Shown here piece after piece: positions 1 to 32,000 of a stretch of DNA of 32,000 bases. The stretch lies in contig NC_022359.1 in the NCBI RefSeq assembly GCF_000354175.2, positions 600,001 through 632,000 of the forward strand, in the 5' to 3' direction. This stretch comes from Vibrio alginolyticus NBRC 15630 = ATCC 17749 (lineage in GTDB: Bacteria > Pseudomonadota > Gammaproteobacteria > Enterobacterales > Vibrionaceae). The notes beneath the pieces are model-generated. The model saw only the letters and a program-made list of their open reading frames with translations. It ran no database searches and was not told where the DNA came from. Each line of letters starts with the position of its first letter. The stretch's first letter is position 1. The position numbers were made by a program, and so were the translations under genes.

Positions 1-553
1 ATGCTCTGAATACTCAGAGGCCTCGAAAGAAGCAACGCGAATTATAACCAAAATCCACCTGTTGGCGAGAGCAAAATGACGAATTTTGGCTCTTTCGAGT
101 TTGATTGCATATTTATTGGTCACTTTTATGTTTTTTACCATCAACGCCTATCCTTATGCCCTTACTTTTATTAATAGTATGACGACAAAAGAGTGCTTTT
201 GCCTAAATTTTGAACGCTTGAACGTTTGCGTAAATAAATGTGATGAATATCTCTTTTTGTTGGCTATACTTGCGTCCCGTTTAAGCGGGAATTAGGGTTT
301 AGTTGTTCAGGACCCTTACCCATACAAGCCGTCACATGGAGCAGGCCAAGCAACATGCTCGCCAGCAGTGAATGACCCCACGGACCGGACCAGCTACGTT
401 CAATTGCTTGTATAAGGTAAAAATAAGATGTCGAACTATTCGTTCTGTCTGCATTCTGGATCTAAAAGTGAGTTATCACTCGCTGCGTTGTCCCTTTCTT
501 CTGCCAATTCCTTTGGCTCTTTTTTCTTTTTCAACGTTTAGTAGGTCCAGCTC

Positions 554-1762
554 ATGAGTGTTCTATTTAGTCTATTTGGTATTGTTGCACTGCTAGGTTG
601 TGCTTTCCTACTTTCTGAAGGTCGTTCTTCCATTAATTGGAAAACTGTATCTCGCGCCTTGATGCTACAAATGGGGTTTGCTGCGTTAGTGCTCTATTTC
701 CCGTTGGGTCAAGCGGCGCTAGCGAGTTTAAGTAATGGTGTCGCGGGGCTACTCAGCTTTGCTGATGAAGGGATTAAATTCCTCTTTGGTGACCTCGCTT
801 CTTCTGGCTTTATCTTCGCTATTCGTGTCCTTCCTATCATCATCTTCTTCAGTGCTCTTATCTCCGCCCTTTACTATTTGGGCATTATGCAAAAAGTGAT
901 TCAATTTATTGGCGGCGCTATCCAGAAGTTCTTGGGTACGAGTAAAGCAGAGTCTTTGGTTGCAACAGGGAACATTTTCTTATCTCAAGGCGAGTCACCA
1001 CTTCTTATTCGTCCATTTCTTTCTAACATGACTCGCTCTGAACTGTTTGCTGTGATGGCTGGTGGTATGGCTTCAGTGGCGGGCAGTGTGCTTGGTGGTT
1101 ATGCTGGTTTGGGGGTCGACCTCAAATACTTGATCGCGGCAAGCTTTATGGCAGCACCAGGTAGTTTGATGATGGCAAAAATCATCGTTCCTGAGCGTCA
1201 AACGCCAAGCGATTACAACAATATTGAGCTAGATAAATCAGAAGAAAGCAACGTAATTGATGCGCTAGCAAGCGGTGCCATGGGCGGTATGAAAGTTGCC
1301 GTTGCTGTTGGTACCATGCTTATCGCTTTCGTGAGTGTTATCGCGATGGTGAACACGGGGTTAGAAAACTTGGGTGAGATACTTGGTTTCTCTGGCGTAA
1401 CGCTACAAGCGATTTTTGGTTATTTGTTTGCACCTCTAGCGTGGTTGATTGGTGTGCCAAGCCACGAAATTCTAGCTGCGGGTTCATACATTGGTCAGAA
1501 AGTGGTGATGAATGAGTTTGTTGCGTTTATCGATTTTGTGCAGCACAAAGCGACACTGTCTGAGCATACTCAAATTATTATCACTTTTGCGTTGTGTGGT
1601 TTTGCGAACATTGGCTCAATTGCGATTCAGTTGGGCTCTATCGGCGTGATGGCACCTGAGCGCCGCAAAGATGTTGCAAGTCTAGGCCTAAAAGCGGTTG
1701 CTGCTGGTACACTCGCTAACCTGATGAGTGCGTGCTTAGCGGGCATTTTTATCTCTCTCTAA
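554..1762 (+). CDS. nupC: NupC/CNT-family concentrative nucleoside transporter
   Basis: 402-aa polytopic membrane ORF. Blocks such as GNIFLSQGESPLLIRPF and ELFAVMAGGMASVAGSVLGGYAG match my recollection of the NupC family. An intrinsic terminator follows at 1784-1812. Confidence 0.85.
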   Translation: MSVLFSLFGIVALLGCAFLLSEGRSSINWKTVSRALMLQMGFAALVLYFPLGQAALASLSNGVAGLLSFADEGIKFLFGDLASSGFIFAIRVLPIIIFFSALISALYYLGIMQKVIQFIGGAIQKFLGTSKAESLVATGNIFLSQGESPLLIRPFLSNMTRSELFAVMAGGMASVAGSVLGGYAGLGVDLKYLIAASFMAAPGSLMMAKIIVPERQTPSDYNNIELDKSEESNVIDALASGAMGGMKVAVAVGTMLIAFVSVIAMVNTGLENLGEILGFSGVTLQAIFGYLFAPLAWLIGVPSHEILAAGSYIGQKVVMNEFVAFIDFVQHKATLSEHTQIIITFALCGFANIGSIAIQLGSIGVMAPERRKDVASLGLKAVAAGTLANLMSACLAGIFISL

Positions 1763-1783
1763 TTTAGATTGAAGATCCACACT

Positions 1784-1812
1784 AAAAACCCGCCATTTAG
1801 GCGGGTTTTGTT
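1784..1812. terminator. bidirectional rho-independent terminator between convergent genes
   Basis: Stem AACCCGCC (1787-1794) pairs with GGCGGGTT (1800-1807) around loop ATTTA. An A-run lies upstream and a T-run downstream. Confidence 0.8.
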
Positions 1813-1816
1813 ATTT

Positions 1817-2905
1817 CTAAGGCTTGGGCATTAAGCCGTAAGGTATCGATTTAAAAGCCTCTGGGTGCTCTTGATAAGTTGGCGCTTTATGTACCCCTTT
1901 CCAATCGAGCAGCATGATGGCTAGCACGTTACGGTGTTCGCCGTACTTGAGATCAAAGTTACCGTCGACCGACGGAATCATCCCTTTTTCTGCGTTGATT
2001 GCGTGACGAATGGCTTGGCGGGTTTTCTTTACGACCGGATCATGGTCCAAGCCTGCTAACAAAAACGAAATGCCGACTTCCGCAATCACGTCTTCTTTGG
2101 CGCGCAGTAGGATAGTGTCGATGTTGTTGCGAAAGTAATCATAAATCCATTGGTGTTTCTTCTCGCTTACTCGCTCCTGATAATACTTTGAATCGGCAAA
2201 GATGATGTGCGTCATACCATAGAGTTTGTTCCAATACTGCTGAGCTGAAAGCATCTTATCTTTATCGTCGGGGTAGGTGTTCCGGAAGGTTTGAGTGAAT
2301 TCCTCGACCACATCTTGCTCTCCTAGCTGACGAAGCCAGTAGACTTGGTTTGCAAGCTGAGCTGCCCATGCCTCTATCATCTCTTTGTCCGTAACGTAAC
2401 GCGAGAAATCGTAGCGCCTAATAATTTTTCTCAGCGTTTTGTCTTGTTTATGTTGTAGGCCATATTCGTTTGCTCTTGCCATTGCGCCAAGCAAATCCAC
2501 ACCAAGATAAAGGTACTCAGGATGGTGTTTAGTCACGGTATAGCGTCGCTGACCTCGTTCGGTTTCTTTCTCTTGATACGTGGTCAGCCTTTGAGATGAA
2601 TAGAGAATGATGTCTTCTGGTTCAACGACTTCATTAGCAAATTGGTTTAACCGGCTGGCTACTTGTGCCATGTCGGTCCAAATGGCAGCGTGATATTTCT
2701 CATCTAATGTTTGGCGGTACATGCGTAAGCCAAAATGGCCCTCTTTAAACGCCGGGAAAGTGAACAGTTCCTGTTCGTAGGTACTACGAATCAACTGCGC
2801 TGATTGAGTATTATCGAGAAGCGGTACCTCTTCCTGTGATGCCTGAGCTGCAAAGGTAAGTGAGCAAGAGAGTAAGACCGCTAAGCTAAGAGGTTTAATA
2901 CGCAT
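1817..2905 (-). CDS. exported hypothetical protein (possibly the DUF3541-type Vibrio family; the family name is from memory only)
   Basis: 362-aa ORF with a signal peptide MRIKPLSLAVLLSCSLTFAAQA. No catalytic motif recognised. Confidence 0.7.
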   Translation of the reverse strand: MRIKPLSLAVLLSCSLTFAAQASQEEVPLLDNTQSAQLIRSTYEQELFTFPAFKEGHFGLRMYRQTLDEKYHAAIWTDMAQVASRLNQFANEVVEPEDIILYSSQRLTTYQEKETERGQRRYTVTKHHPEYLYLGVDLLGAMARANEYGLQHKQDKTLRKIIRRYDFSRYVTDKEMIEAWAAQLANQVYWLRQLGEQDVVEEFTQTFRNTYPDDKDKMLSAQQYWNKLYGMTHIIFADSKYYQERVSEKKHQWIYDYFRNNIDTILLRAKEDVIAEVGISFLLAGLDHDPVVKKTRQAIRHAINAEKGMIPSVDGNFDLKYGEHRNVLAIMLLDWKGVHKAPTYQEHPEAFKSIPYGLMPKP

Positions 2906-2974
2906 AAATCCATTCCCTATGAAGTCCTGAACCTAAACCTACCATCAATATTAATTGAGAATGTAAAAGCTGAG

Positions 2975-3583
2975 TCAATAGTTAAAAATTTGCCTAAAAG
3001 TCAGGTTGATACGTTCATCTTTGGTTTTCGCGGTTTTTGGTACGCAGTGCTTCCAGTGATGCTGTAGCTCGCCAGCCATAATCAGTAAGGAGCCGTGAGA
3101 AAGCTCATATTCAATCTCAGTTTTACAATGTAAATTTCTAAGCAAAAATCGACGTGTTTCACCTAAGTTCAAAGATGCGATAACAGGGTTTCTACCTAAC
3201 TCTGGTTCATTATCTTGGTGCCAGCCCATTGAGTCTTGACCGTGTCGATATAAGTTAGCGAGAACAGAATTAAAAGTGACATCAGCAACTGATTCACAAC
3301 GCACTTTGAGCTGAGTTAACTCAGGAGTCCAAGGGTGAGGCTGCATGGTTAAGCCTGAGTAAGTATATGCTGCATCACCGTGCCACGCTTGTAAGCGAGG
3401 TTGAAGTACTGACTTGCCGAACATAGTAATGTGTTCTTGGTGCCATGGCAGTGTCTTTCGAAGTTGGTCAAAGTAATTATCCGCCTCAAGATGGCTAAGA
3501 AAATGAGGATCATAATAAAGTTTTCCTCTTTCTACTTCTTGCCATAGATCGCCGCCAAATAAATCGCCTTGTTGATGCATCAT
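2975..3583 (-). CDS. alkB: AlkB-family Fe(II)/2-oxoglutarate-dependent dioxygenase (alkylated DNA/RNA repair)
   Basis: HxD iron motif in WHQDNE, a distal His in HHWKH, and the C-terminal RINLTFR (RxNxTxR) typical of AlkB/ALKBH2-3. Confidence 0.8.
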   Translation of the reverse strand: MMHQQGDLFGGDLWQEVERGKLYYDPHFLSHLEADNYFDQLRKTLPWHQEHITMFGKSVLQPRLQAWHGDAAYTYSGLTMQPHPWTPELTQLKVRCESVADVTFNSVLANLYRHGQDSMGWHQDNEPELGRNPVIASLNLGETRRFLLRNLHCKTEIEYELSHGSLLIMAGELQHHWKHCVPKTAKTKDERINLTFRQIFNY

Positions 3584-3712
3584 CTCACACCTAAAACATA
3601 AAAGTTGTCAATCACTGTTACCTTTCTGATTATGATTGGTTATTCTTGTGATAATAAGAATTTTAACAATAAATAAAAAATCTCGTAGTTGTATACGAGT
3701 TGTGGGGAGAAA

Positions 3713-5068
3713 ATGCGTTATTTACCCAGAAAGCGATGCTATTTTGCATTGTTCTTCCTCACCTTTTTCGCTTTGTGTATTGGGGTTATTGAGCTGTTAA
3801 ATCGAAACCAGCAAGAGCTTCACAAAGAGCGAGTTCAAGTTGAGGCCAAAGAACAACTTTCCATTCTCCGTTCCAATTTGGAAGCGGTACTTATGGCGGA
3901 TATCTACAAAGCCAGTACTTTAGCGACACTCATTACGTTACTTCCTAAAAATCAAGAAGAAGAATTGAGTATCGCCGCTCACCGAATCCTAAATAAAAGT
4001 AAACATATTACAATCATCGGTATCGCGAAAAATGATGTAATTAGTCATGTATTTCCACGCCAAGGTAATGAGCGCCTAATCGGCCTTGATTACCGCGCAG
4101 TGCCACAGCAGTGGGTACAGGTGCAAAAAGCCAAGGATGTACAAGAAATTTTCATCGCAGGGCCCGTTACATTGATCCAAGGTGGCCGAGGTTTGATCGT
4201 GCGTGTGCCTGTTTTTCTTGATCCTCCAATGAATCAGGACTACTGGGGAGTGATCAGTGCGGTGATTGATTTCGATGCTCTGATGAGAGAAACCGGCGTA
4301 ATTGATTTCTCGTATCGTTACCCTTTAATGATCCGTGGTTACGATAGCGGTGGCTCATTTGGTGATGCTTTCTTTGGCGCGCAAAGTGTAAATAGCATGG
4401 TATATGCAAAAGAGATGGTTCATTTTCCTTATGGTGGGTGGAGTATGGTGGTTTTCTCTGGAGGCAAAGCTGATCGCCAAATCTCTTGGCATCAGTTGCA
4501 TTTAGCTAGAGTAATCGGCTATCCCATTATATTCGCACTTAGCCTCGCGCTGTTCGCCATTTATCGACTGTATACCATTGCAGATGACAGAGCTTTACAC
4601 GATGAACTTACGAATTTACCAAACCGTCGCTATTTTATGAAGTTTTACAAGCAGCAGTTCGAAATAGCGAAACGTTATAAAAAGCGTTATAGCTTCGCCT
4701 TAATTAATATTGACCTAGATAGGTTTAAACACATTAACGATACCTATGGTCACGACGCAGGTGACAAAGTTTTAATCGCTACGGCTGAAAGGGTAAAAAG
4801 CTCTCTGCGTAAATCAGACATCGTGGCCAGAATGGGCGGTGATGAGTTTTTAGTTGTAGTCCATCACCCTGGAACGGAAGAAAATGTTCAGTCCCTTCTA
4901 CAAAAACTTCGATTAGCGCTATGCTCGACGCCCGTCATTTACGATGAAACGCTTATCTATTTGAAAGCCAGTATTGGGTACGCGATATTTGACCCGAAAA
5001 TGTCATCTCCTGAGCAAATGATGAAAATAGCCGATGAGAGAATGTATCAACAAAAGCATGGCGGATGA
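3713..5068 (+). CDS. membrane sensor diguanylate cyclase (CHASE-like periplasmic domain + GGDEF)
   Basis: Two TM segments flank a periplasmic domain of about 230 aa. The C-terminal GGDEF domain carries RMGGDEF and an RxxD I-site (RKSD) five residues upstream. I prefer ATG 3713 (preceded by GGGGAG) over the track's TTG at 3689, but the start is uncertain. Confidence 0.85.
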   Translation: MRYLPRKRCYFALFFLTFFALCIGVIELLNRNQQELHKERVQVEAKEQLSILRSNLEAVLMADIYKASTLATLITLLPKNQEEELSIAAHRILNKSKHITIIGIAKNDVISHVFPRQGNERLIGLDYRAVPQQWVQVQKAKDVQEIFIAGPVTLIQGGRGLIVRVPVFLDPPMNQDYWGVISAVIDFDALMRETGVIDFSYRYPLMIRGYDSGGSFGDAFFGAQSVNSMVYAKEMVHFPYGGWSMVVFSGGKADRQISWHQLHLARVIGYPIIFALSLALFAIYRLYTIADDRALHDELTNLPNRRYFMKFYKQQFEIAKRYKKRYSFALINIDLDRFKHINDTYGHDAGDKVLIATAERVKSSLRKSDIVARMGGDEFLVVVHHPGTEENVQSLLQKLRLALCSTPVIYDETLIYLKASIGYAIFDPKMSSPEQMMKIADERMYQQKHGG

Positions 5069-5229
5069 GCCTGAACCCAGTTTCAATAAGGGGTTAGAGG
5101 AATGGTAAAGTTGGGAGCCCGAAATCTCATCATCATTGAGGTGCAAGAATATGTGACTTCATATGTTCACAGACACTTTGCTGAGAGAGTCGTTATTAGC
5201 AGTGCATTCAGTGGCATATTTGCATGATG

Positions 5230-5255
5230 TTGCATTTTGCAAATGCAGTTTGCGA
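5230..5255 (+). promoter_or_regulatory. candidate LuxO (NtrC-type enhancer-binding protein) sites upstream of qrr
   Basis: TTGCATTTTGCAA (5230-5242) exactly matches the TTGCA-N3-TGCAA LuxO consensus as I recall it. A degenerate copy ATGCAGTTTGCGA abuts it at 5243-5255. The exact site is centred about 109 bp upstream of the predicted TSS. Confidence 0.6.
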
Positions 5256-5318
5256 AATTAATGGTTAATAAAGCAACGATATGCATCTGGATCTACTAAA
5301 AAACGGCTTTTTTAAAGT

Positions 5319-5334
5319 TGGCACGCATCGTGCT
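5319..5334 (+). promoter_or_regulatory. sigma54 (-24/-12) promoter of qrr
   Basis: TGGCACG-catc-GTGCT compared with consensus TGGCACG-N4-TTGCW. The -12 GC at 5332-5333 places +1 at about 5345. Confidence 0.8.
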
Positions 5335-5344
5335 TTACTTATAG

Positions 5345-5451
5345 TGACCCTTATTAAGCCGAGGGTCACCTAGCCAACTGACGTTGTTAGTGAATACAAA
5401 TTGTTCACAAGTATATACCGCCAATCACGTATATTGTGATTGGCGTTTTTT
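5345..5451 (+). ncRNA. qrr: Qrr quorum-regulatory sRNA (Hfq-dependent; not adjacent to luxO, so a Qrr2-5-type paralog)
   Basis: Starts UGACCC and contains the conserved Qrr core GGGUCACCUAGCCAACUGACGUUGUUAGUGAA (5362-5393). Ends in a 10-bp terminator stem CGCCAAUCAC/GUGAUUGGCG (5419-5445) followed by U6. Confidence 0.9.
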
Positions 5452-5455
5452 CTTT

Positions 5456-7012
5456 CTAAAGACCGATGATATTCACGTCGTTGCGCGTCTCATCAGCTTC
5501 TCCGCACTTGCTGTAACAACTAGGTTGTCTTGGACAAACCGCCCCTCTGGAGCAGATCAACCTTGCTTGGGTTTGAATCCCGCGCTCTATCCAGTTGATG
5601 TTTAATATCTTAGCGATAGTCGTTAAGTCTTTTTTGATGTGGGGAGGAATAACACTACTTCCGCCGGAAGCGACACAAAGGGACTTAAGTTCTTCCGCTA
5701 TGGAAACGGCATCGCCACCTTGTGCAGAAATGGCAGGGTTAAGATCAATACCGGCACATAGCACGCGATTATTCCCCGCAGGATCAAATACGTTAACCGA
5801 TTCGCAGCAGTAGATACGTGGCTCGTCGCCAACATTTAAAATCGAAATTTGCGCTGAACTGGTATCCAAAGGCTGGGAAAGGCGTCGGAATACGGCCCAG
5901 TGCTGGCAAGGGTCGTTCACTTTGCGCATGTTGCCCCAAGGCAATGGAATACCATTTCCGCGATACACGGCTTTTAACTTGCCAGGGCCATAGGCATCAA
6001 AATAGTGCCAATGAGGGTAAGGCGAGACCACCGTCATGCGACGCATTGCAACGGAAGGAGAAACCCCCGCCTTTTTGTGAACATCAATCTCGTAACCAGA
6101 ACGGTCAAGCAACTGACGAAAGGGTACTTTGGGGCAGAGTAGGGCACCGGCAAAGAAGCTGGACTCAAAATCACGCCAAGCTTGCAGGATATCTTGCGAA
6201 TTGAGTTCAGAGTTCGACACAGGGCTGTCCATTTGCTCCCAATTGTTTTGATGCCCGATAGATAAAACGTTATTCATTGCATCGCTGCTATGGAGCACTC
6301 GATGGCCGATATATACCGCCAAGTCATACTTCAATCGGGTTGGATAGTCACGCATTCGTTTATTGAGATAAATAGTCCCAGGTGGCTCCATGAAAGACGT
6401 AATCAACTGTTTGGCGCTGACGCCCAGTTCATCAATCACATCTTGTGGCGCTCGGTCTACCCAGCGAATATCCAACCCCATACTCTTTGCAATGTCGATC
6501 AGATCTTCCACTGACAGATTAAGTCGCTTTAAGCCCACTTCTTCCGCTGCCCGTTCTAAGTCTGGGAAATGGTTTTGGTGGTTCTCTTGGTGTGCGCGGA
6601 TCAGTAAGTGGGCGAATTGACGCCCTGTGATACCTGTTTGGGAGAGCATTTCTGGTATCGCGATTTGAAGAATATCATTGGAGAACAGGAAGCTCGGCTC
6701 CAGCGCCATGCCACTAATCCCACCACGATTCCCTTTGTTGGGTGTGATGGCTTCTAATTCGGGTTCATCATCTAAAAACCACGCAGGATCTTTTTGAAAA
6801 ACTTCCGCGATCACTTCGAGCATATCGATACTCGGTACGCGTTTTCCGCGCTCAATCATCGAAAGGTAAGAAACCGAAGGAGCGTACTCTGGATTAATTC
6901 TTACACAACGGGCAGATAAATCCTCCATCGTTAAATGGTTGTTTTTTCTTAGATTACGAATTTTCGTACCAAGAAAATGAGACTGACGAATAAGGCTTTT
7001 TGACACAGACAT
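5456..7012 (-). CDS. large XRE-family HTH regulator with a degenerate ImmA/IrrE (M78)-like middle domain and a Cys-rich C-terminal domain (ScfR/RamB-like architecture)
   Basis: N-terminal Cro/C1-type HTH (LGTKIRNLRKNNHLTMEDLSARC...SYLSMIERGKRVPS). The middle segment YIGHRVLH sits where M78 proteins carry HExxH. The C-terminus carries multiple Cys residues. Confidence 0.7.
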   Translation of the reverse strand: MSVSKSLIRQSHFLGTKIRNLRKNNHLTMEDLSARCVRINPEYAPSVSYLSMIERGKRVPSIDMLEVIAEVFQKDPAWFLDDEPELEAITPNKGNRGGISGMALEPSFLFSNDILQIAIPEMLSQTGITGRQFAHLLIRAHQENHQNHFPDLERAAEEVGLKRLNLSVEDLIDIAKSMGLDIRWVDRAPQDVIDELGVSAKQLITSFMEPPGTIYLNKRMRDYPTRLKYDLAVYIGHRVLHSSDAMNNVLSIGHQNNWEQMDSPVSNSELNSQDILQAWRDFESSFFAGALLCPKVPFRQLLDRSGYEIDVHKKAGVSPSVAMRRMTVVSPYPHWHYFDAYGPGKLKAVYRGNGIPLPWGNMRKVNDPCQHWAVFRRLSQPLDTSSAQISILNVGDEPRIYCCESVNVFDPAGNNRVLCAGIDLNPAISAQGGDAVSIAEELKSLCVASGGSSVIPPHIKKDLTTIAKILNINWIERGIQTQARLICSRGAVCPRQPSCYSKCGEADETRNDVNIIGL

Positions 7013-7013
7013 T

Positions 7014-7051
7014 TTGTAAAATTCACATTGTAAAATTTTTGTTGTGAAATT
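7014..7051. repeat. three phased direct repeats TTGT(A/G)AAATT with a 14-bp period, directly upstream of the XRE gene start
   Basis: Copies at 7014-7023, 7028-7037 and 7042-7051. The first copy starts 2 nt from the regulator's ATG (complement of 7010-7012). Confidence 0.75.
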
Positions 7052-7180
7052 GTAGTCAATATTTCGCTAGTCTACATAATGAGCAGGCAAGGAAATTAAC
7101 CATCCACTTCACAGAATTGCCTGAAACTTAAATAAAGGATTTAAGTTTTTACTCTAGGACGAGTTTTTAAGTGCGAGGAT

Positions 7181-7765
7181 ATGACGATGAATATGCTGAA
7201 CTTCGATAAAAAAGAGATGCAACAACAACAACGCCCATTTATCGCTGAAGCCGTATTTGCCGTCGAAGCGGTAAGTGCCGAGCAGCAGAGTGAGAAACAA
7301 GTAAAAGCGAAGCAACTGCTTGACCGCATGTTCCCATTGGAGAACGGGTCGCACCAAGACGTATCAAGTTACGTAATTGATTATCGCCATGTATTGGCTT
7401 ACTTCAAAGACGGTACGCATAGCGGCCTGAAAAGTCCGAAACATTTTGTGGCGTACACTGGTGAAAAGGAAGATCCAAAGTCGATTTTGTTTAAAGATGA
7501 TTCGGGCAATCATGTAGAAGTGCTGTTTGGCTGTCACAAAGGCACTGGTTGCGTGGAATTAGTGGACATTGACGATATTCAATTGGAAACTCGCACGACG
7601 TTTCATCCTGAACTAACTGGCAATGCACCAACCGCGATGCGCCATTGGATAAGCCTAATCAAAGGCGACAAAAAAGGTAAGCCGATGGCATGCAGTGAAG
7701 ATAAAGAATATACCGCAAAAAATGGTGACGACTACATTCTAAGTTACTGTTACAGCGTCGATTAA
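7181..7765 (+). CDS. hypothetical protein of about 190 aa, divergent from the XRE regulator
   Basis: 194-aa ORF with coding-like composition, followed by the terminator at 7785-7820. ATG 7187 has better spacing from GAGGA than 7181. No domain recognised. Confidence 0.6.
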   Translation: MTMNMLNFDKKEMQQQQRPFIAEAVFAVEAVSAEQQSEKQVKAKQLLDRMFPLENGSHQDVSSYVIDYRHVLAYFKDGTHSGLKSPKHFVAYTGEKEDPKSILFKDDSGNHVEVLFGCHKGTGCVELVDIDDIQLETRTTFHPELTGNAPTAMRHWISLIKGDKKGKPMACSEDKEYTAKNGDDYILSYCYSVD

Positions 7766-7784
7766 GATACTCATGATTGGATAC

Positions 7785-7820
7785 AAAAACCCCGCACTTT
7801 ACAGCGCGGGGTTTTCTTTT
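7785..7820. terminator. bidirectional rho-independent terminator
   Basis: AAAAACCCCGC...GCGGGGTTTTCTTTTT lies between convergent genes. Confidence 0.8.
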
Positions 7821-7855
7821 TCATCATAAAAGTCGTTTTCGCTTAGCCAGTTTAT

Positions 7856-8869
7856 TTAAATTGGCATCACGCGGTTACGACCGAGTTGTTTTGCTTCATA
7901 AAGCTGTTTATCGGCTTTATTGATTAAGGCTTCAGGCGTATCACCAGGCTCAAACTCTGCCACCCCAAAAGAAGCGGTAATGCTGTGAACTTGTGTGCCT
8001 GAGCGCTTATCTCTGATACGCAGTTTTTCTATCATGCGGCGTAGTGTGTCTGCATATTGGCGAGCAATTCGCAGAGATTTGTTAGGTACAATTAACGCGA
8101 ATTCTTCACCACCAAAACGGTACGCACATATCCCATCTCGACAACTTTGTTGTAGCCGGCGGGCAATGGCTTTTAATACTGTATCGCCAAAAAGGTGCCC
8201 GTAATTGTCGTTAAATGATTTGAAATGATCGATATCAAGCATGATCAAGGTCATTGCCTGATTTGATGCAATAAGTGAAGAGAGATCTTTGTCAAATGCT
8301 CGGCGGTTGTATAGGTTTGACAAACCATCGAACAACGCATCTTGCTGTACTTCAGCCAGTTGGTTTTTGAGGCGAGAAATTTCTTCACTCGCGTTAGTCA
8401 ATTGGCTATTCAAAAACTTTGTTGAGTGACGAATTTCGTGTGACTCTGCGACAAGTTGACGAATCACTACCATCACTTCTTCAATGCTTAGGCTATTGTC
8501 CTCAACTTTTTCCAGTTTATTAAAGCTTTTGTCTACCATCTCAGAAAAGGAGGAAGTATCTGAAATTGTATCGCTCATTGAACTGGATACTTCATGTAGC
8601 AGAACTTCTACATTGGTTCTAAGATCTTCAAGGCTGGTTTCTGCTTTGCTGGCCACATAGTTGTTGTAAAGCTGTTTATTGGTTGCTGGCGGGCAAATAC
8701 CGTAGTTTTCTAACACCGTGTCTAACTCAAAGTTGAGTTCTGGAATGGTCTTGTCAACGTAGGTATACCAAAGCGCGTAGTTGGCTGGCGTGGCAGCAAC
8801 ATGGTTTTTGATCATCAGTGGGACCGCTTTTTTTAAATTAGCGGTTGATTTCTTAAACTCGTCGGTCAT
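7856..8869 (-). CDS. cytoplasmic diguanylate cyclase (helical N-terminal domain + GGDEF)
   Basis: The C-terminal GGDEF domain carries RFGGEEF and NRRAFD. No RxxD I-site sits at the canonical position. Confidence 0.85.
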   Translation of the reverse strand: MTDEFKKSTANLKKAVPLMIKNHVAATPANYALWYTYVDKTIPELNFELDTVLENYGICPPATNKQLYNNYVASKAETSLEDLRTNVEVLLHEVSSSMSDTISDTSSFSEMVDKSFNKLEKVEDNSLSIEEVMVVIRQLVAESHEIRHSTKFLNSQLTNASEEISRLKNQLAEVQQDALFDGLSNLYNRRAFDKDLSSLIASNQAMTLIMLDIDHFKSFNDNYGHLFGDTVLKAIARRLQQSCRDGICAYRFGGEEFALIVPNKSLRIARQYADTLRRMIEKLRIRDKRSGTQVHSITASFGVAEFEPGDTPEALINKADKQLYEAKQLGRNRVMPI

Positions 8870-9218
8870 TTCTGCGATGGTACTAGCAAAATGGGATTGG
8901 GCTTAGATTAACGGATATTAACTAATGTCGCTTTAATTTTTATCACTTTTGCATGGTTTATATAGAAAATGAGTGATTAAGATCGTGATCAATACCGTTG
9001 GATTCAAATTTTATAAAATATCAGTATGAAACATGTACAGGAATTTGGTGGTATTGCGTGTTTTGAGATATCCAGCAAATGAATTCCGTGTGAACGTTAG
9101 TAACCTAATGATCGTCAAACTCTCGTTTTCGTATAAAAGCAAGTAAATCAAAAGGCTTAACGTCAGGGTCTCCGTGAAAAGAACTCGTAGACGAAGAATT
9201 AACATCTGAGGGTGCGAA

Positions 9219-10571
9219 TTGAAAAAGAAAATAGGACTTTATTGGTTCACGAACGACTTGCGATTGCACGACAACCCACTGTTGAAAAGCGCCAGTGTAG
9301 AAATGGACGAGTTAATTTGCTTGTATTGCTACCCTTCAATGACGCCTTACTTGCATCACTTTGCGCAGGAAGCCTCTTTCGGGCGCGCGAAATTGCAGTT
9401 TCTCGACTCATCGCTTAGTGAACTCAATCAATCTTTGAATCACCTTGGTCAGCGATTATGGGCGGTTGAACTAACGCCCGATCAAGCAATCAAGTATGCT
9501 GTTAATCGCTTCGGCGTCACACATATATATGCTGACGCTTTTCCCGGTTCGGATGAGCAACAAGCGTTAGGTCGCGTAGCTGAAGGCGCTTCTCATGTAA
9601 AAATAAAACAGCAAGCAATCCGGACCCTGTTAAGGGAAGAACAACTGCCATTTGACTTGAGCAAACTGCCTACGACTTTCACGCAGTTTAGAAAGCAAGT
9701 TGAAAGTTTAGACATCTCTCGGCCCCACGAGAGTATCCGTTCGTTACCTCCAATTCCTTTAGGTGTGAATCTGCCTTCCGTTACTGCATATTACTTTGAC
9801 ACAAAAGCTACGTTTCATGGTGGAGAAAGCCGCGGGCTTGAACATTGTCGCCAGTATTTTGCTTCCACACTAGCCAGTGAATACAAACAAACACGCAACG
9901 GTTTAGATGGCATGGATTACTCCACCAAGTTCTCTCCTTGGTTAGCTAATGGGTGCGTTTCTCCGAAAACCATTTATGCCATGTTGAAACGCTATGAAGC
10001 CGCGAATGGTGCAAATGATTCAACCTATTGGATTTATTTCGAGCTGCTTTGGCGTGAATACTTTTATTGGTATGCCCGTCGACACAAGCGACAGCTCTTC
10101 CGATTCGGTGGCATCCAAAATCGAGCACCACTCACCAGCTTTTACGCGCACCGTTTCCAACAATGGAAGAAAGGTGAAACGCCATTTCCTATCGTCAATG
10201 CGTGTATGCACCAACTTAATGAAACCGGTTATATGTCGAATCGTGGCAGACAGTTAGTCGCCAGTTGTTTGGTGCATGAACTTGGCCTCGATTGGCGTTA
10301 TGGCGCGGCGTACTTTGAGTCACAACTGGTTGATTACGATGTGGCATCAAACTGGGGAAATTGGCAATACCTAGCGGGCGTTGGTGCTGATCCGCGTGGT
10401 TCACGACAATTCAACCTCGAAAAGCAAACCGAAATGTACGATCCGCACATGGAGTTCATCGATAGGTGGCAAGGTCGTTGTCCTGGCGCGCATTTGGATA
10501 GTGTAGACATGGTCGATTGGCCGATTGTGATGGGCAGCAGTGACAAAGCTTCGTCATCGGAGAAACCGTAA
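9219..10571 (+). CDS. cryptochrome DASH (photolyase/cryptochrome family)
   Basis: N-terminus [22 protein letters not shown], and a FAD-binding C-terminal half with [23 protein letters not shown] and NWGNWQY. Confidence 0.85.
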
Positions 10572-12115
10572 TGCAATTTGAAACCGTACGATTGATCTTG
10601 GGCGATCAACTTAACAGTGAGCACTCTTGGTTTCAGCAACCTGATGAGCAAGTGCTTTACCTGATTGCGGAGCTCAAGCAAGAGAATACTTACGTCACGC
10701 ATCATATTCAGAAAGTGTGTGCGTTCTTTTCTGCAATGGAACAGTTTGCAAAAGAGCGTCAGAGTGAAGGTCACCAAGTTCTGCACCTCACATTGGATGA
10801 CACACAATCCTTCGACGATCTTGAGCAAGTCTTGCAACACTACGCGAGTGAAGTTGGTGCAAGTAAGTTTGAATATCAACGCCCGGATGAATACCGTCTG
10901 CTAGAGCAGTTAGCCAAATTAAAGCTTGATGGGGTCGTGACGCGTTGTGTCGATTCGGAGCACTTTTTGTTACCGTTTGAGGAAATAGAATCGCAGTTTC
11001 CTCAAGGCAAACACATCATGATGGAGCACTTTTACCGCCGTATGCGCAAGCGCTTCGACATCTTGATGCAAGACGGAAAGCCTATCGGCGGAAAATGGAA
11101 TTACGATGCCAATAATCGTAACAAGCTCAAAGCCAAAGACATTGAACAACTTCCACAACCTTTGATGTTCAGTACCGACGTCCACGGCATTATTGAGCGG
11201 TTGGCAGAACATGACATCAAAACCATCGGAAACCTCGAAGGAGACTTGTTGTGGCCGATCAATCGCGCGCAAAGCCTCTCTTTACTCGCGCATTTCTGCC
11301 AAGTCTGTCTGCCGTTATTCGGACGTTTTCAAGATGCCATGACAGGCCAGCACGACGCTAAGTGGAGCTTGTATCACAGCCGAATTTCATTCTCGCTTAA
11401 CAGCAAATTACTGCACCCGGGAGAAGTCATTGATGCTTCACTCAAGGCATTTCATTCCAACGCGGACATCGACATTTCTCAAGTTGAAGGGTTTATTCGC
11501 CAAATCTTAGGATGGCGAGAGTACATTCGAGGGGTCTATTGGGCGAACATGCCTCATTACCCGAAAAACAACGAATTGGGCGCAGAAAGAAAGCTGCCAG
11601 ATTTCTTCTGGAATGGTGAAACTAAAATGGCTTGTATGCGCAATGCGATTGGGCAGTCCCTCGATTACGCCTACGCACACCACATCCAACGTTTGATGGT
11701 CACTGGTAACTTTTGCTTGCTAACCGAGATCGACCCAGATCAAGTGGATGAGTGGTATCTCGGTATCTATGTTGATGCGATTGAATGGGTCGAAATGCCG
11801 AACACACGTGGCATGGCATTGTTTGCGGATGGCGGCATTGTTGGCACCAAACCTTACGCGGCGAGTGGTTCTTACATCAACAAAATGAGCGACTACTGTA
11901 AGGGTTGCCATTACGACAATAAGGCGAGGAGTGGGGAAGGATCGTGTCCGTTTAACAGCCTTTATTGGCGCTTTATGAACAAACACGACAAGCGCCTCGC
12001 AGCCAATCCACGAATCGGGATGATTTTCCGCTCTTGGGACAACATGGAAGAACAACAACGCCAAGCGATTCTTGATACCGCAGAGCACTACATAGAAAAC
12101 GTGGAGAACTTGTGA
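10571..12115 (+). CDS. FeS-BCP / CryPro-type photolyase-related protein (PhrB/CryB-like, putative (6-4) photolyase with a 4Fe-4S cluster)
   Basis: The start ATG overlaps the upstream TAA (TAATG). Four Cys at 355/443/446/459 have spacing 88/3/13, identical to the cluster ligands of Agrobacterium PhrB (350/438/441/454) as I recall them. Confidence 0.8.
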   Translation: MQFETVRLILGDQLNSEHSWFQQPDEQVLYLIAELKQENTYVTHHIQKVCAFFSAMEQFAKERQSEGHQVLHLTLDDTQSFDDLEQVLQHYASEVGASKFEYQRPDEYRLLEQLAKLKLDGVVTRCVDSEHFLLPFEEIESQFPQGKHIMMEHFYRRMRKRFDILMQDGKPIGGKWNYDANNRNKLKAKDIEQLPQPLMFSTDVHGIIERLAEHDIKTIGNLEGDLLWPINRAQSLSLLAHFCQVCLPLFGRFQDAMTGQHDAKWSLYHSRISFSLNSKLLHPGEVIDASLKAFHSNADIDISQVEGFIRQILGWREYIRGVYWANMPHYPKNNELGAERKLPDFFWNGETKMACMRNAIGQSLDYAYAHHIQRLMVTGNFCLLTEIDPDQVDEWYLGIYVDAIEWVEMPNTRGMALFADGGIVGTKPYAASGSYINKMSDYCKGCHYDNKARSGEGSCPFNSLYWRFMNKHDKRLAANPRIGMIFRSWDNMEEQQRQAILDTAEHYIENVENL

Positions 12116-12822
12116 TGGAAATACTCATCGTCGGTGGCAATGGTGGAATTGGTTTGGCGATGGTGAGAGAAGCCGCAGCTCGGTTTCCTCAAGCTCGCGT
12201 GCATGCCACTTATCGTAAGCAGCAACCAGATTGGCAACACCCAAATGTCGTTTGGCATCAAGTGGATGTATCGCAAGACGAGCAGGTAAAAGCGTTCAGT
12301 GAGCAGATTGAACACGTCGATTGGTTGGTGAACTGTGTTGGTATGTTGCACACCCAAGAGAAAGGTCCTGAGAAGAATCTTAGCTCGCTCGACGCAGACT
12401 TCTTTCAGCAAACCATCACGGTTAATACTTTGCCAAGTTTGCTGTTGGCGAAATACTTCACGCCCAAGCTAAAGCGCAGTACTGCACCCAAGTTTGCGAC
12501 CATTTCGGCCAAAGTTGGCAGCATTAGCGATAATCAGCTCGGTGGTTGGTACAGCTATCGAGCATCGAAAGCCGCATTAAACATGTTCCTAAAAACCATG
12601 TCGATCGAATGGCAAAGAGTGGTCAAACATGGCACGGTGCTTTCACTTCACCCTGGCACCACAGATACCGCTTTGTCGGCACCTTTTCAAACCAATGTCC
12701 CAGAGGGAAAGTTGTTCACGCCAGAGCGAGTTGCTAAGGATTTATTAGGCTTGATAGAAAAAGCAACCCCGCAAGATAGCGGGGCGTTTTGGGCTTATGA
12801 TGGGACGTTATTACCTTGGTAA
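12115..12822 (+). CDS. short-chain dehydrogenase/reductase (C-factor-like SDR)
   Basis: Gly-rich NAD(P) motif VGGNGGIG and catalytic YxxxK (YRASK). ATG 12115 overlaps the upstream TGA (GTGATG), which indicates translational coupling. Confidence 0.8.
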   Translation: MEILIVGGNGGIGLAMVREAAARFPQARVHATYRKQQPDWQHPNVVWHQVDVSQDEQVKAFSEQIEHVDWLVNCVGMLHTQEKGPEKNLSSLDADFFQQTITVNTLPSLLLAKYFTPKLKRSTAPKFATISAKVGSISDNQLGGWYSYRASKAALNMFLKTMSIEWQRVVKHGTVLSLHPGTTDTALSAPFQTNVPEGKLFTPERVAKDLLGLIEKATPQDSGAFWAYDGTLLPW

Positions 12823-12883
12823 GAGAACGCGTACAAACGTTAATACAAATGAAATAACATACTCCAGAGAGGGTCGGAGTGAC

Positions 12884-13030
12884 CTACGTTTTCGTTGATT
12901 TATTTCTTCGGCAACGCTCAGAACAATAAACGATTTCCTCCCAATTTCGCGCCCACTTCTTTCTCCAAGAAAATGGGCGCTGACAGACCGGACAGACTTT
13001 CATGGGAAGGTTGGATTTAAAACCTTTCAT
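12884..13030 (-). CDS. DUF2256-like small zinc-ribbon protein (48 aa; below the ORF-track length cutoff)
   Basis: My own translation is [48 protein letters not shown]. The CxxC...WRKKW...YCSxRC pattern matches my recollection of DUF2256, a family often found near photolyase genes. An AGGAG lies 15 nt upstream. An alternative start is ATG 13003. Confidence 0.7.
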
Positions 13031-13074
13031 CGCGCTGATTGTTCACTCCTAATTTGGTTAAAACGGTGGTTTAG

Positions 13075-14217
13075 CTACTTATCAAATAGGTACAGGTAAT
13101 CGCCGTAGCCTAAACTCGCCATCTTGTTCACAGGTACAAATTTCATCGCAGCAGAGTTCATACAATAGCGTAATCCCGTCGGCTTCGGACCATCTTTAAA
13201 CACATGACCTAGGTGTGAATCACCAAACTTACTGCGGATCTCCGTTCTAGGGTAGAGCAGTTTATAATCGGTTTTCTCCACGATGTAACCCGGGTTAATT
13301 GGTCGAGTAAAGCTTGGCCAACCTGTGCCAGATTTGTATTTATCAGTAGAAGAAAATAGCGGTTCACCGGTCACAATATCCACATAAATTCCCGCTTCTT
13401 TGTTGTCCCAGTATTCATTATCAAACGGACGCTCCGTGCCTTCTTCTTGCGTCACGTAATACTGTAGCTCTGTTAAGTTTGATTTGATTTCAGACTGAGC
13501 AGGTTTACTGTACGCTTTCACTTTCGAAAGCAGCTTTTTTTCTTCAATCAACTGTCGAAGTGTTTTAGGACTTTCTTTTCGATCTTCACCAAATACTTCG
13601 TCGAGATATTTATCGCGACCTGATGCGTAGCGGTAGTATTTGTACTTCAAGCTACTCTTCTTGTAGTAATCCTGATGGTACGACTCCGCAGGGTAAAACT
13701 TTTCAAACTCGATCAGCTCTGTTTTCAACGGTTTTGGATAGATCATCGCCTTGTCGATTTCCATCATAAACTGCTTAGCAATCTGCTTTTGCTCCGCATT
13801 ATGGTAGAAGATCGCTGGACGGTATTGAGGACCACGGTCAACAAATGAACCTTTATCGTCGGTAGGGTCGATATGACGGAAGAAGTAGTCCAGCACTTGC
13901 TCGTAGTTCACGACAGCAGGATCGTACTTCACCTCAATCACTTCAATATGACCAGATTTACCAGAAGAGACTTGGCGGTAAGTCGGGTTTTCAATATGAC
14001 CACCTGAATAACCTGATACAACATCGATTACGCCGGGCAGTTGCTCTAAATCCGATTCTGTACACCAGAAACAACCGCCAGCTAGCGTTGCGATTCTTGT
14101 ATTCTCTGAAGCCTTCAGCTTATCCATCGTATCGGCGGTACCTGTTTTACTCAATAGTAGAAACAAGACTGGAAGTGCGAAGGAGAAACCGGCCAATAAC
14201 TTAGACATATTCTTCAT
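13075..14217 (-). CDS. msrAB: exported bifunctional methionine sulfoxide reductase MsrA-MsrB
   Basis: Signal peptide, then the MsrA motif GGCFWC, then the MsrB C-terminal half with GWPSF and RYCMNS. Confidence 0.9.
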
Positions 14218-14419
14218 AGCTACCTCATCGTTATTTTTGTAGAAAGTGTTACTTAAATAAAAAGTGTTACGTATAGAGAAAGGTAACCGAGCGAAAAAAT
14301 TACAGTAATGTTGAAAATTCCGTTGCCCTTTTATGCGATAGAGCTAAAGTATCGACAAGAAACACACCGCTAGTAAGGGCAACGATGCCTTGAATAAGCG
14401 ATGCTAAATGAGGTAAATC

Positions 14420-14818
14420 ATGCAAGCTGAAGTTAAATGGATAGAAGATTTTAAATTCCTTGGGCAATCTCAGTCGGGCCACTCCGTAGTGATGGATGGC
14501 AATGGTGGTGCAACCGCACCAAGCCCAATGGAAATGGTACTAATGGCTGCTGGTGGCTGTAGCTCTGTCGATGTTGTTGATGGTTTGAAAACAGCAGGCC
14601 AAAAGGTTTCGTCAGTTAATGCCAAGCTAACCACAGAGCGTCGTGAAACCGCACCGCGTATCTTTACGCAAGTGAATATCCACTTTGAAGTGTCAGGTGA
14701 CGAGCTTGACCCAGAAGTCGTAGCAAAAGTGGTGGCTGACTCGCTAGAAAAATACTGCTCGGTTTGCTTAATGCTAGGCGAAGGTGTTGAGATGACCCAC
14801 AGTTGGGAAATTGTGTAA
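14420..14818 (+). CDS. OsmC/Ohr-family protein
   Basis: 132 aa with the typical OsmC two-Cys layout (AAGGCSSVDV ... EKYCSVC). Confidence 0.8.
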   Translation: MQAEVKWIEDFKFLGQSQSGHSVVMDGNGGATAPSPMEMVLMAAGGCSSVDVVDGLKTAGQKVSSVNAKLTTERRETAPRIFTQVNIHFEVSGDELDPEVVAKVVADSLEKYCSVCLMLGEGVEMTHSWEIV

Positions 14819-14849
14819 GTTGACAGACTCCACAAAATATAAAAACAGG

Positions 14850-14881
14850 AAAGAGAAAAGTCCGGGCTTTTCTCTTTTTTT
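14850..14881 (+). terminator. rho-independent terminator after the osmC-like gene
   Basis: Stem AAAGAGAAAAG/CTTTTCTCTTT with loop TCCGGG, followed by a T-run. Confidence 0.85.
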
Positions 14882-14947
14882 ATTTCGCAGTTCACGTACC
14901 TTGTGAAGAATCTGAAAGCAGTAATTGCAGGTTGTAGGAGTCTTCCA

Positions 14948-15502
14948 GTGACAGAACTAGAAAAAATGATGTCTGGCCAGGTCTTTGATGGCATGGACAA
15001 AGAAATTGACGCCATTAGAAGCCATGCTCTTCAAGCACTTAGAGCACTTAATAATAACACCGACGAAAGTCAGCGCGACGAATTGCAAAAGCAGCTATTT
15101 GGCAAGGTAGGCCGTTGTATTGTCCAGTCCCCTTTTCATTGTGAATTTGGTAAGACCATCGAAATAGGTGAAGAAACCTTTATCAACATGAACGTGGTCA
15201 TGCTCGATGGTGCCAAAATTACCATCGGGAACCACGTGCTCATTGGACCGAGCGTGCAATTTTATACCGCTTCTCATTCTGTTGATTACCGAAGTCGTCG
15301 GCGTTGGGAAACGTTTTGTAAACCTATCACGATTGAAGATGATGTGTGGATTGGCGGAAATTCGGTCATTAACCAAGGTGTGACGATTGGTGCTCGCTCG
15401 GTTATTGCGGCGAACTCGGTAGTCAACCATGATGTGCCGCCAGATTGTCTATACGGAGGCACGCCAGCTAAGTTGATTCGTCGTCTCAACGAAGAAGAGT
15501 AG
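14948..15502 (+). CDS. maa: maltose/sugar O-acetyltransferase (hexapeptide-repeat left-handed beta-helix)
   Basis: VTELEKMMSGQVF aligns with the E. coli Maa N-terminus as I recall it, and hexapeptide repeats fill the C-terminal half. GTG 14948 lies 7 nt after AGGAG (14936-14940), so I prefer it to the track's GTG at 14903. Confidence 0.8.
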   Translation: MTELEKMMSGQVFDGMDKEIDAIRSHALQALRALNNNTDESQRDELQKQLFGKVGRCIVQSPFHCEFGKTIEIGEETFINMNVVMLDGAKITIGNHVLIGPSVQFYTASHSVDYRSRRRWETFCKPITIEDDVWIGGNSVINQGVTIGARSVIAANSVVNHDVPPDCLYGGTPAKLIRRLNEEE

Positions 15503-15589
15503 AGGTTAGTATGCAATAACTCTGGCGATTAGAGAGTTCAGACTGAGCTCTCTTCGTCGAGTACATCGTTATATTTTAATGTTAATTCC

Positions 15590-15970
15590 TCACTCAATTG
15601 CTAAAAGAACGGCACCAATTGATAAAGTCAGGGCAACGACAACAGAGTTAACAATGATAATACCCAGTAATAGAATCGACAAATAACGATACCATTTTGG
15701 TACTTCTCTAGAAATATTAGGTAATTTTCGCTTTTCACCTGAGCTAGGTTGAACGATTAAACGAACAAACATCAATGTTCGGAAAAATGCGTAAGGCCAC
15801 CCTGTGAATAAAGAAAGCTCAAATTCATTAAAATATGGTTTTTTAAAATAGTTCCCAACAATCTCCTTCGGCATCAGAAAGTGCATGACACCGATAGAAA
15901 TGGTTTGTAAGAAAATAATAATCACACCAGTCATTAAAGTGTAAAAAAGAAATGTGATTACTTGCTGCAT
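15590..15970 (-). CDS. small polytopic inner-membrane protein; candidate cognate immunity protein
   Basis: 126 aa with at least 3 hydrophobic helices. Its start overlaps the stop of the upstream 332-aa gene by 13 nt. It is paralogous to 17211-17597. Confidence 0.75.
   Translation of the reverse strand: MQQVITFLFYTLMTGVIIIFLQTISIGVMHFLMPKEIVGNYFKKPYFNEFELSLFTGWPYAFFRTLMFVRLIVQPSSGEKRKLPNISREVPKWYRYLSILLLGIIIVNSVVVALTLSIGAVLLAIE
15737..15805. repeat. 69-nt near-identical block (67/69; 55-nt perfect core at 15745-15799) shared with 17364-17432
   Basis: Direct comparison of the two paralogous genes. The flanking coding sequence is much more diverged. Confidence 0.9.
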
Positions 15971-16956
15971 ATAGACTCTATTCCAGTACTAGCGACTAAG
16001 TTTGGCTTGCTTTCAATTGAATTATAAAAGCTTTTTGCCACTTTACCGGATGCATAACCTACAGCCGTTGAACCGGCAGCGAGTACAATGGCAGTCCCCC
16101 AGCCAATAGGGTTTGATACTAAAAATAGACCGACTAACGCGCTGGTACCCATTCCTACAGCTGTGCTAGTTATTGACTCAACAAAAATTTCATTCTTCTC
16201 ATGTTGGTCTTGTGTATTCGCAATCTGAATGCAGGAAGCCGTCAGACCAACACCGACTAAAACATGTCCGCCCACTTTAGATGCTTGAGCTATTTTATTC
16301 AGTTTTTCGGCTTGTTTAACTATATGAGCATTCGCAGGTAACCCTCCACTTCGAGCTATGCGAATAGACTGGTGAGTCGTTTTGTTGCCAAATAGCAGCT
16401 TTTCCATAGGGCCAACATTTTTCTTTAGTAGGTCTAAATGTTTTTTACGTCGACCATCATATTGTCCTTTACTTATTACTCCGTTTTTATAGTTTGCGTA
16501 AAGGTCGTTGATGTTCTCAATGAGCTTAATATTTCCTTTACTCATCAAGTTCCCTGTAGCACCCATCAAGGTACCTCCTGGAATAGTAATCATATTGGCG
16601 TTGTTTTCCAGCCATGCCAACGCCCAAAACATGTCAGCATGTTGCGGTGGAACTTGATTTGAGATTGATTTTGGAGGTTGATTGTAGCTGAGAAGATTGG
16701 GAGGCAAAACTTTATGGGGAGGAGAGCTGGGCATTTGAGGTTTAGACGCTGGGTAGGTCCCTAGCTTCGCGATACTTTTAGGAGGTAACGCATTGTTACT
16801 TTGAGTTTTAAGTTGAGAGCTTGATTTGGGTAGAGCTGATAACCAAATGATATCGCCTGCTCTAATGCGGTTAGGATCTGAAATATGCTTGTTTAATGTC
16901 ATTATATGAGTCAGTACCATCTGATAGTCCTTGCTACCATATGGAGCACCATACAT
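15958..16956 (-). CDS. LysM-remnant / Pro-rich linker / Gly-Ala-rich hydrophobic C-terminus protein; candidate membrane-pore toxin (colicin- or Tme-like by architecture only)
   Basis: aa 1-42 resemble the distal two-thirds of a LysM domain (YG...ISDPNRIRAGDIIWL). aa 43-106 form a P/S/Q-rich linker. aa 228-246 and 262-304 are Gly/Ala-rich hydrophobic segments (VGGHVLVGVGLTASCIQIA; ITSTAVGMGTSALVGLFLVSNPIGWGTAIVLAAGSTAVGYASG). Confidence 0.65.
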   Translation of the reverse strand: MYGAPYGSKDYQMVLTHIMTLNKHISDPNRIRAGDIIWLSALPKSSSQLKTQSNNALPPKSIAKLGTYPASKPQMPSSPPHKVLPPNLLSYNQPPKSISNQVPPQHADMFWALAWLENNANMITIPGGTLMGATGNLMSKGNIKLIENINDLYANYKNGVISKGQYDGRRKKHLDLLKKNVGPMEKLLFGNKTTHQSIRIARSGGLPANAHIVKQAEKLNKIAQASKVGGHVLVGVGLTASCIQIANTQDQHEKNEIFVESITSTAVGMGTSALVGLFLVSNPIGWGTAIVLAAGSTAVGYASGKVAKSFYNSIESKPNLVASTGIESICSK

Positions 16957-17210
16957 GTTTAATATAATAGGTGATAAGTTATCATGACTTTTATTTTATA
17001 CTTAAAAGATCCCGACACAGAGCACCTCTAGCTAATAATTTATTTGTATAGATATTAACAAGAAACTATATTTAAAAATTTTATTTTTTTGCATTCTAGA
17101 CTTTCATTTTAAAAAGCCATAAATTAGCTGATGTATTTATTATTTGTGTGAAATTCTTAATGTTATTTACATTTAAAGTGTGACATTAGACTTAATTGGA
17201 TAGGTAAAGG

Positions 17211-17597
17211 TCATACATGATCTGCTAATGATAAAAAACCTGCGATAAAAAATACAAGCGCTAACATTGTAGAGTTTATGATAATTACCCATATTAAAAT
17301 GAAGGATAATAGACGGTACCACCTAGGCACCTCTTGGGATACATCGGGTAACTTTCGTTTTTTACCTGAGTTAGGTTGAACGATTAAACGAACAAACATC
17401 AATGTTCGGAAAAATGCGTAAGGCCAACCTGTAAATAGAGCTAGTTCGAAAGTGTTAAAATAAGGTTCTTTAAAGTAGCTATTGACAATGTCTTTTGGCA
17501 TTAAAAGGTGCATGATACCTATAAAGAATGTTTGAAAAAAAATAACTAATACACCAGAGAACATTAAGTATCCAATAATGTTCCAGATCAATTGCAT
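17211..17597 (-). CDS. paralogous small polytopic membrane protein; candidate orphan immunity protein
   Basis: 128 aa. In my ungapped hand alignment, 76 of 126 positions are identical to the 15590-15970 product, including the invariant block LFTGWPYAFFRTLMFVRLIVQP. Confidence 0.75.
   Translation of the reverse strand: MQLIWNIIGYLMFSGVLVIFFQTFFIGIMHLLMPKDIVNSYFKEPYFNTFELALFTGWPYAFFRTLMFVRLIVQPNSGKKRKLPDVSQEVPRWYRLLSFILIWVIIINSTMLALVFFIAGFLSLADHV
17364..17432. repeat. partner copy of the 69-nt block (perfect core 17372-17426)
   Basis: Same comparison as for 15737-15805. Confidence 0.9.
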
Positions 17598-17864
17598 ATT
17601 GCACCTATCCTTATAATAAACCGATGCTTTTTCAAAGGTTTTATCCTAATTTTTATCATGAAGAAATAAAGAGACTAACAGATAACCTATATCTTAGCTA
17701 TGAATGTAAGGGCGTTTTGAAGGAGTGTCGAGAACGAAAATAAGAACTATTTTATTGATTTTTATGTAAATATAGTTGGTCGTGTATAAAATGGATAACG
17801 TGTAATGGCGAGATGTAAGCCTTGCACAACTAACAAAGGTTGGTTAAACAAGGCTAATAGTCGG

Positions 17865-18110
17865 TTATGGATGAATAACGATTTGTTGCTCCTCAGTCAT
17901 CACAAGTGTCGCTTTGCTTTGTTCGATAAGTTGGGCAGCATAAGAAGGGGTAACGGCCTGCATATCACCTTTAGATCGAAGAGTTAAAGACTCCCACGCT
18001 TGATCTCGATATTTCCCTGCTTGGGTGTATTGAATCAGTACTTTCATAGCTTCACGCTCCGGTGTGGTTGACGTGCTACTTAAGTTAACGATCTTAGGTT
18101 GGTTGCGCAT
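17865..18110 (-). CDS. small hypothetical protein (81 aa, or 59 aa from the internal Met)
   Basis: The ORF has normal composition, but no domain is recognised and the start is uncertain. Confidence 0.4.
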   Translation of the reverse strand: MRNQPKIVNLSSTSTTPEREAMKVLIQYTQAGKYRDQAWESLTLRSKGDMQAVTPSYAAQLIEQSKATLVMTEEQQIVIHP

Positions 18111-18211
18111 CTGTTAAAAATGAAACATTAGTTTAACCAAATGTGCCTTTCCAAATATCGCGCATTGAGCAGAGCAATTTAGAATCCTTGTGATGGAGGG
18201 ATGAAAAACAC

Positions 18212-18898
18212 TCAATCTTTCGATTCATACTGCGCAATATAATGTTTGAGAGATTTGGTTTCCGCACTCTGAAACTCTTCATCGTGCATACGCAGTGCTT
18301 GGATACGGTCGAGGCGGAACTGGCGGTAGTCATCGCGCAATTCGCACCAGGCGACCAGCGTCCAGACTTTGCCCCAAAAGAACTGGCCTAACGGTTGGAT
18401 TTTTCTCTCGGTCACCTGTCCGCTTTCATCTTGGTAATCCAAACTGACCTTAAACTGATGATCAATCGCGTGGCGCAGAAGCTGCCCTCGTTTGGCAGTC
18501 TCGGATTGGGTGTGATAATCGGGCACAATCAGCGGACAATCTTCCACTTGTTGTTTGAGCTTATCGGGCAATACCGAAAGTATTTTGGTGGACGCAGAGT
18601 GAGACGCTTCGGCAAGTTCGGCATCCGACCAGGCTCGAACCATCCGCATACCCAGTTCAAGCGCCATCATCTCTTTTTCTGAGAACATCAAAGGCGGCAG
18701 ATGAGAGCCAGCTTGCAGCAGGTAGCCGACACCTGCTTCACCTTGAATCGGAACACCAGAACTGAGCAACGACTGAATATCGCGATAAATCGTACGTTCG
18801 CTAACTTCCATTCTTTCTGCGAGCTCTTTCGCTGTCACGGCGTAACGCTTTGCGCGCAGAAGCGTCAGTAGCTCAAACAGTCGTTCTGATTTGCTCAT
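18212..18898 (-). CDS. YafY-family transcriptional regulator (HTH + WYL domain)
   Basis: N-terminal HTH (RLFELLTLLRAKRYAVTAKELAERMEVSERTIYRDI) and a WYL-type domain (FFWGKVWTLVAWCELRDDYRQFRLDRI). Confidence 0.85.
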   Translation of the reverse strand: MSKSERLFELLTLLRAKRYAVTAKELAERMEVSERTIYRDIQSLLSSGVPIQGEAGVGYLLQAGSHLPPLMFSEKEMMALELGMRMVRAWSDAELAEASHSASTKILSVLPDKLKQQVEDCPLIVPDYHTQSETAKRGQLLRHAIDHQFKVSLDYQDESGQVTERKIQPLGQFFWGKVWTLVAWCELRDDYRQFRLDRIQALRMHDEEFQSAETKSLKHYIAQYESKD

Positions 18899-18945
18899 GA
18901 TGTTCCTTATCTAGACCTACTGGTTGTTAGTGGTAGTGTGGCTGA

Positions 18946-19260
18946 TTACTTCTCTAGCTCACTGCACATTTTTAAGTTGTGATGTTTAAGCTCGAAGCTT
19001 TCGCAGTCAATCATTGATAACAGAGGCTGAAATTCAACGGCTTGCTTAATCTGTTTTCCCGCCTGTTTTGCATCGTCCATTGAACGCCAGTAAATGATGT
19101 CTGTCCACACATCGTGCGTCGCTTCGTGACTGAGCGATCGGTACAAAAAGCCCGGCAGATTCTTCACAAACGTTTGTGACTGTTTGGCAGCGGCGATCAC
19201 GTCTTGCTCTGTTGTGCCTGCGGTTAGACGAAATTGCACAGTTTCGATAACGGTTTCCAT
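18946..19260 (-). CDS. small ABM/Dabb-like (ferredoxin-fold) hypothetical protein
   Basis: 104-aa ORF. Its size and pattern (VQFRL...WTDIIYWRSMDDAK) are reminiscent of antibiotic-biosynthesis-monooxygenase-like domains. The assignment is weak. Confidence 0.5.
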   Translation of the reverse strand: METVIETVQFRLTAGTTEQDVIAAAKQSQTFVKNLPGFLYRSLSHEATHDVWTDIIYWRSMDDAKQAGKQIKQAVEFQPLLSMIDCESFELKHHNLKMCSELEK

Positions 19261-19375
19261 ATTGTGATTCCTTATTGGTTTTGGCGGATTGCCTGTTGAG
19301 TTCCAAATAAGGTTACGCGGATGGAATGTCAGAACATGTCAGTAGTGAAATCTCACTCACTTATCATCAATATGG

Positions 19376-20299
19376 TTATTTTTCTGGGCTGATGTAACGA
19401 TCCCAGTAAGGTAAATCTGTACCGAGTTTTTCGCTGATAAAATCGATAAAGGCTCTTACTTTCAACGGCATGTGCTTGCGCTCAGGAAAAACCGCATAAA
19501 TGGCGTGTTCTGGTAGAGAATACTCTTCCATCACCGGTTTTAGATTTCCTGCGGCAAAGTCTCTTCCTGCAATAAATGTTGGCAGTTGAGCAATGCCCGA
19601 ACCTCTTAACAGCAACTGGCGAATGGCTTCGCTGTTATTGACGATAAAGTTTCCTTTTGGAAGCACCTTGTATTCGCTGCCGTTGTTGATGAACATCCAT
19701 TCGACGCCGCCACGGAAATAGGAGTAGCGCAGGCAGTTGTGACTGACTAAATCACTTGGTTTTTGTGGTGTTCCAAACTCCGCTAAGTAATCTGGCGAGG
19801 CACAAAGCACACTTTTACAAGGGGCGAGACGTTTTGCGATTAGATTGGAAGAGGTGAGTTCACCAATACGGATCCCCAAATCAAAACCGTCTTTAACCAA
19901 ATCGACCATTTTGTCTTCGAGGTTTAAATCCACTTCAATTTTCGGGTAACGAGCGAGAAACTCGCTGATCAAAGGCGCGATATGCAGTACACCGAAAGAC
20001 ATCGGCACGGTAATTTTGAGCCGACCTTGTGGAGAGCCTTGCAGTTCCGATACCGCGTCTACGCCTTGCTGGGCTAGGTTGAGCGCTTGAGAGGCGTACT
20101 CAAAATAGCGTTCTCCTGCTTCGGTCAGGCTCAGCTTACGCGTAGTTCGATTAAGGAGACGAATGCCCAAATCATCTTCTAGTTGGTTGATGCGTTTGCT
20201 GATCGCCGATTTCGTCAGATTCAGCTGTTTGGCCGCAAGGGAAAAGCTGCCGCATTCGACAACAGCAACAAAAACGGGCAGGGAGGCAATCGCGTTCAC
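19376..20299 (-). CDS. LysR-family transcriptional regulator
   Basis: N-terminal wHTH (FVAVVECGSFSLAAKQLNLTKSAISKRINQLEDDLGIRLLNRTTRKLSLTEAG) plus a LysR substrate-binding domain. Confidence 0.9.
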   Translation of the reverse strand: MNAIASLPVFVAVVECGSFSLAAKQLNLTKSAISKRINQLEDDLGIRLLNRTTRKLSLTEAGERYFEYASQALNLAQQGVDAVSELQGSPQGRLKITVPMSFGVLHIAPLISEFLARYPKIEVDLNLEDKMVDLVKDGFDLGIRIGELTSSNLIAKRLAPCKSVLCASPDYLAEFGTPQKPSDLVSHNCLRYSYFRGGVEWMFINNGSEYKVLPKGNFIVNNSEAIRQLLLRGSGIAQLPTFIAGRDFAAGNLKPVMEEYSLPEHAIYAVFPERKHMPLKVRAFIDFISEKLGTDLPYWDRYISPEK

Positions 20300-20437
20300 A
20301 TCAATCTCCTATTATCGTGAAGCATTTATTGTTGAGCACAAGGATACAATTAATTTCCAATTATAGAGATTATCTTCAAGAAGAAAACAATCTAGACTAT
20401 GCACCAGTATTACGACCTTGATTTTGGGAAGAAGAAA

Positions 20438-21112
20438 ATGAAGTACGATTGGATCCTGTTTGACGCTGACGAAACCTTATTCCACTTTGATGCTTTCAAA
20501 GGTTTGCAGCTTATGTTTTCTCGCAAAGGCGTAGATTTTACTGAACAAGATTTTGCTCATTACCAAACCGTAAACAAACCGCTTTGGGTGGATTACCAAG
20601 ACGGCAAAGTAACGGCAGATGAGCTAAAACATAAGCGTTTTACCGAGTGGGCTGAGAAGTTGAATACTACAACAGCAGATCTCAACAGCGCATTTTTAGA
20701 AGCGATGGCCGATATTTGCAGCTTGTTGCCAGGTGCAAAAGAGCTGATGGAAGCGCTGCAAGGCAAAGCTAAAATGGGCATCATCACCAACGGTTTTACA
20801 GAGTTGCAAGCAATTCGCCTTGAGCGCACAGGGATGACTGAGTACTTCGATAAAGTGGTGATCTCTGAACAAGTGGGCGTAGCAAAACCGGACTTAGGTA
20901 TTTTTGAATACGCGATGCAGCAAATGGGCAACCCATGCAAAACGCGCGTACTGATGGTGGGTGACAACCTGCATTCCGATATTCTGGGTGGTAATAATTT
21001 TGGTATTGAAACTTGCTGGTTAAATACCACAGGCGCAAGCGTCGATGAGCGTATCGCACCAAATTACACCGTTGAGTCTTTGAGTGAACTAAAGAACATT
21101 TTGGTGGCGTAA
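20438..21112 (+). CDS. yjjG: HAD-IA pyrimidine 5'-nucleotidase YjjG
   Basis: [27 protein letters not shown]...[11 protein letters not shown] closely parallels the E. coli YjjG N-terminus as I recall it. I therefore prefer ATG 20438 (224 aa) over the track's 20399. Confidence 0.85.
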
Positions 21113-21163
21113 CCGAATCGGGTATTATTCCGCAGTAACCCTCAGAAAAATCAAGGAATAACC

Positions 21164-21703
21164 ATGTCAGACATCAAACAGTTAGACAGCAAAGTCGTTT
21201 ACCAGAATAAGTGGATGACGGTGCGTGAGGACAAAATTTTACGTCCGAGCGGCGCAGAGGGCATCTATGGTGTGGTCGACAAACCTGATTGTGCTGCGAT
21301 TCTGGCTATCGATAACGGGATGATTCACTTGGTTCAGCAGTACCGTTACACCGTAGGTCAACGTTGTTGGGAGATCCCACAAGGGGCGTGGGAATCAAAC
21401 CCAGATGCGGATCATCTTGAGCTTGCCAAAGGCGAGCTGCGTGAAGAAACGGGCATGCAGGCGAGCGCAATGGCGTATGTCGGCGCGCAGTTTATCGCAT
21501 ACGGCTTTTTGAATCAGACATGTCACGTCTACTTCGCCACTGATTTAACGGACGTGGGCAATCAACTCGACAGTGAAGAAGAGGATTTGATCACTCGCGC
21601 TTTTTCTGTTGAGGAGTTCGAACAGATGATGATCGACGGCACGATCAAAGATTGTGTCACCATCGCCGCTTATGGTTTGGCGAAGCTGAAGAAATTCATT
21701 TAG
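21164..21703 (+). CDS. NUDIX hydrolase
   Basis: Nudix box GX5EX7REUXEEXGU within GAWESNPDADHLELAKGELREETGMQA. Confidence 0.85.
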   Translation: MSDIKQLDSKVVYQNKWMTVREDKILRPSGAEGIYGVVDKPDCAAILAIDNGMIHLVQQYRYTVGQRCWEIPQGAWESNPDADHLELAKGELREETGMQASAMAYVGAQFIAYGFLNQTCHVYFATDLTDVGNQLDSEEEDLITRAFSVEEFEQMMIDGTIKDCVTIAAYGLAKLKKFI

Positions 21704-21726
21704 TTATCCATGACGATTTTTTAATG

Positions 21727-21755
21727 AAAACAGCGGCCTAGTGCCGCTGTTTTTA
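21727..21755. terminator. bidirectional rho-independent terminator
   Basis: Stem AACAGCGGC/GCCGCTGTT with loop CTAGT, flanked by an A-run and a T-run. Confidence 0.8.
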
Positions 21756-21782
21756 GTTTGGGTGAGTTCGTTGAGCCATCGC

Positions 21783-22217
21783 TTACTCGTCGATTTTCTT
21801 ACCTAAGATTTCCACTTGCGCTTTTTTGGTCACTCCCGCGACTTGCAGCGCTGTGCTGCCAACCGATTCATAGTTCAACTCGATCTTGTCTAATTTCGCG
21901 TTATCTTTTGTTGGTAGGCTTAAACTTCTTGATGACATGCCTTTAGTCAGAACACCTAAACTGTCGAACGTCTTTTCCTGACCATCTTTCATGATTACTT
22001 TAACGCTTTTCAGATCGACCGTACCTTGCGTACATTTGATTTTGATGTGGCTAAAACGAGCGTTAGCAAATGGGGACAGTGGATTGACTGTGTCGGTTTC
22101 CGATTTAAAACTGACGGTCTTATCTGCAATCTTGTCCCAATCGTTGTCTCCAGCAACCGATTGGAAAGAGGCCACAGCCGCTAAAAGACAGAGTGCGATG
22201 GTGTTGAACAGTTTCAT
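21783..22217 (-). CDS. exported small protein, YaaI/DUF2541-like (family name from memory)
   Basis: 144 aa with a signal peptide MKLFNTIALCLLAAVASFQSVAG. Confidence 0.65.
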   Translation of the reverse strand: MKLFNTIALCLLAAVASFQSVAGDNDWDKIADKTVSFKSETDTVNPLSPFANARFSHIKIKCTQGTVDLKSVKVIMKDGQEKTFDSLGVLTKGMSSRSLSLPTKDNAKLDKIELNYESVGSTALQVAGVTKKAQVEILGKKIDE

Positions 22218-22237
22218 AGCTTTTCCTTACCTTAGGT

Positions 22238-22789
22238 TTAGATATTCTGTTTAATCAGTTCGATGACGTGTGTGACTTCGTCTTGAGTTAAAGCCCCTTC
22301 TTTCACGAATAAAATTTCGCCTTGTTTATTTTGTACGATAATCGCAGAACTTTCTTGCTGCAGATCCCAAGTTGTTGCTAATACGCCATTTTTGTCTAAC
22401 ACCATGGAAGACCAAGAGAATGTCTTTTTGCTGTCCTCTGCCGACGATTTTACAAATGTACCGGTTCCCCAAATGGCGTCTTCTTGGTTGATCACGGTTG
22501 TGGTCTGATACTGATCTTCAGGAAAGTGAGCGGCAGTGATTGCTGACATCAGCGGCGCGTTCATCTCTTTGGCTTTACTACGACCTGCAATGGCTTGTAT
22601 CACACGGACTTTGCCTAACATCTGCTGAGTTGCCCAAGGTTGATAAGCCACATCGTCTCCTTGCAGCGTCATTTCGCCATAGGTATCAATGCTGACGGAA
22701 GGGGTGGTTTGACCGACAGAAAGGTTATGAGAGAAGGCGAATGTCGGGGCGAGTGCGAGTAAGAGTGACAGAACAGATGGAGTTTTCAT
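22238..22789 (-). CDS. ytfJ: YtfJ-family periplasmic protein
   Basis: Strong resemblance to E. coli YtfJ as recalled (GKVRVIQAIAGRSKAKEMNAPL, YQTTTVIN, SSAIIV). I chose the start at MKTPSVLS (22789) because the track's 17-codon extension runs into the upstream gene's terminator hairpin. Confidence 0.85.
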   Translation of the reverse strand: MKTPSVLSLLLALAPTFAFSHNLSVGQTTPSVSIDTYGEMTLQGDDVAYQPWATQQMLGKVRVIQAIAGRSKAKEMNAPLMSAITAAHFPEDQYQTTTVINQEDAIWGTGTFVKSSAEDSKKTFSWSSMVLDKNGVLATTWDLQQESSAIIVQNKQGEILFVKEGALTQDEVTHVIELIKQNI

Positions 22790-22823
22790 TGGGGGTTCCT
22801 GTAACGAAGTGAGGTTAGAGCGA

Positions 22824-22856
22824 ATCAAAATAAGGGGCAAATACGATGCCCCTTAT
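22824..22856 (-). terminator. rho-independent terminator of the carbonic anhydrase gene
   Basis: On the minus strand, ATAAGGGGCA-tcgtatt-TGCCCCTTAT is followed by TTTTGA. Confidence 0.75.
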
Positions 22857-22868
22857 CGGATGTGGCGT

Positions 22869-23588
22869 TTAGTTAGAAAGTACAACGCGCGCATTTAGCG
22901 GTTGCAGCGGACGATTGTTTTGTCCCATGACTTCCATCAGTTTCGCGGCTTGATCTTTGGATAAGGTTTGAGTGTCTTTAAGCACAAACCAGCGCACACC
23001 TTCTGAACATGGTGGTGTGGTTAAAGAGCCGTTAAATCGATAGTAGTTTGCAGTTTTTGGCAGTAAGTCGTTAATCTCAAACGTATCTTTAAAGAAGGTG
23101 GTTTGATTCTCTTGTGGGATTGCGTTGATCAGTTTAGACAGCGCTGCGTTTTGATCGCCAGCATCAAACATCACCGAAATTACCGCCAACTCGCCGTCTG
23201 CGTTGGCGTGTACAAAGTGCGCTTCAAGTGGATATTGGCGGCCTTTGATTTGGTTTTCTGAAGGTGTGTGGAAATGGAACTGTTGCAGCTCGAACGTCTC
23301 GCCATCGATGGTGAAGCTGTTACGTCCGTTCACTTGCGCTTGCAGCGTATGACCATTGTTGGTTAAACCAATGACCTGACCAGTGTACGAAAGGTTCAGT
23401 GCTTCCAGTTTTGCATCGGCTGGGTTGTCGATGTTGATTGGGCTTTGGTTTTTCGTGGTTGCGCAGTCTTTGGCGATTTCTCCCCAGTGCTCTGGCCCGT
23501 GTTTGTCATTGCCATAGCCCCATTCTGAAGCCTGAGCCGCGCCTAGAGTGAGAAGTGAGAGTGAAAAAGCAAGTAGTGTTTTGTTCAT
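22869..23588 (-). CDS. periplasmic alpha-class carbonic anhydrase
   Basis: Signal peptide, SEWGYG...GPEHW...QSPINI, and the zinc His triad context FHFHTPSEN...EAHFVH. Confidence 0.9.
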   Translation of the reverse strand: MNKTLLAFSLSLLTLGAAQASEWGYGNDKHGPEHWGEIAKDCATTKNQSPINIDNPADAKLEALNLSYTGQVIGLTNNGHTLQAQVNGRNSFTIDGETFELQQFHFHTPSENQIKGRQYPLEAHFVHANADGELAVISVMFDAGDQNAALSKLINAIPQENQTTFFKDTFEINDLLPKTANYYRFNGSLTTPPCSEGVRWFVLKDTQTLSKDQAAKLMEVMGQNNRPLQPLNARVVLSN

Positions 23589-23666
23589 AATAATGTCTCT
23601 GTTCGGTCGCTTTGATAAGCGTTGTTACAAGGCAATGACATAGAGGTTTGATCACTGCCTGACAAA

Positions 23667-25022
23667 TTAGAAACGGTGGCTGAGTTGGGCACCAATTAGG
23701 AACGCATTTGAATGGGTCACGCCCGTTACCATCGGTGCAGGAACACCTTCATACGCGTACTCTTCTACGTTGACATCTTCACCAATCAAGTACGTCATGC
23801 CGATGTCAACCGTGGTATCTGATGACCATTGGTAAGAGGCACCCGCAGATAACCAGTGACGGTTCGAATCTGGGATAGAAAGCGAAGTCAGCTCATCGAC
23901 AGGTGTTTTGTCGAACATGTAACCCGTGCGTAGTGTCCAACGTTCATTGGCGTACCAAGTCGCACCGATGGAGTAGTGCGCGGAGTCTTGCCACTGAAAA
24001 TCTTTTAGCAACTGATCATCAGCTTTCAAGCTGTCAAATGCTGACCAACCAATCCACTGCACAGAATAGTGCAGGGCAAATTTAGGTAAGACGCGGTGAT
24101 AACCGGAAAACTCCGCAATATCCGGTAGCGGCATAGCAAGCGAGTCGTACGATTCGCCAGCAAAGTGGATGTCGCCCTTGGCATCGATGTTAGGGCTGTG
24201 CTTGTAGCTTAAACCCAAGCGATGACGTTCGTTAAACTCGTACATCATGCCAATATTCGCACCAAGCCCAATGCCGCCAGCTTCCACATCAAGTGCGTTG
24301 CCTTTTACGGATCCACAGCGTTGTTCTAGTTCGTTTCCAAGTATGTTCCCACCAACGCAAACACCCACGTCCATATCGCGGTACAGCTCACCAGAGCCGT
24401 AAATCACATCAATACCACCACCAATACTAAAACGGTCGTTCACCTTGTATGCCAAGCTTGCGCCAAGGTTGACACTCGCTACGCTGGTGACACCGCCAAA
24501 AACAGGTGCGCCATAGTTTGGTTTAAACTCCATGTCGGTTCCGAAGTTGGAGTATGCCGATAAGCCTAGATACCAGTCGTCGTTGATAGGGTGAATAAAG
24601 TAAAAATTGGGTACAACGGCTGGTTGACCAACGCCATCGACGTCATCAATATCGGTCACGGTTTGAGAGAAGGACGGGGTAATGTCAACTTGAGGGGACG
24701 GAGGAAAACCGCCCATACCAACATTGACATCCGCATTAATGTTAGCTCGATGATATTGCGCATTTTTAACGGTAACGTCAGGTTTGACGTAAGTGACACC
24801 GAACGATAAGGCATTTTGTTTAAACAGCGTCATCGCTGCGGCGTTGCGGCTGACTACAGACGCATTATCACCAATAACAGCATCACCAGCAAAAGCACGA
24901 CCAAGACCCGTCGCCGAATGTTCGTTAATTTGAAAACCACCGGCATACGCCGTCGATGAGGCTAAACCGATTAATAAATAAATCGGTGAAAGAGTGAATT
25001 GTCGCTGCATGTTTTTTCTCAT
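23667..25022 (-). CDS. fadL: FadL/TodX-family outer-membrane long-chain fatty acid / hydrophobic compound channel
   Basis: Signal peptide followed by GGFQINEHSATGLGRAFAG, which is typical of the FadL N-terminus. A beta-barrel-like alternating pattern runs through the protein, and it ends in a C-terminal Phe. Confidence 0.85.
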   Translation of the reverse strand: MRKNMQRQFTLSPIYLLIGLASSTAYAGGFQINEHSATGLGRAFAGDAVIGDNASVVSRNAAAMTLFKQNALSFGVTYVKPDVTVKNAQYHRANINADVNVGMGGFPPSPQVDITPSFSQTVTDIDDVDGVGQPAVVPNFYFIHPINDDWYLGLSAYSNFGTDMEFKPNYGAPVFGGVTSVASVNLGASLAYKVNDRFSIGGGIDVIYGSGELYRDMDVGVCVGGNILGNELEQRCGSVKGNALDVEAGGIGLGANIGMMYEFNERHRLGLSYKHSPNIDAKGDIHFAGESYDSLAMPLPDIAEFSGYHRVLPKFALHYSVQWIGWSAFDSLKADDQLLKDFQWQDSAHYSIGATWYANERWTLRTGYMFDKTPVDELTSLSIPDSNRHWLSAGASYQWSSDTTVDIGMTYLIGEDVNVEEYAYEGVPAPMVTGVTHSNAFLIGAQLSHRF

Positions 25023-25384
25023 GAATTAATTAGAGATTGTATTGCAACGAAAAGCAGTAAAATAAACAAATCTGACCAGTATATTTAGGAGTAAAACTAA
25101 CAGTATGTTGACAATAAATAAATTTAACTTAATAAATATTTATTGATGAATTTATTAAGGGTTCATGTCGTGAATGTGGTGATTATTTTACGTGTAAATT
25201 AAACTCAGAGCCTCTACTTTTATTTTTGCGGTATTACTTCTCTATTTTTATTGTGCTGACTGTTCCCTAACAAACAGAGGTAAATCCAGCGATAAAGTGT
25301 TCGTGATGGAAACTCTGAGTCATTTGTATTTCCATTGCATCCCAACGTTGGTAGTTCGAATCAGCAAGAGAACTATCGTTTTAA

Positions 25385-25437
25385 ACCCACATGACACACT
25401 CCTCTCGGTCTTACCTGTGTTATGTGGGTATTTTTTA
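25385..25437 (+). terminator. strong orphan plus-strand rho-independent terminator in the fadL-macA intergenic region
   Basis: A 14-bp stem ACCCACATGACACA (25385-25398) pairs with TGTGTTATGTGGGT (25416-25429), with one G-U pair. The loop is 17 nt. The hairpin is followed by A-TTTTTT-ATTT. The minus-strand reading lacks a T-tail. Confidence 0.65.
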
Positions 25438-25781
25438 TTTAACTTGCCACTTAACTCCTCTTTAAATTCAATCATCAAAATGACCATAATGAAATTTAAA
25501 TGGATGGCATATTGAATAAGCTTAGATTTTACTGGTTTGTTGGTATTTAAAAGTTTTGTTTATAATACTTATAACTTGAATTTCTATATTAAAAATGATC
25601 TTTGTTATATTTATTGAATGATAAAGTTTTGAAGTGACTATAATATCTCGGATTTTTCACGTTAGTGAAGTTATTCCTTCAGTATCTTGACGTTAATTTA
25701 CCTATCTTTACGTCTCGTACCCTGTACGGCTAAGACAAATAGCAGTATAAAATCAAAACGATTATTTACTTCACTCCTGCT

Positions 25782-26957
25782 ATGAAACTCAATAAAAAAT
25801 GGCTCGTTTTGTGTAGCCTACTTGCTATTGGTGCTGGTGGTTATCATTATCTGCAACGTCCAGAACCCATTTTTTCTTACGCGACAGAAGTCGTTCGCAA
25901 AGGCAATATCGAAAAGGCGGTATTAGCCAACGGCATGTTGCAAGCGTCCAAATTGGTGAATGTAGGTGCGCAAGTATCTGGGCAAATTCAACGCCTCGCT
26001 GTGAACTTAGGGGATGAGATCAAACAGGGGGACTTGATTGCACAGATTGACAGCCTGACTCAGCAAAACAGCCTCAAAGAAGCCCAAGCGTCTCTTAATA
26101 GTCTCAACGCTCAGTACCAGGCTAAGCAAGCGCAGATTAAACAAGCAAACTATGAATACGTGCGCCAAAAAGGCATGTTGGCAGCGAAAGCGAGCTCACG
26201 AGCTGATTACGAGAATGCCGAAGCGACGCTCGCCATCTACAAAGCCGAGTTAGCGCAACTGGATGCCGAAATCGAGAAAGCCAAAATCAACGTCGACAAT
26301 GCGCAGTTAGATCTCGGTTACACCACCATCAACGCACCGATGGATGGCACGGTGGTCTACACCGCGGTGGAAGAAGGACAAACCGTAAACGCCAATCAAA
26401 CCACGCCAACTATTATCGAGTTAGCCAAGTTAGATACGATGACGGTGAAAGCCGAAATTTCGGAAGCCGATGTGATTTTTGTTCACCCAGGCCAAACGGC
26501 GCTGTTCACCATTTTAGGCAAACCGAATCAGCAGTTTAAAGGCACATTGCGCGCCATTGAGCCGGGGCCAACCATCATGGATGGCGATGACAGCGATTTG
26601 AGCATTTCAGATAGCGACGCCATTTACTACAACGCTGTATTTGATGTGAAGAACCCGCAAGGTATTTTGCGCATCGGCATGACTGCGCAAGTTTCGATTG
26701 TCCTTGAGCAATCGGAAAATACCTTGATTGTCCCTTCACAAGTCCTGCAAAAATCTGGCGGCAAAGGCAACTATACCGTGCCAGTGCTTGAACAGGGCCA
26801 AGTGGTGCAAAAGCCCGTGACAGTGGGTATCAACAACAAAGTGAACGCAGAAATTCTCTCAGGTTTGAAGGAAGGCGACCAAGTTGTTCTTGGCAATGCT
26901 ATGGATGGAGAATCATCAAGCCGAGGTGATCGTCGTCGACCTCCAATGAGGTTCTAA
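25782..26957 (+). CDS. macA: MacA-type periplasmic adaptor (HlyD/MFP family)
   Basis: N-terminal TM anchor, coiled-coil hairpin, lipoyl/beta-barrel motifs ([10 protein letters not shown]), and 1-nt spacing to the macB-like gene. Confidence 0.85.
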
Positions 26958-26958
26958 G

Positions 26959-28923
26959 ATGAGTGACGTGCTTTTAAAAGTTGAGGATTTAACTCGACGT
27001 TTCGTCTCTGGAGACGAGTCGCTTACCGTGTTGAACCACATTAATTTAGAGATAAAACGCGGTGAAATGGTCGCGATCGTGGGTGCATCAGGCTCAGGTA
27101 AATCGACGCTGATGAATGTGCTCGGCTGCTTGGATAAACCGTCCAGCGGTCGATACTTCATTAATGGGCAAGATGTCTCGACGTTGGAATCTGATCAACT
27201 GGCGGAACTGCGCCGCGAGTATTTTGGCTTTATATTCCAGCGTTACCATTTGCTGGGGGACTTAACCGCGGTGGCAAACGTGGAAGTACCTGCGGTTTAC
27301 GCGGGAGTTCCTCATCGTCAAAGAACGGAGCGAGCGCAGTCGTTATTGGCTCGCTTAGGGCTGGAAGATCGTTTGACTCACAAGCCCAGCCAGCTGAGTG
27401 GTGGCCAGCAACAGCGCGTGAGTGTTGCTCGTGCACTGATGAACGGTGGTGAGGTGATTCTCGCTGATGAGCCCACTGGTGCATTAGACAGTCACAGCGG
27501 GCAAGAGATGATGGCACTTCTTAGAGAGTTACATCAACTTGGGCATACGATCATCATAGTGACTCATGATATGAACGTGGCGAACTTTGCGGATCGCATC
27601 ATTGAAATCAAAGATGGTGAAATCATTGCAGATACGCCAAATGCACAAGTTGTAATCAATGAGCAAGCAGCAAAGACACCGAGCGCGTCTTTTCATCGCC
27701 CAGCGCAAGCCGCCAGTAAGTGGTGGAAGTGGGACAGTTTTATTGACGCGCTCAAAATGGCGCTGCTAGCGATGTCTAGCCACAGAATGCGCACGTTTTT
27801 GACCATGCTCGGCATCATTATTGGTATAGCCTCGGTGGTTTCCGTGGTGGCACTAGGTAATGGTTCACAACAGCAAATTTTGTCGAATATTTCATCCATG
27901 GGAACAAACACCATTGATGTCAGGCCGGGCAAAGGGTTTGGTGACCGCCGCTCCGGACGAGTGAAAACGCTAACCGCCGACGATGCTAAATCGTTGGAGA
28001 GTCTACCTTTTGTCGACAGTGTCACGCCGTCTTTATCCAACAGCTTAACCGTGCGTTACGCCAATCAGGATGCAACCGCGTCTGTGGAAGGGGTTGGGGA
28101 AGATTATTTCCGTGTGCGCGGTTATGAGATCGCCAAAGGTCAGTTTTGGGATGAAGAGAGCGTGAACTCACTCGCCCAAGAAGCAGTGATTGATGACAAC
28201 ACCAGAAAGGAAATGTTTGCGGATAGAAATCCTATTGGTGAAGTGATTTTTCTTGGTTCATTGCCAGTGCGTATTGTGGGTGTCACGCAGAAAAAAGAAG
28301 ACGCGTTTGGCAACAGCGACGCGCTGAAAATTTGGGTGCCATACACCACCATGTCGGGACGAATGATGGGACAACGCTACCTCAACGGCATTACTGTACG
28401 GATTGATGAGAACGCCCCAAGCGCAGCGGTAGAACAGAGCATCATCAACTTGTTAAAAATGCGCCACGGTACAGAAGATTTCTTCACGATTAACACTGAC
28501 ACCATTCGTCAGAGCATCGAGAAAACCACCGCAACCATGACGTTACTGATCTCAGCGATTGCGGTGATCTCCCTAATTGTCGGGGGAATTGGCGTAATGA
28601 ACATCATGTTGGTGTCGGTGACAGAGCGCACGAAAGAGATCGGTGTGCGAATGGCTGTGGGTGCGCGGCAAGCGGATATTTTGCGTCAGTTTTTGATTGA
28701 AGCGGTACTAGTGTGTTTGTGTGGTGGCATTGCTGGTATTGGCTTGGCGTTTTTGATTGGTTTTGCATTCAGTACATCTGGCAGCAGCTTCCAAATGATT
28801 TACTCGATGAACTCGATCATCTGGGCGTTTATTTGCTCAACGTTGATTGGCATCGCTTTCGGCTTTTTACCTGCTCGTAATGCCGCCAAACTCGATCCGA
28901 TAGAAGCGCTAGCGAGAGACTAA
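26959..28923 (+). CDS. macB: MacB-type ABC transporter (fused ATPase + FtsX-like permease)
   Basis: Walker [10 protein letters not shown], signature LSGGQQQR, Walker B ILADEPT, then a 4-TM permease with a large periplasmic loop. Confidence 0.9.
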
Positions 28924-28925
28924 AA

Positions 28926-30314
28926 ATGAGTAACACAATGAAATTCAAAACTCGATTGGTCGCGGCTGCCTTAAGTGCAGTGTGGTTGTCAGGTTGTGGG
29001 TCGCTTATGCGTAGTGACTATCAAGCTCCTGAGGTGCAAGTGCCTGCAAATTGGCAACAGATGCATGTTGCGGGTGATGTCAGTATGGATCCTTGGTGGT
29101 TGGCGTTTAACGACCCAACGCTTAATCAATACATTACTCAGGTGTTGGCTCAAAACAACGATTTGACGCTGGCAACGCTAACGCTAAAGAAAGCGCGTTT
29201 ACAGCTGGGTTTAGCGCAAGATGACCTTTTCCCTACGTTGAGTTCTTCCACATCAGGACAAGTTCAAAAATCTCTTGATAGCGGGGAATCGGCAGATAGC
29301 TACAGCACTAACTTGTCCGTCAATTACGAGTTGGATTTGTGGGGAAAAATCTCGGCAGACGTTGACCAAGCCAAGTGGACGGCGATGGCAAGTCAACAAG
29401 ATCGCGAGGCGACCGCACAAAGTTTGGTGGCAACGACGGCATCGTTATATTGGCAAATCGGCTATCTGAAACAGCGCTTAAACCTCAGTCAGCGTAATGT
29501 GGCAGACGCAGCTCAAACGCTACAATTGATTGAAAAACAGTACCAACTTGGCGCTGTGGATCAGTTAGATGTGCTTGAAGCCAAACGTACGTTGGCAAGC
29601 TTACAAGCGCAGCAAAGTGAGTTTGAACAGAGTTTACTTGAGGCAAACAACGCCTTTGCGATTTTGTTCAATCAACCGCCGAAGAGCATTAGTGTAAACA
29701 TCCAAATGCTGCCTGAAGGCGATATGCCATCGTTGAGTGTTGGTGCTCCGTCTGATTTATTGATCCGCAGACCCGACATTAAAGCAGCGATTTATGAAGT
29801 CAAAGCCGCGCTAGCAAATAAAGACGCAGCAGATTTGGACTACTTGCCCAAGCTGACGCTCACTGGGGCTCTGGGTGGATCATCACAAGCGCTTAAAGAC
29901 CTGCTTTCCAACCCGATTGGCAGCTTAGGTGCGGATATGACGCTACCGTTTTTGCAGTGGAATGAGATGAAAAACAGCCAAGCCATTGCCGATTTAGACT
30001 ATCAATCGGCCATTGTGAGCTATCGCCAAGTGTTGTACGCCGCCTTCCAAGATGTCGAAAATGCCTTGTCAGCACGAGAAAAATTGAAGTATCAAGCGGC
30101 GCGTTTACAAGAACAATATGATGCCGCAAGTGCCGCTGAGTCCATTTATGCTGCGCGGTATCAGTATGGCTCGACATCGATCATGGACTATTTGAATGCC
30201 CAAGAAGACACCAGAAACGCACAAGCTTCTTTGTTGGAGAACCGCTACAACCAGTTTCTCACTCAGGTTACGCTTTACCAGTCTTTAGGAGGAACCGACG
30301 TTGCGCCGTTGTAA
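28926..30314 (+). CDS. NodT/OprM-family outer-membrane efflux lipoprotein
   Basis: Lipobox LSGC, two OEP repeats, and tight coupling to the macB stop codon. Confidence 0.85.
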   Translation: MSNTMKFKTRLVAAALSAVWLSGCGSLMRSDYQAPEVQVPANWQQMHVAGDVSMDPWWLAFNDPTLNQYITQVLAQNNDLTLATLTLKKARLQLGLAQDDLFPTLSSSTSGQVQKSLDSGESADSYSTNLSVNYELDLWGKISADVDQAKWTAMASQQDREATAQSLVATTASLYWQIGYLKQRLNLSQRNVADAAQTLQLIEKQYQLGAVDQLDVLEAKRTLASLQAQQSEFEQSLLEANNAFAILFNQPPKSISVNIQMLPEGDMPSLSVGAPSDLLIRRPDIKAAIYEVKAALANKDAADLDYLPKLTLTGALGGSSQALKDLLSNPIGSLGADMTLPFLQWNEMKNSQAIADLDYQSAIVSYRQVLYAAFQDVENALSAREKLKYQAARLQEQYDAASAAESIYAARYQYGSTSIMDYLNAQEDTRNAQASLLENRYNQFLTQVTLYQSLGGTDVAPL

Positions 30315-30370
30315 TTAGGGGTCAGCACACACTAGCGAAGCGCCATGCAACAAAGCTTTTTTTGAAGGTA

Positions 30371-30398
30371 TTACTGGTCCCATGAATGGGACCAGTAA
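30371..30398. terminator. perfect 12-bp hairpin between convergent genes (putative terminator)
   Basis: TTACTGGTCCCA-tgaa-TGGGACCAGTAA. No clean T-tail on either strand, hence moderate confidence. Confidence 0.55.
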
Positions 30399-30410
30399 TA
30401 AAAGCTTAAG

Positions 30411-30953
30411 TTACTTGGCGAACTTCTTGAAAGGTGCATCAACCGGGGTGTCAGCTAGGTGATTGGTGTAGTTACTCATCACTTTTTGCGCTAGACCAAG
30501 AACAATTTCAAGCAGTTGCTGCTGTCCGTAACCCGCCGCAAAGAATTTCTCTATCTGAGACTCTTCAACTACACCACGTTGGCGCACCATTTGAAGCGTT
30601 GTCTCTCGTAGTGTTTCAAGTTTTTCGTCTGCCAATGGTGTTTGGTTGACGAGAGCATCGACAATCTCCTGATCCACTTTCATTGACGCCGCGATCGCAC
30701 TATGAGCAGGAACGCAGTAGTGACAACCATGTTCAACGTTGATGGTTTGCCATACGACGGTCAATTCTTCTGCGTTAAATGATGTTTGTTGAAAGAGCTC
30801 ATGCACAACTTGATAACCCTCAAGCAAGGTTGGCGCTTCAGCCATAACAGCATGAAGGTTTGGTAGCATGCCAAACGCTTTGACTGAATTTTCAATCAGG
30901 TGCTTTGATCCTTCGGGTGCGTTTTCTGCGGTATACAGTTTAAATTCTGCCAT
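30411..30953 (-). CDS. carboxymuconolactone decarboxylase / AhpD-like family protein
   Basis: 180 aa with the CxxC-type motif CHYCVPAH that is characteristic of AhpD-like alkylhydroperoxidase folds. Confidence 0.75.
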   Translation of the reverse strand: MAEFKLYTAENAPEGSKHLIENSVKAFGMLPNLHAVMAEAPTLLEGYQVVHELFQQTSFNAEELTVVWQTINVEHGCHYCVPAHSAIAASMKVDQEIVDALVNQTPLADEKLETLRETTLQMVRQRGVVEESQIEKFFAAGYGQQQLLEIVLGLAQKVMSNYTNHLADTPVDAPFKKFAK

Positions 30954-31010
30954 GTTTAAATCTCCTGTAATTGGATATGAGCGGATTAGGCAAGAACAGG
31001 ATAGTTGATT

Positions 31011-31049
31011 TTGAGCGGTCGCTCAATATAAAATTGAGCATATGTTCAA
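31011..31049. promoter_or_regulatory. two inverted repeats TTGAGC-N4-GCTCAA; candidate TetR operators in the divergent promoter region
   Basis: TTGAGCGGTCGCTCAA (31011-31026) has perfect 7-bp arms. TTGAGCATATGTTCAA (31034-31049) has one arm mismatch. Confidence 0.6.
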
Positions 31050-31064
31050 AATTGATAATTGCTC

Positions 31065-31664
31065 ATGGCGAATACAAAGAAATTCCAACGTGATGAAGTG
31101 GTGAAAGCCGCCTCGGATCTATTCTGGAAGAAAGGTTTTCATGCAACATCTACACGTGATTTACAAGATAGCGTGAATCTGCGTCCTGGAAGTATTTATG
31201 CGACGTTTGGGTCAAAAGAGGGGCTATATTGTGAAGCGCTAAAAATGTACGTTGCGAACTTGCAAGCCCTGTTTGAGTTGCATTTAGCTCAGAACACAAC
31301 GGTTCTAGATGCAATAGAAGCTTTCGCGATTGATGTGGTTATCAATCAGCGAGACTCCAATCCCAGTGAAGTGTGCATGTTAGTCAAATCAGCAAGTGAA
31401 TTTGCTGAGGATTTTAATGCGCTGCGCAATCAAACAATCAGCTTAGCAAACCAATTTGAATCTTTTCTTGCAAAGCTGTTTGAGCGAGCAATCGAGAATG
31501 GCGAAATTGAAGCCCAGGATACATTGCTTCTTGCTCAGTTGTTCCAGGTTCAGTTTACGGGTATACGAGCCTACTCATACCGCAGTGATGATGTAACCTT
31601 AAAGACGTTGATCTCTATTATGGTGGACAGCTTCCGCGGTAACGTACCAAAAACAGAAAGCTGA
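31065..31664 (+). CDS. TetR/AcrR-family transcriptional regulator
   Basis: N-terminal TetR HTH (AASDLFWKKGFHATSTRDLQDSVNLRPGSIYATFGSKEGLY). I prefer ATG 31065 over the track's TTG at 31059. Confidence 0.85.
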   Translation: MANTKKFQRDEVVKAASDLFWKKGFHATSTRDLQDSVNLRPGSIYATFGSKEGLYCEALKMYVANLQALFELHLAQNTTVLDAIEAFAIDVVINQRDSNPSEVCMLVKSASEFAEDFNALRNQTISLANQFESFLAKLFERAIENGEIEAQDTLLLAQLFQVQFTGIRAYSYRSDDVTLKTLISIMVDSFRGNVPKTES

Positions 31665-31751
31665 ATGAGGCTGCTCAAAGTCAACGTCTCTAAATCAACG
31701 GCTTGAAGTAAGTGAGCTCAAATAAAACCGTTATCGGGGTTCGATATCGAT

Positions 31752-31785
31752 AAAAAATGACCACGAAGCATCGTGGTCATTTTTA
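31752..31785. terminator. bidirectional rho-independent terminator
   Basis: AAAAA-ATGACCACGA-agca-TCGTGGTCAT-TTTT lies between convergent genes. Confidence 0.8.
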
Positions 31786-31819
31786 TGCAGATTAATTTGC
31801 AATGAACAACAACGGCTTA

Positions 31820-32000
31820 TTAAAAGCGAAACTCTTCTAAGTTATTGCTGCTTTCTAACATTTTTTCAGCCACATAACGATGCGTTGCTGTGGTTGGGTG
31901 AGTCACATCCCAGAACACGAACTTATCTGCGCCAGATGCTGCACATTCAGAACGTAATGAGTGAGTGTACATGTAGTCAACAGAGGATGAACGGTTGATG
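31820..32000 (-). CDS. tlh: 3' end of a GDSL/SGNH lipase, thermolabile-hemolysin/lecithinase-like (partial; continues beyond the window)
   Basis: My own minus-strand translation is ...INRSSSVDYMYTHSLRSECAASGADKFVFWDVTHPTTATHRYVAEKMLESSNNLEEFRF*. FWDVTHPT is the SGNH block V DxxH motif, and the tail resembles Vibrio TLH/LDH as I recall it. Confidence 0.7.
   Translation of the reverse strand, partial: INRSSSVDYMYTHSLRSECAASGADKFVFWDVTHPTTATHRYVAEKMLESSNNLEEFRF

Follow-up and report, generated by a model that had tools for sequence, protein, structure and literature searches.

The best-studied counterpart of the locus described here is the Va03170-Va03175-Va03180 module of Vibrio alginolyticus 12G01 (Salomon et al. 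2015, PLoS Pathog 11:e1005128, PMC4549250). In that strain Va03175 is secreted by T6SS2 (0 versus 10.3 spectral counts in T6SS2- and T6SS2+ cells, respectively), and the wild type kills va03170-80 deletion prey and spares va03175-80 deletion prey (PMC4549250). Killing of prey without both small genes requires hcp2 and the effector, and either pVa03170 or pVa03180 singly restores immunity to Va03175 (PMC4549250). Va03175 was labeled "LysM, pore-forming colicin-like", a label that rests on HHpred (PMC4549250). Our literature search for later work found Va03175 named in the 2015 paper only.

Other membrane-targeting systems share part of this design. TseVF-TsiVF of Vibrio fluvialis (VflT6SS2) likewise involves a T6SS2 effector from a Vibrio. 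TseVF begins with a LysM (residues 1-59), lacks a signal peptide and ends in a toxin domain that damages membranes, and its immunity gene lies downstream; the LysM is not needed for toxicity (PMC12861213). TseVF is 1197 aa long and encoded alongside hcp, vgrG and the gene of a Tap chaperone, whereas Va03175 has 353 aa and belongs to an orphan cassette. In the Tme/Tmi pairs (Fridman et al. 2020, PMC7046647) the T6SS also delivers a C-terminal membrane-disrupting domain, and a multi-TM immunity protein without signal peptide is encoded downstream; about 70% of Tme genes adjoin T6SS genes (PMC7046647), unlike those of the Va03175 family. Pore-forming colicins (E1, K, Ia, Ib, B, S4; PF01024) are similar in their all-helical C-terminal domain of ~200 aa, with a Gly/Ala-rich hairpin near the end, and in their small membrane-embedded immunity protein. 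They differ in that the effector described here has an additional hydrophobic helix ahead of the hairpin, in the orientation of the immunity gene (convergent for ColE1, co-directional and overlapping here) and in delivery, which proceeds by receptor and Tol/Ton import for colicins and by T6SS for Va03175.

Orthology to the 12G01 module

The window, i.e. the whole 32-kb stretch of DNA that was analyzed, contains three ORFs of 128, 332 and 126 aa, all on the minus strand, within the following features.

15503-17871, minus strand: low-GC accessory islet with all three genes (delimited by blastn breakpoints)
17597-17211, minus strand: upstream immunity gene, Va03170 ortholog, 128 aa, putative inner-membrane protein
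17019-17210, minus strand: AT-rich intergenic region, ~23% GC, 5' of the effector's original start
16959-17018, minus strand: displaced effector 5' end with GTG start, 19 codons (VSGSFKYKIKVMITYHLLY) and TAA stop
16956-15958, minus strand: effector ORF, 332 aa, corresponding to Va03175 residues 22-353
15970-15590, minus strand: downstream immunity gene, Va03180 ortholog, 126 aa

The ORFs and the overlap of 13 nt between effector stop and downstream immunity start (15958-15970) are as given in the initial annotation. The three proteins share 125/128 (Va03170), 331/332 (Va03175) and 125/126 (Va03180) identical residues with those of 12G01 (97.7-99.7%), the islet is 98.1% identical to that of 12G01 at the nucleotide level over 2.9 kb, and EAS77428.1 (V12G01_03170) clusters with the 128-aa protein at 90%. 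Gene order and neighborhood match as well (WYL regulator ... immunity-effector-immunity ... maa, osmC), so that species, chromosomal slot, gene order and overlaps are the same in both. The window allele is distinguished from that of 12G01 by a deletion in codon 11 with loss of residues 1-21, common to the strains whose proteins equal AGV19454-6. Very likely, the locus is orthologous to the T6SS2 effector-immunity module Va03170/Va03175/Va03180 and represents it on V. alginolyticus chromosome 2; this reading, together with the mechanism proposed below, is the best explanation of the data.

The system is thus already known, namely a toxin and two interchangeable immunity proteins tested in 2015, and the proposal that it was undescribed falls with the publication of the Va03175 module in that year (PMC4549250). 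The initial annotation had predicted a membrane-targeting toxin whose immunity gene is coupled to it downstream, and a second, paralogous immunity gene, in agreement with the 12G01 experiments by orthology (PMC4549250). It had left the secretion route open, which hcp2-dependent killing and T6SS2-dependent secretion in 12G01 assign to T6SS2 (PMC4549250), and had taken the upstream copy for a diverged orphan; Va03170 alone protects against Va03175, which makes this copy a redundant, working immunity gene (PMC4549250). No T6SS gene was found within the 32-kb window or recurring beside homologs, and the strain's link to T6SS2 is therefore one of orthology alone.

The islet comprises 2.37 kb with a GC content of 0.361, as compared to 0.46 in its flanks. 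For the islet comparison the window was represented by strain L066, which is 99.995% identical to it; in blastn against L065 one breakpoint coincided with the stop codon of maa and the other fell within a 60/81-aa ORF. The survey of presence and absence suggested with the initial annotation revealed that the islet alternates among V. alginolyticus strains with a 6.45-kb cassette at the same site, which carries genes for a 77-aa, a 289-aa and a 1372-aa Peptidase_M66-like protein. Apart from the two paralogous immunity genes, neither flanking repeats nor att sites were detected at the islet.

The paralogy of the two small proteins was confirmed (62% identity over 122 aa, E 3e-59). Their initial description as polytopic is qualified by hydropathy: each has two strong hydrophobic segments (aa 1-35 and 93-126; 93-128 for the second one in the 128-aa protein) and a weaker central one. 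Neither of them matched a Pfam family at E<=1. Membership in the Tme/Tmi family, with which the initial annotation had compared the locus, was rejected on this ground, given that Tmi proteins are DUF1240 or DUF1240-like (PMC7046647). Alignment of a small protein with the colicin E1 immunity protein Cei by hhalign (A1) gave a probability of 0.2%, i.e. no similarity.

A frameshift in the 5' part of the effector gene

Relative to intact alleles, the effector gene has lost 1 nt at about 16988, in codon 11, and runs out of frame from there; the 5' segment measures 73 nt here and 74 nt in the intact alleles (alignment with L055 and L071-L076, L071 being 12G01). Its original start is a GTG at 17018, just behind an AGAGG Shine-Dalgarno-like sequence that closes the intergenic region, and the intact alleles encode 21 residues more. 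The in-frame ATG (16956) is located 2 nt past the TAA of the shifted frame. The same allele is present in L066 and L068, so the frameshift is not a one-off read error. The gap between the 128-aa and 332-aa ORFs (16957-17210, GC 23.6%) had been reported correctly in its length of 254 nt and its AT-richness, but owing to the deletion about 62 nt of it represent the effector's displaced 5' end. A scan of the intergenic DNA for promoters and terminators returned matches no commoner than in shuffled sequence.

The deletion costs the first 21 residues and thereby half of the LysM domain. What remains matches Pfam LysM at aa 9-39 with 18.0 bits, below the cut-off of 20.9, and covers profile positions 14-42 of 43; the LysM-like piece recognized initially is therefore a LysM, but a truncated one. 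In intact alleles and homologs the domain (PF01476) is complete according to precomputed PF01476 matches and to PDB LysM matches (E 1e-4). The 12G01 effector gene is intact (353 aa), whereas the window allele has neither the intact 353-aa frame nor a complete LysM. Substitutions are clustered in the effector's 5' 60 nt, and in V. diabolicus strain L056 a TAG has arisen independently at codon 2 of the effector; other Vibrio database entries are annotated with fewer than 353 aa (P0002, 297 aa; P0004, 245 aa). Both immunity ORFs are intact beside the frameshifted gene. With residues 1-21 cut off, the strain makes a LysM-truncated effector or none, and the frameshift may leave the effector non-functional in this strain.

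Toxin domain and family distribution

Hydropathy and composition bore out the division of the 332-aa protein into modules, including the linker and the two hydrophobic segments of the initial annotation, with the following parts.

16831-16956, minus strand: LysM remnant, within the effector ORF
16639-16830, minus strand: P/S/Q linker, aa 43-106, 48% P/S/Q
16276-16638, minus strand: helical region, within the effector ORF
16219-16275, minus strand: hydrophobic helix, aa 228-246, Gly/Ala-rich (hydropathy)
16045-16173, minus strand: hydrophobic hairpin with NPIGWG turn, about aa 261-304, Gly/Ala-rich (hydropathy)

The hydrophobic segments contain 32-35% Gly+Ala, and the C-terminal tail carries a conserved Cys. 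In the AF2 model of a full-length homolog the LysM has a pLDDT >90 (84-95 over residues 1-60), the linker is disordered and the rest is helical. The effector lacks a signal peptide, two cysteines are invariant in its family, and NCBI names this family 'glycine zipper family protein'.

The likeness to colicins was examined with an in-house profile of 9 colicins built from plasmid records. The effector alignment A5 matched this profile in hhalign with a probability of 75.9% (E 2.3e-5) over 130 columns that include the hairpin, and A2 with 60.5%; against the single colicin E1 sequence the probability was 9.9%. The first hydrophobic helix aligned to amphipathic, not hydrophobic, colicin helices. 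Pfam Colicin (PF01024) matched neither the window protein nor 15 C-terminal homologs at E<=1, PDB profile HMM searches returned no colicin at E<=10, and the Foldseek fold search, with models of low confidence in the C-terminal region, gave no colicin match. The comparison with a colicin hairpin made initially is thus backed by the HHpred of the 12G01 authors and by hhalign (76%), but not by HMMER or by fold, and at the level of sequence profiles the effector appears to bear a weak resemblance to colicin pore domains. The Pfam glycine-zipper families did not match the effector either.

The family is widespread in marine Gamma-, Beta- and Alphaproteobacteria with a fixed LysM-linker-toxin architecture. 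When the last 226 aa were searched with phmmer against 1.84 billion representatives, 228 matches were obtained; the best 150 of them did not exceed 391 aa and all carried the domain C-terminally, and among these 150 the toxin domain was not found on varied carriers (PAAR, Rhs, VgrG, MIX, CdiA). In line with the missing delivery marker noted at the outset, MIX, PAAR, VgrG and Rhs had no Pfam match. Co-occurrence, named initially as a check, was seen almost throughout: wherever the contig reaches far enough, nearly all effector homologs (~50 loci, other genera) are followed by a homolog of the small gene. In several loci (L022, L032, L038, L026, L015, L030) orphan fragments of the toxin C-terminus form arrays together with immunity genes of their own, and others have extra immunity genes (L018, L023, L048, L052, L041); in the window the extra gene is the upstream one. 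Of the traits of polymorphic toxins, orphan-fragment arrays and extra immunity genes are present in the family, but shuffling among delivery N-termini was not seen among the 150 best matches.

In the neighbor census (280 flanking proteins from ~45 non-Vibrio loci, and 20 targeted in addition) no secretion family, T6SS or other, recurred; the sole exception was a distant Tropicibacter homolog directly after tssF-tssG-clpV. The islets of some genomes are located in variable stretches close to R-M, TA and retron-like genes. A PADLOC anti-phage scan gave a marginal LeoBC match only (E 6.5e-4, a 60-aa hydrophobic stretch) and none for the small proteins, and an NCBIfam search of the proteins gave no meaningful matches. 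Pairing, orphan fragments, extra small genes and the Tropicibacter context are consistent with a toxin-immunity pair.

Proposed mechanism and alternative readings

According to the mechanism we propose, T6SS2 would deliver the effector into the prey periplasm, where the C-terminal helical domain would insert the Gly/Ala-rich hairpin with its NPIGWG turn, along with the hydrophobic helix ahead of it, into the inner membrane and dissipate the membrane potential, as colicin pore domains do. The small proteins, presumably seated in the inner membrane, would neutralize the toxin there. The N-terminal LysM may bind peptidoglycan or help to load the toxin onto the T6SS2 spike. The window strain would produce a truncated effector by re-initiation at the ATG, or no effector, next to two intact immunity genes.

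In this lineage the effector may be a pseudogene, and the islet a double-immunity island against neighbors firing intact Va03175; we consider this a serious possibility, somewhat short of an even chance. The codon-11 deletion and the clustered substitutions in the 5' 60 nt argue for it, as do the codon-2 TAG of V. diabolicus, the shorter Vibrio annotations and the integrity of both immunity ORFs. However, the remaining reading frame of 332 codons is uninterrupted and 331/332 of its residues match functional Va03175, which indicates no further decay, the ATG 2 nt past the stop is a layout that permits termination-reinitiation, and in TseVF the LysM is dispensable for toxicity (PMC12861213). As for the mode of action, a Tse4/Ssp6-like glycine-zipper ion channel or general bilayer disruption, with a colicin likeness due to convergent hydrophobic composition, is unlikely but deserves consideration in view of the NCBI family name, the Gly+Ala content, the absent colicin signal at the HMMER and fold levels and the pairing of the first hydrophobic helix with amphipathic colicin helices. 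Against this, the 130 hhalign columns run in the same order with hairpin and turn included, the authors' HHpred independently gave the colicin call (PMC4549250), and the Pfam glycine-zipper families are equally without match.

Readings that dispense with an exported toxin fare poorly. An intracellular toxin-antitoxin or abortive-infection module, in which a membrane toxin and a small membrane antitoxin act without export, could account for the lack of a signal peptide, for the absence of secretion genes adjoining the module (0 of ~45 loci) and for the R-M, TA and retron-like neighbors of some islets, but it is highly improbable since T6SS2-dependent secretion and hcp2-dependent intercellular killing were shown directly for the ortholog (PMC4549250); PADLOC gave no meaningful match, and arrays of orphan fragments and immunity genes are typical of interbacterial toxins. 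That the effector is a non-toxic envelope protein, anchored to peptidoglycan by its LysM and provided with a membrane tail and a membrane partner, is the least probable reading: the LysM with C-terminal membrane segments and the invariant cysteines, which could make a periplasmic disulfide, would suit such a role, but the killing and immunity phenotypes in 12G01 contradict it (PMC4549250), and the genes are accessory, patchy and replaced by a different cassette in sister strains.

To the published T6SS2 module our analysis adds the frameshift allele, the alternation of the islet with the M66 cassette, the family-wide architecture and distribution and the weak colicin signal. A more speculative and rather doubtful extension is that the LysM-linker-toxin family (~45 loci without T6SS neighbors) forms its own class of T6SS cargo, with the signal-less LysM as loading or delivery determinant like MIX, FIX or RIX and the window allele as a naturally disarmed effector with two immunity genes, or that some lineages deliver it without a T6SS. 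For annotation, the genes now called 'hypothetical' or 'glycine zipper family' merit the names Va03175 effector and Va03170 and Va03180 immunity. Should the LysM prove to be required, the frameshift allele would provide a natural experiment on what this N-terminal domain does in T6SS delivery.

A T6SS2 effector with two immunity genes

The three minus-strand ORFs that the initial annotation had read as a membrane-pore toxin with two immunity-like proteins are present exactly at the coordinates it gave, in a GC trough of the window:

17597-17211, minus strand, upstream small (immunity) gene, 128-aa ORF
16956-15958, minus strand, effector ORF, 332 aa
15970-15590, minus strand, downstream small (immunity) gene, 126-aa ORF

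The 13-nt overlap of the 332-aa and 126-aa genes was borne out, and the two small proteins are indeed paralogs (62% identical, E 3e-59), each having two strong transmembrane segments and, in the middle, a conserved region of positive charge. The modular layout of the 332-aa protein was recovered: a LysM match, which is weak (aa 9-39), a linker consisting of 48% P/S/Q (aa 43-106), a helical region and two Gly/Ala-rich hydrophobic segments (aa 228-246 and about 261-304). C242 within the first hydrophobic helix (nt 16231-16233) and C330 three residues from the C-terminus (nt 15967-15969) are invariant across all family alignments and may have a conserved role, such as a disulfide.

The window belongs to chromosome 2 of V. 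alginolyticus; 18.4 kb of it align to assembly GCA_024743675.1 (L066) with 99.995% identity. The V. alginolyticus entries AGV19454.1-AGV19456.1 match the three proteins exactly, and EAS77428.1, 'V12G01_03170 [Vibrio alginolyticus 12G01]', falls into the same 90% cluster as the 128-aa protein. In the 12G01 scaffold (L071, GCA_000153505.1), the trio has the same neighbours as in the window: an 81-aa ORF and a WYL/YafY regulator at one end, and maa, osmC and msrAB at the other. Nucleotide identity across the islet is 98.1%, and the proteins are identical at 125/128 (128-aa protein), 331/332 (effector) and 125/126 (126-aa protein) positions.

In 12G01, the effector Va03175 is among the proteins whose secretion depends on VaT6SS2 (mean spectral counts 10.3 in T6SS2+ versus 0 in T6SS2- strains), and was annotated as 'LysM, pore-forming', with a colicin-like assignment from HHpred (Salomon et al. 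2015, PLoS Pathog 11:e1005128, PMC4549250). A strain deleted for va03175-80 survived a wild-type attacker, whereas the va03170-80 deletion strain, which also lacks the directly upstream Va03180 homolog Va03170 (65% identical), was killed; the attacker needed both hcp2 and the effector in order to kill, and immunity was regained with plasmid-borne Va03170 or Va03180, either one being sufficient (PMC4549250). These killing and immunity experiments bear out the reading as a toxin with two immunity genes. They also settle the secretion route, which had been left open, as delivery by T6SS2, and they turn the supposedly orphan, diverged immunity copy into a working, redundant immunity gene against the same toxin (PMC4549250). 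The feature is real and the functional reading was correct, but the system is already known rather than undescribed, since it was identified and genetically validated in the same species in 2015 (PMC4549250). No T6SS genes were found within the 32-kb window, which fits the published location of the effector-immunity pair outside the T6SS2 cluster (PMC4549250).

Relation to colicins and distribution of the family

The effector would form a membrane pore. The resemblance to the hydrophobic hairpin of colicins noted in the initial annotation received a moderate signal in hhalign against a pore-domain alignment of colicins E1, K, Ia, Ib, B and S4 plus three colicin-like proteins: 130 columns align in the same order, hairpin included (PIGWGTAIV versus LGIWGIAIV), at probability 75.9% and E 2.3e-5. 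HMMER-level tests, however, were negative, with no Pfam Colicin match and no colicin found among PDB sequences, and Foldseek returned no match with two AF2 models, which are helical, with low confidence for the hydrophobic region. Overall, 'colicin-like' is a plausible but unproven designation. No resemblance was seen between the small proteins and the immunity protein of colicin E1. Because the small proteins have no Pfam match they are not DUF1240-like and differ from Tmi, so the suggested Tme/Tmi-type resemblance was rejected.

More than 130 effector homologs share 42-55% identity, mostly from uncultured marine Gammaproteobacteria and annotated as 'glycine zipper family protein' or 'LysM domain-containing protein'. 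A scan with one genome per species yielded 49 loci, with carriers including Cellvibrionaceae, Thiotrichaceae, Thalassolituus, Saccharophagus, Caldimonas, Roseibium and Tropicibacter. Where the contig extends far enough, the large gene is nearly always followed by a small-gene homolog, which usually overlaps it. Many loci form arrays, either as full gene, small gene, C-terminal large-gene fragment (46-184 aa, sharing 70-92% identity with the full copy) and small gene, or as a full gene with two or three small genes behind it (40-92% identity among these). Array loci outside Vibrio are:

L022:2619-5076; L032:7968-10333; L038:7956-10288; L026:7891-9943; L018, L023, L030, L041, L048, L052

Orphan toxin tips and spare immunity genes arranged in this way are the pattern of loci for interbacterial toxins. 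At L041:7971-12249 (Thalassolituus marinus), a type I restriction enzyme R subunit adjoins two toxin-immunity modules in convergent orientation, one with three and the other with two immunity-like genes. The toxin C-terminus and the immunity profile both match one single 285-aa ORF at L035:8468-9325, which is probably a fusion or a frameshift artefact in a MAG.

The toxin domain was not found on varied carriers: among 1.84 billion representative proteins, the best 150 of 228 matches were all ≤391 aa with the domain C-terminal, and shuffling among carriers was rejected on this basis. The genes flanking family members are heterogeneous, and the 280 neighbours include no recurrent T6SS or other secretion family, Tropicibacter alexandrii excepted. 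There (L053:993-8975), a distant effector homolog (hmmsearch E 4e-29) lies directly downstream of T6SS genes, in the order tssF, tssG, ClpV-like ATPase (clpV), 208-aa ORF, homolog; no other family member was seen next to T6SS genes, and this one has no small-gene homolog behind it.

Alternative cassettes at one site

Strain comparison set the islet boundaries at 15502/15503, at the maa stop codon, and at 17871/17872. In other strains of V. alginolyticus, a 6.45-kb segment (L065:10083-16531; also L057-L064) occupies the same slot and encodes 77-aa, 289-aa and 1372-aa (Peptidase_M66-like) proteins. The slot holds one of two alternative cassettes, the 2.37-kb toxin-immunity islet or the 6.45-kb segment. 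No toxin or immunity gene remnants were found in the latter and no flanking repeats at the islet junctions. An 81-aa ORF without family match (17865-18110, called as 60 or 81 aa depending on the assembly) spans the right boundary. A second GC trough (0.34) at 25000-26000 lies upstream of a MacA/MacB/TolC-like efflux operon (25782-30314; HlyD-family, MacB_PCD/FtsX ABC transporter and OEP proteins).

A frameshifted effector allele

In 12G01 and five other assemblies, the intact effector ORF starts with GTG and comprises 353 aa; its opening residues, VSGLFEYKIKTHDNLSSIILNMYG, make up the first strand and helix of LysM. This 5' region measures 73 nt instead of 74 nt in the window, L066 and L068, and has several extra substitutions there. 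A 1-nt deletion at about 16988 puts the original GTG and first 19 codons (16959-17018) out of frame; the frame from GTG 17018 reads VSGSFKYKIKVMITYHLLY and ends at TAA 16961-16959. The deletion occurs in independent assemblies, which makes it a lineage allele rather than a read error. The AT-rich gap of the initial annotation stands in length (254 nt) and composition (23.6% GC), but about 62 nt of it are therefore the displaced 5' end of the effector gene.

ATG 16956 opens the 332-codon frame 2 nt past the TAA, and these codons are essentially unchanged relative to intact alleles. The window strain may make a LysM-truncated effector by termination-reinitiation. The LysM of Va03175 may serve peptidoglycan binding in prey or loading onto the spike. 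TseVF, a V. fluvialis T6SS2 effector, likewise has an N-terminal LysM without signal peptide, and its LysM is dispensable for toxicity. Alternatively, the effector may be dead in the window lineage with the two immunity genes retained. On V. diabolicus chromosome 2 (L056, 7180-7990), codon 2 of the effector gene carries an independent, inactivating TCG to TAG change, and both immunity-like genes are still present. The residual interest of the locus lies in this frameshifted allele, in the alternative cassette of other strains and in an array-forming family of fixed architecture outside Vibrio.
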